Source of the DNA: Sedimentisphaerales bacterium
GTDB lineage: Bacteria > Planctomycetota > Phycisphaerae > Sedimentisphaerales > Anaerobacaceae
Direction of reading: 5' to 3'
DNA length: 64,000 bases
Assembly (NCBI GenBank): GCA_963708075.1
Contig: OY970194.1
Location: forward strand, 3,168,001-3,232,000
A model generated the notes under the pieces. That model saw only the letters and a list, made by a program, of their open reading frames with translations, was not told the DNA's origin and did not search any database. Below are positions 1-64,000 of this stretch, in pieces. The stretch's first letter is position 1; every line of letters begins with the position of its first letter. A program made the translations under genes and the position numbers.

Positions 1-939
1 CTTCTGACCCGGCAAAGCGTCGAAGCTCAGCGTGTGCATTGTCCCGGCGGTCTGGGCGGTAAGCTCGTCGAAGTAGTAGTACCACTGGAAGCCCAGGGCG
101 ACACGGCCCTCTTGAAGGGCCTTGTTCACCTCGGGCACATACGCGTTCACAAAACCCTCGGGGGCATAGGCGAACAAGCTCTTGTAGAACTCCAGCGCCC
201 TGGCCGCACTGGGGGAGTTGATGTAGCCTTGGGCCTTGGCTGTCTCGCGGTCCCACAACTCGGCGCCGAAGGACCACAGGATGTTGTTGAAAACCGACGT
301 GCAGGCATCGTAGTCCTGGCTGCCGTAGAGCGAGATCCCGTAGAGATTTGCGCCGGGACGGGTGAAGAACTCCGCGATATCTCGCAACTGGTCATAGGTC
401 TGGGGCACAGCCAGATCGTAACCGTATTTCTGCTTGAAGGCGGCCTTCTCTTTCGGATCCGCGAAAAGGTCCCGGCGATACACCAACCCCATACAATCCT
501 GATTGATGGGCAACGCATAGATATTTCCCGAGCCCTCCGGGTACTCCGCATAGCGGCGCAGGGCCGCCGGGTCGAAGTCCACCGCCCGAACCTTTTCGCT
601 GTTTTTCAGCCAGTCGTTGAGGAGCACGATGTGCCCCTGCGAGGCAAACTCCGACATGGACTGACTGTCGAAGATGCAAAGATCGAAGGCCGATCCTTTC
701 CTGGCGAACTCATCCGCAATCCGCCGATAGTACTCCTCCGTCAGGGGCGGCAGAATGGCCTTGATCTCGACCCCGGCTTGCCGGGTGTACTCCTCGGATA
801 TCTTCAGCAGCAGGTCCGCGCGGTCTCCCGCATGCCAGATGAAGGTCAGCGTCGCCTTGCGCTGGGCCTGAGCCTGGACGGAACCGACTGTCGCAAACAA
901 ACCCAGCAGCGCACCAACAGTGAGCAGATGAGTCTTCAT
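1..939 (-). CDS. Sugar ABC transporter substrate-binding protein (3' end outside window)
   Basis: Not in the ORF track because it runs off the edge. Manual translation: MKTHLLTVGALLGLFATVGSVQAQAQRKATLTFIWHAG...FDLCIFDSQSMSEFASQGHIVLLNDW...IYALPINQDCMGLVYRRDLF. Signal peptide, SBP_bac_1-like motifs, GGAGAG RBS. Confidence 0.85.
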   Translation of the reverse strand, partial: MKTHLLTVGALLGLFATVGSVQAQAQRKATLTFIWHAGDRADLLLKISEEYTRQAGVEIKAILPPLTEEYYRRIADEFARKGSAFDLCIFDSQSMSEFASQGHIVLLNDWLKNSEKVRAVDFDPAALRRYAEYPEGSGNIYALPINQDCMGLVYRRDLFADPKEKAAFKQKYGYDLAVPQTYDQLRDIAEFFTRPGANLYGISLYGSQDYDACTSVFNNILWSFGAELWDRETAKAQGYINSPSAARALEFYKSLFAYAPEGFVNAYVPEVNKALQEGRVALGFQWYYYFDELTAQTAGTMHTLSFDALPGQK

Positions 940-1119
940 AACATCTCTCCCAAGTGCATATGAAAGTCTACTTCTGCGTTCCCAGCGTGATTTGACCCGA
1001 CCATGGGGTCTCTGCGGGATGCCTCGACGATAGATCAGTCCATCGGACAGGACAATGAGGCTTTTGCTCAAAGGCAGCTCGTGGCCACAATCGGCGCATA
1101 CGTCTGTGTATTGGCAGAC

Positions 1120-1926
1120 CTATCGTGCCGCCAACATCCTGAGCATCGCTTCGAGGGCCGGCTGGTCGGGTCCGATGAACGGCTTCGCCGCCGGGACGAC
1201 CGCCATGTGCGCCAGCAACGTGTCGTTCATGCCCTGGGCGGCGGGCAGATGGCTGCTCAGGATAACCTTCGGCGACATGTCGCGAACGAGATTCAGCGTA
1301 TTCGCGAACTTCGCGGTGTCTATCGAGTGCAGCCAGGGAGAGTCCACCGTCGTCCATGTGACCATGCCCTGCCGCAGGTCGTCGGCTCCAATCTCGGCGG
1401 CGTTTTCCACAGGCTCGGACATGAGGGCGCCGAAGGAATCCGCGCTGAAGAATGCGCCGGATTTCGGATCGTAGAAGCCGGTGGTCTCAGGGGCATCGTA
1501 GGTAGGCGGCTTGACGGCGGTGAGTGTTCGGTCCCCCACGTCGATACTCTGGCCCGGATTCAACAGGTAAACCCGATCCAAGGGCAACGGCCGAAACAGA
1601 CTCATCTTCCCCGTGGCAAGGAATGTCGTGATGACCCGCAGCTTCGGAGCCTCCTCCAAGAGCCGATGGAGACTCCCGATATGGTCCGGGTCAGCGTGGG
1701 TCAGCCACAACCATCGAAGGTCCTCAAGATCGATGGTGGACGACAGCGCCGCCATGTATTCATCACTCAGCAGCACGAGTCCCGTGTCCACCAGAACGGG
1801 TTCGGCTGCCCTGAGCACAAAGACGTTGATCGGCACGATCCCGAGGCTCGGTATAGGAAAATACGAAGGCAGGACGTCAATGTCGGGCACCGCCCGATAC
1901 GGCTCGAACATCGTCGGTTTGTCCAT
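1120..1926 (-). CDS. MBL-fold metallo-hydrolase (FprA/ODP-like)
   Basis: LVDTG, THADPDHIG, FFSADSFG and SSH motifs. Start placed at the ATG after AGGAGG. Confidence 0.85.
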   Translation of the reverse strand: MDKPTMFEPYRAVPDIDVLPSYFPIPSLGIVPINVFVLRAAEPVLVDTGLVLLSDEYMAALSSTIDLEDLRWLWLTHADPDHIGSLHRLLEEAPKLRVITTFLATGKMSLFRPLPLDRVYLLNPGQSIDVGDRTLTAVKPPTYDAPETTGFYDPKSGAFFSADSFGALMSEPVENAAEIGADDLRQGMVTWTTVDSPWLHSIDTAKFANTLNLVRDMSPKVILSSHLPAAQGMNDTLLAHMAVVPAAKPFIGPDQPALEAMLRMLAAR

Positions 1927-2220
1927 TGGCTCACCTCCTGAGAAGCCGCTCTTCCGTTGTGGTCCGTACACAGATGTAGTTCACTCAGGCAACATACTCA
2001 GACACACGGGAGAAGTTCGGTCTTTCCGGTTGCATATGACGACACAGGGGCCAGGCAAGCCGTATCACGCAATGATGTATTGATTCCGTGACCTATTCAG
2101 CATCAGGTTTGCTTTTCGTGAGGAATCTGCTATTTTGTGCGCGGTATGAGCCACCAGGTACGTGGCGGAAAACTGATGGTGTGCATGGCACACTCTACGG
2201 TATTGGCACAGGAGACAACC

Positions 2221-4701
2221 ATGACCAAGTCGCGAGTCGTCGTTATAGCAGTCACCACCATCCTGTCCGTGACCGTCCTGCGGGCAGCGGTGCCTGTGCG
2301 GGTGGTGCCTGTCCCGCCGACGGTGGGGACGAATGATTTCTATGTCAGCAATGCCAAGCCGCTGGCGCCGAGCCCGCTGGTCAAGCTGCCCATTGGGGCG
2401 ATCAAACCCGAGGGGTGGCTGCGCCGGCAGCTTGAGCTGCAGGCGGATGGCTTCTCCGGCCATCTGACGGAGATCAGCAAGTTCGTCAACAAGGACGGCA
2501 ACGCGTGGCTTGCGGCGGATGGCCAGGGCCACAGCCCGTGGGAGGAGATGCCCTATTGGCTCAAGGGCTTCGGCGACACCGGCTACGTCCTCGGCGACAA
2601 GCGCATCATAGACGAGGCGAAGGTCTGGATCGAGGGGATGCTCAACAGCCGCAATCCCGACGGCTGGTTCGGCCCCGCCACGAACAAAACCGGCTCGCGC
2701 GACACGAAGAACGTCCCCGACCTCTGGCCCAACATGGTCGCGCTCAATGCCCTGCAAACCTACTACGAGTACACCAGCGACCCACGGGTGCTCGAGCTCA
2801 TGCAGGAGTACTTCAAATGGGAGCTGACCGTGCCGGACGAGAAATTCCTCGAGCCGTTCTGGCAGCAGCAGCGGGCCAGCGACAATCTCGCCAGCGTGTA
2901 CTGGCTCTATAATCGCACCGGGCAGGAGTACCTGCTGCAACTGGCCGAGAAAATCCATCGCAACACCGCCAACTGGGCGGAGACTGTCGCGAGCTGGCAC
3001 AACGTGAACATCGCCCAGTGCTTCCGCGCCCCGGCTGTTTACTTCCAGCAGGCCCGCGATCCTTATTTCCTCCAAGCGACGGAGCGAAACTACAACATGG
3101 CCTGGGGCACCTACGGCCAGGTCCCCGGCGGCATGTTCGGCGGCGATGAGAACTGCCGCAGGGGCTACTACGGTCCGAGACAGGGCATCGAGACCTGCGC
3201 CTCCATTGAGTTCATGCTCTCCTGCGAGATGCTGCTGGGAATCACGGGCGATCTGACGTGGGCCGACCGCTGCGAGGACGTCGCATTCAACACGTTCCCG
3301 CCGGCCCTGACCGCCGATCTCAAGGCCCTGCACTACCTGGTCAGCCCGAATGTATGCCAGCTTGACAGCAAGAACAAGGCTCCAGGCATCCAGAATGGCG
3401 GCGACATGCTCGGGTATAATCCGCACAGCTACCGCTGCTGCCAGCACAACGTCGCGCACGGCTGGCCGTACTTCGCCGAGCATCTGTGGATGGCCACGCC
3501 CGACAACGGCCTGGCCGCGGTCTTTTATGCCGCCTCGCAGGTCACCGCCAAGGTCGGCGATGGCCGGCAGGTGACCTGGAAACAGGAGACGCGATACCCG
3601 TTCGAGGATGCGATTCACATGACGCTCAGTGCAAGCGCGCCTGTGGAATTTCCGCTGTACCTCCGCGTCCCCGGCTGGTGCAATACCCCCACGCTGCGCG
3701 TCAACGGCAGGAAAGTGCCCGTGTACCCCGAGCCGCGAACGTTCATCGTCATCGACCGCAAATGGAAGGACGGCGACACCGTAGAGCTGACGCTGCCGAT
3801 GGAGCTGAAGCTCCGCTACTGGATTCGCAACGGCAACACCATGTCCGTCGATCGCGGGCCGCTGACCTACTCGCTGAAGATCGGCGAGAAGTACGTTCGC
3901 TACGGCGGCACAGACGCCTGGCCCGCCCAGGAAGTGTATCCAACCACGGCCTGGAACTATGGCCTGGTGATCGATCCCGACAAGCCGCTCCGGGAGCAGC
4001 TCAGCGTGCGTGAGAGGAACTGGCCCAAAGACAATCAGCCCTTCGAGGCCCAGGCCGCCCCAATCGAGATCAAGGCAAAAGCCAGAAAGATCCCGAACTG
4101 GCAGGCGGATCATCTCGGCCTGATCGGCGAGGTACAGCCCAGCCCCGTCAAGTCCGACCAGCCTGTTGAAACCGTGACGCTGATCCCGATGGGCGCCGCC
4201 CGACTGCGAATCTCCGCCTTCCCCTGGATCGGCGAAGGCCCGAACGCCCGCGAGTGGCAAATCTCGCAGCAGAGCAAGGCCAAGTACCTGACAAGCGAGT
4301 CGTATTGCTGGGAGCTGGATAGCACCGCCGCCCTCAGCGATGGTGAGATTCCGGCGAACTCCAACGACAAGAGCGTCCTGCGTTTCACATGGTGGCAGCA
4401 CAAAGGGACCACGGAGTGGGTCCAGTATGATTTCCCGCAAGCCCGTAACATCAGCCGGGCCCAGGTGTACTGGTTCGACGATGCCGCCGGCGGTGGCGGC
4501 TGCCGCGTCCCGCAATCCTGGAAGCTGCTATACAAGGATGGCGACAACTGGAAGGAGGTCCCGAACGCCTCCGCCTATGGCGGCGAGAAGGACAAATTCA
4601 ATAAGGTGACGTTCAACGCGGTGAAGACGACCGCCCTGCGCCTTGAGGCCCAGCTTCAGCCGGAGTCCTCCGCCGGCATCCTCGAATGGCAGATCGACTG
4701 A
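2221..4701 (+). CDS. GH127/GH146-family glycoside hydrolase (beta-L-arabinofuranosidase-like) with C-terminal discoidin-like domain
   Basis: Signal peptide; LPIGAIKPEGWL, WEEMPYW, ETC and CCQHN (Zn/Cys nucleophile) motifs; LRVPGW; RGPLTYSL; C-terminal VYWFDD...GGCRVPQSW. Confidence 0.9.
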   Translation: MTKSRVVVIAVTTILSVTVLRAAVPVRVVPVPPTVGTNDFYVSNAKPLAPSPLVKLPIGAIKPEGWLRRQLELQADGFSGHLTEISKFVNKDGNAWLAADGQGHSPWEEMPYWLKGFGDTGYVLGDKRIIDEAKVWIEGMLNSRNPDGWFGPATNKTGSRDTKNVPDLWPNMVALNALQTYYEYTSDPRVLELMQEYFKWELTVPDEKFLEPFWQQQRASDNLASVYWLYNRTGQEYLLQLAEKIHRNTANWAETVASWHNVNIAQCFRAPAVYFQQARDPYFLQATERNYNMAWGTYGQVPGGMFGGDENCRRGYYGPRQGIETCASIEFMLSCEMLLGITGDLTWADRCEDVAFNTFPPALTADLKALHYLVSPNVCQLDSKNKAPGIQNGGDMLGYNPHSYRCCQHNVAHGWPYFAEHLWMATPDNGLAAVFYAASQVTAKVGDGRQVTWKQETRYPFEDAIHMTLSASAPVEFPLYLRVPGWCNTPTLRVNGRKVPVYPEPRTFIVIDRKWKDGDTVELTLPMELKLRYWIRNGNTMSVDRGPLTYSLKIGEKYVRYGGTDAWPAQEVYPTTAWNYGLVIDPDKPLREQLSVRERNWPKDNQPFEAQAAPIEIKAKARKIPNWQADHLGLIGEVQPSPVKSDQPVETVTLIPMGAARLRISAFPWIGEGPNAREWQISQQSKAKYLTSESYCWELDSTAALSDGEIPANSNDKSVLRFTWWQHKGTTEWVQYDFPQARNISRAQVYWFDDAAGGGGCRVPQSWKLLYKDGDNWKEVPNASAYGGEKDKFNKVTFNAVKTTALRLEAQLQPESSAGILEWQID

Positions 4702-4733
4702 CAGTTCACGCTGAAGTGTTCAGTCCGGGATGC

Positions 4734-4761
4734 AAAAAGGCTGCAGGGAATGCCTGCAGCC
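4734..4761 (-). terminator. Intrinsic terminator between convergent genes
   Basis: GGCTGCAGG-gaatg-CCTGCAGCC stem preceded by AAAAA, giving a U-tract on the minus strand. Confidence 0.7.
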
Positions 4762-4784
4762 CCGAAGGATGAGCTCGATATTTC

Positions 4785-5435
4785 TTATGCCGCGCGTCGG
4801 CGGAACCAGGCAACCAGCCCGGCGCCAATGCCACCGAGCAACAGTGCACCCGGAGCGGGAATCGTGGCGGCGATGTTGTCCAGCGACATGCCGCCCGGCC
4901 CGCCGGTGACCAGTGCTCCCGAGAAGATAACCGATGTCAGGTTCGCGAACGTTCCGGGCAGGACAAATGTCTGAAAGTCCGCGGCCCCGCCTGCACCGTC
5001 GACGATTCCGTCCAGCGCGAATTGGGCATTCACCGCGCCACCGCCGGAAAGGTTGCCGACCACGTTGATGTAGTTAGCGTTGGGGAAACCACCGGCAGCA
5101 GCAGCGGCGGCATCAATCCACGGTTCCGTGCCGTCGAAGCTGATCAGACTGAACGGCTGACCGCCCGCGGCCGCCATCGTGATCGGCAGGCCAAGAGGGC
5201 CGGCCTCCTCCGAGATATAGATGGTTCCATTGTCTGCCGCCCCGCCGAAAGCTGTACCGGCCGGCGAACCCATCGCGTGGAAGTGCCCGGACGTGAACGT
5301 GAATCCCTCAGTGGTCAACGTTGTAAGAGTGGGATTCCCGACGCCCGGAACCGCGTCAAACGTCACAACACTCGCCTGTACCGACCCCGCCGCAATAAGA
5401 GAAAGCACGGCAACTGCCACAACCATACTTCTCAT
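4785..5435 (-). CDS. PEP-CTERM-like sorting-domain surface protein
   Basis: Signal peptide; C-terminus IPAPGALLLGGIGAGLVAWFRRRAA (PEP-like motif, TM segment, Arg cluster). Confidence 0.85.
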   Translation of the reverse strand: MRSMVVAVAVLSLIAAGSVQASVVTFDAVPGVGNPTLTTLTTEGFTFTSGHFHAMGSPAGTAFGGAADNGTIYISEEAGPLGLPITMAAAGGQPFSLISFDGTEPWIDAAAAAAGGFPNANYINVVGNLSGGGAVNAQFALDGIVDGAGGAADFQTFVLPGTFANLTSVIFSGALVTGGPGGMSLDNIAATIPAPGALLLGGIGAGLVAWFRRRAA

Positions 5436-5660
5436 ATCTCACTCCTCCATCTCTCCATTGCCAGGGCCACACGCGCCGGCACAGGTCCATAGCCTCACCG
5501 CTTCAATAGGAATTGCCCGAGAAACGCAATTCGTCACGTCTCAAATGGATCGCACCTCCGGCGGGTCCTTCCGAAGCATTCTGTATCAGCAGCGTCATGC
5601 TGCGTTGCCTAGAGAATGCGTGCGTTTGAAATGGGCAGCGCCCATCCAACCGATCCTTCA

Positions 5661-5689
5661 AAGATAGCACTTCCCGCCCGAAAAGTCAA
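5661..5689 (-). promoter_or_regulatory. Putative sigma70 promoter of the PEP-CTERM-like gene
   Basis: Minus strand TTGACT-N17-TATCTT with extended TG. Confidence 0.5.
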
Positions 5690-5916
5690 TGGTAATTTGG
5701 GGAATCTGTGCATTATCAGACCAATACCCTGTCCCCGTGGCGGCATCTGCCCGCGCCGCATCACCCGTCACTCGCTGGAGGCAGGCCCCAAGGCCAATCA
5801 AAGCCGGAAACATCGGCGACATAAGGACTTGCGTGAGCTGCGGGGATGCCTCGGACCCTCTGCTCCCGGAGAAATCCGCGGCAAGGAAGCGGGAATACCC
5901 AAACGTCCAAGTCTGC

Positions 5917-6411
5917 TTATCGCGTGAGTTCTTCCGTCTCAGACGTGACGCCGGAGTTCTCTGCCGGCATTCTCGAATGGGGCATCGACTGACGCTCACT
6001 GAAGAGTTTGCCGAGGCGATAAGGGAAGTAGAGACCGCCGAGGAGGCTGAACACGAAGAGAACGACGGCCAGCGCTATTGCCAGCCGGCCGCGCACCACG
6101 GCCGCGTCACCCTCGACCACTTTCGTATCGCGGACGACCCGTGTCCCCGGTGGCGGCATCCGCCGGGACCGCACCGCCCGCCACCCATACCAGTAGAAGT
6201 ACGCCGAAAATGGTATGAGGCCCAGGAACGCTACTGCGATGGCGACCTGCACGACTCGCAGTGTCGCCTCGGGCCCCTGCCGCTCCAGGTATCGCTGTCC
6301 CCACGGCAGCACCCACAGCATCAATGACATCCCCAGCAGCAGGCCGATGGCCAGAATCGTTACGGCCAGCCTGCGCGCCTTCTTATCCGCCTTCATGACC
6401 ATATGCTTCAT
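5917..6411 (-). CDS. Hypothetical membrane protein (3 TM)
   Basis: Three hydrophobic segments with PPPGTRV loop; coherent protein-like ORF. Confidence 0.75.
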   Translation of the reverse strand: MKHMVMKADKKARRLAVTILAIGLLLGMSLMLWVLPWGQRYLERQGPEATLRVVQVAIAVAFLGLIPFSAYFYWYGWRAVRSRRMPPPGTRVVRDTKVVEGDAAVVRGRLAIALAVVLFVFSLLGGLYFPYRLGKLFSERQSMPHSRMPAENSGVTSETEELTR

Positions 6412-6699
6412 TCTTCGTATCCGCCGCCTCCGTCAAACGTCATCAATCGCGCAATGTCGAACCCTGCTGGGCATTATAGTGGAACTCCCGCTGAAGGATA
6501 GCCCCACCGCGGCGGGACGGCATATATTACTCACGTTCATATTCTCGGACGTGAAGCCGCGTGAGCGGTTGGACGATAGATAAGGAAGCCGCCGGATGAG
6601 ACCGGGCCGAATCGCGAAGCGAGCGATCTGCCTGAGCAGACGACGAATGCAGATGCGCAGACAGACGCGAGAATGTTACGCCGGTGTGAGGAGGTGCTG

Positions 6700-6945
6700 A
6701 TGAATACAAGCTCGATCAAAAGAAAGCTGCAGGTGTGCAGGCGCTGCGAGTTCCTCTGCAAAGGTTGCCCTCATGCCCTGCCCTGCGCGGTGCAAGGCCA
6801 GCGGGTCAAGCCTGTGGAATGTTACCTGTGCTGGCATAACCCGGGGACGGTCCTACCCACCAACTGTGGCCTGCGACGTCGGCCCGTTGCGCAGACCGGG
6901 ACAACCGCGAAGAACCCGACCCGACCCCACTCAACTGCGTGTTGA
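6700..6945 (+). CDS. Small Cys-rich protein (putative metal-binding)
   Basis: Strong RBS GAGGAGG. MNTSSIKRKLQVCRRCEFLCKGCPHALPC...ECYLCWH...C contains three CxxC pairs. Confidence 0.6.
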   Translation: MNTSSIKRKLQVCRRCEFLCKGCPHALPCAVQGQRVKPVECYLCWHNPGTVLPTNCGLRRRPVAQTGTTAKNPTRPHSTAC

Positions 6946-7039
6946 ACGGTACGAATAGCTTTGCCCTTCGTGTTCCGGATAGAACGAGGGCTGGATCGGC
7001 AGGAGTGTCTTCGAACCATTGAATTGCAGGTACTGGATC

Positions 7040-8251
7040 ATGAAGAATGTCACATGGGCTTCGGTGTCGCTGGCGATCGTACTGGTTGGGATACTGATGC
7101 TCCACGGCATAAGGCAGATATCGAATCCGAAAGCAAGCCCCGCTGTTCACGCAAGCGGACACGTCAACGAGTCGAACGTGGACCTGCGGGAACATTCCGA
7201 CGAGGTCTTCGCGATGGCGGACACCCGCGCGAGAGAACACAAGATCGACGAGGCCATATCCCTGTATCAGCGAGGGTTGCAGGTGGATCCCTGGCGACTG
7301 GAATATCAGTTGAAACTGGCCCGGCTCCTGAAACAGATCGGCCTGGAGGAGCAGGCCGTCGAGAAAGCGGAGACCGTGCGCCGGTACGCCGAGCAGGAAG
7401 AATTGATTGCTGCGGCGGAGGAGTTGACCCGGACCTCCGATGCGCAGCGGGATGCCTATAGGCCGCCCGTACCTTCTGAGGCGGTCCCGCGTCTGGAGAT
7501 CGTCATTGTCCCCATCGACAAGGTGGATTTGAGATTGCTGTCGGAGTTGCGGGAATCTCTGGAATCGAAACTCGGGATCAAATTCACCCTTACGGACAAG
7601 CCGCTGAGCCTGGGAGGAATGGATCGAACCTATGCCGAGCACATCGTGACGAAACTGCTCGATGAGATGAAGGAGAAGATGCCGGAGGGAGAGTACAAGC
7701 GATTTCTCGAAGAACTCGGTTTTACAGAAGCCTCGCTCGAATCCTACTACCCTCGGGTCCAGTTTCTGGAACGGGCGCTCCGGGATTCCGGCTATTCCCA
7801 GGGACAGATCAGCGAATTCCGCAGAGCACTGGAGATGCTGTGGCGCACGGGCCAGTATGACGCCGAGAGGCTGCTGTCCTCGCTCAAGCAGGCACACCCG
7901 CTGCATCCGGCAGGTCCGGTGAAGGGCTACCTGGGCATCACTGAGGCCGATCTCTTCACGCGGGATTACAACTTCTTGTATGGTTGGGGCGGGCGCGGCC
8001 ACGCGGTGATGTCATACCACCGTTACACAGCCGCCTTCAACGAGGAGCCACCCAACCGGCCCAAGCTGCTCGAACGAACCGTCAAGCAGGCGATCTCCAG
8101 CACGTTCTTCCTACTCGACATTCCGCGCTGCACGTCCCCGGCGTGTGCCCGTGCGTATCCGAACAGCCTCGCGGAGCACGATCAGAAGACCGGTGACCTC
8201 TGCAACGACTGCAAACGGGCGCTGGCCCTGGCCATCGCCAGGAACCGTTAG
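7040..8251 (+). CDS. Membrane-anchored TPR-like + archaemetzincin (M54)-like protein, catalytic motif degenerate
   Basis: N-terminal TM, TPR-like helices, QYDAERLL, LGITEADLF...NFLYG, AVMSYHR, Cys4 tail C-x4-C...C-x2-C; HExxH absent. Confidence 0.8.
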   Translation: MKNVTWASVSLAIVLVGILMLHGIRQISNPKASPAVHASGHVNESNVDLREHSDEVFAMADTRAREHKIDEAISLYQRGLQVDPWRLEYQLKLARLLKQIGLEEQAVEKAETVRRYAEQEELIAAAEELTRTSDAQRDAYRPPVPSEAVPRLEIVIVPIDKVDLRLLSELRESLESKLGIKFTLTDKPLSLGGMDRTYAEHIVTKLLDEMKEKMPEGEYKRFLEELGFTEASLESYYPRVQFLERALRDSGYSQGQISEFRRALEMLWRTGQYDAERLLSSLKQAHPLHPAGPVKGYLGITEADLFTRDYNFLYGWGGRGHAVMSYHRYTAAFNEEPPNRPKLLERTVKQAISSTFFLLDIPRCTSPACARAYPNSLAEHDQKTGDLCNDCKRALALAIARNR

Positions 8252-8445
8252 CCGCCATCGCCGGAACGAACCAACCCGATCACCTCTAATCGTGACATTT
8301 CATCGGATCGGCACGGGCCCGCGCCTGATGATCGCATGGATTGCATATCTGTTGCAGAGAAACGGGCGACCCAGATGCAGCACAGTAGCACACGAAGCCA
8401 CCCTCATCGGTTCTCTAAGCCCCGGCGCCCCGCGACAAAAGAAAA

Positions 8446-8468
8446 GGTGGGGACAAGCCCCACCCTAT
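8446..8468. repeat. Single REP-like palindrome
   Basis: Reverse complement ATAGGGTGGGGCTTGTCCCCACC resembles the GTAGGGTGGG units at 17430-17504. Confidence 0.5.
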
Positions 8469-8478
8469 ATGCTCGCAC

Positions 8479-8512
8479 AAATCGGCAATCTGAAATCCGA
8501 AATCCGCAATCG
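8479..8512. repeat. Degenerate heptamer tandem repeat (AAATCCG-like)
   Basis: AAATCGG CAATCTG AAATCCG AAATCCG CAATCG. Confidence 0.7.
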
Positions 8513-8520
8513 GAAGGCGG

Positions 8521-9273
8521 CTAGTCCGTCACTTTTCCCTTCGCGGCCCACTCGGTGCCTCGGATGATGATCTTCTGGACGCTGGGGGTCATCAGGGCTT
8601 TGCGGTCATGGCCGTAGGCGTTGTGGACGACGCGGCCCTGGCCGTAGCTCTTCACAAAGACCAACGGCTCAGTCTTCTTGCTCCAGTCGGAGTCGGCTTG
8701 GACGAGAACGTGGATTTCCTCGGTGCCTTGCAGCTTGGCGTACAGTTCATCGTTGGTCGTGAAGTCGGTCAGGCCCTTGGTGATCGGGTGCTCTTTGTCA
8801 ACGATTTTCGACATGAAGTCGCTGCGAGGGCCATGGCCGGAGGTGCCCATCACCCACTTGCGGCCGCAGAGCTTGCCGAACTCCTCCCACTTCGGGAATG
8901 AGGCGGTGGCCAAGTGCTGGACGAAGAAGCCCTTGCCGCTCTTGACGTAGTTGAGCAGGTTCTCCTGAGCCTGGCCGGGCAGTTCCCCGAGCTTCTGGGC
9001 ATAGATCGTGAACACGATCACGTCATAGTTCTTAAGGGCGGTCGCGGACTCGAGGATCAGCGGGTCCTCACTGACCTTGACGTCGAATTTGCCGGATCCG
9101 ACGAGGATTTCGCGCGTGGTCTCGGATATTTCCCGCCAGGGGTGGGCGCCGACATCATCGCCGGTGATCAGGAGGACCTTGATCTGGGCCGGCTTCTCAG
9201 CCGGATTGGCCCCCATGCAAAACACCACCCCCAGAACCGCCAACAGAGCTACAACTCTCAGTGAATACCGCAT
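8521..9273 (-). CDS. ThuA-like (trehalose utilization) domain protein
   Basis: Signal peptide; KVLLITG..H, HPITKGL..F...DELY, YGQGRV...GHD motifs. Confidence 0.85.
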   Translation of the reverse strand: MRYSLRVVALLAVLGVVFCMGANPAEKPAQIKVLLITGDDVGAHPWREISETTREILVGSGKFDVKVSEDPLILESATALKNYDVIVFTIYAQKLGELPGQAQENLLNYVKSGKGFFVQHLATASFPKWEEFGKLCGRKWVMGTSGHGPRSDFMSKIVDKEHPITKGLTDFTTNDELYAKLQGTEEIHVLVQADSDWSKKTEPLVFVKSYGQGRVVHNAYGHDRKALMTPSVQKIIIRGTEWAAKGKVTD

Positions 9274-9455
9274 GTCATTTCTCCTTCTCTGTTAAGAATC
9301 CTCGACCCGATCACTGCCGCGGACCAATCCATTCGGTTCGGCCCGCTCGTGCAGATTCTACCGACGGACGTGTGACAGGCAAATCCAAAAAGACCAGGCC
9401 GTGACATAAATGCGGTCCCGGCACGGGTGCACGACAAAAAAGTGGCACTCGATCC

Positions 9456-9544
9456 GGGTGGCAGCGTCAAGGCCGAAGGCCTTGGCGATGGTTATGCTGC
9501 GTCCGAGGCAGGCCATCGCCAAGCTGCGCTTGACGCTGCCACCC
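9456..9544. repeat. GGGTGGCA-ended composite palindromic element
   Basis: GGGTGGCAGCGTCAAG...CTTGACGCTGCCACCC terminal inverted repeat with internal hairpins. Confidence 0.75.
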
Positions 9545-9678
9545 AAGAGTCTCATCCTCGCTCTGCCACAATCTTGTCGTACACCCCCCGGCACAGGAGC
9601 GGCGGAATCCACTTGACCGGTGGACCAATCGTTGATAGCCTCGGGCAGCATTTTAGATGGTCCTGCTGGAGCGAGCAC

Positions 9679-10833
9679 ATGGTGCAGGTTCCTGAGAATT
9701 CGAGAGACATTGAGAGGTGGCTCAAGCTGATCCGGGCGGATGAAGTCGGGCCGGTGACGTTTGCCCGGCTGTTGAAGTACTTCGGCTCGGTGGATGCAGC
9801 CCTGGGAGCCCCGGTCGGCAGGCTGATGAAGGTCGAAGGGGTCGGCTCGGTGACAGCCGAGCGGATCGCTGCCAGCCGGGACAAATTCGACGCCTGTGCG
9901 GAACTGGAGCTGGCGACAAAGGCCGGGGTCTGGCTCCTGCATATGGAGGACCCGCGTTACCCACCCGTGCTCAAGCAGATCTACGATCCGCCGCCGGTGC
10001 TGTACGTCAAGGGTACGTTGTGCCGGGAGGATAATCTCGCTGTCGCCATCGTGGGGTCGCGCCGGTGCAGCCTTTACGGGCAGGAGCAGGCATCACGTCT
10101 GGCGCATCTGCTTGCCGCCGCAGGCTTTACAATCATATCGGGCATGGCCCGTGGGATCGACACCGCTGCTCATACCGGTGCCCTGGCAGGCGAAGGCAGG
10201 ACCATCGCCGTGCAGGGTTGCGGCCTATCTCGCGTGTTTCCGCCGGAAAATGCAAAGCTTTTCGAGTTGATAAGTGCTTCCGGCGCCTGCATTTGCGAGC
10301 TGCCGGTGCGGGCTGAGCCATTGGCCGAGCACTTCCCGCCCCGTAACCGGATCATTGCCGGGCTGAGTCTTGCTACTATTGTCGTTGAGGCCGGACTGCG
10401 ATCCGGTGCCCTGATTACCGCCAAAACCGCCTTGGAGAGCAACCGCGAGGTGATGGCGGTACCAGGCAAGGTCGATTCTCCGCTGAGCCAGGGGCCTCAT
10501 TACCTCATCAAGCAAGGGGCGAAGCTCATCGAATCGGTCGAGGACGTGATGGAGGCGCTCGGATACGTTGGTGAGCAGCTCAAGGAGCACACAGCCGCTG
10601 CCGCCAGGGAAGCCACCGGAAAGGTCGAGGCCCCTCTATTCGACACGGCGAAATTCAACCTCAAGGGCCACGAGAAGACGGTCCACGATTTCCTCGGCAG
10701 AGAGCCTCTGCACATTGACCAGATCATTACGGATGTGAACCTTCCGGCCGGCGTAGTCAACGCCAGCCTTGTATCTCTGCGGCTCAAAGGCATTATCAAG
10801 CAGTTGCCCGGTAACCTCTTTGTACGGCGTTAG
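9679..10833 (+). CDS. dprA: DNA-processing protein DprA
   Basis: YPPVLKQIYDPPPVLYVKG, VAIVGSR, SGMARGIDTAAH, FPPRNRIIAGLS, SGALITA, C-terminal winged helix. Confidence 0.95.
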   Translation: MVQVPENSRDIERWLKLIRADEVGPVTFARLLKYFGSVDAALGAPVGRLMKVEGVGSVTAERIAASRDKFDACAELELATKAGVWLLHMEDPRYPPVLKQIYDPPPVLYVKGTLCREDNLAVAIVGSRRCSLYGQEQASRLAHLLAAAGFTIISGMARGIDTAAHTGALAGEGRTIAVQGCGLSRVFPPENAKLFELISASGACICELPVRAEPLAEHFPPRNRIIAGLSLATIVVEAGLRSGALITAKTALESNREVMAVPGKVDSPLSQGPHYLIKQGAKLIESVEDVMEALGYVGEQLKEHTAAAAREATGKVEAPLFDTAKFNLKGHEKTVHDFLGREPLHIDQIITDVNLPAGVVNASLVSLRLKGIIKQLPGNLFVRR

Positions 10834-11201
10834 TTACGATAGGCACTGATCCCAGCCATTGGCCGGCCTGCCCCCGGCTCCATCCACCACAGGCGGCATG
10901 TACGATCTATCTCCCGAACTCAGTCCCAATAACACCTGCAATAAAGCGGGCTTACCGGGCGTCGAATACTGTGAGTGCCATAACAGCACTTTGGACAACG
11001 ACAGGCTGATGTGAAAGGCACAGGGAGGCTGGTTATCATTAGACGTACTAATGCAATAGCAAGAATACCTAATAGAAAGAGGACGGAACACGAGCAGCTC
11101 CATTTATCGGTCCTTACCATAAGTACTTATTCTACAACGACTTACGTACATCCCATATGGAGCATGGTTCATATTTCTCAGTTCCTGTCCAATAACAATG
11201 G

Positions 11202-11230
11202 TTGACTACGGGAACGCAATTTGCTAACAT
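11202..11230 (+). promoter_or_regulatory. Putative sigma70 promoter of folC
   Basis: TTGACT-N17-TAACAT, ending 9 nt before the ATG. Confidence 0.5.
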
Positions 11231-11239
11231 GGCGGATTC

Positions 11240-12673
11240 ATGGCCAAGACAATAAGGACAACCGGTAAGAAGCGTACAGGAAGGAGCTCTTCCAAGGTCG
11301 CGTCGATAAAAGCCCAGAAGGCTTTTAGCAACTATAAAGAAGCGATCGCCTACCTGTTTGATAGGACCGACTACGAGAAGGAAGAGCGCGTCCGTTACAA
11401 CGTAACGACCTTCAGCCTCGAGCGGATGGAGAAGCTGCTGTCGCTCGTCGGCGATCCCCACACCAAGATCAAAACGGTGCATATCGCCGGTACGAAGGGC
11501 AAAGGCTCGACAGCCACGATGCTGGCCAAGATGCTTGAGGCGAACGGGCTGACCGTAGGCCTGTACACCTCTCCGCATCTGGTCCACCTGCATGAGCGAA
11601 TCGTGGTGAACTCGCAGATGATCAGCGAGGCGGAGATGCTGGAGCTGCTCAATCGTATCTACGGTCCTGTGGAGAAGTTGACCAAGACAGACCCACCCAC
11701 ATTTTTCGAGATCATGACGACGCTGGCCTTCCTGCACTTCGCGGACCGCAAGATCGATATCGGCGTGATCGAGACGGGCATGGGCGGCCGGCTGGACAGC
11801 ACGAACGTCATTTTGCCGGAAGTCGTTGGCATTACAAGCCTTAGCATCGACCACAAATTGCAGCTCGGCGAAACGCTCGACCTGATCGCGATGGAGAAGG
11901 CCGGTGTGTTGAAGCGTGGCGTGCCTGCCATCACGGTGGAGCAGGAGCCGATGGCCATGAATGTGCTTCGGGCACAGGCTACGGCCATGAAGGCCCCGCT
12001 GAGCGTAACGGGCAGCGATATCGATTTCTCCTGTCGATTCGAGACGTCGCGCGAGCATGGGCCGCACACACGCATCTGCCTGACTACCCCCACAAGCCGA
12101 TTCGAGCACCTTCGCGTGCCCCTGCATGGCCGGCATCAGGCCATCAATTGCGGGCTGGCCCTGGCCTTGCTGGACAAGCTCAAAGCCGCCGGCTACGAGA
12201 TCGACAACGACAAGGCTGCCGCCGGACTCAACGATGTGCGGCTGGCCGGCCGGATGGAAATGATCTGCGAAGATCCTCGCATTATGATCGACGGCGCACA
12301 CAATGCCGCCAGCATTCGCGCGCTCATCCATGCCATCGGCCAGAACATCCCCTACGATTCCATGGTCGTCATTTTCGGGTGCAACAGCGACAAGGACATC
12401 AAGGGCATGCTGGCGGAGCTTCAGTACGGGGCCGACAAGGTCATTTTCACACGAAGCAATTCGGTAAAGGCCACGTCGCCGCAGGATCTGGCAGATGCGT
12501 ACACGGAGCTTTGCGGCAAGATGTGCCAGACCGCCAGTTGTCTCGGCGAAGCGCTGCAACTCGCCCGCAGCGCCATCGGCAGAGAAGACCTGATCTGCAT
12601 CACGGGCAGTTTCTACCTGATTGGCCAGGCAAAGGTCCGCTTCCAACCCCGCATGGTTTCGGTCACCTCGTGA
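11240..12673 (+). CDS. folC: Folylpolyglutamate synthase/dihydrofolate synthase
   Basis: HIAGTKGKGST, YTSPHL, TFFEIMT, ETGMGGRLDSTNV, DGAHN, TGSFYL. Confidence 0.95.
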   Translation: MAKTIRTTGKKRTGRSSSKVASIKAQKAFSNYKEAIAYLFDRTDYEKEERVRYNVTTFSLERMEKLLSLVGDPHTKIKTVHIAGTKGKGSTATMLAKMLEANGLTVGLYTSPHLVHLHERIVVNSQMISEAEMLELLNRIYGPVEKLTKTDPPTFFEIMTTLAFLHFADRKIDIGVIETGMGGRLDSTNVILPEVVGITSLSIDHKLQLGETLDLIAMEKAGVLKRGVPAITVEQEPMAMNVLRAQATAMKAPLSVTGSDIDFSCRFETSREHGPHTRICLTTPTSRFEHLRVPLHGRHQAINCGLALALLDKLKAAGYEIDNDKAAAGLNDVRLAGRMEMICEDPRIMIDGAHNAASIRALIHAIGQNIPYDSMVVIFGCNSDKDIKGMLAELQYGADKVIFTRSNSVKATSPQDLADAYTELCGKMCQTASCLGEALQLARSAIGREDLICITGSFYLIGQAKVRFQPRMVSVTS

Positions 12674-12749
12674 TCGCACGCAACTGCGGCCGCATGTTCC
12701 GAAGAAATTGACAAGCCCAATCAGCCCCTGCGCCGTGCGTGTTTTATAG

Positions 12750-12778
12750 TTGACGATCCCCGCGTCGGACCTTTTAAT
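12750..12778 (+). promoter_or_regulatory. Putative sigma70 promoter of the rha locus
   Basis: TTGACG-N17-TTTAAT. Confidence 0.45.
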
Positions 12779-12838
12779 CTCTTTCTCGTACGCCGTTTGT
12801 GACGGTGCGATGAACGAGCTTGCGAGAAGGAGCAGGCG

Positions 12839-14314
12839 ATGGCGAAGAAGACCAACTATATCGCAGTGGACCTGGGCGCCGAGAGCGGGCGAGTCATGCT
12901 CGGTCGCATTACCGACGGGCGATTGACCCTCGAACAAATTCACCGCTTCAGTAACGGCCCGGTGGATGAACAAGGGTCCCTGCGGTGGGACTTCGACCGG
13001 CTGCTGTCGGAGATCAAGACCGGCATCGGCCAGGCGGTGAAGAAGGCCGACGGCCGGGCCCACGGCATCGGGGTAGACACCTGGGGCGTGGACTTCGGCC
13101 TGCTCGGGGCCGACGGGCAGCTCATCGAGAAGCCCTACCACTACCGCGACAGCCGAACCAACGGCATGATGGACAAGGCCTTCACGCTCATGCCGAAACG
13201 CCGGATCTATGAGAGCACCGGCATTCAATTCATGCAGCTCAACTCGCTCTACCAAGTCCTCGCGATGCGACTGGCGAATTCGCCCGCGTTGGCCAGGACC
13301 GAGCGGCTGTTGTTCATGGCGGACCTGTTCACGTATTTCCTCTGCGGCAAGGCTGTCGGTGAGTACACGCTGGCAAGCACCTCGCAGATGATGGATATGA
13401 AGACCGGCCTGTGGTCACAGGCGATTTTCGATGAGCTCTCGCTGCCCAGGAAGGTCATGCCGGAGATCGTCATGCCCGGGACAGTCGTCGGTGACCTGAC
13501 GGACGCAGTGGCAAAGGAAATCGGCTGTCCGAAGATCCCCGTCATCGCGATCGGCTCGCACGATACGGCGTCGGCCGTGCTGGGCGTACCCGCCGCCGGC
13601 GAGAGGTGGGCATACCTGTCCTCGGGGACATGGAGCCTGATGGGCGTCGAGCTGCCCAATGCCGTTGTCAATGACAAATCGTTCAAATACGAGTTCACCA
13701 ATGAAGGCGGCGTGGAGAATACGATTCGCCTTCTGAAAAACATCATGGGACTGTGGCTGGTGCAGGAATGCAAGCGTCAGTGGCAGCGGGAGGGCCAGGA
13801 CCTTTCCTATGGCGAGCTGACGAAAATGGCTGTGGCGGCCAAGCCGTTCTTCGGACACGTCGAATGCGACCGCAGCGAGTTTCTGGCGCCGGGCGACATG
13901 CCGGGGCGAATCAACAAGTATCTCGCCGAGACCGCCCAGAAGCCCACGCAGGATAAGGGCCAGATGGTTCGCCTGATCCTCGAAAGCCTCGCCCTCAAGT
14001 ACCGCTCGGTTCTCAACGCCATTGAGGACGTCACGGGGCAGACCGTGGATGTCCTGCACATCGTCGGCGGCGGGATCCAGAACGAGCTGCTGTGCCAGTT
14101 CACCGCCAACGCCATCGGCAAAAAGGTCGTCACCGGCCCCATTGAGGCCACGGCCATCGGCAACATCCTGATGCAGGCCAAGGCCGCCGGCCAGCTCAAG
14201 AGCATCGATGAGGCCCGCACGGTCATCCGAAACTCGTTCGAGCTGAAAGAGTACCAGCCGCAGGATACGGCCCTCTGGGACAAGCAGTACAAGAAGTCCT
14301 CAGGAAACAAGTGA
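12839..14314 (+). CDS. rhaB: Rhamnulokinase (FGGY kinase)
   Basis: AVDLGAESGR, GVDTWGVDFGL, YRDSRT, HDTASAV, SSGTWSL, FTNEGG, KNIMGLW. Confidence 0.9.
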   Translation: MAKKTNYIAVDLGAESGRVMLGRITDGRLTLEQIHRFSNGPVDEQGSLRWDFDRLLSEIKTGIGQAVKKADGRAHGIGVDTWGVDFGLLGADGQLIEKPYHYRDSRTNGMMDKAFTLMPKRRIYESTGIQFMQLNSLYQVLAMRLANSPALARTERLLFMADLFTYFLCGKAVGEYTLASTSQMMDMKTGLWSQAIFDELSLPRKVMPEIVMPGTVVGDLTDAVAKEIGCPKIPVIAIGSHDTASAVLGVPAAGERWAYLSSGTWSLMGVELPNAVVNDKSFKYEFTNEGGVENTIRLLKNIMGLWLVQECKRQWQREGQDLSYGELTKMAVAAKPFFGHVECDRSEFLAPGDMPGRINKYLAETAQKPTQDKGQMVRLILESLALKYRSVLNAIEDVTGQTVDVLHIVGGGIQNELLCQFTANAIGKKVVTGPIEATAIGNILMQAKAAGQLKSIDEARTVIRNSFELKEYQPQDTALWDKQYKKSSGNK

Positions 14315-14315
14315 T

Positions 14316-14340
14316 GGATTCCCGCCTGTGCGGGAATGAC
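14316..14340. repeat. ATTCCC-N8-GGGAAT palindrome (dRS3-like)
   Basis: GGATTCCCGCCTGTGCGGGAATGAC. Confidence 0.7.
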
Positions 14341-14389
14341 AAATCATGTTGAGTTGGAGGACGCAAGTGGAGGGAAGGAGACAGGGATT

Positions 14390-15715
14390 TTGATTGAGAA
14401 ACTCGAACAGCAGTTGGACAGCTTCGATCCTGCCGAACGCAAGGTTGCGCTGCTGGCCCTGCTTGAGAAGGTAAAGGCCGGGGAGCTCGCTCTTTGCGAG
14501 TCCTGCAACGCCGTGAACATTCATTGCCACACGTTCTTCTCGTACAACGCCTACGGTTACTCGCCGACGAAATTTGCCTGGTTGGCCCGCAGGGAGGGGC
14601 TGGCGGTGGCGGGTACGACGGATTTCGATGTGCTCGACGCGCTCGATGAATTTCGCGAGGCCTGCCGGCTGCTGGACCTCAAGGGCTGTTCGGGCATGGA
14701 GACGCGCGTTTATGTGCCCGAGTTTGCCACGCGGGTGATCAACTCGCCGGGCGAGCCGGGCATCTCCTACCACATGGGCGTCGGCTTCCCAAGCTCGAAG
14801 GTGCCGGAGTCGCAACAGTCTTTCCTGCGGGGCCTTAAGGAAACCGCCCAGCAGCGAAACCGCGAGTTGATGGCGCGGGTAAATCGATATCTCAGTCCCG
14901 TGGAGATCGATTACGAGCGCGACGTGCTCATCCTCACGCCCGCAGGCAACGCGACCGAGCGTCACATGTGCCTGGCGTACGCCCGCAAGGCCGTGGACAT
15001 CTTCGGCGAAACCCACAAGCTCATCGAGTTCTGGTCGCAGAAACTGGGCACCGACGCGGTGATGCTTGGGCTGCCCGAGGGACGCGACCTGCTCAACACG
15101 ATCCGCGCCAAGACGATGAAACGAGGCGGGGTCGGCTACGTCCAACCCGACAGGGGCTCATTTCCGCTCATGGCCGACACGAACCGTTTCATCCTTGCGG
15201 TGGGCGGAATGCCTGTGCATACGTGGCTCGACGGGTCCAGCGACGGCGAACAAGCCATTGAGGAGTTGCTCGACGTCGCCATGAGCACGGGGGCAGTGGC
15301 CATCAACGTGATCCCCGACCGCAACTACACGCCGGGCGCCCCGGATCAGAAAGTGAAGAACCTTTACCGCGTGATCGAGGTGGCTCAGCGCCGCCATCTC
15401 GTCGTGGTTGAGGGCACCGAGATGAACAGCCCGGGCCAGAAGTTCGTCGATGATTTCGACACCAAGGAGCTGGCCCCCCTGCTGCCGGTATTCCTGAAGG
15501 GCGCCCATATCGTCTATGCCCACTCGGTACTGCAACAACAGTGCGGCCTGGGATACACCAGCGCGTGGGCGGACAAGCACTTCGGCACCGCCGAGCGAAA
15601 GAACGCGTTCTTCGAGCAGGTCGGCGCGACCTTGAGGCCGCGACAAGAAGACAGCCTCGCAGGATTCAAGCATACCAGGACGCCCGGAGACGTGCTGAAG
15701 ATGATACGGGCGTAA
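14390..15715 (+). CDS. PHP-domain-like protein
   Basis: NIHCHTFFS, TTDFD, GMETR, GTEMN. TTG start chosen after AAGGAG; the track's ATG at 14336 lies inside a repeat. Confidence 0.7.
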   Translation: MIEKLEQQLDSFDPAERKVALLALLEKVKAGELALCESCNAVNIHCHTFFSYNAYGYSPTKFAWLARREGLAVAGTTDFDVLDALDEFREACRLLDLKGCSGMETRVYVPEFATRVINSPGEPGISYHMGVGFPSSKVPESQQSFLRGLKETAQQRNRELMARVNRYLSPVEIDYERDVLILTPAGNATERHMCLAYARKAVDIFGETHKLIEFWSQKLGTDAVMLGLPEGRDLLNTIRAKTMKRGGVGYVQPDRGSFPLMADTNRFILAVGGMPVHTWLDGSSDGEQAIEELLDVAMSTGAVAINVIPDRNYTPGAPDQKVKNLYRVIEVAQRRHLVVVEGTEMNSPGQKFVDDFDTKELAPLLPVFLKGAHIVYAHSVLQQQCGLGYTSAWADKHFGTAERKNAFFEQVGATLRPRQEDSLAGFKHTRTPGDVLKMIRA

Positions 15716-15759
15716 TGCGCATGGCTGGCTCATCATAGGGCAAAGGATAGACAACGCAC

Positions 15760-17433
15760 ATGAAGGCGAACATACCCGACAAGCAATATGCAGTGCAATT
15801 GGTGGGGCCGGATCAGCTCACGTTGAACAAGGCGAAGGAGGTCTTTCGGCCCGGGCCGCACCAGATTCTGGCGAAGGTGGAAGTCGTCGGCCTGTGCTTC
15901 TCGGATTTGAAGCTGCTCAAGCAGTTCACCGGCCACGTCCGCAAGGGCCCCGTCGTGGAGGGTGTCGATCTCGACATTCTCAAGGACATCCCGAGCTACG
16001 TGCCGGATACAGCGCCGACAGTCCCGGGGCATGAGACGGTGGTTCGCATCGCCGCCGTCGGGCCGGGCGTGGAGAGGCACAAGCCCGGCGAGCGATACCT
16101 CGTGCAGACCGACTATCGCTGGCTCCGCACAGCCACCTCCAATGCCGCCTTCGGATACAACTTCGAGGGCGCCCTGCAGGAATATGTTCTGATGGATGAG
16201 CGGGTCATCACTGCCCCAGATGGCGAATCGATGCTCATCCCGGCGCGCGAGGACAAATCGGGCTCGGCAATTGCCCTGGCGGAGCCCTGGGCGTGCGTTG
16301 AGGATGCGTACGTCTCGAAGGAACGGACCACGCTCAAGGCGGGCGGCCGGATGCTGATCGTCGTGGATGCAGAGATTGGGAGCGGCCGGATGAGCAATCT
16401 CTTCCGCCGACACGGCACTCCCGGCAAGATCACATGGGTCTCCAAATTGACGCCGCCGGCGGACCTTGGGGTCCCGGTGACCCGCGCCAAGTATGTCGAT
16501 GGGCTTGAGGACGCCGCCTATGACGACGTCATCTACTTCGGGGCGAACCCGCGTACGGCGGAAACGCTCTTCGCGAAGGTCGCCGCCAATGGCTTGCTGA
16601 ACGTCGTCTTGGGCGGCGATCGCTTCGGCCGGCCGGTCGTGACCATGGTCGGCCGGGTTCACTACGGCGGGATTCGCATCATCGGCACGGCCGGGTCCGA
16701 TCCCGCCGACTCCATGAAGTATATCCCGAAAACCGGCGAGATCCGCCGCGACGATCGTGTCAACGTCGTCGGCGCCGGCGGGCCCATGGGAATGATGCAC
16801 GTCATTCGCAACATCTGTCAGGGCGTGGATGGCGTAAGCGTGTTCGCGGGGGACGTGGATGACAACCGGCTGGCCGCGCTGACGAAGATCGCCCAGCCGC
16901 TGGCCGAGAAAAATGATGTCGAGTACAACACGTACAATGCAAAGGATGGGCAGACCCCGGAGGACTGCACCTACACGGTACTGATGGCGCCTGTGCCTGA
17001 GCTGGTAGCGGCCGCTGTGCACAACTCCGCGCCCCGGGGCATCATCAACATCTTCGCGGGTATACCGGCGACCATCACCGGAGAAATCGATGTGGACGCC
17101 TATGTGGAGAAGCGGCTGTACTTCATCGGGACCAGCGGCTCGACCCTGGATGACATGAAACGCATGTTGGAGAAGGTCGAGACGGGCCGGCTGGACACCA
17201 ACGTGAGCGTGGCCGCCATCTCCGGCCTGGATGGCGCTGTCGAAGGTATTCGGGCTGTGGAGAATCGTTCCATCGCCGGCAAGATCATGGTGTACCCGGC
17301 GTGCAAGGGCCTCGGCCTGACACGGTTGGAGGAACTCGCCACTAAGATGCCCGATGTGGCCGCGGCCTTGAAAGATGGCCTCTGGACCGCCGAAGCAGAG
17401 AAGAAATTACTCGAAGAGCATTCAACCAAGTAG
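15760..17433 (+). CDS. Zn-dependent MDR dehydrogenase (sorbose-1-phosphate reductase-like), extended
   Basis: GLCFSD, PGHE, GALQEY, LAEPWAC, GAGGPMG, GTSGS. Confidence 0.8.
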   Translation: MKANIPDKQYAVQLVGPDQLTLNKAKEVFRPGPHQILAKVEVVGLCFSDLKLLKQFTGHVRKGPVVEGVDLDILKDIPSYVPDTAPTVPGHETVVRIAAVGPGVERHKPGERYLVQTDYRWLRTATSNAAFGYNFEGALQEYVLMDERVITAPDGESMLIPAREDKSGSAIALAEPWACVEDAYVSKERTTLKAGGRMLIVVDAEIGSGRMSNLFRRHGTPGKITWVSKLTPPADLGVPVTRAKYVDGLEDAAYDDVIYFGANPRTAETLFAKVAANGLLNVVLGGDRFGRPVVTMVGRVHYGGIRIIGTAGSDPADSMKYIPKTGEIRRDDRVNVVGAGGPMGMMHVIRNICQGVDGVSVFAGDVDDNRLAALTKIAQPLAEKNDVEYNTYNAKDGQTPEDCTYTVLMAPVPELVAAAVHNSAPRGIINIFAGIPATITGEIDVDAYVEKRLYFIGTSGSTLDDMKRMLEKVETGRLDTNVSVAAISGLDGAVEGIRAVENRSIAGKIMVYPACKGLGLTRLEELATKMPDVAAALKDGLWTAEAEKKLLEEHSTK

Positions 17434-17504
17434 GGTGGGTTCTCAACCCACGCGCCAGGGTGTGCACTGACCGAGCCAACGCGTGGGTCAAGGACCCACC
17501 CTAC
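17430..17504. repeat. REPIN-like inverted pair of GTAG-type REP units
   Basis: GTAGGGTGGGTTCTCAACCCACGCG ... CGCGTGGGTCAAGGACCCACCCTAC. Confidence 0.75.
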
Positions 17505-17555
17505 AAACCGACACAGGTTCGTGACAAGGTTCTGTGAAATGGAAAGGACACGAGG

Positions 17556-18776
17556 ATGAAAGGCAAGGGGAGAATCACATCACATCAGTTGCACCATCGA
17601 TACGGAACGTGCATATTCACGCTGCTGACCGTCTGTGCTTTGATTTGCCTGGCGGCCACGGACCTGTTCGCGCAGGGCCGGGCGTTCAACGGCTTGGATA
17701 TGGACATGGGCAACCTGGCGCGACTGTCGAACGCCAAGACACGCTCGATCAGCCCGGAGAATTTCACCGGCGAGAAGGGCAAGGCCGGTATGGCCACCGA
17801 GGGCACCGGTAAGAACGCCGCCCGTGACCTGGGCCAGGGCTGGAAGGTTTCGCCCTCGGTGCGAATTCCGGCGAAATCCACGTTCACCATGGGCGAGATC
17901 AACGGCTCCGGCGCGATCCAGCAGATCTGGATGACGCCCGCCCCGCTCGACAAGACGCAGATCTACATCCTCCGCCTCTACTGGGACGGTGAGACCACGC
18001 CCTCCGTGGAAGTGCCGATGAGCCATTTCTTCGCCTGCGGCTGGGGCAAGTACGCCCAGATCAACTCGCTGGCCGTGTGCGTGAATCCGGGCAGCGCATT
18101 CAACTGCTACTGGCCGATGCCCTTCCGCAAAAGCGCCAAGATCACGATGGAGAACCTCGACGACAAGGACATGGTGCTCTACTACCAGATCAACTACACG
18201 CTGACGGAAGTGCCGGAGAGCATGGCCTACTTCCACGCCCAGTACCGCCGCGAATCGCCGCTCAAGACCAAGGGCCTCTTCACCATCCTCGACGGCGTCC
18301 AGGGCCAGGGTCACTACGTCGGCACCTACCTCGCGTGGGAGGTTCATAGCCCGGGCTGGTGGGGTGAAGGCGAAATCAAGTTCTTCATGGACGGCGACAA
18401 GGAGTTCCCGACGATTTGCGGCACGGGGACCGAGGACTACTTCTGCGGCTCGTACAACTTCGAGAACCGCGAGATCAAGAAATACCAGACCTTCTCGACG
18501 CCCTACACCGGCCTCGCCCAAGTCCTCCCGCCGGACAAAATCTATGAGGTCGGCCAGCGGTTCGGGCTGTATCGCTGGCACGTCACCGACCCGGTCCGGT
18601 TCGAGAAAGACCTGCGCGTGACGATCCAGGCGCTCGGCTGGCAGAAAGACGGGAAGTATCTTCAGGAGGAAGACGACATCGCGGCAGTCGCGTACTGGTA
18701 CCAGGCAGAGCCGCACGCGGCGTTCCCCAAGCTGCCCGACCGAGAGGCGTTGAAGGTTGCGCCGCAACAACAATAG
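17556..18776 (+). CDS. DUF2961 / GH172-family glycoside hydrolase
   Basis: [40 protein letters not shown]. Start uncertain. Confidence 0.9.
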
Positions 18777-18791
18777 GATCCATCCGGGCAT

Positions 18792-18829
18792 CGGGTGCCA
18801 CGCTTACGCTTGCATAAGCATGGCACCCG
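18792..18829. repeat. GGGTGCCA-ended palindrome
   Basis: CGGGTGCCACGCTTACGC..GCATAAGCATGGCACCCG; related copy at 23041. Confidence 0.7.
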
Positions 18830-18861
18830 GCCTGAGACAGATTGTCCGTGAAAGGAGCATC

Positions 18862-20127
18862 ATGGCGAATACGAGACAAGTTGAGCAGGCGTACAGACTA
18901 GCACGTGAGCGATACGCGGACTACGGCGTCGACACGGAAAAGGCGATGCGCAGGCTTCGCAAGATTGCCATCTCCCTCCACTGCTGGCAGGGAGATGACG
19001 TCGGCGGGTTCGAGAACGCCGAGGGGCTCAGCGGCGGCGGGATCATGGCCACCGGCGCCTATCCCGGCAAGGCCCGAACTCCCGACGAGCTGCGGGCCGA
19101 TATCGAAGAGGCCCTGAGTCTGATCCCGGGCAGGCATCGGCTGAACCTGCACGCGATGTACGCCGAGACCAGGCGCAAGATCGATCGTAATGAGATAGAG
19201 CCGAGGCATTTCAAAGGCTGGGTCCAATGGGCCAGGGCGAACAAACTCGGCATGGACTTCAACGGCTCGTATTTCTCGCACCCGAAAGCCGCTGACGGCT
19301 TCACGCTCTCCAGTGCGAAGGAGAGCATCCGCCGGTTCTGGGTCGAGCACGGCATCGCCTGCCGCAAGATCGGGGCGTATATGGGCAGAGAGCTTGGCAC
19401 GCCCTGCGTGACGAACACCTGGATTCCCGACGGATACAAGGATATCCCCGTGGATCGCAAAGGCCCGCGCGAACGACTCAGAAAATCGCTCGACGAAATC
19501 CACGCCCAACCGATGAATCGCAAGTACCTGCTGGATGCCGTCGAGGGCAAGCTATTCGGCCTCGGCTCGGAAAGCTACGTCGTCGGCTCGCACGAGTTTT
19601 ACTTAGGCTATGCCGTGGCGAATGGAACGTTGCTGTGCCTGGACATGGGCCATTTCCACCCGACGGAGACCGTGTCCGATAAGATCTCGGCCGTGATGAC
19701 ATTCGTGGACGAGATTCTGCTGCACGTTAGCCGCGGCGTGCGATGGGACAGCGACCACGTCGTGGTCCTTTCCGACGAATTGCAGGCCCTCGCGCAGGAG
19801 CTTGTCCGGGGCGACTACCTTGATCGAACGCATATCGGCCTGGATTTCTTCGACGCCAGCATCAATCGCATCGCCGCATGGGCCGTCGGCACCCGCTGCA
19901 TGATCAAGGCCCTGCTGCTGGCGATGCTTGAGCCCACGGCTCAGCTTCAGCGGATGGAGGTCAAGGGCGATTTCACGTCGCGTCTGGCCACACTTGAGGA
20001 ACTGAAGACACTGCCGTTCGGGGCCGTGTGGGATTACTATTGCCTTAAATCGAACGTGCCGATAGGTAACGCATGGCTTAACGAAGCCAAGGCGTACGAA
20101 GAGAACGTGCTGACGAAACGCAGTTAA
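18862..20127 (+). CDS. rhaA: L-rhamnose isomerase
   Basis: [61 protein letters not shown]. Confidence 0.95.
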
Positions 20128-20143
20128 AGGAAACGAAACGATC

Positions 20144-21310
20144 ATGGTGGCAAATCCATTCCTTGGCGTATTCTTCCATTGGCTTGGCGGATTGGCATCG
20201 GGCAGTTTCTACGTGCCCTACCGAGGCGTGAAGAAGTGGGCGTGGGAGGTCTATTGGCTCGTCGGCGGCTTCTTCAGTTGGATCATCGCGCCATGGGTGC
20301 TGGCGTTGACCCAGACCAACGACCTCCTGGCCGTCCTTCGTGAAGCTCCGGGCAGCGCACTTTGGTGGGCGTACTTCTGGGGGGCGATGTGGGGCCTGGG
20401 TGGACTGACGTTCGGACTGACGATGCGCTACCTCGGAATGTCGCTCGGCATGGCGGTCGCGCTGAGCTATTGCTCGGCCTTCGGCACGCTGATGCCCCCG
20501 CTGTTCGATGGCACGCTTCTTCAGAAGTTCTCCACTCCGTCGGGTCATTGGATTCTGTTTGGGATCATCGTCTGCCTGCTCGGCATCGTCGTCACCGGGT
20601 GGGCGGGTATGTCCAAGGACCGCGAGATGTCTGAGGAGAAGAAGAGAGAGGTCATCAAGGAGTTCAACTTCTGGAAAGGAATCCTGGTGGCCACGTTCTC
20701 GGGCATTATGAGCGCCAGTTTCGCCTACGGGCTCAACGCGGCCCAGCCTATCGCCGAACTCTCCGCCCAGCACGGCACGACGATCCTCTGGACCGGCCTG
20801 CCGAAGCTCTGCGTGGTGCTGCTCGGCGGCTTCACCACCAACTTCATCTGGTGCGTGCTGCTGAACGTCAAGAACGGGACCGGCTACCAGTACTTCCGCC
20901 AGACGCCCCGCCGGGAATCACCGCCGCGTGGAGCCATGCTTGCGGCCGCAATCGACACACCGACCGGGCAGACTGTCACGGAGATACCGGTCACCGTGGT
21001 CAACGCTGTCGCGGCTGTACCGATGCTGAGCAATTACATCTTCTGCGCGCTGGCCGGCGTCACGTGGTATCTGCAGTTCTTCTTCTATACGATGGGCGAG
21101 ACGCAGATGGGCGACTACAAGTTCTCCAGTTGGACGCTCCACATGGCCAGCATCATCATCTTCAGCTCGCTCTGGGGCATCGCCTTGAAAGAGTGGCAAG
21201 GCAGCAGCAGCGGCACCAAGAGCAAGCTGACGCTGGGGCTGCTCATGCTGATCCTCTCGACGATCATCGTCGGCTACGGCAATTACCTCGGCGCTCAAAC
21301 GGCACAGTAA
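20144..21310 (+). CDS. rhaT: L-rhamnose/proton symporter
   Basis: SFYVPY..VKKWAWE, WGLGGLTFGLTMRYLG, GGFTTN, QFFFY, SWTLHMA. Confidence 0.9.
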   Translation: MVANPFLGVFFHWLGGLASGSFYVPYRGVKKWAWEVYWLVGGFFSWIIAPWVLALTQTNDLLAVLREAPGSALWWAYFWGAMWGLGGLTFGLTMRYLGMSLGMAVALSYCSAFGTLMPPLFDGTLLQKFSTPSGHWILFGIIVCLLGIVVTGWAGMSKDREMSEEKKREVIKEFNFWKGILVATFSGIMSASFAYGLNAAQPIAELSAQHGTTILWTGLPKLCVVLLGGFTTNFIWCVLLNVKNGTGYQYFRQTPRRESPPRGAMLAAAIDTPTGQTVTEIPVTVVNAVAAVPMLSNYIFCALAGVTWYLQFFFYTMGETQMGDYKFSSWTLHMASIIIFSSLWGIALKEWQGSSSGTKSKLTLGLLMLILSTIIVGYGNYLGAQTAQ

Positions 21311-21354
21311 GTCGGGAGCGGTCACGCAAAGAACCTGAGACAAGGAAGAACAGA

Positions 21355-22817
21355 ATGAGCCCGGAGCAGCAATCGCAGGAGACCCATAGCGGCAGTGAGT
21401 TTGAGCGAGAGCCGGTGCCGCAGAATCGACTGCTCGGCTTCCGAAGTTTCGTCGGCATGTACGCCGGCGAGCATACGGCCGGCACCGAGCTGATGATTGG
21501 CCCGCTGTTCGTAGCCGCGGGCGTCAGCGCGTTCGATGTCGTTGTCGGCCTGCTCGTGGGCAACCTGCTGGCGGTGCTGAGTTGGGTTTTTATGTGTGCC
21601 CCGATCGCCACGCGGGCGAGGCTCACGCTGTACTACCAATTGGAAAAGATCTGCGGGCGGCAGTCTTGTGACGCTCTACGACCTGGCCAACGGCGTGATG
21701 TTCTGCATCCTCGCCGGGGCGATGGTGACGGTCTCCGCCACGGCCTTGGGCGTCTGGTTCCACTTCGAGATGCCTGCGCTGGACGACCTCTATCCCAACA
21801 GCATCGGCTGGGTTATCGCCGTGCTCGTATCCGGTGCGATGATTGCTGTTGTGGCCGCGTACGGGTATCAGATCGTTGCCAAGGTCGGAGAAATCGCCGC
21901 ACCGTGGATGGTGCTGGTGTTCATCGCGTTCGGACTCGTCGGCCTGCGGCAGTTCATCGATGCCACAGGAACTCAGATCACGAACCTGTCCGATGTATGG
22001 ATGCTCGCAAAAACGCAAATCTGGCAAGGGCGGCGCACCGCACTGCCGGGTCAGAGTGAAGTTCACGTTCTGGCACGTGATGTTCTTCGCGTGGTTCTGC
22101 AATATGGCGATGCACATCGGAATGTCCGACCTGTCCGTGCTGCGTTTCGCAAAGAAATCGTGGTACGGCGTGGCCAGCGGGACCGGCATGTTCCTCGGGC
22201 ACTACCTGGCATGGCTGGCGGCGTCCATCCTCTACGCGTTCCAAGTGCATCAGGACCCGAGCAATACGAAGGTCCTGCCCGGACCGCTCGCCTACCAGGC
22301 CGCCGGCCTGGCGGGACTCATCTGCGTGATCATCGCCGGCTGGACCACGGCCAACCCGACTATATATCGTGCCGGACTGGCCTTCCAGGCGGTCATCCCA
22401 AAGGCATCGCGATTCCGGGTGACACTGATCACGGGCGGCATCGCCACCGTGGCCGGGATGTTCCCGGCCATCACCATGAGGCTGCTGGACTTCGTGGCGC
22501 TTTATGGCTTGCTGCTGATGCCGATGGGTGCGGTGATCTTCGTGGACTTCTGGCTGATCCGTAAGTTCGGCCTGCAGAGCTACTACGCCGAGCGCTGCGG
22601 GGCCGCGTTCAACTGGGCCGCCGGCGCCGCCTGGCTCGTGACGCTGGCCATCGCCTTTATCCTGGTCAAGTACGCCGGCTTGCAGATTTTCTTCGTGTCG
22701 CTACCCGGCTGGTTCATCGCCGCAACACTCTATATCGGCTTGAGCGTGGTTTATCAACGAGTCGTCCGCCCGGTAATCGCCCAGCCCAAAGTCCGCCCCG
22801 GAATGGCACAGGCATAG
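21355..22817 (+). CDS. NCS1/cytosine-permease-family transporter, frameshifted near 21660 and 22030-22055
   Basis: Continuous hydrophobic permease across three frames (EFEREPV, GEHTAGTE, WFCNMAMH, GWTTANPTIY). Likely sequencing indels, otherwise a pseudogene. Confidence 0.75.
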
Positions 22818-22827
22818 GAGAGATCAC

Positions 22828-23001
22828 ATGCGTACTGCATTCATTGTCATCTCGGTGCTTTCTCTGGTCGTCCTGATGGTGCCGTCGATTCTCTTCCTGG
22901 CCGGACGCATGGAGCTCGACACAGTCAAATGGGTCATGCTCGCCGCGACAGTCGTATGGTTCGTCGCCGCCCCTCCCTGGCTCTGGAAGCAAACCGGCTA
23001 A
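22828..23001 (+). CDS. 57-aa two-TM membrane protein
   Basis: Below the ORF-track cutoff. RBS AGGAG; MRTAFIVISVLSLVVLMVPSILFLAGRMELDTVKWVMLAATVVWFVAAPPWLWKQTG. Confidence 0.75.
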   Translation: MRTAFIVISVLSLVVLMVPSILFLAGRMELDTVKWVMLAATVVWFVAAPPWLWKQTG

Positions 23002-23040
23002 GCCATCCAAAGCAGGTCTTGAGATCCCACTGGTTATGTG

Positions 23041-23129
23041 TTGGGTGCCATGCTTACGCTTGCTTGCGTAAGCATGCCCCTGTGCGGCTGCCCAAAGCAT
23101 GTCCACGCAATCGCGGACATGGCACCCAA
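23041..23129. repeat. GGGTGCCA-ended composite palindromic element
   Basis: TTGGGTGCCATG...CATGGCACCCAA with two internal hairpins. Confidence 0.75.
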
Positions 23130-23222
23130 TCCTGTGCCACGCGATATTCCAAAGCGCCCTGGCTTGTGCGCACCAGGTTCCTGCCCCCCTTCTCATGTGT
23201 CTGTGAAAGTAACCTGGGAGTC

Positions 23223-23306
23223 GGGTGGCATCGGCAAGCGGAGCTTGCCGATGGGTGCTACGCATCTGAGGAGCCATCGGCAAGCTGGCGCTTGCCGCTG
23301 CCACCC
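23223..23306. repeat. GGGTGGCA-ended composite palindromic element
   Basis: GGGTGGCATCGGCAAGC..GCTTGCCGATG ... CATCGGCAAGC..GCTTGCCGCTGCCACCC. Confidence 0.75.
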
Positions 23307-23442
23307 AGCACAGTGCCCTGAGATCTGCCCAGACACCTTCTCATTAGGAACCGCAAAACCCAGTGGACACCGGAGAACAGATGTGCTAATAATAGCGGTT
23401 TTTGGAATGGGCCACGAATCTACGAAATGAGGTGCTGTTGTG

Positions 23443-25407
23443 ATGGATAAGGCGTTAGCGGATCTGATTCGGATTTCGAATGTTACGGGCAGGGACCCGG
23501 CGCTGGTGCTGGGCGGCGGCGGCAATACGTCGGTCAAGACCGGGGACGGCCGATACATGTATATCAAGGCCAGCGGCACGGCCCTGAAGGACATGTGCCG
23601 GGAGCGAGGCTGGCGGCGGCTGAAAATCGAGCCGGTCCTGGCCATCATCAAGGACAAATCGCTGCACAAGCTGGACGCCATCGCCCGGGAGAACACGGTC
23701 GTCAGCCGCCTGCTGGACGCGTGCGACGACGGCTGCGCCGGTGGTGCGCGACCATCCGTCGAATCGCACCTTCACGCCCTGCTCAAGCAGTACGTGATCC
23801 ATCTGCACCCGCTGGTCGTCTCCGCGTACGTCAACGCGAGAAACGGCCAGGCTGAAGTGCAGAAGCTCTTTGCCCGCGAGAAGTTCCCGCCGCTGTGGGT
23901 GCCCTACGCGAACCCCGGCTACATGCTCGCGAGGAAGATCGCTGCACTGGTCGAGGATTATCAGCAGCAACACGGCCGCAAACCTCAAATCCTGTTCCTC
24001 GCAAAGCACGGCGTATTCGTCACGGCTGACAGCGCCAACGGCGCTCTTCGGCTGGTCCGCAAGGTAATTGCACTGTGCCAGAGCAAGGTAAAGCCAATCG
24101 CGGTGCGATCCATCAGGTCACCGGCAACGGAGGACATCACCTCGGCCAAACTGGCGGTCCGCAAGGCCATATTCGAGGCGACTGGACAATATCTTCCGGT
24201 GAGTCACTTCCCTGCCACGAACAGCGTTGCTACGTTCATGGCCCATAGCGAAGCCAGAGCCCTGCTTGCCGCGCCGGCCCTTCACCCGGAGGAAATGGTC
24301 TATGCAAACGGGCCGGCTCTGTGGTGTGAAGATTCGCGATGCGAGAACATCCGTCGCAAGCTGCAAGCCCGCCTCAGCAGGGCGCCCAAGGCCCCGTCCG
24401 CCTTCCTCATCAAGGGTCTGGGCCTCTTCGTGGCCGCCGACAAGTCCATCGCTTCGCTGGTGGCAGAGATGGAGGACGGCTCCGTCACCGTGCGCATGCA
24501 CGCCCGGCGGTTCGGAGGCGTCGTCGGCCTGAGCAAACGGGAGCAGGAGTTCATCAACAACTGGGAATCCGAGGCCTTCCGCAGAAAGCTCGTCAGCGGC
24601 GAGGGCAAGGGCGACCTGAATAATCGCATCGCGGTGGTGACCGGCGCCGGCAGCGGGCTGGGCAGGAGCATCGCCGTCGGCGTGGCAAGGGCCGGAGCAT
24701 TGGTTGCGCTGACGGACATCGACGAGAAGGCCGCACAGGAGACCGCCACACTCATCTCCCGTGAGAGGTCGAAGAATCAGGTCAAGGTCCTCCCGTGCAA
24801 CGTCACGAGCGAAGCCAGTGTATGCCAAGCCTTCGAAGAGCTACTGTCCTACTGGGGCGGCCTCGATATCCTCGTCAATGCGGCGGGGATCGCGCCGGCA
24901 TACGCACTGGTGGATATGCCTGTAGACAAGTGGCGCATGGCGATGGAGGTGAACCTCACGGGGTACCTCCTGATGGCCCGCGAGGCGGCGAGAATCATGA
25001 TCGCGCAGGGCATGGGCGGAAGCGTCGTCAATCTCAGCTCCAAGTCCGGCCTGGACGCCAGCAAGAACAACACGGCCTATAATGCGACAAAAGCAGGCGA
25101 GCTTCATATGGCCCGTGGCTGGGCTCTGGAGCTTGGCGAGCACGGCATCCGCGTCAACAGCATCGCCCCCGGCAATGTATTCGAGGGTTCAAAGATCTGG
25201 AATCCAGAGTATATCAAGGTCTGTGCGAAGAAGTACGGGATCCGGCCCGAGGAAGTGATCCCCTACTACGTAAACAAGACGGCCTTGAGGCGGGAGATCA
25301 AGGGGCAGGACATCGCCGACGCCGTGGTGTTCCTGTGCTCCGACAAGGCCCGCACGATCACGGGACAGACTCTCGTCGCCGACTCAGGACAAGTGATGGT
25401 TCGGTGA
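23443..25407 (+). CDS. Bifunctional class II aldolase / SDR dehydrogenase (RhaEW-like architecture)
   Basis: GGGNTSVK, KASG, RPSVES.LH, HLH in the N-domain; TGAGSGLG, NAAG, YNATK in the C-domain. Confidence 0.9.
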   Translation: MDKALADLIRISNVTGRDPALVLGGGGNTSVKTGDGRYMYIKASGTALKDMCRERGWRRLKIEPVLAIIKDKSLHKLDAIARENTVVSRLLDACDDGCAGGARPSVESHLHALLKQYVIHLHPLVVSAYVNARNGQAEVQKLFAREKFPPLWVPYANPGYMLARKIAALVEDYQQQHGRKPQILFLAKHGVFVTADSANGALRLVRKVIALCQSKVKPIAVRSIRSPATEDITSAKLAVRKAIFEATGQYLPVSHFPATNSVATFMAHSEARALLAAPALHPEEMVYANGPALWCEDSRCENIRRKLQARLSRAPKAPSAFLIKGLGLFVAADKSIASLVAEMEDGSVTVRMHARRFGGVVGLSKREQEFINNWESEAFRRKLVSGEGKGDLNNRIAVVTGAGSGLGRSIAVGVARAGALVALTDIDEKAAQETATLISRERSKNQVKVLPCNVTSEASVCQAFEELLSYWGGLDILVNAAGIAPAYALVDMPVDKWRMAMEVNLTGYLLMAREAARIMIAQGMGGSVVNLSSKSGLDASKNNTAYNATKAGELHMARGWALELGEHGIRVNSIAPGNVFEGSKIWNPEYIKVCAKKYGIRPEEVIPYYVNKTALRREIKGQDIADAVVFLCSDKARTITGQTLVADSGQVMVR

Positions 25408-25469
25408 CCCAATGTCACGATCTCGATGCATTTGTGATAAAACTTTTTGAAAAACGGCTCAGTTTTCAG

Positions 25470-25498
25470 TTGACAATTTGAGAGGGATCGTTTATAAG
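25470..25498 (+). promoter_or_regulatory. Near-consensus sigma70 promoter with no clear downstream CDS
   Basis: TTGACA-N17-TATAAG preceded by A/T tracts. Confidence 0.6.
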
Positions 25499-26070
25499 GA
25501 CGCACGATAAGTCACATGGTCCTCAGTAAGGAGGAGGCCACACCGGATGGTAGGCCACGGACCATGCAACTCATGGAGGAGTGCCTCTTGCAGGATGCAG
25601 AGGCCTGACGACAGGAGAGTGTGTAGTGAAAAGGCTTTCACCACAGCCCGTGGTGAGTGTTCGGCCGCTCGTGTTGGAGAAAATGGGCGTCCGTCACCAG
25701 GGACATGCAGGGATGCGGATAGGCAGCCTTGATGCTACTCCCCCGTACGATGGCTCCGCACCGACAACGATCCACACCCGGGCACACGCGAGTTGGAATT
25801 CAGCCCGGCCCTCCGCATGTTCTGTCCGCTCTCGCATCACCAAACGCAAGCAAGGTGGGTTCAAATCCACTTCTCCCAAACAATCGGCCCGCGGCGGCGG
25901 GGATCAGTGCTGTGCCGAGACATCGTGCACGCAGTCTGTCCTGCCGGCGATCGGGCCCGTGATCTGTCCCGGGCGAGGTCCGGCGGCCCACACGCCGCAC
26001 GAGATATCGCGCGGAGTCCGGATATCCTATTCCAGTCCATACTTCTCTTCATCTCTCACTCTTAGTATTT

Positions 26071-26127
26071 GGGGCGCGGCCTCTCCTGCTCGACATGTTC
26101 TGACAAGGCCGCGCCCCCACCCATTTT
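26071..26127 (+). terminator. GC-rich hairpin, possible terminator
   Basis: GGGGCGCGGCCT-N23-AGGCCGCGCCCC; short T tract a few nt downstream. Confidence 0.4.
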
Positions 26128-26541
26128 CCCGACACGGGAAAGGGAGAACTCCGGCTCCGTCTTCTGTACGAACACCGTGGAGCCTGAAGAGAGCGGGGGA
26201 TGCAGAGTGTGTCCAAATAGTTTCGCGGCATGGCTGTCAACCGTGGACGCGAGCCTGCGGCGTTGACCCGCAGGAGGCGACCACGTTTTCCCATAGCCCC
26301 GCACCGTGGCAATCCAGAGGACGCGTTGGGATGCTCAGTTGCAGAGCACGAATCCCAAAGTCGTGTCCTGACGGTCATGGCTTCAGCGACCTCTGGATTG
26401 CCTGATTTTACTGTGGGGCGGAGTCTTGCGGCCGGCTCAAGGAGGAGCCGGCCCCGCGAGGCCCGGGGATGGGCAGCCGCCAGCCGATGACCGGCTCAAG
26501 ATCAACGTAAGAGCCGCGGCAGGTTGAGCTCGTGCCTGCCG

Positions 26542-28911
26542 TCATCTCCCGTCCAGCAGCAGCGTCCAATCCTGCCCATCCGGCGCTACGAAGAGTCCAC
26601 CCTCCGAGACGGCAGCAGGCGACCATTCACCCTCGCGAGGATTGAACCATCTCGCTTTCACTCGCTCACTCGCAGGATCCGGCTTTATCCTCGCGCGCCT
26701 GCCGGCGGCAAAGTACAACACAGCCAGATCACTCTCTTGCGATCGCAAGCCGACCACAGAAGGGACGACCTCCTCTCCCCCCGGGGAGGACAGCGATGGT
26801 TCACCATTAGGCGAGGTCGTCGTGGTGCGAAGCCGGACTTCGTACGCCCCAGCCTTCTGGCTCAGCGTGACGTTCCGGCCGCTTGGGTCCTTCGAAACGG
26901 TGACGATCCGCGCCGGACCCGCCTGTGTCACATTGGCGGGTTTGATCCAGGCCTCGACGGTGATCGCATTCGACTGCTTCACGGTATCGATCAGTCTCGT
27001 CGGGGACTCGGCGGAAGCGATCAGCGTGGCCTTGGCGATCTGCAGTCCGCCTCCGTCCAACCACCTGACAGCCGATGCATCCTTGATCTTAAGGGTGGGT
27101 GATTGAGCTGCTCTTGATACGTCCTTGATTGCACCGCCCGTCCCCTCATGGAAATCATACACTGCCACAGGGTCAGTAGGCGTTGCTCCACGTCCCCCCT
27201 TGAACGACCGCAAGACCTCCGCCGCGTCCAAGGCACGAGCATAGATCGCCACACGATGCAACTCGCCCAGCCAAGGCCGATCCTCCGTCAGTTCATTGCA
27301 CAAGGCCAGCCGGAAACCCTCGTCCCAGTTGGAGAAATCACCTGCGACTTCGGTGGCCGAAATGAGACCGCCATCCACATAGAGTGAAGCCTTACCCCCA
27401 CGGTCTCGCGTGTATACCACATGCGACAGCTGCGTGTTGACAACGGTCTTCTGCGACGTCTCAAAGAACTCGTTATCGGGATCGAGCTGCCACCATGGGA
27501 TCGACGTAAAGAAATCGACGATATGGCCATAGCCTTTGAGCATGATCATGGAATCGTCGCCACGACCATTGATCCAGCCGCCGCCGGTGTCCGGTCCCCA
27601 GCCCGTGCCCGTATCAGCGCGCTCGCCGGTGGTCTGGTAGCCGCCGGCCATGTACATGCCCCAAGCCAGCCGCCGACGATTGTCTGCGCTGCGGGCGGGC
27701 GCCTTGCGACCACCACCCCACGCTGCCGGGTAATGATCCTCGTACCCGTATTCCTCGTTGATCTGCGGGATGATCCGCCCTGTCTTTTGCTGCTGGATGC
27801 GATTGTTGAGCATGAACCTGTAACCGCCGGACTCGTCCCAACTCTGGTACATCGCGAAATCCGCCCACTCGGAGGTGCGGAATGAGAACTGGCCGTGGCC
27901 ATGCACCGACATCACGTGATCGTACGGGTCCACCTGCTTGATCAGCGCGCCCATCTTGTTGGTCCACGCCTCATCACGGAACAGGTGGTACTCGTTGGTC
28001 ACGTCCCACATCACGTTGGAAAAGGCGGCGAGGCGGGCCACCGCGTACCTGTAGTAGCGCCGCTCGTCTTCCTGTCCCATGCGGGCCTTGCCGAACGGGT
28101 CGACGCCCGGGCGCGCGCCATCGACGTAGAAGATGATGGAGATGGCCATGTCCTTGTCGCGGGCGTACTGCAGCATGCGTTCGATCTTCTGCCAGTGCGA
28201 CAGGTTGAACCGGGTGACGTCAAAGCCAGGATTCTCCACGCTGTCCGGCCGCTCAGCAACCCAGGGATTCATCCGGAACGAAAACTTCTCGGTTGGAAAA
28301 ACATTCTCGTACCAGGCACGCCCATCCTTGACTCGGCCGTTGATGGCCACTCGCAACCGGTTGACCTTGAGCACGGCCAGCCGGTCGATGTTGCCGCGGA
28401 TCGTCTCATCGTCCCAGCCCAGCAACCAATAGGTCGTCGTGCCGTTCCAGAAGTAATGTTCGCCCGTCCCCTCCCAGAGGAAATGCCACGGATGATCCCT
28501 GTCCACGCGGATGAGTCCCCGCCGTCCGGCATTTTGGGCTGTGAATCGGCCTGTGTGTGCGGCCTCGTACGCCCCCTGTCGGTACGTGACCGAATAGCTG
28601 TAATCGCCCGGCTTGGTCGGCATGAATCGGATGCGGAAGAGGCTGCCATCCGTGCTGTCGCAGAAACCGTCGACAGACACCGCCTGGGCGCCCGGTACTC
28701 CGAACCGGCCTTCCACACTCACGTCTGTGAACGGGTTGGAGACATCCGGCTTGTCCACGCGGAGTGTGACCTCCACAAACTGGTAGGAGGATACGTCCGG
28801 GGCCGATTGGTCGAAGGTCACGCCAGCCGGTGCAGCAGATAGCGGCACAGAAGCACCCAGCAAGACCGACAGGACGATTCCCGGCAACCGTGATGAAGCG
28901 AATCTACACAT
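26542..28911 (-). CDS. DUF5060/DUF4038 apiosidase-like protein with LamG insertion
   Basis: Signal peptide, DGFCDS..FRIRFMP, MWDVTNEY, NEEYGYE, LamG motifs, C-terminal WFNPR...DWTLLL. Confidence 0.8.
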   Translation of the reverse strand: MCRFASSRLPGIVLSVLLGASVPLSAAPAGVTFDQSAPDVSSYQFVEVTLRVDKPDVSNPFTDVSVEGRFGVPGAQAVSVDGFCDSTDGSLFRIRFMPTKPGDYSYSVTYRQGAYEAAHTGRFTAQNAGRRGLIRVDRDHPWHFLWEGTGEHYFWNGTTTYWLLGWDDETIRGNIDRLAVLKVNRLRVAINGRVKDGRAWYENVFPTEKFSFRMNPWVAERPDSVENPGFDVTRFNLSHWQKIERMLQYARDKDMAISIIFYVDGARPGVDPFGKARMGQEDERRYYRYAVARLAAFSNVMWDVTNEYHLFRDEAWTNKMGALIKQVDPYDHVMSVHGHGQFSFRTSEWADFAMYQSWDESGGYRFMLNNRIQQQKTGRIIPQINEEYGYEDHYPAAWGGGRKAPARSADNRRRLAWGMYMAGGYQTTGERADTGTGWGPDTGGGWINGRGDDSMIMLKGYGHIVDFFTSIPWWQLDPDNEFFETSQKTVVNTQLSHVVYTRDRGGKASLYVDGGLISATEVAGDFSNWDEGFRLALCNELTEDRPWLGELHRVAIYARALDAAEVLRSFKGGRGATPTDPVAVYDFHEGTGGAIKDVSRAAQSPTLKIKDASAVRWLDGGGLQIAKATLIASAESPTRLIDTVKQSNAITVEAWIKPANVTQAGPARIVTVSKDPSGRNVTLSQKAGAYEVRLRTTTTSPNGEPSLSSPGGEEVVPSVVGLRSQESDLAVLYFAAGRRARIKPDPASERVKARWFNPREGEWSPAAVSEGGLFVAPDGQDWTLLLDGR

Positions 28912-28949
28912 AACGATATACCTCCACTTGCTCAGAGCAATGAGCATGC

Positions 28950-30348
28950 TTAGTACACCACATTCCGAGCGAGAACCAACACCCAGTCCGGCTCGCCGGC
29001 GGCGTTGCTGGCGATCGGGGTAAGATCACGCTTGCCTTCGTTGCGAAACGGAGAGCCTTCGACGGACTTGAATTGTCCGCTCGTCGGGTCGAACCATATG
29101 CCGGTGACAGGCCCGCGAAGGCGACCCATGTCCACTTGGATCGTCCCGCCGGTCGGTGCATACACAATCGCACCCGTGCCCTCGTCCGTGAGCGAGGCGG
29201 CCACAAAATTCGCCTGCTTCCACTGGCCATGGCCACCGATCACCAATTCGTGCTTCGTGTCCGGGATCAGCCGCCACCAGGCACACCCCTCCATCAATCG
29301 CCGGATGAGCGGGGCCTGTCGGACCGAGGCAACGTTCAAGACCTCCCGCCAGTTCGGCTCGAAGCGCCACAACCGCGTGCCAGCACAGTAGCCGCAGGCG
29401 CCGGAGAGAATCGCCCAGTACTCGTTGCGCCGGATGCGATATGGATTCCAGAGGTCTCCCTCTCTTAGCATCGGGCAATAGCTCGATGGCGTTGGGCTCG
29501 GCTTCGTAGCCGGTCTCGCCGAGGATGACGGGTCGGATGCGGTCGTTCCGCTGGTACTCCTTGCTCACCTGCAGGTATGAGGCGCCGTAGGTGTAGGCCA
29601 TGTTCACATCCAGCCAAGGCTCCTTGTTGAAGAAGTCGGCACTGGAGAACTCGTGCTCCATGTGCGCGGTGTGCAGATGGTGTGGCGCCTCCTGTTTGAT
29701 GGCAATCGCAAGCTCGTTCGCGCACTTGGCCAACCGCTCGTCAGCATTGCGGTCGCCGCAGTGCATCCACATCAGGTTCTTGAACCGCGCGTAGCGCCGG
29801 CCCAGGAAGTGGCCGTAGGTCCGGGCGCTCTCGGGTGTGACATGATGCATCCAGAGCCCGTTTCCCGCGCCGTACCAGAGGTCGGACATGATGACGAAGA
29901 AGCCTTGTCGGGTAACCTCCTCCATCACGGTGTCGGCGTATCGCCAGTAGGCTTCGACGGGCCTGGTGATGTCCTTCTCCGGCTCGAACGCCACGTTGCC
30001 GTAGGCGTCGCGCGAGGGCATGGCGCTGTCGTCGAGGATTTCCAGAAACAGCGTGTTGAACCCCTTGCTCTTGCGGTCGTCAAGAATGAGCCGCACGTCC
30101 TCCAGCTTGAGCTTCTGGAGAAACCACGGTGTGTCGCCCAGCAGAAAGAAGGGTTTGCCCCTGGAGTCCACCAGATAGCGACGGTTCTCGCTGGCCTTCA
30201 AAGGGAAAGTGATATCGCCGACGCCTGTTGTGGCATTGTTGTCATCCGCAAGCAGGAGGCTGTCGGGCAGCAACCCGGCAAGAGCCATGCGGCCAACCAC
30301 CGCACTCTGGCGAGCGAGAAAACTGCGACGTGTGAAACGCGATTCCAT
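28950..30348 (-). CDS. Tat-exported DUF4038 (GH140-like) protein, frameshift near 29460
   Basis: TRRSFL, PFFLLGDTPW, WMHCGD, LGETGYE; continues in another frame to WFDPTSG...DWVLVL. Confidence 0.8.
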
Positions 30349-30368
30349 GATGCAAATCTCCTTCGAGA

Positions 30369-32169
30369 TCAATGTTGTGAATCTGTAGAGGAGCTCCCCT
30401 GCTTCTTCCAGGCCCGGACATATTCGATGCGGAACGTCGAGGGAAGGTCCTTGTCGTCAGGCATGCCGAACCAGTCCGGCATCGTCTCACTGTCGAAGAT
30501 CAAGTACAGAGGCTGGTGCCAGTGCGTGTTTTGGACTCGCCGGACCAGCACACCATCAACGTAATACTGGATGTTGTCTTCGTCCCATTCCAAGCCGTAA
30601 ACGTGGAAGTCATCGGCCAGACGCCACGGCGCCTGCCAATCGCCGCCGATGGACCAATGCCGCTTTTCAGCCGGGGTGCGGAAGACGTGCACGTTCATGT
30701 GGCACTTATTCTCGTGGCCCGGGGCCTTGCCGCCGATCTCGAACACGTCGATCTCCGTCGCCCAGCCCGGCGTCGTGTCCTGCTGGAACCAGAAGGAGCT
30801 CGAACCGCCTGAATTCATCGGACGCGGCCTTGACTTCAAAGTACCCGTAGCAGGTGCGGTCCAGGCTGTGCACAGCGGCCGAAGTGTAGTCGTGATAGCC
30901 CTGTTTTCTGAACTCCTCCGGTACCGGCTCCTTGCGCATCGTCAGGAGCAACTGGCCGTGCTCGACCGTGACATTCTCAGCCTTGAAGAGAGCGGGCTGC
31001 CTCCCCTTCCACCACTCCATGTTGCGTACCCATTTGTTCGTGTCCAGAGAGCTGTTCTCAAACTCGTCGCTCATGGGCTCATATTTCACCCACACGCCGA
31101 CATCCGACTGGTGAGACAGCGGCAGAGAGTCCGTGACACGCTTGGGCGTCTCGCCAAGAGGTCCGACAAGCGTCCACTGGGCGGCGGCCTCCAGTACCTT
31201 TGCGGCCTCGGCAACTACCTTTCGCTCCTCGTCATCCAGTTGCTCGAACAATCGCCGGCCGCGCAGATCGAACGAGCGTCGTGGCTGTTGATCGGACGCA
31301 CCCCGCTGTGTCCCGTTGTGGAAACACCAGCCGGCGGCCCCACCCGCCACCGCGCCTCGCAAATCGGTCAGGAAATCAGCGGCCGTCGGCTCCCATTGCT
31401 CGTAGCCGCGTCGGAACGGCTCTTGATAATGCACCGGCACGACGCGCTCGATCTCCTTCATCAGCTTCAGGCATTCATGCGTCTTCGCCTCTGTCTGGCC
31501 CGGGGATTCGGCCTCCCGGGGCCGATGCGGGCTGAGGAAATCGGCGCCAACGGTCAACAGGGATTCACGCACGTCCTCGACACTGAGATCGTGTCCGCCA
31601 AATGAGGCGGTCACAAGACGCTGTGGATCGAGCCGGCGCACGCGGTCCCTCAATTGCTTTAGCTCCTCGGCACCGACATAGCGTGCGTCATGTACGTCGC
31701 GCTCGTTGGCAAGGTCGAGATACCAGTTGCGATACGGCTTCAGGGCATCAACCAGAGTCTCCACGGCACGCAAATGCGCCTCGGAATTCGGCAACAGCTC
31801 ACCTCGTGTGAGTGTGACATCGACGACGAGTCCCCGGCGATCGCACTGAGCCACAAGCCACTTGAGTCTGCCCAGGAATGGCTCTCGCGCACGGCCCTGT
31901 GCGTCCACGGCCGAGACGTTGTTCTCGAAGGAACTCCAGGTAGCCCAGATGCGAAGCCAATTGAACCGGCGCTTCTGGAAATCATCCAGATCGCTGCGGA
32001 TGAACTCTTCAGACGCTCCCAATCCCGCATAGTAGCTGAAACCCAGTAGAAACACCGGCTTGCCGTTCACGGTGAACCGAGTCCCCTCTGTGCCCAGCAT
32101 CGTCGCGTCTTGCCCCTTCGCCTGCAGCGATGCCACACAAAGGAGCAATGATATAACGAATCGTCGCAT
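30369..32169 (-). CDS. GH5-like TIM barrel fused to a GH16 domain, frameshift near 30825
   Basis: DLANE and YQEP in the N-domain; SDEF, YTSAAV, YGYFEVK|RPM, EIDVFE, FHVYGLEW in the C-domain. Confidence 0.8.
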
Positions 32170-32195
32170 TCATAATCCTCCTCAGCGATTGATAC

Positions 32196-33644
32196 TCAGC
32201 GTGCGCCGGGCGATGGATAACCTTTGGACGCGTCGTCGAGGACGAGGACCCAGTCGATCATTTCGCCTTTGTCGGGCGGCAGGAATTCCCGCTCGCCGGT
32301 GTTGGGGAACTCGCCTATGGCGGTAGCCTGGCCGCTGCGCGGGTTGTACCACCAGGCTTTGACCTTCGCACCTTTGATCACGTCCATGCGGACCTTGAAA
32401 GCCCGGCCGATGGGGGCATAAACCATCGCATACGTGCCGTCGGCGTCGCGCGTGGCGACAAAACGATATCGACCCGCCCCCGGCACGCTGGTCGGCACGC
32501 GGTCGGTCACGATGATCGAGTCGTCCGGCACGCGGGACAGGAAGGGACGCGACTCGATGAGCCGGCGACCGTACTGCATCTGGCCCGCGCCGGGCTGGTC
32601 AATGGCCTCAAACCACGGCATGAGCGGGTTGTTGATGGGATTGCGGTCCGGCTGCCACATCTGCCACACGGAGTGGTGGCCGTAAGTGTGACCGCAGGCC
32701 CCGCTGAACAGGTCCCAATAGAGCGGCCGGCGAACGTCCGAGGAAATCGAGTGCCCGAGCTTCTTGGGATCGAACGAGACCGGGTGGTCCTCGTAAATCG
32801 GCTCGCCGTCGAGAACGGGCTTGATCGGCGTACGGTCGTAGTCCACCCGCGTATTCTGGTAACCTTCTGTGAACTTCGCGTTGTGCCCATTCTGCCGCAT
32901 GTTGAAGTCGAGCCAATCGTCCCCGTGAAAATCCTCTGCCGAACCGCGACCGCCGCGAGGATGGAACGTCTGCAGATGTACGCCGCCGTCGCCCTTGCGA
33001 AGCCCGCGGGCCATGGCGCGGATGACCTCCTTCTGCTCCTCATTTTCGATGTTGCGGTCCCCGCCCAGAATCCAGATCAACCCCTTGTCCCGGTAGCGCC
33101 GCCCGAGCCACTCGCCATACGTCTCGGCGTTCTGAACAGTGAACAACGGCTTGTCGTCCTTCACTTTGTCATGCCAGTACCGTCCCCACGTCGGGAGAAA
33201 GCCGATGTACAGGCCGAGGGAATTGGCCTTGTTCACGATATAGTCCACATGGTCCCAGTAGTCATTACTGGGGCCGTCCTGGACCGCCGGGCGGGCGGGA
33301 TCGAGATCGGTCAGCGGCAGGTGCCCGTAAGGATTCGCATCCTTTTGTCCATCCACCTCCGCGATGGCCACGGCCTGGATCACCGTGAAGCCCTTGGCCG
33401 CCCGGTTCTCCAGGTACTTGTCCGCCTCCTCGCGGTTGAGCCGGTGGAATAATTCCCACGCCGTGTCGCCCAGGTAGAAGAACGGCGTCCCGTCCTCATG
33501 CACAAGAAACCGCTTGTTCTCGGAAACCTTGAGCGTAGCCGGCCCCGCCGTCGCAAGCGAAAGGGAAGCCAGGATAATCAGGACGGTACAGAGCGCGCCC
33601 AATATCGGGTGGGCCATGGACTCAGATGCAGACCTTTGCGGCAT
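32196..33644 (-). CDS. GH140 (apiosidase-family, DUF4038) glycoside hydrolase
   Basis: [54 protein letters not shown]. Confidence 0.9.
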
Positions 33645-33785
33645 GTGATTCTTCTCCTTCTGTTTTTCTCACTCGTGTCTATTCTCCTGTCTTCAGGTAC
33701 AGCGGTGAGCTGGAGGCGGTGACGATTCCGTTTCCGGATGGGCCGGCCCGGACCGCTCCGGATGGGCCCAACTCATTCATCTCCC

Positions 33786-33977
33786 TTATCCGATCTTGCC
33801 GTCGCGGTCAATGTCCTCGCCGCGCATCTCCTCAAGCTTGCGGACCAGGGCACGGAGGGTGTCCTGCGTTGACCGAAGCTGGTTTTCGAGAGTCTGGACC
33901 CGATCCTCCAGCGAGTCGGTATTTCGCTTCTGCCCATACAGCAGACCCGTCTGCACGATTTCCCACAGTGCACCCAT
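33786..33977 (-). CDS. 63-aa coiled-coil protein with C-terminal DxDxDG motif
   Basis: RBS GGAG; MGALWEIVQTG...SLEDRVQTLENQL...EDIDRDGKIG. Confidence 0.7.
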   Translation of the reverse strand: MGALWEIVQTGLLYGQKRNTDSLEDRVQTLENQLRSTQDTLRALVRKLEEMRGEDIDRDGKIG

Positions 33978-34217
33978 ATGTATCTCCAGTTTGTTGGTGT
34001 CATTCTGCGCATCAGCCGCAGAGTCCTTCGCCGCAGGCATACTATCCCGGCAGACAGGCGGGGACAAGGCTTCCCCTTCAAAAAACGGGGAAATGGACCA
34101 GGGACTTGTTTGGTGGAGGAAAACCTGCTATAGTATCGGTCTTTTAGCGCTCCCGGCGGGGCTGTTGGGCGTCCGTCAGGCGGGAGCGGGAAACGATTCA
34201 TTTGAGGAGTCCATCGC

Positions 34218-36466
34218 ATGAGTCACTGTGTCGAGGATACACGCAAGAAGGCTGTGCCGACGATCAAGGAGCTTGTCACCGCCGGCGTGATCGCGCTGAA
34301 TGACGTAAAGGATTGGCTCAGAACCATTTACGAGATTCGCTACTTCGAGGAAAAGGTCTACGATCTGCTGGGGCAGAACGTCATCAAGGGGGCCTCCCAC
34401 CTGTACGCGGGACAGGAGGCGGTGGCCACGGGGGCCATCGCGGCCATGGAGCGGGGCGACGTCATTGGCTCGACCCACCGCGGTCACGGCCATTGCGGGG
34501 CTGTCGGCAACAAGTACGCCGACACGGAGCAGGACCGGCAAAATCACTGGAACGCCATGATGGCCGAGCTGATGGGCAAAGAGACCGGCTACTGCAAGGG
34601 ACGCGGCGGCTCCATGCACATCGCCGAGGTGGAAAGACAGAATAACCTCGGCTCGACCGGCATCGTCGGCGGCAACCAGCCCCCGGCCGTCGGGGCGGCT
34701 CTGGCGGAGAAGTTCAAAAAGAGCGGGAAGGTCGTCCTGTCATTCTTCGGGGACGGCTCATGCAATACGGGCACGTTCCATGAATCAATGAACATGGCCG
34801 CGACATTGAAGGTACCGCTCGTGGCCATCATCGAGAATAACCTCTACGGAATGAGCGTGCCATTCTCCGGAAGCCCGGTCGAGGGCACGCGCTGTGCGAG
34901 CAGCATCGAAGACATCGTGGTGCGTTCTGCGGCCTACAATGTGCCCGGCTTGATCGTCGATGGCCAGGATGTGATCGCGGTCTTTCTGGCGATCCGAAAG
35001 GCCATCGAGCGGGCCCGCAAGGAGAGCCTGATGACGATGGTCGAGTGCAAGACTTACCGCTGGTACGGCCACAGCCGCAGCGACCCGCGCGAGTACCGGA
35101 CCAAGGCCGAGGAGAAGGCATGGCACGAGCGGGACCCCATCACCGTCCTGCGGAACAAGCTCGCGTCCGAGGGGTTCTGCACGGAGGCGGAGCTCGACCA
35201 GATCAAGGACAAGGGCTTCGCGACGATCGAGACGGCGACGCAGTTCGCCATAGACAGCCCATTGCCGAATCCCGCGGATGTCGCCAAGGACGTGTACGTG
35301 CACGGAGACCTATCCGGCCAGGCTGATCGAGGATGAGAAGAAGACGGCCGCGAAGGTCAGAGAGGTTACGGCGGCTTTCGAGAAGTTCGTAGCCACCTCC
35401 GGAGCCAAGACCAAGAAGGAAGCGGTCGAACAGGCACGGGCCCAGATCAAATCCCAATATGGCATGAACGTCCTGAATATGGCCCAGGCGGTCACCGCCG
35501 CTCAGGCGGAAGAGATGCGGCGCGATCAGCGGGTCTTCGTCTTCGGCGAGGACGTCGGACTGTACGGCGGCGCCTATCAGGCCACGCGCGGGCTCCTGGC
35601 CGAGTTCGGCAAAGAGCGGATCATCGATACGGCCATCTCGGAGGCGGCCATCGCCGGTGCGGCGGTCGGAGCAGCCCTTCGAGGCATGCGGCCGGTCGCC
35701 GAGATCATGTACGTCGATTTCGTCACCATCGCCATGGACCAGCTTGTCCACGTCGGCGCCTATAACCGCTATATGTTCGGGGGCAAAGCCAAGGTCCCGA
35801 TGGTCCTTCGCACCGAAGGTGGCGTCGGCCGATGCATCGCGGCCCACCATTCGGAATCGCTCGAAGCCTGGCTGATGCACGCCGCCCGGCCTCTACGTCG
35901 TGATGCCCTCGACACCCTACGACGCCAAAGGCCTGCTCAGAGCGGCGATTCAGAGCGACAACCCCGTCGTATTCATCGAGCACAAGGCCACGTACGGCCA
36001 GACCGGCCCGGTGCCCGAGGGCGACTACATCATCCCGCTTGGCGTGGCGGACATCAAGCGGCCCGGCAATGACGCGACAATCGTCAGCTACTGCCGAATG
36101 GCTATGCGAGCCCTGGACGCAGCGAAGATCCTCGCAGATAAGCACGGCATCGACGCCGAGGTGATCGACATTCGGACACTCAAGCCGCTGGACATGAAGA
36201 CGATTGCCGAGTCCGTCCGCAGGACCGGCAAGCTGATCACCGTCAGCGAAGGTTTCTGCTGGTGCGGCGCGGGCCGCGAGATCGCGGGGCAGTACATGGA
36301 GTACGATTTCGGCGACGGTACTCACGGCTTCGACTACCTCGACGGCCGGCCGATCAACCTGGCCGCCAGGGACGTTCCGCCGCCCATGAGCGAGCCTCTC
36401 GAGGAAGCCAGCATACCCAGCGTTCAGCAGATCGTCGAAGCGGTGAAGCAAGCCGTCGGCGGATAA
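34218..36466 (+). CDS. ThDP-dependent 2-oxoacid/acetoin dehydrogenase E1, alpha-beta fusion; frameshifts near 35300 and 35885
   Basis: HLYAGQEA, THRGHGH, GRGGSMH, GDG...N, TYRWYGHS; then GEDVG, DTAISE, MPSTPYDAKGL, IDIRTLKPLD. No convincing separate beta start. Confidence 0.85.
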
Positions 36467-36510
36467 CCAACGGACACAAACTTACTCGCGAAGAAATGGG
36501 GAGTACATAG

Positions 36511-37776
36511 ATGGCACGAGAAGTGAAACTGCCGCAACTGGGTCAGACGATGGAGGAAGGGACCGTCGTCAATTGCCTTGTGAAGGTCGGCGATGAGGTC
36601 AAGAAGGGCGACGTAATCTTCGAAATCGAGACGGACAAGGCCACGCTGGAGATGGAGTCTCCCGCACCCGGCTTTGTGAAGTTCATCGTGGCAGAGATCA
36701 ACCAGACGTTGTCCGTTGGGGCGGTAATGATGATCCTCGGCGACAAGGACGAGCAGGTGCCGATGGAGTACGTAGAGCAGTTGACCGGCGGCAAAGGCTT
36801 GGCCGCCGGAGCCATCGTGACTCCTGCCGCCCAGATGCCGACCACGATTGCCCCGCTGGGCGCGATGCCTGAGCCGGGCAAACCGATGAGCAAGATCATG
36901 GCCTCACCGAGGGCGAAGAAGCTGGCGGACGATCTGGGCGTGGACCTGGCCACCGTCAAAGGGACCGGCCCGGCGGGCAAGATCACGGAACAGGATGTGC
37001 AGAACGCCGCGGCCGCAAAACCCGCTGCGAAGCCCGCGCCGGCGCCCCAGGCCGCACGCCCCGCCGCTGCCGCGACAACTCCCATGTCCCAGGCGACGCT
37101 CGGGAGCACGGTGAAGGTCAACCGCCTCCAGCGGATCACCGCCGAGCGGATGCTCAAGTCGAAGCAGGAAATCCCCTGCTTCTATCTGACCGTGAAGGTC
37201 GATATGACCGAGCTCGCGGCCCTGCGCACGAAGACGAACGAATCCGGCGACGTGAAGGTTGCCTATAACGATTTTATCATGAAGGCGGTCGCGGTCGGCT
37301 TGGAGAAGTACCCGATCATGACGGGCCAACTCGCCGGCGACGTGATCAAGTTGGTCGATACGATTCACGTCGGCCTGGCGATCTCCGTGTCGGACGGCCT
37401 TGTTGCGCCGCTCGTCAAAGACGTACACAAGAAGAACGTCCGGCAGATTGCCCGTGACAGCCAGGCCCTGATCGAGCGGGCCAAGAACGACAAGCTTGAC
37501 CTGTCCGACCTGGAAGGCGGCTGCATCACGGTCAGCAACCTGGGCGCGTTCGGCATCGAATCGTTCATCCCGATCGTCGTGCCCGGTCAGTGCAGTATTC
37601 TCGGCATCGGGCGAATCACCGACACCTGTGTCCCTGACAACGGCAACATTCTCATCCGCAAGCTGATGAACATGACGCTGTCCGCAGACCACAAGGTCGC
37701 CAACGGCGCCTACGCCGCCCAGTTCCTCGATTTCGTCAAAAAGATGCTGGAAGACCCAAGGCAATTTACGATTTAA
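36511..37776 (+). CDS. Dihydrolipoamide acyltransferase (E2)
   Basis: Lipoyl ETDKA, peripheral-binding ASPRAKKLA..GTGPAGKI, TVSNLG, DHKVANG. Confidence 0.92.
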   Translation: MAREVKLPQLGQTMEEGTVVNCLVKVGDEVKKGDVIFEIETDKATLEMESPAPGFVKFIVAEINQTLSVGAVMMILGDKDEQVPMEYVEQLTGGKGLAAGAIVTPAAQMPTTIAPLGAMPEPGKPMSKIMASPRAKKLADDLGVDLATVKGTGPAGKITEQDVQNAAAAKPAAKPAPAPQAARPAAAATTPMSQATLGSTVKVNRLQRITAERMLKSKQEIPCFYLTVKVDMTELAALRTKTNESGDVKVAYNDFIMKAVAVGLEKYPIMTGQLAGDVIKLVDTIHVGLAISVSDGLVAPLVKDVHKKNVRQIARDSQALIERAKNDKLDLSDLEGGCITVSNLGAFGIESFIPIVVPGQCSILGIGRITDTCVPDNGNILIRKLMNMTLSADHKVANGAYAAQFLDFVKKMLEDPRQFTI

Positions 37777-37852
37777 GATGTACGATTTACGATTGGGGCT
37801 CTCGCCGGAGCGACACCCAAATCATAAATCATAAATCGTAAATCATAGATCG
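37763..37852. repeat. Inverted heptamer arrays (GATTTAC / AAATCAT)
   Basis: About 4 units on each side of a GC spacer; overlaps the E2 stop codon. Confidence 0.75.
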
Positions 37853-37867
37853 AAAGGAGTGTCCCAC

Positions 37868-39595
37868 ATGGCCAAGAGAGGCGAAGCGACAAAGTTGCCG
37901 GCGATCCGCAAGGCCACACCGAAGGTCCCCGTGATCGGGGTGTTTGCCACGAGCGACCCGCGGATCGACGAGGACAGCCGCACACGCTGCCAGAATATCG
38001 CGCAGATGGTGGCCGAGACCATCAGCGGCGACGTGGTGCTGCCGGACAAGACGCCCGTCCCGGTCGTGTACTCGACCGTTCTCGTGGACGGCGAGGCCCA
38101 GGCTGACATCGTCGCCCAGCAATTCCGCAAGGCGGATGTGGATATCCTCGTTTGCGTGCCGGACACATGGGCCTTCCCGCAACTGACGGCGATCTCGCTG
38201 CTCCAGCAATTCCCGGCGGACACGCCGATCAACATCACCTGCGGCAACAGCGGCCCGAAGCCCGGGGTGGTCTATGCCCACGCCCTGAACGGCGCCCTGG
38301 CCCAGTACGGCCGCATGGCGGCGCTGAACGTAGGGACCTGGCCGGACGCGGGGCTCGACCCGGAGATGACCGACCAGACGGCCAAGAACCTGATCGACTG
38401 GTGCTACGCGGCCGTGACGGCCGTGACGCTGCGCGGCCGGCGAGTAGTGATCTTCGGCCACGATTCGATGGGCATGGAGACGGCGCTGGCACACGTGGTC
38501 CCTACGCGAAACGCCTTCGGCCTCGAAATCACGCGCCTGGACATGAAGCTGCTGGCCGATATGCTCGCCAAGAAGGCCTACAAGGATAAGGAACTGAAGG
38601 ACCTGCGGGCCTGGATCGATCGATATGTGGGCAACCGCCTGGACATGCACAGCGAACAGGACAGCGAGCGATTCAACATGTCGCTGGCGATGTACCTGAT
38701 CGTCCGCGATCTGCTGGCCGACCTGAACGCCGTCGGCGGCGGATTCATGAGCCAGCTCGAATGGGGCAGCGACCCGCGAGGCGTCCCCCTGCCGGTCGCC
38801 GATGTGATGGAGTCCTTCTTCAACAGCACTTTCGACCACACCGGCCCCAAGCCCCCCGTGCCCTACGCCACCGAAGCGGATGTCCAAGCCCTGTTGACCA
38901 TGCTGTTCATGACCTACCTCAGCGGCGGCAACCCGCCACTGTTCATGGATTTCCGAAAAGTCTGGGAAGCATGGGAAATCAAGGCACTGGCGGAAAAGCT
39001 CGGGCTCAAGAAACTCGATACGAGCGCCGATTGGTACACGAAGGGGCTGGTGGACGGGGACAACTCCGGCAGCGCTGCGTTTGATTGGGCCGCAGCGCCC
39101 GGAGCAACGGTCAAGCAGATCATGGAGCGGGTCGCGATGCCGCTGGCCGATCCGGGCTACTTCCCCGGCGGGGGCAACTCGGTCACGTTCCTGACGCCGG
39201 CCGGCATCAAGGGCATTGCCGCTCGCATGGCCTATAGCAGCATCAGCGGCCTGTTCAGCATGATCTGGGACGAGGCGGAGACGACGGAGGTGCCGAACGA
39301 GCTCGCCAAGGCCATGTGCAACCTGACCACGCCGACTTGGCCGCACACGTTCGTCGTACCGAAGTATGCCAGCATGCTCGAATACAAGCAGTACCCGCCG
39401 GCCAACCATTTCCACATGACCTGGAATCTGCCGGTGGCCCGCCTGCAACACTGGATGGACCTGATGGGCGTGCTGAGTGTCACGCCCTGGGTCGCCCGAC
39501 CTGCCTTCATCGAGGGCGAGGACCGGCCCCAGCCGCTCATCCATCTGATCAACGCCGGCGAGGAAGCCTACAAGCTGCTCGGCAAGCGCCGGTAG
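37868..39595 (+). CDS. L-fucose/D-arabinose isomerase-family protein
   Basis: SMGMETA, PYATEAD, FMDFRKVW, NSGSA, TTPTWPHTF, ANHF motifs. Confidence 0.8.
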   Translation: MAKRGEATKLPAIRKATPKVPVIGVFATSDPRIDEDSRTRCQNIAQMVAETISGDVVLPDKTPVPVVYSTVLVDGEAQADIVAQQFRKADVDILVCVPDTWAFPQLTAISLLQQFPADTPINITCGNSGPKPGVVYAHALNGALAQYGRMAALNVGTWPDAGLDPEMTDQTAKNLIDWCYAAVTAVTLRGRRVVIFGHDSMGMETALAHVVPTRNAFGLEITRLDMKLLADMLAKKAYKDKELKDLRAWIDRYVGNRLDMHSEQDSERFNMSLAMYLIVRDLLADLNAVGGGFMSQLEWGSDPRGVPLPVADVMESFFNSTFDHTGPKPPVPYATEADVQALLTMLFMTYLSGGNPPLFMDFRKVWEAWEIKALAEKLGLKKLDTSADWYTKGLVDGDNSGSAAFDWAAAPGATVKQIMERVAMPLADPGYFPGGGNSVTFLTPAGIKGIAARMAYSSISGLFSMIWDEAETTEVPNELAKAMCNLTTPTWPHTFVVPKYASMLEYKQYPPANHFHMTWNLPVARLQHWMDLMGVLSVTPWVARPAFIEGEDRPQPLIHLINAGEEAYKLLGKRR

Positions 39596-39879
39596 CACCG
39601 GCTGCTGACGTGGCCCCTGTGAAATGGTCGTAGTAAGGTCCGTCGGAATAGGCCGCAGTAGTTGCTGCGCACGCGTAAGAGAGACTGTACCGCCCAACTC
39701 GTGATGATAGAGCGCCCTATCTTATTGGGGCAGTAATTCCCGCAAGCTCGATTACGCAAATCCCCTATACCTTTGCATCCTCTTCCACTGTAGCCTACCA
39801 GTACTGCAGTTTCGTTGCCAGTTCTCAGCCGCCAACCGGCAACTGACAACCGGCAACTCTCTGTGAAGGAGATCTGGCT

Positions 39880-40260
39880 ATGCCGGAGTTCGTGAATCCG
39901 TTTACGGGGGTGGTTCCTGGACGCAAGCTGACCGAATCCGAGTTGCTGCGTGCGTTGCGGCTGAACCTGTCGGCTGAGGAGGAAGCGATCCACCTCTACA
40001 CGGCGCACGCGGATGCCACCGACAACGAGCTGGCGAAGAAGGTCCTCATCGATATCGCCAACGAGGAGCGCGTGCACGCGGGCGAGTTCCAGAGACTGAT
40101 CAGCATCCTGGCGAAGGATGAGGATGCGTTCCTCGCGGAGGGCGCCGGGGAGGTGGATGAGATGGCGGCCGGAAGAGGGCCCCAGATCACCCAGGCCCCG
40201 GAGCCGTCCGGACAGCGAACCATCCCGACGATCGGCAACCTGAGGGGATCTGCGATTTGA
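39880..40260 (+). CDS. Ferritin-like encapsulin cargo protein (Flp)
   Basis: EEEAIHLY and EERVHAGE di-iron motifs; C-terminal TIGNLRG cargo-loading-like peptide after a linker. Confidence 0.88.
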   Translation: MPEFVNPFTGVVPGRKLTESELLRALRLNLSAEEEAIHLYTAHADATDNELAKKVLIDIANEERVHAGEFQRLISILAKDEDAFLAEGAGEVDEMAAGRGPQITQAPEPSGQRTIPTIGNLRGSAI

Positions 40261-40326
40261 GATCGATGATTTATGATTTTGGCTCCCGCACGCTCGGACC
40301 CAAATCATAAATCGTAAATGGTAAAT
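40253..40326. repeat. Inverted heptamer arrays (GATTTAT / AAATCAT)
   Basis: Same family as 37763-37852; overlaps the Flp stop codon. Confidence 0.7.
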
Positions 40327-40344
40327 TATACATGAGGGACGGCG

Positions 40345-41157
40345 ATGTTCGAGCAATACTTGCAGCGAGGCGATGCACCGTTCGGCGAGAAGGTCTGGGA
40401 GCAGATCGATACCACCGTGGTCGAGGCTGCCAAGAGCCAGCTCAGCGGCAGACGGCTTCTGCGGACGTTAGGCCCCTACGGCACCGGGGTCAAGGCCCTG
40501 CCCTTCCGGGACTCACCCATCAGCGGCACAACCGTCCCGGGCGTCACTGTCGAGTCGAGCTGCATCATTCCCGTCGTGAGTCTCCATAGTGAGTTCACGC
40601 TGTCGGTGCGCGACGTTGCGGCCTTCGAGCAGGCGGGTACGCCTTTTGACCTCAACGCGGTGGCGGAAGCGGCGATTGCGGCCGCCCGTCAGGAAGAGCA
40701 AGTGATCTACAACGGCCTGCCGGCACTGAACACCGTCGGCCTGCTCAACACGCCGGGAACCCGCTCGGTCAAGCTGCGCCCGTGGAACGCGGTCGGTGAT
40801 GCGGTGGAAGACATCATCGGCGCCGTCACGGAGCTCGATTCCGGCGGCTTTATGGGGCCCTATGCGCTGGCCCTGACCCCCAAGTCCTACAATCACCTCT
40901 TCCGAAGGTACGAGTACGGAGACATGACGGAGCTGGACCACCTCCGCCAGGTCGTCACCGGCAACATCGTGAAGGTCCCCGCCCTGCCCGGCGGAGGAGT
41001 GCTCGTCGATATCAGCGGACCATTCGTGGATATCGTCCTCGGCCAGGACCTGATGGCGAGCTTCGTCGGACCGGCCCCCGGGCGGTACCAGTTCGCCGTC
41101 ATGGAGAGCCTCGCCCTGTGGGTCAGAGTCCCCGGCGCTATCTGCGTTCTGAAATAG
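40345..41157 (+). CDS. Family 1 encapsulin shell protein (linocin M18-like)
   Basis: YLQRGDAP...WEQID, LSGRRLL..GPYG, EEQVIYNG, GPYAL, LGQDL; 270 aa. Confidence 0.92.
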   Translation: MFEQYLQRGDAPFGEKVWEQIDTTVVEAAKSQLSGRRLLRTLGPYGTGVKALPFRDSPISGTTVPGVTVESSCIIPVVSLHSEFTLSVRDVAAFEQAGTPFDLNAVAEAAIAAARQEEQVIYNGLPALNTVGLLNTPGTRSVKLRPWNAVGDAVEDIIGAVTELDSGGFMGPYALALTPKSYNHLFRRYEYGDMTELDHLRQVVTGNIVKVPALPGGGVLVDISGPFVDIVLGQDLMASFVGPAPGRYQFAVMESLALWVRVPGAICVLK

Positions 41158-41196
41158 GCCCTGCCGGATCGGCGGGACCGCGCCTGCATTGCGTAC

Positions 41197-43314
41197 TCAT
41201 TGGCTGTCGTAGAAGACGAGTTCCTCGCCCTGCTTGTAGTACTTCGGGCCGGTGCCAATCAGTTGGTTGTCGTCCAGGAACAGGTTCTGACAGTCGTTGT
41301 ACAAAAGGATGTGATAGCTGCGGGCCTCGACGGTGTTATCGTGGACACGGCCGCCGGATGCGATATGCAAACTCATGCCGCGGTACGCGCTCATGATCGT
41401 GTTGCCGTAGATCTCTGTGTCCTCGCCGTTGACGCCCAGCGCGTATTGGCTGACGCTGCGGGACATGTCCAGATGGTTATTCGCGACCGCGACACCGCGC
41501 AACGCGGCAGATGCCCCTTTCTCAAGACGAATACCGGAATACCGCGTGGCAATACTGTTGCCGCTGACAAGAAGGCCATGACAGCCCCGAACGACCCGAA
41601 CGCCATACCACCCTTCTATCGTATTGTTGAGTACATAGATCTCATTCGGCTCCTTGCCCGCCGCATCATTGCCCACAATGAGGACGCCCTCGCCGTCATT
41701 CGCGGCCGTTTTCAGGGTGTTGTCTACAATCCATACTCTGTCCGCGCCAAGCACGCCATCCCCGTTAATCAGCACTGTACACACGTACCCTGCATCTGCT
41801 ATTTTCACGAAGTTGCCCTCGAAGCGGATATCGCTGGAGCGACTGATGCGGCAACCCATGTAGTTACACTCCTCCAGCGTATTATTCGTGATTCCGACAT
41901 CACGATTGTTGTTGTAGAGGTCGATCGCGGCGCCCTGGTGATGACCACCGTGATCCGCCCCACAGTATCTGAGCAGATTGCCATCGATGGTGCTCTGGCT
42001 GACGGCTGAGAGGTAGATGCCAACGACACCATGGTCCATGTCCGCAGGGGCATCGTGATCGAACGCACAGCCCCGCACTGCAAGATGACTGCAACCGGCA
42101 GCACGGATATCCTTGACCGCCCACTCGGTGGGGTTGCCCTCCACTTTGCCGCTGAAGTAACAGTTCTCGATGGAAATGTAGCTCCCCCGATAGACGTCCA
42201 CGCCGCACTCAAACAGATTGATGAACCGGCAGTCCCTGATTTGCAGGTTGCTGACCGGCGTCGCGTAGATGCCTCGTTTCGTGATGGGCACCCCGGGATT
42301 GCCCTGGTTGGCTCCATTCATGTCGAATGTGAGGTTCTCGATGGAGATATCGTTCTGCCCCGTGATGCTGAGAATGCTGCCGACAGCGCGGTCCCTGAGT
42401 TTCAGGGTGCTGCCGTCGTCGCCCTTTAGAATCGTCCCGCGGTCCGCTCGCAGACCATCGACGATATACGTGCCTCTCCGCAGTAACACGGTGCCGTCAC
42501 CAATAGCATCAATCGCCGCCTGGATCGTGGCTGTATCATCCGTCGATCCATTGCCGGTGGCGCCCCACCACTTCGGATACACCGTGCCCGATTCCGTAAA
42601 GCGAATGGTTACGCCGGATCCGAAAACCTGCTGGCAGGCTTCCGCGCTCACATTGGCGGGACTATGGATCGTCAACGTCGTGGCGCCGGCGGCCGAGATC
42701 TTGCACCCAGACTTGAACTGATAGTACACCCCCGGCCCCGTCGTCCTATTGGCCGAGATGGTGCAGTTTGTGTCAATCCAGACAGTGTATGAGCCGGACA
42801 AGCCCTGCGCATCGAGCAAGGCATCCAGATCGTGCGACCATTTGGAGACTTTGCAGACCGCTGAGGGAGTTACGGCGGCCGTGCCCGCGCTGGGCCGCCA
42901 GGCTCGTGCCCGGTCGAGTGCGGCGTCGGCCGCATTGCCGAACGCCAATTTACTCTCCGTGCCAGAGCCCCACGAAGTACATTCATCACCCCTCACCGCT
43001 GGCTCTGATCGCTCGGCGGCTGGAGAGACGCCGTCACGTCCGAGGTCTTCCGCCATGTTGTTTGACATGCGACCGCCTGCAGAGAACAGTTCAGTCAGAC
43101 CGCCAGGCGCTTTCCGGGCCACATCGGGATCCTCCGCACCAGCCAAGCCCCTGGGCACATCCACAGGCGCCGGTTCAGCATTGCGCGACGGGATTCTGTC
43201 AAGTCGCGACATAAGATACGGCGAGCGCCATCGGTACTTGGGTTGAGCCATCGTGGCTTGTCCGGCGCTGATCGTGAAATAAATGACTGCTACGACAGAA
43301 ATGAGTCCTTTCAT
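41197..43314 (-). CDS. Secreted right-handed beta-helix protein (pectate-lyase-superfamily / tailspike-like)
   Basis: Signal peptide, WWGATGNGSTDDTATIQAAID..G.Y, many xxN/G-I beta-helix repeats. Confidence 0.8.
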   Translation of the reverse strand: MKGLISVVAVIYFTISAGQATMAQPKYRWRSPYLMSRLDRIPSRNAEPAPVDVPRGLAGAEDPDVARKAPGGLTELFSAGGRMSNNMAEDLGRDGVSPAAERSEPAVRGDECTSWGSGTESKLAFGNAADAALDRARAWRPSAGTAAVTPSAVCKVSKWSHDLDALLDAQGLSGSYTVWIDTNCTISANRTTGPGVYYQFKSGCKISAAGATTLTIHSPANVSAEACQQVFGSGVTIRFTESGTVYPKWWGATGNGSTDDTATIQAAIDAIGDGTVLLRRGTYIVDGLRADRGTILKGDDGSTLKLRDRAVGSILSITGQNDISIENLTFDMNGANQGNPGVPITKRGIYATPVSNLQIRDCRFINLFECGVDVYRGSYISIENCYFSGKVEGNPTEWAVKDIRAAGCSHLAVRGCAFDHDAPADMDHGVVGIYLSAVSQSTIDGNLLRYCGADHGGHHQGAAIDLYNNNRDVGITNNTLEECNYMGCRISRSSDIRFEGNFVKIADAGYVCTVLINGDGVLGADRVWIVDNTLKTAANDGEGVLIVGNDAAGKEPNEIYVLNNTIEGWYGVRVVRGCHGLLVSGNSIATRYSGIRLEKGASAALRGVAVANNHLDMSRSVSQYALGVNGEDTEIYGNTIMSAYRGMSLHIASGGRVHDNTVEARSYHILLYNDCQNLFLDDNQLIGTGPKYYKQGEELVFYDSQ

Positions 43315-43664
43315 ACTGTCCCCCCATGTCCTTACGTTGGCCGTGGGCGCCTTTCGGGCCCTATGTAGTTACTCCTCCAGCAATCCTGCATGAGCTATGT
43401 TGCCGGATGCACTCCGTCTGTCGGGCCTTGGCAGACCCATAGGATGATTGACCTCGTCCATCTGCCCCGTTGCGCAGTTCGTCGGGCCAGCGGACTGGAT
43501 GGCCCCCCATTCGTCCCTGCCTCTCATTCCCCCAATTCGATTCGGCGATGGATCGACCTGAGTCCGTCTACCAGCTTGACGTCAGGTCACTCCACGCCGA
43601 CGTGTACGCATCTTTAGCCAGGTCGTTCTCTCGGGTCAATAGGATTTCTGAGTAATGCAGCTAT

Positions 43665-45851
43665 TTACTCGTCCACAAGATCGATGACACAACGAAAGCT
43701 GATTGTCGCACAGCGGTCCAGGCCGGGCCACATCAGCAGGAACTTTGCGGCGAAGTCACAAGGCTGCGGCCCACCGTCGGCGTACCAGTCGGAGCCATTG
43801 GCCTTGTACCAGGAACCGCCTTTGGGGATGCAGAAGCGAGTCCGGCCGTCGCTGCGCTCGCTCTCGGTCCACTCCCAGGTATTGCCGCACATGTCATAGC
43901 AGCCGAAGGGCGAGCGGCCCTGCGGGAAGGTGGTGACGGCCGTCGTCCCTCCCCTGCCGCCATCGTTGCAGCGACCCCGCTCCCACTCATTGCCCCAGGG
44001 ATAGGTGCGCCCATCGGCACCCTGTGCGGCGTACTGCCATTCTTCCTCCGTGGGTAATCGCTTACCCGCCCACCGGGCATAGGCCCGCGCGTCCTCCAGA
44101 TCGACGTACACCACCGGGTGATCCTCCAGGCCAGGCGGGACTTCACCGTGGTTCCAGTGCTTGAGGAAATTCTCTCTGTCCCGTGGCACATACCCGGTCT
44201 GCGCAAGAAACCGGGCGTATTGGGCATTCGTCACGGGCGTCAGGTCAATCGCATAGGGCCCCAGAGAGACATCCCGCTCGAAGCGGACAGACTTGTGCAG
44301 GTCACGGCTGGGTTGTGCTGTCTGTCCCGCGACGCTGTAGAACCCGCATTCGCGGTTCCTGTACTGCGTTCGCATCCGCAGATCCGTAGCTCCAATGGCC
44401 ACCATGCCGGCAGGAATCTCATCCCTACCATATCTCCTCGTGGGCTCCCTGGTCTGCAGCCTCTCCTCAAGACCCGGGGAGGACGCATTCCAGTCGGCCT
44501 GGCGATCCATCGTCGCCTGGCGAGCAAGGAACGTCTGAAAATCCACGCCGAGAGCCTCCGCTGTCCCTGCAACGAAGGCCCCAATGCCGCGAGGCCGGAT
44601 AGAGCCATCGAGTGACACTTCATTGTCATCAACGCGGCCGCACTCGCGCCCGGCTATGAGATCGAAGTAGTGCTGTCCCCGGACATGTGGTACCCTCAGC
44701 AGCGTGCCCTCCACGCGCAGGTTGGAGCGATTCACGAGCGTCCACAGGCGAACTCCGTCGGCCTGCCACAGACTTGTGTATGCGTTCGCGTGCTCCGTGG
44801 GTACCAAAGGCATCCAGCGCTCCCCGGAGAACAACGAGACGTACCGCCGCTGAATCGGCAGCATTGAGCGCAGGATGGAGCGGTCGCGCGGGCTCCAGCC
44901 GACCCGCGAGCCGAAGACGTTTTCCCATACGAGCATGCCGCTGCCGTTCATCCAGGCCATGTGCAGCTCGCCGGTGTGGTCATGGTTCCATCGCTGGATC
45001 TGGTGCATCATGTGCCGCCGCTCGAACCACTTGTTCCAGAGCACGCCGGGGGCCTCGCTGTCCGTGAACCACTGGGCCCAGGACATGTGATGATCCGCGA
45101 TCCGCTCCACCGGCAGTGTCAGCTCCGACTCCAGGACCACCCCCGGCTTCACAGCGTCCAGCCTGTCGCGAAGCTCCTGCATCCCTTCATGGAGCGTGTC
45201 GAGGAATATGCCATCCGCGTCGATCGCCTTGACCATCTCCGCCAGCATCTCAACATCGGACTTGCCCTCCCGCCGCGTCCCCGTATCCCACGGATTGTAG
45301 TCGATGAAGACCTTGACGCCGCGCCCATGCATAGTGCGACTCAACTCGCGCAGCCCCTCCAACCCACCCGGCATGTCCCGATAGAAATCGAACTGATTGC
45401 GCTCGTCAAACCCGATCCGTGGATACGCGTGCCAGAGCACAATCGCATCATAGCCCCCGAATTCCTTCACCCCCTCCTCCAGAAATGAATCGATCGTGTA
45501 GCGCCCGCCCGCACGATCATAGAACTTCTGATCATACATCATGGCAAAGCAACAACAGTAGCAAGCCGGCACCCACCCAAAAGCCTCGTTCTGATAGGAC
45601 CCGCCATCATACCCCAGTCGCTCCCGCAGCTTCTGCCGCTCCGCCCAGAGCCCCTCTCGCCAAGCCTCCCGCTTCCCCGCCTCCAACGGGGCCTCTGTCA
45701 ACGGCTTGACGTCCACCACAGCAGTCGCCTGAGACGCAGCGTCCCCAGCTCGACCGGACTCACTGTCTGCCACAGCGAACGCCGCGATCCCCACGATAAT
45801 TGCCGACAGAGGCAACTGCATCGTCTTCCCAAGCCCGGGCACCATCCTCAT
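43665..45851 (-). CDS. FGE-sulfatase (SUMF1-like) domain protein with large N-terminal GH-like domain
   Basis: PVTNAQY, HPVVYV...A..YA.WAGKRLPTEEEWQYAA, YPWG, DMCGNTWEW. Confidence 0.85.
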   Translation of the reverse strand: MRMVPGLGKTMQLPLSAIIVGIAAFAVADSESGRAGDAASQATAVVDVKPLTEAPLEAGKREAWREGLWAERQKLRERLGYDGGSYQNEAFGWVPACYCCCFAMMYDQKFYDRAGGRYTIDSFLEEGVKEFGGYDAIVLWHAYPRIGFDERNQFDFYRDMPGGLEGLRELSRTMHGRGVKVFIDYNPWDTGTRREGKSDVEMLAEMVKAIDADGIFLDTLHEGMQELRDRLDAVKPGVVLESELTLPVERIADHHMSWAQWFTDSEAPGVLWNKWFERRHMMHQIQRWNHDHTGELHMAWMNGSGMLVWENVFGSRVGWSPRDRSILRSMLPIQRRYVSLFSGERWMPLVPTEHANAYTSLWQADGVRLWTLVNRSNLRVEGTLLRVPHVRGQHYFDLIAGRECGRVDDNEVSLDGSIRPRGIGAFVAGTAEALGVDFQTFLARQATMDRQADWNASSPGLEERLQTREPTRRYGRDEIPAGMVAIGATDLRMRTQYRNRECGFYSVAGQTAQPSRDLHKSVRFERDVSLGPYAIDLTPVTNAQYARFLAQTGYVPRDRENFLKHWNHGEVPPGLEDHPVVYVDLEDARAYARWAGKRLPTEEEWQYAAQGADGRTYPWGNEWERGRCNDGGRGGTTAVTTFPQGRSPFGCYDMCGNTWEWTESERSDGRTRFCIPKGGSWYKANGSDWYADGGPQPCDFAAKFLLMWPGLDRCATISFRCVIDLVDE

Positions 45852-45998
45852 TCGTCCTGCTCCACGGTATCTTGTGCAATTGTCAACTCTGGAGACACCG
45901 ACCCATTCTGCTACAGCACCGCATCTTCCATCACAGATAGGCCCAAAGCGGAAAAAGCCAGTGTCCGGGCGCAGGGTTCCCAGCCTGATTCTCGCCGG

Positions 45999-46466
45999 TC
46001 ACCTCGGGCCGGCGCGTCGGACCTCTTCCAGGTTGGCCTTGGCCGGGGGAACATTGGCGATGAACGTGGCGATCTTCTCGCAAGGGTAGTCGTCGCACAG
46101 GGCACAGTTGGCCACCTTGCGGGCCAGGCCGCACTTACGGATCTCGCATTCGGCGCAGTGACCGATGTGCACGCCCTTGACCTTCAGGCAGCCTACGCAG
46201 TTGATATCTTCGGGCTTGAGGGCGACGTTGAACTGCTTGGACCACTCCGCGGCGGTCTTGACCCGCAGGGCCTGATCGTCGGTCTTGCGGGCGATGAACG
46301 CGGGGCACGCCGCACAGTCCAGCCCACACATGGCAAGTGTCTTTGTAGTTCGCTTGTTCTGCTCCATGCAACCTGCTCCCATCACGCCCCCGGCGGCGAC
46401 GGAGACCGCGGTGGTTGCCAGAAGATCACGCCGCGACAGATTTGAGCGGTTCCGTTGCATCTTCAT
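45999..46466 (-). CDS. DUF3795 Cys-rich protein with Tat-like leader
   Basis: SRRDLL; CGLDCAACP, CVGC, CEIRKC, NCALCDDYPC. Confidence 0.8.
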   Translation of the reverse strand: MKMQRNRSNLSRRDLLATTAVSVAAGGVMGAGCMEQNKRTTKTLAMCGLDCAACPAFIARKTDDQALRVKTAAEWSKQFNVALKPEDINCVGCLKVKGVHIGHCAECEIRKCGLARKVANCALCDDYPCEKIATFIANVPPAKANLEEVRRAGPR

Positions 46467-46596
46467 GCTCCTCAAAACGCACAGTAGCCTGTGAGTCAAC
46501 GACGAGATTGTAGGGCCGGGCCAACGAAAAAGCAAATGGGAATGGGCCAGGGCAGAGGGTGGGCATAGTCCGCCTGGCGATTTGATAGTGGAAAAG

Positions 46597-46640
46597 CCCG
46601 GGTGGCATCAGCAAGCTGCCGCTTGTCCCTGCCACCCGGG
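46597..46640. repeat. GGGTGGCA-ended palindrome
   Basis: CCCGGGTGGCA...TGCCACCCGGG. Confidence 0.7.
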
Positions 46641-46694
46641 TCTATGACACATGAGCAACTGGATATCACTCGACAGGTATCGCCCCAGCGACCT

Positions 46695-47648
46695 CTATGG
46701 CAGCAGATCGTACAGGAAGCTGTCGCCGATCACCGGGCTATCCTCAACACAGTTGGCCTTGGCGTAGTCGAATGCCTCCTCGATAGTCACCAGGGGAGGA
46801 TTGGACAGTACACCAATGTCGGCGTAGTCGTGTACATTCGCTACGCCTGTCGACATACCCTCGGCAAGGTAATAACTGAACTCTCCCTGGCCCCCGCCCC
46901 AGTCGGGACCTTCGTAGGCATCAGCCCTCTCGCCCGCGGCCATGAGGAGCACCCGGCCCGGTGCCAGAAGATCGTTCATTCCACCCGCCATGCACATGTC
47001 GAAGATGAAGATGACCCGGCTGGTTGGGAAATTGCGGAAGGCGACTTCTAACTCGCCGTCCCAGATCGGTTCGTAATCAGCGAACGGATCGGTATTAGAG
47101 GGGAGCGGATTCACGACGATAGCCTCATCCACCTTCTCCCTGTCGCCGTCCATGGCGTCGCCGCTCATGCCATGGCCGCTGTAAAAGAAGACCACTTCAT
47201 CGGCCGAGCTTGCCAGTGCCCGTATCCTGTCAATCGCGTCCAGGACACTCTCGCGGGTCGCATTCTTATCTATCAGCGTGGTGATGTCGTCGAAGCCGTA
47301 AATGCTGCTCAGAACCTCTGTCGTGACAACGGCATCGTCGTCGGCATAGTCGAGGTCATTCAGCGCCCCGGGATAGTCGGAAATACCGATGACGATGGCG
47401 TACCTGGTGCCGCCACATTGTGCTCCGAGGACTCCTGTTGCGGCTCCCGTCCTTCTCTGTCCGCTGCGGGCAGCGCGCGCCTGCGCCCCCTGCAACGTGA
47501 TTTTCGGTACGAGGACAATGTCGGTCGCAGGTACAGGCTTGTGTGGATTGGGTTTGTCCGGCTTGGCGCCGAGAGTCCCGATACCGAGCAGTAGCAAAGT
47601 GGCCGATGTGACTGTGACTGCGAGGAAAAATCCCTTCGAGGTGCCCAT
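46695..47648 (-). CDS. Secreted caspase-family (C14, metacaspase/orthocaspase) peptidase
   Basis: YAIVIGISDY, L.YADDDA, FFYSGHG (His), FDMCMAGG (Cys); signal peptide. Confidence 0.88.
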   Translation of the reverse strand: MGTSKGFFLAVTVTSATLLLLGIGTLGAKPDKPNPHKPVPATDIVLVPKITLQGAQARAARSGQRRTGAATGVLGAQCGGTRYAIVIGISDYPGALNDLDYADDDAVVTTEVLSSIYGFDDITTLIDKNATRESVLDAIDRIRALASSADEVVFFYSGHGMSGDAMDGDREKVDEAIVVNPLPSNTDPFADYEPIWDGELEVAFRNFPTSRVIFIFDMCMAGGMNDLLAPGRVLLMAAGERADAYEGPDWGGGQGEFSYYLAEGMSTGVANVHDYADIGVLSNPPLVTIEEAFDYAKANCVEDSPVIGDSFLYDLLP

Positions 47649-47799
47649 CACGCTTCTCCCTTCCGGCCCGAGAGCCTCAATGCCTGCGGGCCAATAAACC
47701 ATCCTTGTTGATGCGATGAAGCTGTCAGTAAGTATCGGTCGCGGGCGCCGAGTTTCTTTAGCAGCGCATAGAAGAGCGCATCCATGCGAGCGGCTGGGT

Positions 47800-48033
47800 C
47801 ACAGACCATGGCGACCAACAGCATGCGGAAGTGCCACCCGGCGGGATGCCGGGATGCTCCCGGATCTGCGCGTAGAGCATCCGGCAGCGATCTTTGATGA
47901 ACCGATCGAAGCCGTGCTCATCCAACAATCGATTGAGCCGCGAGCAAAAGGGAGGGCTGCGAGAAGTGACAATTTCGGCTGTGTTGATCCACAGGTCCTC
48001 TTGACCTTGGGATCGGCGTTTACTCACCCACAT
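47800..48033 (-). mobile_element. Degenerate transposase N-terminal remnant (IS1182-like)
   Basis: QEDLWI...PFCSRLNRLLDEHGFDRFIKDRC..LYA...PGIPPG, then a frameshift into FRMLLV; truncated. Confidence 0.65.
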
Positions 48034-48292
48034 AGATATCCTCCATGACATCTTGGCCAGACAGTATCCATGCTGACAGGCCATGCCAACAGAAAAATGC
48101 CCGCGAAAGAAATTTTTCCACGAGTGGATAGCCCCATGTGGGCAGTCTTGCTCGTATGTAAGACCCGCGACGGTCCGGTGAACGCCTCGTGCACGTCCAA
48201 GCGTCACCAAAGACCCTTTTTATAGGCGGTTTGCGATCTTCTTTCAGGGCCATCGCAAAATTGGCACACTCCCTAGTTTTCCCATTTTCCCC

Positions 48293-48497
48293 TTGACAAG
48301 GACCCCCCAAAAATGCTATATTAACTCTTATCAATACTGAAGCACAAAGGAGAGTGACGGCTGGATGCCGAGCAATCGATGGTGCTTCAGGGGGGGGCCC
48401 CAATTTCCTACATGGAAGCCACTGAAAGTTCCCACTTCTGCCAAGGCAGAGTGGCATTAGAAGTAACTAAAAAACACACTTGGTTAGGAGGTATGTG
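48293..48497 (+). promoter_or_regulatory. Promoter plus structured 5' leader, copy 1
   Basis: TTGACA-N18-TATATT; stems conserved with copy 2. Confidence 0.65.
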
Positions 48498-49031
48498 ATG
48501 AGAAGCTCTAGAAGTCTAGTCATGTTGGTCGCCGCGTTGGCTGTCCTTGCAGTGCCTGTTTGCAGTACTTTTGCAGGTTCCGGCAAACCCAGAGCCATCG
48601 TTGACGCAGGTCTCTTCGGTCTGCCGACGGATGTCTTCCCTGGCACAAAGTACGTAAACAGCCACACCGCTGAAGCCGAGCTCATGGGCGCCGAGGGCTC
48701 CTTCACAGTGGGCCAGCCAATGAGTATGGACTGGGTGGGCATCTGGGTCGCCGTTGGCGGGCTGATCCCCAACGCTACGTACAGAGCCTACCTCGATCAA
48801 ACCGGCATCACTCCCGGCGACCTTAGCACAGCCGGCCCCTGCCAGTTGAAGGGCACCTTCACCACGGACGCATCGGGAAACGGCGTGTTCTACTATGAAG
48901 TACTGGATCTGACCCCGGGCACCTATGCGTGGTCCCTGTACATCAACAAGATCGCTTATGACAGGAACGGCAAGCTGGTGGTGAATCACACGGTCCTGAT
49001 CAGCGAGAACCTGGACTTCACGATCGAGTAA
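48498..49031 (+). CDS. Secreted hypothetical protein, paralog 1
   Basis: RBS AGGAGG, signal peptide, clearly homologous to 49860-50393. Confidence 0.85.
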   Translation: MRSSRSLVMLVAALAVLAVPVCSTFAGSGKPRAIVDAGLFGLPTDVFPGTKYVNSHTAEAELMGAEGSFTVGQPMSMDWVGIWVAVGGLIPNATYRAYLDQTGITPGDLSTAGPCQLKGTFTTDASGNGVFYYEVLDLTPGTYAWSLYINKIAYDRNGKLVVNHTVLISENLDFTIE

Positions 49032-49079
49032 CAGAACTTGGACCATATGCCGTAATAAGTAACGGCAGTTGTATAAAAC

Positions 49080-49116
49080 AAGGGGCTGCACAGCAAATGT
49101 GCAGCCCCTTCTTTTT
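49080..49116 (+). terminator. Intrinsic terminator
   Basis: AAGGGGCTGCACA-gcaaa-TGTGCAGCCCCTT followed by CTTTTT. Confidence 0.85.
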
Positions 49117-49657
49117 GCCCACGGATGCCACGGATCCGTTTCGCTTCTTGGTATAGGCCTACGGGACCGGTACTGCGCCAAGTCATTTGCTGCGATCTCT
49201 GACGAGGTCTCCGAACGGGCTGATCGCGTCATATTTGTCCTGCGAAGTCGTATGCATGATGCCGACCGCCTGTGGCGTCCCGTTTATCGCATTGAGCCAG
49301 CCGCGAGGATTCTTCAGCGTGCCACCATCGTAGCAGGCACCGACCAGGGTCCTGAACCCGCGTTCATCACGCTTCTCCCTTCCGGCCCGAGGGCATCAAT
49401 GCCCAAGGACCTATAAAAACCATCATTCTGCAGAAGCGATGAAGCTGTTGGGTAGTTCAGCGGCGGGTGGCCAATTTCTTTAACCAGCGAGGCGAAGATT
49501 TCTTCATGCATTAAACTCAAAGGCGACTTGGCGAATTCCCCACTCCCACGCGCGGGCACGTGGATAAGCCTTGCCGGAGACACCTTTCGCGGGCGATTCG
49601 AGGCACTTCCCCAAATGCCCCCACCACTGCATGTCCCCCAGTTTTCCCATTTTTCCC

Positions 49658-49859
49658 TTGACAAGGCCCCCTGTAGAATTGCTATACTGACGCTGAGGCA
49701 CTGAGGCACGAAGGAGACTGGCGGCTTGATGCCGATCAATCGATGGTGCTTCAGGGGGGCCCATAGTTACCTGCATGGAAGCCACTGAAAGTACCCGCTC
49801 CTGCGAAGGCAGGGTGGCAATAGAAGTAATTGAAATACTCTTTGGTTAGGAGGTATGTG
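49658..49859 (+). promoter_or_regulatory. Promoter plus structured 5' leader, copy 2
   Basis: TTGACA...TGcTATACT; same stems as copy 1. Confidence 0.65.
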
Positions 49860-50393
49860 ATGAGAAGCTATCGAACTCTAATCATGTTGGCTGTTGTATT
49901 GGCCGCACTGGCAGTGCCCGTCTGCATTACAGTCGCTGCGCCCAAGCCCAAGGCCGTTGTTGACGCAGGCGTCATCGCACCGGCCCTCACTGTCTTCCCG
50001 GACACGAAGTACAACAACGCCCACACACAGGAAGCCTACGACATGGGTGCCACGGGATCCTTCATCGTGGAGCAGGCGGCGAGCGCCAAATTCGTGGTTG
50101 TTCAGTTCTCGGTGGCTGGACTGTTGCCGAATGCTACGTACAGAGCCTACCTCGATGGAAACGGGATCACTGCCGGCAACGTTGCCACAGCCGGCCCCTG
50201 CACGTTGGTCAATACCTTCACGACGGATGCCGACGGCGTTGCCGATTGGTACTATGAAACAGGAGCCTTGTCCACGGGCACCTATCAGTGGGCTGTGTAC
50301 ATCAACAAGATCGCCTACTATCCTGACACCACCAAGTTGTCCGTGAATCACACGGTCCTGATCAGCGACAATCTCAACTTCACGGTCAACTAA
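49860..50393 (+). CDS. Secreted hypothetical protein, paralog 2
   Basis: Shared motifs GLxPNATYRAYLD, TAGPC, FTTDA, YINKIAY, VNHTVLIS. Confidence 0.85.
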   Translation: MRSYRTLIMLAVVLAALAVPVCITVAAPKPKAVVDAGVIAPALTVFPDTKYNNAHTQEAYDMGATGSFIVEQAASAKFVVVQFSVAGLLPNATYRAYLDGNGITAGNVATAGPCTLVNTFTTDADGVADWYYETGALSTGTYQWAVYINKIAYYPDTTKLSVNHTVLISDNLNFTVN

Positions 50394-50445
50394 GCGACAA
50401 GACCTGGTTCATACGCCGTGACAAGCAACGGCGGTTGCATAAAAC

Positions 50446-50484
50446 AAGGGGCTGCACCCTCGCTGTGCAGCCCCTTCTCTTTTT
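50446..50484 (+). terminator. Intrinsic terminator
   Basis: AAGGGGCTGCAC-N7-GTGCAGCCCCTT followed by CTCTTTTT. Confidence 0.85.
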
Positions 50485-50626
50485 CCTCTATGTCCGGCAC
50501 GACAGCCAACTCTACGCCATTGTCCCGACCTGGCTCGCCATGAGCCTATGAGCCGCATTCCTTAACGTCCTGCTTATAGTCCATACCGACTACACATGAG
50601 TTCCTCTTATCGCACCATCAAGCTTT

Positions 50627-50707
50627 GGGTGGCATCGGCAATCGCCGGCCTGCCAATGGTTTGTCCCTTCGCCATCGGCAAAGCCTGGGGCCTTGCCGCC
50701 GCCACCC
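50627..50707. repeat. GGGTGGCA-ended composite palindromic element
   Basis: GGGTGGCATCGGCAA...CCATCGGCAA...TTGCCGCCGCCACCC. Confidence 0.7.
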
Positions 50708-50884
50708 GGCGACACGAGATTCTCAATCGCAACCCGCCTTACGGCATCACTCAGGACGGGCGGGCGTCATTTCAGGCTTGACGCGGCGCCGCGAGTCAAT
50801 AGAGTGGATAGCAAAGGGGCAGGCCGATGCGTCTGCCGGTTTTGACAGGGGCGAGGATGGCCCGTTCGCCAGATTGAGAAGGAG

Positions 50885-52216
50885 ATGACCATGCCTATGA
50901 ATCGCCGGACATTTCTCACAAGCTCGATTGCCACCGGGTTGGCCCTCAACTTCCCCGCCGTGGCAGGCGCGCAGCAGAATAAGACCTATCGCACGGCCCT
51001 CATCGGTTGCGGCTGGTGGGGCACGAATATCCTGCGGGAGGCGATGGCGTCGGGGCGATGCAAGCTGGCGGCGCTGGTGGATGTGGATCAGCGACAGATT
51101 GCCAGGTGCGCCGCGGAGGCGGGCAAATGGACGAGCGATCAGCCCAGGCAGTACGAGGACTATCGCGAGATGCTGGAGAAGGACAAGCCCGACATAGCCA
51201 TCGTGGCCACGCCCGACCACTGGCACGCCCTGCCGATGATCGCGGCGGTCAAGGCCGGCGCCCACGTGTACGTGGAGAAGCCCATCAGCCACACGATCAT
51301 GGAGGGCCGGGCTATGGTCAACGCGGCCCGAGCGGCCAACCGCGTCGTCCAGGTGGGGACGCACCGGCGGGTCTCGCCGCACAATGTCTCGGGCAGGGAG
51401 TTTCTACAGGAGGGAAAAGCGGGGAAGATCGGGATGGTTCGCTGCTTTGTGCTTTCCGGCGGAAACGGTCCGGAGGAGCCGAAGAAGATCGTCGAGCCTC
51501 CGAAGGAGCTGAACTGGGACCGGTGGTGCGGCCCGGCTCCGATGCGACCGTACAGCGGCGGCATTCACCCGCGAAGCTGGCGCAGCTATCTCGATTATGC
51601 CAACGGGACGTTAGGCGACTGGGGCGTCCACTGGCTCGACCAGGTCCGCTGGATCATGGAAAGGAAGTCGCCACACACGGTATTCTCCGCCGGTGGCCGG
51701 CCCATCAAAGGCAAGCCCGTCCTCACGCAGGAGCACCAGACGACCGATGCGCCCGACCATCAGGTCGCGACCTATGAATTCGACGACCTGACAGTGACGT
51801 GGGAGCATCGCCAGTTCTCCGGCAACCCCGCGGAGAAATCCGAAAGCGTCGGCTGCTTCTTCTATGGCACAAAGGGGACGTTCCACCTGGGCTGGCAGCG
51901 AGGATGGACGTTTTATCCGATCGGGCGGGGTGAGCAGGAGATTCACGAGGAGCCCAAGCTCAACCAGCCGGACGACCAGAACATCAAGGAACTTTGGGCC
52001 GACTTCCTCAACGCTATCGAGACCGGCAAACGCCCGATCAGCGACATCGAGGAAGTCCACTACTCCACGGTCATGAGCCTGCTTGGAATGCTGTCGATGA
52101 AGCTCGGCCGAAGCGTCAAATGGGACGGCGACCACGAGACATGCATCAACGACGCGCAAGCCAATCAACTGCTCCGGCGCGAGTATCGCAAGCCGTGGAT
52201 CTATCCTGAGGTGTGA
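50885..52216 (+). CDS. Gfo/Idh/MocA oxidoreductase with Tat signal
   Basis: NRRTFL, IGCGWWG, ATPDHWH, VYVEKP, DWGVHWLD. Confidence 0.92.
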   Translation: MTMPMNRRTFLTSSIATGLALNFPAVAGAQQNKTYRTALIGCGWWGTNILREAMASGRCKLAALVDVDQRQIARCAAEAGKWTSDQPRQYEDYREMLEKDKPDIAIVATPDHWHALPMIAAVKAGAHVYVEKPISHTIMEGRAMVNAARAANRVVQVGTHRRVSPHNVSGREFLQEGKAGKIGMVRCFVLSGGNGPEEPKKIVEPPKELNWDRWCGPAPMRPYSGGIHPRSWRSYLDYANGTLGDWGVHWLDQVRWIMERKSPHTVFSAGGRPIKGKPVLTQEHQTTDAPDHQVATYEFDDLTVTWEHRQFSGNPAEKSESVGCFFYGTKGTFHLGWQRGWTFYPIGRGEQEIHEEPKLNQPDDQNIKELWADFLNAIETGKRPISDIEEVHYSTVMSLLGMLSMKLGRSVKWDGDHETCINDAQANQLLRREYRKPWIYPEV

Positions 52217-52222
52217 CCCGGA

Positions 52223-53050
52223 CTACCATCCTTTTCTGGCGACGAGCACGGGGATGGTGAGCACGAGGATATAGAGATTCAGGAGGAATGATCTCCTCTG
52301 AATATAGAGGCAGTCGTATTTGACTTTGTGGTCGGGCTTGAGGTCATAGACGCTTCTCACCTGGGCCAGGCCGGTCAGTCCCGGTTTCACGGACAACCGG
52401 ACGCCTTGCAGGGCCTTGTGTCGCGCTACGAAGTAGGGCCTCTCCGGCCGGGGCCCAACGAGGCTCATTTCTCCCCGCAGGATGTTCCACAACTGCGGCA
52501 GCTCGTCGATACGCATCCTTCGAAGAACGCGGCCGACAGGCGTGACACGGTCATCATCCTTGGCCGCCCACACCGGCCCGATATGCTTCTCCGCATCGTT
52601 GACCATGGTGCGAAACTTGTAGAGCGTAAAGAGCCTTCCATTTTCGCCCACCCGTTCCTGCCTGTACAGAACCGGGCCGTGTGAAGTCAGCTTGACAAGC
52701 AGCGCAACGACAAGGATCACGGGGAAAGTGACGCTGAGGATCGCCAGCGCACCGGCGATGTCGAGCAAGCGAATCAGCACTTCCGCGGTATGGGGAAGCC
52801 GCTCCGTGCAAGCCCCGGTCGAATCCAGTGACGGCTGTGCCTCTTCCACCACATGCGAAGAGCTGGGGATCGGGCGAAGCTCAGCACATTTCTGCTTCCG
52901 CGATCTTCGTTGTTCAGCAGAGATTCCCCCTGCCATACCCCCCAGTTGCAGGACACCAACTTGTACACTCTGTTCCATAAGCTGCCTTATGTCTCCCTGC
53001 CGGCAGCCTGCGAAGCTCGGACTCACCATGAAATCCGACCCCCCGGTCAC
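52223..53050 (-). CDS. Priming sugar transferase (polyprenyl-phosphate phosphoglycosyl transferase)
   Basis: [40 protein letters not shown]. Start uncertain. Confidence 0.9.
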
Positions 53051-53466
53051 CGGCCTGGCTAGGATACGCAGCCCCTCGACCCGCGAGTACCAGATAACGA
53101 ATTACAGGGGACCAGTGTCCCCATGTGACACGAATACTGTCCGATAACAGCGGAACTCGCATTCAGGAAATTCCTGTATGGAATCCCTGCCTGCTGCGGT
53201 GTTGTCCGCTCTCGTATTGAACTCCTGCTCGATTTCCATCTCGACAATGGATCATATGCCAATAAAGTTCGTATGTCATATATCGGCAACAGGGTCACGG
53301 TACTATAAACTGATTTTCAGCAACTACGAAAGACCTCCGGCCCTGTCACAAGAAAACTCTCCAGGGGACCGATAATCCTCCGCCACATCGAGGAGTGAGG
53401 TGAATTATGGGCTGGTGGGACAAACAGATGAGCCGGTTTGTGGCACCGGCGGATCAGGAAGTGCGT

Positions 53467-54792
53467 CTACTCGCACTCGTTGCCCGGTTGCGAGGGCCGG
53501 CCGACACAGTGGTACTCAAGGCCTGCCTGCCTGGCCCTGCCGGGGTCGTAGAGGTTTCGCCCGTCAAAGACGAGCGGCCGCTTCAATCGGCTTCGAATCG
53601 CGTCAAAATCCGGCGTCCTGAACTCCTGCCAATCGGTCAGCACGATCAGCGCGTCACTGCCATCCAGGGCCTCGTAGGAATTCGTGCAAAGCTGGATCTG
53701 CCCGTTGAGAGCCGTCAGAGCGGCCTGCCCCGCCTCCGGATCGTATGCCTTCACCCTCATGCCCCAGTCCAGGAATCTCCTGACGCAGTACAGCGCCGGT
53801 GATTCCCGGATGTCATCGGTATTGGCCTTGAACGCAAGCCCCCACACGGCGACCGTGACGCTACGCTCCTGTCCGGCGAAGTGTTCTCGCACTCGTTCCG
53901 CAAACCGCTCCCTCGCCGTCTGATTGACCCGCCACACGGCCTGGACGAGATCCATCGCGAGCCCGTGCGACTGGCCCGTGTGGATCAGCGAGGTAATGTC
54001 CTTGGGAAAGCAACTGCCGCCGAACCCCACGCCCGGGAACAGAAAGGCGGGCCCGATGCGAGGATCCGACCCCAGGCCCCGCCGGACGGACTCGACATCC
54101 GCCCCTGCTTCCTCACAGAGATATGCAATCTCGTTCATGAAGGAAATCCGCGTCGCCAGCATCGCATTGGCGGCATATTTGGTCATCTCGGCGGACATGG
54201 GGTCCATGCACAGAATCCTGTTGGATTTCCGCATGAACGGCGCGTAGAGCTCGGCCATGACCTCCCTGGCGTGGGGACTGGTCGTCCCGATGATGACCCT
54301 GTCCGGCCGCATGAAGTCTTCCACGGCTGCGCCCTCTTTCAGGAATTCCGGATTCGCCACGTAGTCGAATGGCACGCTCGTCCGGGAGCGCAGCGCCGTG
54401 ATGATCCGCGTATGCGTGCCCACGGGCACCGTGCTCTTCGTCACGATGATCCGGTATTCTTCCAGCAGCCCGCCGATCTGGGCCACCACGGCGTCAATGT
54501 GCGACAGATTCGTCGAGCCATCCGCCGCAGCGGGCGTGCCGACAGCGAGAATGATGATCAAGGACCGGCGCACTGCCTCCTGCAAATCCGTGGTGAATCG
54601 CAGCCGCCCGGACCGCAGATTCCGCTGGACAAGCCTCTCCAGGTCCGGCTCATAGATCGGGACAGCCCCCTCGCACAGCCGTGCGATCCGCCCCTCGTCC
54701 TTGTCCACACAGACTACTTCATTTCCCGCCTCCGCCAGACAAGCCGCGGAAACCAACCCCACATAGCCCGCACCCACTGTGCAGATTCTCAT
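53467..54792 (-). CDS. ugd: UDP-glucose 6-dehydrogenase
   Basis: GAGYVG, KSTVPVG, NPEFLKEG, GFGGSCFPKD, GLAFK. Confidence 0.93.
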   Translation of the reverse strand: MRICTVGAGYVGLVSAACLAEAGNEVVCVDKDEGRIARLCEGAVPIYEPDLERLVQRNLRSGRLRFTTDLQEAVRRSLIIILAVGTPAAADGSTNLSHIDAVVAQIGGLLEEYRIIVTKSTVPVGTHTRIITALRSRTSVPFDYVANPEFLKEGAAVEDFMRPDRVIIGTTSPHAREVMAELYAPFMRKSNRILCMDPMSAEMTKYAANAMLATRISFMNEIAYLCEEAGADVESVRRGLGSDPRIGPAFLFPGVGFGGSCFPKDITSLIHTGQSHGLAMDLVQAVWRVNQTARERFAERVREHFAGQERSVTVAVWGLAFKANTDDIRESPALYCVRRFLDWGMRVKAYDPEAGQAALTALNGQIQLCTNSYEALDGSDALIVLTDWQEFRTPDFDAIRSRLKRPLVFDGRNLYDPGRARQAGLEYHCVGRPSQPGNECE

Positions 54793-54829
54793 CGGTTGCT
54801 CCCATCATATCGGCCGTGATGCATTCTGT

Positions 54830-56245
54830 TCATTTTCTATCAGATATGGGTATTTCGTCGTCCAACGGAGCTTGCTTGCGTGCCTGCCCCGGCGATGACT
54901 TGTGTGCATGGGCAGGCTTCCGCTCCGGGAGTCTCTCATCGATTCGGCCCTTCAAGGTGTCCTCTCGGCTAAATTGAGACGCCAATCGACGATACTGCCA
55001 CTGGTTGTCTGTCCCCGTCGCCGGGCCGAGGCTGCGATTCGGGACCACGGAAGCAAAGACTCTCATAAGGGCCTCCACGGCCCGTTCCCTTGTGTACCCG
55101 TTCCGTACCACCTGGGGGTTCCTGTACGCCAGCAGCCGCAGGCGCTGGTAGTCCCGCATAAGTTGCTCCAGGGCTTGCTCCAGGTCCTGCTGATTGCCTG
55201 GCCGGTAACATAGGTTCGCCCCTGTCGATTCCAGGATCTCCCGGCCCTCTCCGGACACGCCGGCCAGAATCGGTCTGCCCGCTGCCATGCAGTCGAAGAC
55301 TTTCGAAGGGATTGTCCTCTCGAACGTCTTGTCCGGGCGGAGATTCACGGACAAAGCGGCGGCGTGCGACATCTCCCGCGCCGCGTCCTGCCGGGAAACA
55401 GGGGGCATGAAGACGATGCTGTCGCTCGCCCCGAGGTCTCTTACGAGCTTCTTCAGGTCGTCCTCTACGGCCCCGGTCCCCAGGAGCTTCATGATCCATT
55501 TGCTGTGACCATTCCTGCCATGCACGTTCGTCCACGCGCGGATCAACAGGTCGAGTTGCTGGACCCTGCCGAGATTACCTGCATAGAGGAGTGTATGGTC
55601 GCTCGAGGGGCCGTGACGCCCGTCGGGTCCGTCCGCAATGTCCGATGCCTTCGCCCCGTTGTACACGATGGTCACAGAAGTCCTGGTCTTTGCACGGATG
55701 TATTCCTGCATCGGCCGAGCCACACACGTAATATGAGCGGCTTGATGATAGACGTACTGCTCCATCCTCTCGCCGATGCGGTAGGCCCTTCCCCCTGCCG
55801 ATAGTTGCCCTGCCCCGACGGCGGATGCAGGCCAGATATCCCGGATATCGACCACCAGAGGGATTCGAAACAGCCGGGACAGCACCACGCCGCTAAGGCC
55901 CACAAACAATGGAGGAGAGCTGGCCCAGATCACGTCGGGTTTCCAGTGAACCAGCCGATGCTTCACTCCAAGCCAGGCGCTTCCCACCATGAAGGACACA
56001 TAATGCCTGATGTAGTTGAGGAACCCTCCCCCATTCAAATGAGTGACCCTGGTCCGCAATACACGGGAGATCTGACAGTCGTATTCCGCCACGGAATCCC
56101 CGTCGGCCTGTGACCTGTGCGGCAAGGCTGTGATCACGTGGACCTCATGGCCATTGGCCTCCAGGAGCCGAGCGGTATCGAAGATTCGAAAGGCCGCCGC
56201 CGTGATGTCGGGAGGGAAGTATTGAGCAATAATCAGTATCTTCAC
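54830..56245 (-). CDS. Glycosyltransferase family 4 (WbuB-like)
   Basis: KILIIAQYFPP, SSPPLF, DIRDIWP, YAGNLG, PSKVFD. GTG start. Confidence 0.9.
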   Translation of the reverse strand: MKILIIAQYFPPDITAAAFRIFDTARLLEANGHEVHVITALPHRSQADGDSVAEYDCQISRVLRTRVTHLNGGGFLNYIRHYVSFMVGSAWLGVKHRLVHWKPDVIWASSPPLFVGLSGVVLSRLFRIPLVVDIRDIWPASAVGAGQLSAGGRAYRIGERMEQYVYHQAAHITCVARPMQEYIRAKTRTSVTIVYNGAKASDIADGPDGRHGPSSDHTLLYAGNLGRVQQLDLLIRAWTNVHGRNGHSKWIMKLLGTGAVEDDLKKLVRDLGASDSIVFMPPVSRQDAAREMSHAAALSVNLRPDKTFERTIPSKVFDCMAAGRPILAGVSGEGREILESTGANLCYRPGNQQDLEQALEQLMRDYQRLRLLAYRNPQVVRNGYTRERAVEALMRVFASVVPNRSLGPATGTDNQWQYRRLASQFSREDTLKGRIDERLPERKPAHAHKSSPGQARKQAPLDDEIPISDRK

Positions 56246-56261
56246 GCCGTTCCTCAAAACT

Positions 56262-57945
56262 TCAAGGTGTGGTTTTGCTTCGTATCCTGTACCTGATTTC
56301 GACTTCACACCCTCGGCCGACCATGCATAAACAGGGACGAGTCCGGACCTCGTAGAACCGCTCGAAATAGGGCGTCTCCTCCACTCGAACGTCGCAGTTC
56401 GTCTCCACCGCAAAGTCCCCTCCCGGGTGCGACACATGCACAAGACGGCTGCTCACGTCGGCCACATGGCACGCGGGATGGAGGTGCAAACGAGAGATAC
56501 ACTGAACGGGCCGCCGCGCTGTGATCCTGTCATGCACGGTCAGGCCTTCGGCCGTACTCCACTGCATCTGCCTGGCGTGCGTCGGCTTGCCGGGCAACCT
56601 GCGGTAACCGTCATGCCATCCGCTCAGTGTGAAGCCCCTCTCGTCGCAACGCCACGTGACGTCACGCGGATAGCCGCGCCTGGCCACGCGAAAGGCGCCC
56701 CACAACTCACATTGGTCCTGACCATCGATCTCGACGGTGTTGTGGGCGGCCGTGGAACGACAGTATCGACGCACCGCAGAATCCTCGTAGTCGTGGACCC
56801 CGGAATCGGTGACGACCCGATGGCCGTTCAGGGACAACTCGAAGTTGAAGATGTCCGCATGTCCGTGGCCGGGAATGTAGTCGGGACCGATTCGGCCGAA
56901 GTCCGCAATGAGGTATGTGCCGTCGGAGCCCCGCCATCCATAGTAGCCGGAAGCCGGCAAGCTGAAGCCGCCGGAGGAAGCACTCTCGATCCCTGGGCCG
57001 GGCAGATGGCGAGCGCAGTACGTCAGCAAGCGCTCCGGATCATGGTACACGCCATGAGCGCTATCACTCAGCAGGGCGATCTTGCCGTCAGGGTGGCGCA
57101 ATTCGTCAAGGGCTCGCGCCATTCGATGAGCCGGCTCCGCCAGGAGAGCCGTAAGCTCTTCAACCTCAGCCTCCATGAGTACCGCCAGCACATACAGGAT
57201 ACGGCAGTGGTACATGGGAGACAGCTCAAAGTGCACGCCATCCGGGAGGATCTGCTTGCGAATCTCCCTGGAGAGAATCCGCATTCCCCGGTTGAGCCAT
57301 TTGCGGGCATGCTCTCCCCGGAAGCAGGCCCCCGCAAAGGCCAATGCAGCCGCGTTCTCAAGATAATGGTTGCCCAGCAGATGCGTTTCGACGTGCCTGC
57401 TGAGCCAGTCACATTGCGCGTACAGGCTCTCCCAAAGGGCGTCGCAGAAGCCGCGGTCGCTCTCTGTGTCGTCCTTGAAGCGTCCAAAGAAGAAGCCGCA
57501 CCAGTTGATCAGCCTCAGGGATGTCGGATAGGGATCCCAACCCACGTCGCGGCCGGAACATCTGCACTTGCCAATCCAGTCCAGTACGACCCGCTTGCCC
57601 GCATTGAAATCCAGGACCCACAGCCAGTCAAAGTAATGGAGGTTGTAGAGCCACAGCTTTGGCTGGCTGTCCCCGTCCCAGCGTGGAGGGAAGCCGATCT
57701 CGCGTGACATGTTCAGGAATCGAAAGATACCTTTGCTGATCGCATTCTCTTGGATGCCCTCGGTCGCAGGAGGCAGTATGTCCTTCGCAAGAGTCCATTG
57801 ACAGCCTGGAAAATCCGGCGCTCGGTCAGACTCCCTTGGCAGCCGTCGGTCTTTCGTGGCAACCGCATACCGTCGAGCTTGCCCGTATAATTGCTCCGCG
57901 CAGATAGCGGATTGTGCTCAGGAGACGAGTCAAACGGCCGCGCAT
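56262..57945 (-). CDS. Heparinase II/III-family protein, frameshift near 57897
   Basis: MRGRLTRLLSTIRYLR|EQLYGQ..., LWLYNLHY, LLGNHY, ELSPMYH, PGHGHAD, RSTAAHNT. Confidence 0.82.
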
Positions 57946-60141
57946 CCCACCTCAACACAAGAGTGAGCAGGCTGCCCTTTCCTCTCCAGCCGAGATGCCC
58001 CTGCTGTTTCGCGAAGGCAGATTACTTTGTGCTCTCTTGCCGCCTCCACGGCTGCAATACTTGCCGACGTAACGTTCGCCAGCTCTTCATAGGGAATCAG
58101 CGGACCGCCGCCGCGGGCCACGCGGTCCACGAACGCCTGAATCTCCGTCATATGGCCCTTATCCTGGCGTCTGGTCTTGAATGTCCTGTCGCGCCCGAAG
58201 CCGTACGTCCGGGTCACACGGAAATTCTCCAGGCGAACGATCCGGCCGTCGCAGAAGACCTCAAGGCTCTCCTTGGGATACCTCTTGCACCCGTTGGCAA
58301 AGTAGTTGACGGTCCCGACCGAGCCATCTGCGAAGGTCAGGAGGATAGACATCTTGTCATCGCGTACGGCCGGGCCTTCACCTACCCGTGCCGCAGAGAC
58401 CGTCTCGATGGGACTGCCCGCGAGCCAGGATAGCAGATCGATGAAATGACACCCCTCGCCGATAATGCGTCCTCCCCCCTCTTGCGGGTCCTGAGTCCAG
58501 TGAGTGGCAGGGATCTCGCCGGCATTCACCGTCATTGTCATGCAGATGGGACCGGCTCGACCTGCCAAGTGTTCTTTGATCCTTTGAGTGTGAGCGCTGA
58601 AACGGCGATTGAAACCCACCATGAGCTGCCGATCAGGATGCTGCCTAGCCATGTCCCCGATATCAACCAACTGCGCCATGCTGATCGCGAGCGGCTTCTC
58701 CACAAAGACATGCTTGCCCGCATCCAGGACCTCGCCCGCCAGGGAGGCATGACTGTTGTGGCCGGTCACTACAAAGACGGCGTTCACATCGCCATCATCG
58801 AGGATTTGCCTGTAGTCAGTGACGGCGTTCTCGAACCTGAATTTTCTGGCCGCGTGCACGAGCGAGGCGCCATTGTTCCGGCCCGCAATGTACTTGAGGC
58901 GCGCCCCTGTCCTGCTCAGACATGGCAAGAGCGTGCTGATCGCAAAATTGCCTGCGCCGATGACGCCCACGACGGCTTGGCCGCTCCCGGTCGAGCGACC
59001 CTGTGAAATCGCCACGCGAGCCGTGCGAACCACCTCGTGGGGATATTGAAGGACCACGCCCAGAGCCGAGGGGTCGCTCTCGATCGTCTCATAGGCCTTG
59101 ATGGCCTCGTCGAGGGCATACCTGTGCGTCACCAGGGGCTCGACCCGAAGGGTGCCGCTCGACATCGCGCCCAGCACGGCTTCAAAATTGCGTCCTTCGG
59201 TCCAGCGCCAGGCCATACGGATAGTCCTGTCCCTTCTGCTCGTAGGCCTCATCGTAGCGTCCGGGTCCGTAGCTGCAGGAAACCTGGAACGTCAATTCTT
59301 TTTCGTAGAAGTCGCTTCGCCGCAGGTTCAGACCCACGACACCTACCAGGACAATACGCCCCCGCTTGCGACAGCTCTCGGCGGCCTGGTGAACGATCTC
59401 GTCCGTCTTGGTGCAGGCGGTGATGACGACGCCGTCCGCGCCGTGTTCCGCGGTCCAGGCCTTGGCCGCTTCCGTGGGACTGGCGCCGCCAGACAGGTCG
59501 ACAACCTTCGCCCCGAACTGCTCCGCCAGTTTCAGCCGTTGCGGATTCAAGTCCACGCCCAGAACGTCACACCCACTGGCCCTCAGGAGCTGCACGGTAA
59601 CCAGACCGATCAGGCCCATGCCAAAGACCATGACTTTCTCGCCGAGGCAGGGCTCAAGCAAACGGATGCCTTGCAGAGCGATGCTTGACAGCACCACAAA
59701 GGACGCCTCCTCATCCGTCACATTCTCCGGGACCTTGGCGACCAGGTTGCGCGGCACACAAACGATCTGGGCATGGTTGCCGTTGCTGATGACCCGGTCG
59801 CCCGGCTGCAGGTCCGTAATGCCCTCGCCCACATCGAGCACGACACCCGCGTTGCAGTAGCCCAGCGGCAGCGGCTGGTCGAGCTTTCGGAACACGGCTT
59901 CCAGTGTCGGCAGGACCCCGTCCGCTTTGATCTTGTCCAGCACCTGCTTGACCTTGTCCGGCTGCTGACGGGCCTTCTGGATCAGGTTCGCCTTGCTGAA
60001 CTCCACGAGCATGCGCTCCGTCCCCGCGGAAATCACCGATGCTCGCGTCTGAATCAGCACCTGTCCCCGCCCCGCCTGCGGGCACGGGACTTCCGCGATT
60101 TCCATCTGACCGGTGTTGAGATGCTGCAAGATCTGTTTCAT
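57930..60141 (-). CDS. Bi-domain oxidoreductase (Zn-ADH-like + Gfo/Idh/MocA), frameshift near 59210
   Basis: ISAGTE, PLGYC, SCSYGPGRYD, YPYG|RWTEGRNF, GAGNF, VEKPL, GFNRRFS, GEGCHFID. Confidence 0.88.
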
Positions 60142-61301
60142 TCTGCGGCTGCCTGGATCTCTTGAGGATGATGGTTATTTCCAACACTGTGCAGGACGTC
60201 CACGAACATACCGGCTACGGTATGCCAATCCGGCATGGCGGCGATGCGCTGCCTGCCCTGCTCAACGCGGGCGGTGAGTTCGTCTCGGTCCTCGAACGCC
60301 TGCACCACCGTGCGCGCGATGTCGCCCGGGTCCTGCGGGTCAAAGAAGAACGCCACACTGCCGCACACCTCGCGTGCGAAGTCGCGGTCCGAGGTGAAGA
60401 TCGGCTTGCCGAAGCGCATCGCCTCCACATAAGTCTGGCTGAACGATTCCAGCAGAGTGGGCAGGAGCAGTGCGTCCACGGACGCATAAAGCCGCGGCAC
60501 ATCCTGCATGTCCACAGGGCCTATGTTGCGCACATAGTCGGCCAGGCCCTCCCGTCGAATGCTCTGCATGAGCGCTTTGGCCCTGCTATTCTGGTTGTGC
60601 GCAAAGGTGAGGATGATCTGGAAAGGCGCGTTCGTGTCTTTGAATTGCCGAGCCACGGGCAGCAGGACCTCGATGTTCTTGTGGGAATAGTACCTCGCGA
60701 AGCAAAGCAAGCGGACTCGCGAGCCCCGCGGTCCCAGGGCAGGCAATGGCTGGACTACTTCGCTGGATTCCTGAAGGCTCACTGCGTTGGGAATGACATG
60801 CACGGCCTTGACCCCGTACAACTGACGCAATCGCGCCGCCACGGTTTCGGTCTGGGCCACCATGGCCGATGTGAAGGGCAGTTGACGCCGGAGAAAGACG
60901 CAGCGCAGCTTGCGCCGTATCCAGTCCTGCCATCCCATTCGCCGCCACAGATCGCGATCCGGGTAAACGGCGTACGACCAATGGAACAGGGTCACTTGGG
61001 GTACAGACACGGGCACGGCATAGTTGCCCATGTTGAACACCACATCGGGCCGTTCGTCGCGAACGACCCGCCGCCAGAACGCGCCGCTGGCGGTATGACG
61101 CAACAAACGGCTCTGCAACAAACGCGGCAACGCACGAATCGTAATATTGGAGGCCGCCAGAGCCTCATAGCCTCGTTGAGGCGGGGCGTAGACGATCAGG
61201 TTGTCCTGCCATCCTGCGGTTGCATACGCTTTTAGGAAACTCACGGCAACACTACGCGCACCGGCCGCAGTAAGAGCCACCGCATTGACCAGGATTTTCA
61301 T
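60138..61301 (-). CDS. Glycosyltransferase family 4
   Basis: HKN, PTLLESFS..YVEAM, SDRDFAREVCG, FFDP. Confidence 0.88.
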   Translation of the reverse strand: MKILVNAVALTAAGARSVAVSFLKAYATAGWQDNLIVYAPPQRGYEALAASNITIRALPRLLQSRLLRHTASGAFWRRVVRDERPDVVFNMGNYAVPVSVPQVTLFHWSYAVYPDRDLWRRMGWQDWIRRKLRCVFLRRQLPFTSAMVAQTETVAARLRQLYGVKAVHVIPNAVSLQESSEVVQPLPALGPRGSRVRLLCFARYYSHKNIEVLLPVARQFKDTNAPFQIILTFAHNQNSRAKALMQSIRREGLADYVRNIGPVDMQDVPRLYASVDALLLPTLLESFSQTYVEAMRFGKPIFTSDRDFAREVCGSVAFFFDPQDPGDIARTVVQAFEDRDELTARVEQGRQRIAAMPDWHTVAGMFVDVLHSVGNNHHPQEIQAAAE

Positions 61302-62563
61302 TCTACGTGTTCCCGCCTGACCGGATCTGATGCCCGCAGTGGCAGCCTCTTGCCGGATAATGGCTCCGCTCCAGACAGGCTCTCGTGCGTTTGCCAGGGC
61401 ACTGAGCTCAGGAAGTCGATCATGCCTTGCTTTTCTCTCGCCAGGACATCCATGTCGAGTTGCGTCGGTCGGCGCGTGACGTCCCCGCCACCCACTCTCT
61501 CGATAATGGAGGCTCGGCCGCTTCGTGAAATCAGCATCGCGGGCCGCCCGTATGACATCGTGACCAGGGCGGCGTGAATGCGGTCCGTCAGAGTGAGTTC
61601 CGTCTGACCGTAGAGATTGTAATACGTATAGGGCAGGTCGCCCGCAAAAGCGTTGGGACCGCGAAAGATGCGCCGGAGCATCAACGGGTTCAGGGCATGG
61701 TCGGTGCGCACGATCATCATCTCACCCGCCTGCTTCTGCCGAGTGCCATGCAGCCCCATGGGCCCTAGGGTGAACGCGTAGCCCTTGTCCAGAAGCTGCG
61801 ACAATTTCAGTCGAATCTTCGGGAACTGAAGCAGCCACTCGTGGCCTCTGAAATCGAATCGGACTGACTTGCCCGGCGCCGAGTCCGCAGAGCCGGGCGC
61901 CGACAACGCACCGTTGTTCGAGACGTGAATGAATGGCTCCGGTGTCTTGTCGAAGTTCAGAACGATGTACGGCGGGAGGTCCGTCCGGATGGGCTCGAAA
62001 ACATCGGGCACGAAGTAGGCGCAATCAATGCCGTCATACGAATGCTCTGAGACGTCGCGGAAGATCTCATAAGTCCTGTGATCGCGCGAGATGAATACGT
62101 GGGGAGGGTATTGTTTCAGCAGGTCCCTGCAAAGCTCGATCTCCTTCGGGCTGTAGTCGTAGTGCCCCGCGCCGATGAACAGGACTTTGGTGCCTGCCTG
62201 GTACAGGTGGCGGAACGACTCTCCCCAGATGCGAGGAAACTGCTCGGTGAGGCAACTGCCCGCCACGACGACGTAGTCGGGCCGGATATGATCGAGGTAG
62301 CGCAGGCTGTTGCGAGGCTCGTGACGATAGTTCCGTCCCGGCATCAGATTCAGGAATGCGGCCTGGTCGGTGAGCAGAACGGCCCGGCAGTTGGGGATGG
62401 CCCGCTCCAGGACATACTTGATCCCTTCGGCAAAAAAGGCATTGCCGATGTTAGTGGACCATCCGATAGGGATGGCGACAGTCACCGGCTTACGACCGGT
62501 CAACGGGGTAACCTTCATCAAGGGCGAGTTGACACGCCGAGCGTCGATTATCTCTGAACTCAT
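61298..62563 (-). CDS. Polysaccharide pyruvyl transferase-family protein
   Basis: NIGN, GAG, ISRD..T, TDRIHA..SYG.P motifs. Confidence 0.75.
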   Translation of the reverse strand: MSSEIIDARRVNSPLMKVTPLTGRKPVTVAIPIGWSTNIGNAFFAEGIKYVLERAIPNCRAVLLTDQAAFLNLMPGRNYRHEPRNSLRYLDHIRPDYVVVAGSCLTEQFPRIWGESFRHLYQAGTKVLFIGAGHYDYSPKEIELCRDLLKQYPPHVFISRDHRTYEIFRDVSEHSYDGIDCAYFVPDVFEPIRTDLPPYIVLNFDKTPEPFIHVSNNGALSAPGSADSAPGKSVRFDFRGHEWLLQFPKIRLKLSQLLDKGYAFTLGPMGLHGTRQKQAGEMMIVRTDHALNPLMLRRIFRGPNAFAGDLPYTYYNLYGQTELTLTDRIHAALVTMSYGRPAMLISRSGRASIIERVGGGDVTRRPTQLDMDVLAREKQGMIDFLSSVPWQTHESLSGAEPLSGKRLPLRASDPVRREHVE

Positions 62564-62597
62564 GCGATTCCTTCTGAAGAATGGATCATAATCCGCG

Positions 62598-63764
62598 TCA
62601 TCCTCCTGCGCCGTGATGCTGCACTGCGACGGTCTCTCTTGCGCGTTCGTCTTTCGGCCGGAAAGAGGAACACGACCCTGTAGACGATTCGACTGGCTCA
62701 GGGCACGTCCGCTCAAATACTCGGGCAGGTTCTGAGCCTGATCGACCCCCGCAAAGCACGGCGAGCATGGCGGGACTCCAACGATTGAGTATCCCAAACG
62801 CTGCAATAAGAAGCAGGGTGGCCACTATCGGCGGGACCACGTACACAAGCAGCGCAGGAACCTCCGATTGGGGGAGGTGTAACGCCCATACGCCCTTGCG
62901 CACCGTTTGAAGGATGATTCCATGCCCCACGTACGCAAAGAAGGCCACCGGTGCAAGCCGCACCAAAAGGCCGGAGTGCACGCGCCCGGCCGCTGCCCAC
63001 CAAAAGCCGATACACAGCAGCGTACAGAGCTTCATCAGGACGTCGGATGATACGCCTTGTGACTCTCCAACGACCTTCACGGCTACCAGGATCGGATAGA
63101 GAATCAGGAACCACCGCTCACGTCGGCCGATGTCCGTCGGGAACTGGCTCAGGTACAGCCCGCCTGTGAAAAAGACGACCGCAAAGATCGAATGACGCAT
63201 CCACAATGGCCAGGGCAGAAAGTACAGTACAAGTAGCGCAAAGACCACACAGACGCGACCCTTGCGGCAGACATGCCACAAGACAGGCGAGACAATTGAA
63301 ACAATGATGAGGTACTTGAGAAACCACAGGGGACCATTTATGGGAGTTTCATTAAATCCGCAGAAGGCATTGAGCACGTCGAAGACTGCGAGGTGACTCA
63401 CGTCGAGCGTGCCGCCGGTGAAATACTTGCTGGTCGCCGGAGTAAGTTGGCCGATAACCTGGACACCCAGGGCAACCGCGTTCCAGATCAAATACGGTAC
63501 GATGAGGGTGTGCAACCGTGATCTCATCTTTCGACGGTACACTGACAGGGTCGGAGCTTGCTGCCTGTAGAACAAATATCCGCTGATCAGAAAGAGCAGT
63601 GGGACTGCGCCGGACGGCAATTCGTGGGACACGATCGCCTGGACCGTGTTTGTCACCGGAAAAGATCGAAGAGACGGATTCCAACTGTGAATGAGGATTA
63701 CGAGGAAAATGAGGGGAAATCGTAATCGCGTGATTCGGTCCGAGGTAGTGTCTACACTTCCCAT
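62598..63764 (-). CDS. Acyltransferase family 3 (membrane O-acyltransferase)
   Basis: LRFPLI.LVILIHS, AVPLLFLISGYLF, LIVPYLIWN, PLWFL. Confidence 0.88.
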   Translation of the reverse strand: MGSVDTTSDRITRLRFPLIFLVILIHSWNPSLRSFPVTNTVQAIVSHELPSGAVPLLFLISGYLFYRQQAPTLSVYRRKMRSRLHTLIVPYLIWNAVALGVQVIGQLTPATSKYFTGGTLDVSHLAVFDVLNAFCGFNETPINGPLWFLKYLIIVSIVSPVLWHVCRKGRVCVVFALLVLYFLPWPLWMRHSIFAVVFFTGGLYLSQFPTDIGRRERWFLILYPILVAVKVVGESQGVSSDVLMKLCTLLCIGFWWAAAGRVHSGLLVRLAPVAFFAYVGHGIILQTVRKGVWALHLPQSEVPALLVYVVPPIVATLLLIAAFGILNRWSPAMLAVLCGGRSGSEPARVFERTCPEPVESSTGSCSSFRPKDERARETVAVQHHGAGG

Positions 63765-63784
63765 TTCGATTCCCATGAAGGCCG

Positions 63785-64000
63785 TCAATTCGCCACAACG
63801 GCATTCTCAGAGGCTCGTGTGCTGATCTGTTCCACAACGGAAGCGACGAGCCTGTCATATCTCAGCCATCGGTTCGCACGAGCCAGAACTTCGCGCGCCT
63901 CACATCTGTCTTCCACAGATTTCGATGCCATCGAGTCCGCAAAGTCTATCAACCGATGGGCTAATTCCTCGGGCTGCGCAGGATCGAAGAACGCCGCCTG
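63785..64000 (-). CDS. Glycosyltransferase C-terminal fragment (5' end outside window)
   Basis: QAAFFDPAQPEELAHRL..., typical of GT-B C-termini. Confidence 0.6.
   Translation of the reverse strand, partial: QAAFFDPAQPEELAHRLIDFADSMASKSVEDRCEAREVLARANRWLRYDRLVASVVEQISTRASENAVVAN

Follow-up and report, generated by a model that had tools for sequence, protein, structure and literature searches.

A structured, lineage-restricted 5' leader with a probable kink-turn precedes a tandemly duplicated secreted-protein gene in a Sedimentisphaerales bacterium

The window analysed here is a 64,000-nt stretch of contig OY970194.1 from the genome (7.5 Mb, 60% G+C) of a Sedimentisphaerales bacterium, and it carries a tandem duplication with a spacing of about 1362 nt (Table 1). 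The duplicated unit is complete, running from a sigma-70 promoter through a leader of about 165–170 nt in each copy and a gene for a 177-aa protein to a 3' hairpin and an intrinsic terminator, and the two leaders are therefore paralogues rather than independent uses of one RNA. A divergent caspase-like gene with a Peptidase_C14 match lies at 46695–47702; pieces like its remnant between the two copies also precede the gene in two related metagenomic loci (L012 and L014), and in a third (L013) an intact caspase-like gene is found in the same arrangement. A small hairpin between stop codon and terminator (49047–49068 and 50413–50434 in the window) is kept in 8/8 loci. Positions 50620–50710 hold a REP- or MITE-like repeat, about 85 nt long with inverted ends, that is interspersed through the genome (more than 100 blastn matches); a shorter related piece lies near 46600.

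Table 1. Features of the duplicated unit, in window coordinates
Feature	Position	Strand	Description or basis
Sigma-70-type promoter, copy 1	48293..48322	+	TTGACA, 18 nt spacer, extended TATATT; 11/12 consensus matches, TG present
Hairpin P1, copy 1	48337..48390	+	8–9 bp basal stem, bulge, 2-bp C-helix, kink-turn-like loop, upper stem, small apical hairpin
Kink-turn-like module, copy 1	48345..48381	+	AAG bulge 48347–48349, G.A 48350/48379, A.G 48351/48378, 3b:3n G-C 48352/48377
Candidate 4-bp pseudoknot	48363–48366 with 48403–48406	+	apical loop with pyrimidine stretch 3' of P1; not significant
Variable G-run and pyrimidine linker	48391..48410	+	12 nt of the segment deleted in L015
Invariant CAUGGA(A/U)G box, copy 1	48411..48418	+	8/8 leaders; fits the CANGGANG CsrA-site pattern
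Hairpin 2, copy 1	48432..48454	+	sequence, paired stem
A/G-rich conserved segment (48459–48466) and Shine-Dalgarno AGGAGG (48486–48491)	48459..48491	+	sequence
Gene copy 1, 177 aa	48498..49031	+	no Pfam family; N-terminus like a signal peptide; fold predicted as a beta-sandwich similar to Cu/Zn-SOD or Ig domains
3' UTR hairpin and intrinsic terminator, copy 1	49047..49116	+	terminator stem 49080–49110
Duplicated 5'-end remnant of the divergent caspase-like gene	49365..49482	-	between copies, marks duplication boundary
Promoter, copy 2	49658..49688	+	TTGACA, 19 nt spacer, extended TATACT
Hairpin P1 with kink-turn-like module, copy 2	49701..49754	+	sequence and fold
CAUGGAAG box, copy 2	49774..49781	+	sequence
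Hairpin 2, copy 2	49795..49817	+	sequence, paired stem
A/G-rich segment and Shine-Dalgarno, copy 2	49822..49853	+	sequence
Gene copy 2, 177 aa	49860..50393	+	58% identical to copy 1
Intrinsic terminator, copy 2	50446..50482	+	predicted

Transcription of copy 1 probably starts near 48329, about 7 nt past the -10 box. The promoter scan was limited to spacers of 16–18 nt and so did not list the copy 2 promoter, which has a spacer of 19 nt; a -35/-10 pair is found upstream of all eight leaders compared here, these being the two window copies (c1 and c2) and those of six metagenomic loci (L010 to L015). One metatranscriptome contig (48422–48677) begins in the 3' half of the leader and ends in the coding sequence, although such a contig carries no information on start, strand or level and may reflect DNA carry-over; nor does the missing cover of P1 in the two RNA runs count as evidence.

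The 177-aa protein has no Pfam match. AlphaFold models it, with modest confidence (pLDDT 60), as a beta-sandwich; the structures closest to this model are Cu/Zn superoxide dismutases (Z 9.4; 120 residues at rmsd 4.8 Å), and Ig-like domains come a close second (Z about 7–8). Since the family alignment contains no invariant histidine, superoxide dismutase activity is unlikely, and nothing about the gene points to a ligand. The protein family extends beyond the leader: it counts 64 representatives (E up to 0.001), 7 of 275 genomes of the taxonomic family contain matches, and an atlas search returned unnamed clusters only. Elsewhere in the same genome a long open reading frame (L003 4524–6704; G000 C1 about 2072529–2074700, minus strand) ends in a third paralogue of the coding domain with a similar 3' end; a related 3' hairpin and terminator lie downstream of this C-terminal beta-sandwich domain, and like fusions of the domain are present in P0014 and others.

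The leader in front of both gene copies is a structured RNA that is new to description. Much of its architecture had been recognised in an earlier sequence-only reading, and the elements named there are present. The strands of the first hairpin, P1 (48337–48345/48382–48390 and 49701–49709/49746–49754), differ by an A-U to G-U change and enclose AAGGAGA (at 48347 and 49711) and a small hairpin that differs between copies in its loop alone (48358–48370 and 49722–49734). Beyond P1 lies a G-run of 8 G in one copy and 6 G in the other, and further on a hairpin 2 whose stem shows one U-A to C-G change plus one wobble between copies. The block between these, which had been called invariant, is identical over 19 nt in both copies (48411–48429 and 49774–49792) but varies in other loci, and CAUGGA(A/U)G is the sole part of it kept in all eight leaders. 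An upstream open reading frame starting at the invariant AUG was considered and rejected, having no Shine-Dalgarno sequence, no conserved frame and a stop after 4–5 codons in L011 and L013; read by eye, the frame is open for 19–28 codons in five leaders.

The earlier statement that no known riboswitch matches is borne out by covariance-model searches, which gave no Rfam 15 match in the window at the gathering threshold. At E values up to 10 only unrelated sub-threshold matches appeared, both on 2.4 kb and on each leader alone, and the leaders among 10 related loci had no Rfam match. T-box leaders are defined by a UGGN-ACC antiterminator bulge and an amino-acid-related gene; here the corresponding position reads UGGC-AAU or UGGC-AUU, and the gene encodes a secreted beta-sandwich protein, not an amino-acid-related one. 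Nor did the leader turn up in the literature on RNA motifs of this group at the level of listings, abstracts and passages of PMC2864571, although supplementary motif catalogues of comparative-genomics papers could hold it. As matters stand, this is a narrow, gene-specific leader that is new to Rfam 15.

A wider distribution across the Planctomycetota, for which a covariance-model search had been proposed, did not emerge: the leader was found solely before close homologues of this one gene. The metagenome collection was searched through the protein only, and this protein-guided scan returned eight loci, six of them with a full-length gene; promoter, leader and terminator are present in 6/6 of the latter, and the remaining two loci (L016 and L017) lack the leader and match the protein only weakly and in part. 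For the nucleotide searches two models were built, one of the whole leader (8 sequences) and one of P1 only (7 sequences). In the host genome blastn, nhmmer and both models recovered the two known copies plus one chance match at E 3.3, and the third, fused paralogue has no leader. A DNA search of 40 relatives found the leader in 0/40, a model search found no further copy in any of 23 genus genomes, and the P1 model gave 0/150 family and 0/150 phylum genomes. Two full-model matches in 150 order genomes (E about 0.008) were rejected, as both lie inside long open reading frames and about one such match is expected by chance. Pattern scans gave 1 match in genome contigs and 20 and 2 in viral contigs, none of which scores as the motif, and a protein search with the translated leader, covering near lengths only, had P0017 as its sole match. 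The DNA upstream of four distant homologues of the gene (L047–L050) holds unrelated leaders; two of these, at L047 1124–1500 and L050 about 1070–1395, are about 300–350 nt long, lie behind TTGACA promoters and have no Rfam matches, and L050 also carries, beside the distant homologue, group II intron domains at 2015–2301 (RF02001 and RF01998, above gathering) with a reverse-transcriptase fragment. As far as these searches reach, the RNA occurs in a single clade of one gene family only.

Between the two window copies the leader is indeed more conserved than the coding sequence, as the sequence-only reading had suggested: 84% of positions are identical (138/165), compared with 310/453 (68%) in the mature coding sequence (Fisher p 3e-5) and 33/54 (61%) at fourfold sites (Fisher p 3e-4), with 57/78 in the signal peptide region. 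Because the duplication took in the whole unit, conservation extends to the promoter (83%) and to the 3' UTR with its terminator (79%). In most pairs among c2, L011, L012, L014 and L015 the leader is 84–89% identical and fourfold sites 69–77%, the exception being the near-identical pair c2/L012, with 89% in the leader and 97% in fourfold sites and coding sequence. These comparisons bear on the possibility that the pattern is mostly one of shared ancestry and homogenisation, in which paralogues recombine, the mature protein evolves fast and the stems are incidental. Such an account draws on P0017, a database protein in which a translated copy-1-type leader is joined to a copy-2-type coding start with a frameshifted tail, and which may be a natural or an assembly chimera. 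It draws as well on L013, whose coding sequence groups with copy 1 (support 0.999) while its leader is only 64–68% identical to all others, so that the copy 1 leader is closer to the copy 2 leader (86%) than to that of L013. Against it stand the excess of leader over fourfold-site identity in most pairs and the lack of any sharp edge to the identity tract inside the unit.

How far the stems themselves are selected is less clear-cut. To call the leader covarying, as had been done, is too strong: with the structure first proposed, two-sided changes occur in 2/22 pairs among the 8 sequences, a level that 187/500 shuffles reach, and this failure to beat shuffles again suits homogenisation. When stems were defined on the two window copies and new pair types were scored in the other loci, 7/10 of those in five loci (without L013) stay paired against 0.30 expected (p about 0.01), four of the ten coming from one L015 insertion; L013 keeps 3/13 varied pairs and breaks 10/13, and pooled with it the count falls to 10/23 (p 0.11), a further point for homogenisation. 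The L013 leader does keep three short boxes (10/11, 7/8 and 13/13), and their retention while pairs break points to sequence-specific recognition and weighs against the reading favoured below, the clustering of L013 conservation into boxes being borderline (p 0.02–0.09). Variant pairs are of G-U type in 10 cases and of A-C type in 2, as expected for an RNA of the + strand, in a test that is partly circular because that strand was the one used to draw the stems. Folding z-scores run from -4.4 to +0.2/+0.3, lying below -2.4 in 2/8 leaders and between -0.6 and +0.3 in 3/8. The structure is thus probably real and selected, but not strictly so. The bias towards keeping pairs, like the in-register kink-turn described below, needs selection, and we regard homogenisation as unlikely to be the main explanation; part of the apparent conservation may nonetheless derive from paralogue recombination (or, for P0017, from an assembly chimera), given that chimera, the conflict between leader and coding-sequence trees over L013 and the 97% coding as against 89% leader identity of c2/L012.

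The bias of variant pairs to G-U on the sense strand also argues against the idea that the inverted repeats and boxes are DNA-level operators, that is, transcription-factor sites downstream of the promoter. P1 can be read as a 9-bp inverted repeat, and ATCGAT is palindromic, but the spacer between the repeats is 36 nt and P1 begins anywhere from 4 to 20 nt after the -10 box, and such operators are highly improbable. The structured and constrained leader that the sequence-only reading proposed is in outline supported, and a good sigma-70 promoter lies upstream of it.

Within P1, the internal loop reads in order a 2-bp C-helix, an AAG bulge, G.A, A.G, G-C and A-U, which is the order of a standard kink-turn as part of PMC8191799 defines it, namely a 3-nt bulge followed by tandem G.A and A.G pairs between helices. 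The canonical sequence is present in 6/8 leaders, with C at position 1b in L012 and L013. Because a loose kink-turn pattern occurs anywhere in 53–59% of shuffles, only the in-register test is informative; with P1 fixed and its 36-nt interior shuffled, an in-register kink-turn arises in 0.3% of cases, for a motif that was chosen post hoc. With the kink-turn register, L012 shows a compensatory C-G to U-A change at the -2 pair and an A-U/G-U pair is added, which brings the alignment to 4 two-sided cells (reached by 1/500 shuffles) and 3 two-sided pairs (reached by 21/500), counts to be read in the knowledge that this is the fourth full-leader structure tried on one alignment and that sequence relatedness inflates them. 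It is therefore probable, judging from sequence, that P1 carries a kink-turn. By the rules of PMC8191799, G-C at 3b:3n predicts that ions by themselves do not induce folding. Passages of PMC4316175 describe the usual purpose of a kink-turn as making a tertiary contact or binding a protein. No L7Ae-family gene (PF01248) was found in the host genome, which is 92.8% complete, and these points weigh against the reading favoured below. The locus thus adds a bacterial mRNA leader with a kink-turn whose Watson-Crick 3b:3n pair would make its folding depend on a tertiary contact or a protein, and the host is one where the L7Ae family was not detected, which is a small puzzle.

One use of such a module would be in a riboswitch. 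The sequence-only reading noted that GCCAC and GTGGC could pair as an alternative to hairpin 2, in a mutually exclusive fashion as in a switch. The pairing is possible in sequence, but the proposed switch finds no support: in only 3/8 leaders (c1, L010 and L011) is the alternative conformer close in energy to hairpin 2 (within about 1 kcal/mol), and in the other five it is 2.9–9.7 kcal/mol worse. Forcing either conformer shifts the cost of opening the Shine-Dalgarno sequence by at most 1.7 kcal/mol and with mixed sign (equilibrium model), and a three-way version of the conformer was rejected, with covariation no better and no general competitiveness. The leaders of both window copies lack the T-run of a terminator, having no stretch of four or more T, and tests of T-runs and Shine-Dalgarno opening found no conserved expression platform coupled to the alternative fold.

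A different arrangement, an orphan riboswitch, can be drawn around the kink-turn, which would bend P1 over and bring its apical loop into pairing with the pyrimidine stretch immediately 3' of the hairpin; a ligand near the invariant CAAUCGA or CAUGGA boxes would then control the Shine-Dalgarno sequence, with which the P1 3' strand could pair instead. The in-register kink-turn and the secreted product of the downstream gene speak for this, as does a possible 7-bp helix between the P1 3' strand and the Shine-Dalgarno region, each pair of which is kept in at least 7/8 leaders. The loop/pyrimidine helix tops the 6167 possible 4-bp helices (pair types GU/UA/GC and UA/UG/CG), but its maximum-score P is 0.31–0.42 over all helices and 0.02–0.15 when restricted to the loop, its paired fraction is reached by 71/500 shuffles, it is rich in G-U, and its partner strand is deleted in L015. 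The C at 1b in L012 and L013, the lack of an Rfam match, the restriction to one gene clade and the lack of a conserved expression platform also count against a riboswitch, and P1 appears too stable to serve as an obvious switching helix. The pseudoknot stays a lead because the kink-turns of the SAM-I and c-di-GMP-II riboswitches mediate such long-range loop contacts, according to passages of PMC4316175. An orphan riboswitch of this kind is nevertheless improbable, and we would give the same low weight to its fullest form, a rare class new to description in which a k-turned P1, a loop pseudoknot and a CAAUCGA/CAUGGA ligand site control translation of a protein with an SOD-like fold but without the SOD histidine ligands. 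Should the leader prove to depend on a ligand, it would represent a new, rare class of riboswitches and give a hint to the function of an uncharacterised secreted-protein family.

The invariant box invites another reading, in which CsrA binds CANGGANG about 84–89 nt upstream of the start codon together with a second GGA, in the P1 loops or the Shine-Dalgarno sequence, and represses translation or changes stability. The genome encodes one intact CsrA (89.9 bits), CANGGANG is found in 8/8 leaders, the divergent L013 included, and passages of PMC4894983 give it as the high-affinity pattern. Such a site nonetheless occurs by chance in 8–11% of shuffled leaders, GGA and ANGGA counts are not enriched (p 0.23–0.93), the box is predicted to be partly paired (0.7–3.4 kcal/mol to open), and the Shine-Dalgarno sequence reads UAGGA rather than ANGGA. 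Genome-wide, CANGGANG shows no intergenic enrichment (728 observed against 750 expected with a crude gene set), no FliW gene was found in the genome, and a scan for CsrB-like sRNAs gave many GGA-rich stretches but no clear candidate. Regulation by CsrA is therefore improbable as well.

We favour, tentatively and with a little less than even confidence, a constrained, lineage-restricted structured 5' leader that belongs to one narrow clade of secreted-protein genes and tunes mRNA stability or translation. Such a leader is likelier than a riboswitch because it is found only before close relatives of one gene and shows no conserved switching mechanism. It was copied along with the gene in the tandem duplication; on transcription, P1 would fold co-transcriptionally into a kinked 5' hairpin, and hairpin 2 would leave the purine-rich segment and the Shine-Dalgarno sequence largely free. 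The leader would set how long the mRNA lasts and how strongly it is translated, whether constitutively or by way of a bound protein, with no small molecule driving a switch between two folds. It withstands a 12-nt deletion in L015 and strong divergence in L013, where genes and promoters are intact. Stabilisation of mRNA by 5' structure is established, according to passages of PMC3997798, but simple protection of the 5' end is weakened as an explanation, since about 5–14 unpaired nt would precede P1 in 7/8 leaders, the distance from the -10 box to the P1 start being 4 nt in L012 and 11–20 nt in the other seven. In copy 2 an 8-nt tandem duplication lies at the P1 start (window 49693–49709), and P1 is 12 nt from the -10 box there compared with 4 nt in the orthologous L012.

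Several known systems share features with this leader. Four orphan kink-turn motifs from bacterial leaders likewise have a 3-nt bulge and then tandem G.A and A.G pairs between two helices; unlike those motifs, which have C:C or A:G at 3b:3n, the present leader has a Watson-Crick G-C there, and it also has A-U or G-U at -1b:-1n, C at 1b in 2/8 leaders and a host with no L7Ae-family gene found. The c-di-GMP-II riboswitch (Rfam RF01786 and relatives) resembles it in having a hairpin kink-turn, an apical loop with possible long-range pairing and a position upstream of a secreted-protein gene; it differs in that no covariance-model match was obtained even at E up to 10 on single leaders. As passages of PMC4316175 describe it, the c-di-GMP-II C-helix splays into the ligand pocket, whereas here the C-helix would stack on P1 across a single bulged purine, and in place of the c-di-GMP-II long-range pairing of the NC-helix loop there is a candidate 4-bp helix that is not significant. 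With CsrA/RsmA leaders of the Campylobacter jejuni flaA type, as far as passages of PMC4894983 describe them, it has in common a CANGGANG box in the 5' UTR and a host csrA, and differs in having one site far from the Shine-Dalgarno sequence, no predicted exposed hexaloop, no GGA enrichment and no ANGGA over the Shine-Dalgarno sequence. The 5' stabiliser leaders (Escherichia coli ompA and the Bacillus subtilis/Bacillus thuringiensis ermC and cryIIIA types), taken as they appear in passages of PMC3997798, show no sequence relation to it, and in contrast to them its P1 hairpin is not strictly 5'-terminal in 7/8 leaders and has a kink-turn-like loop; like them, however, it combines a long structured 5' UTR, a hairpin near the 5' end, a strong Shine-Dalgarno sequence and a monocistronic mRNA.
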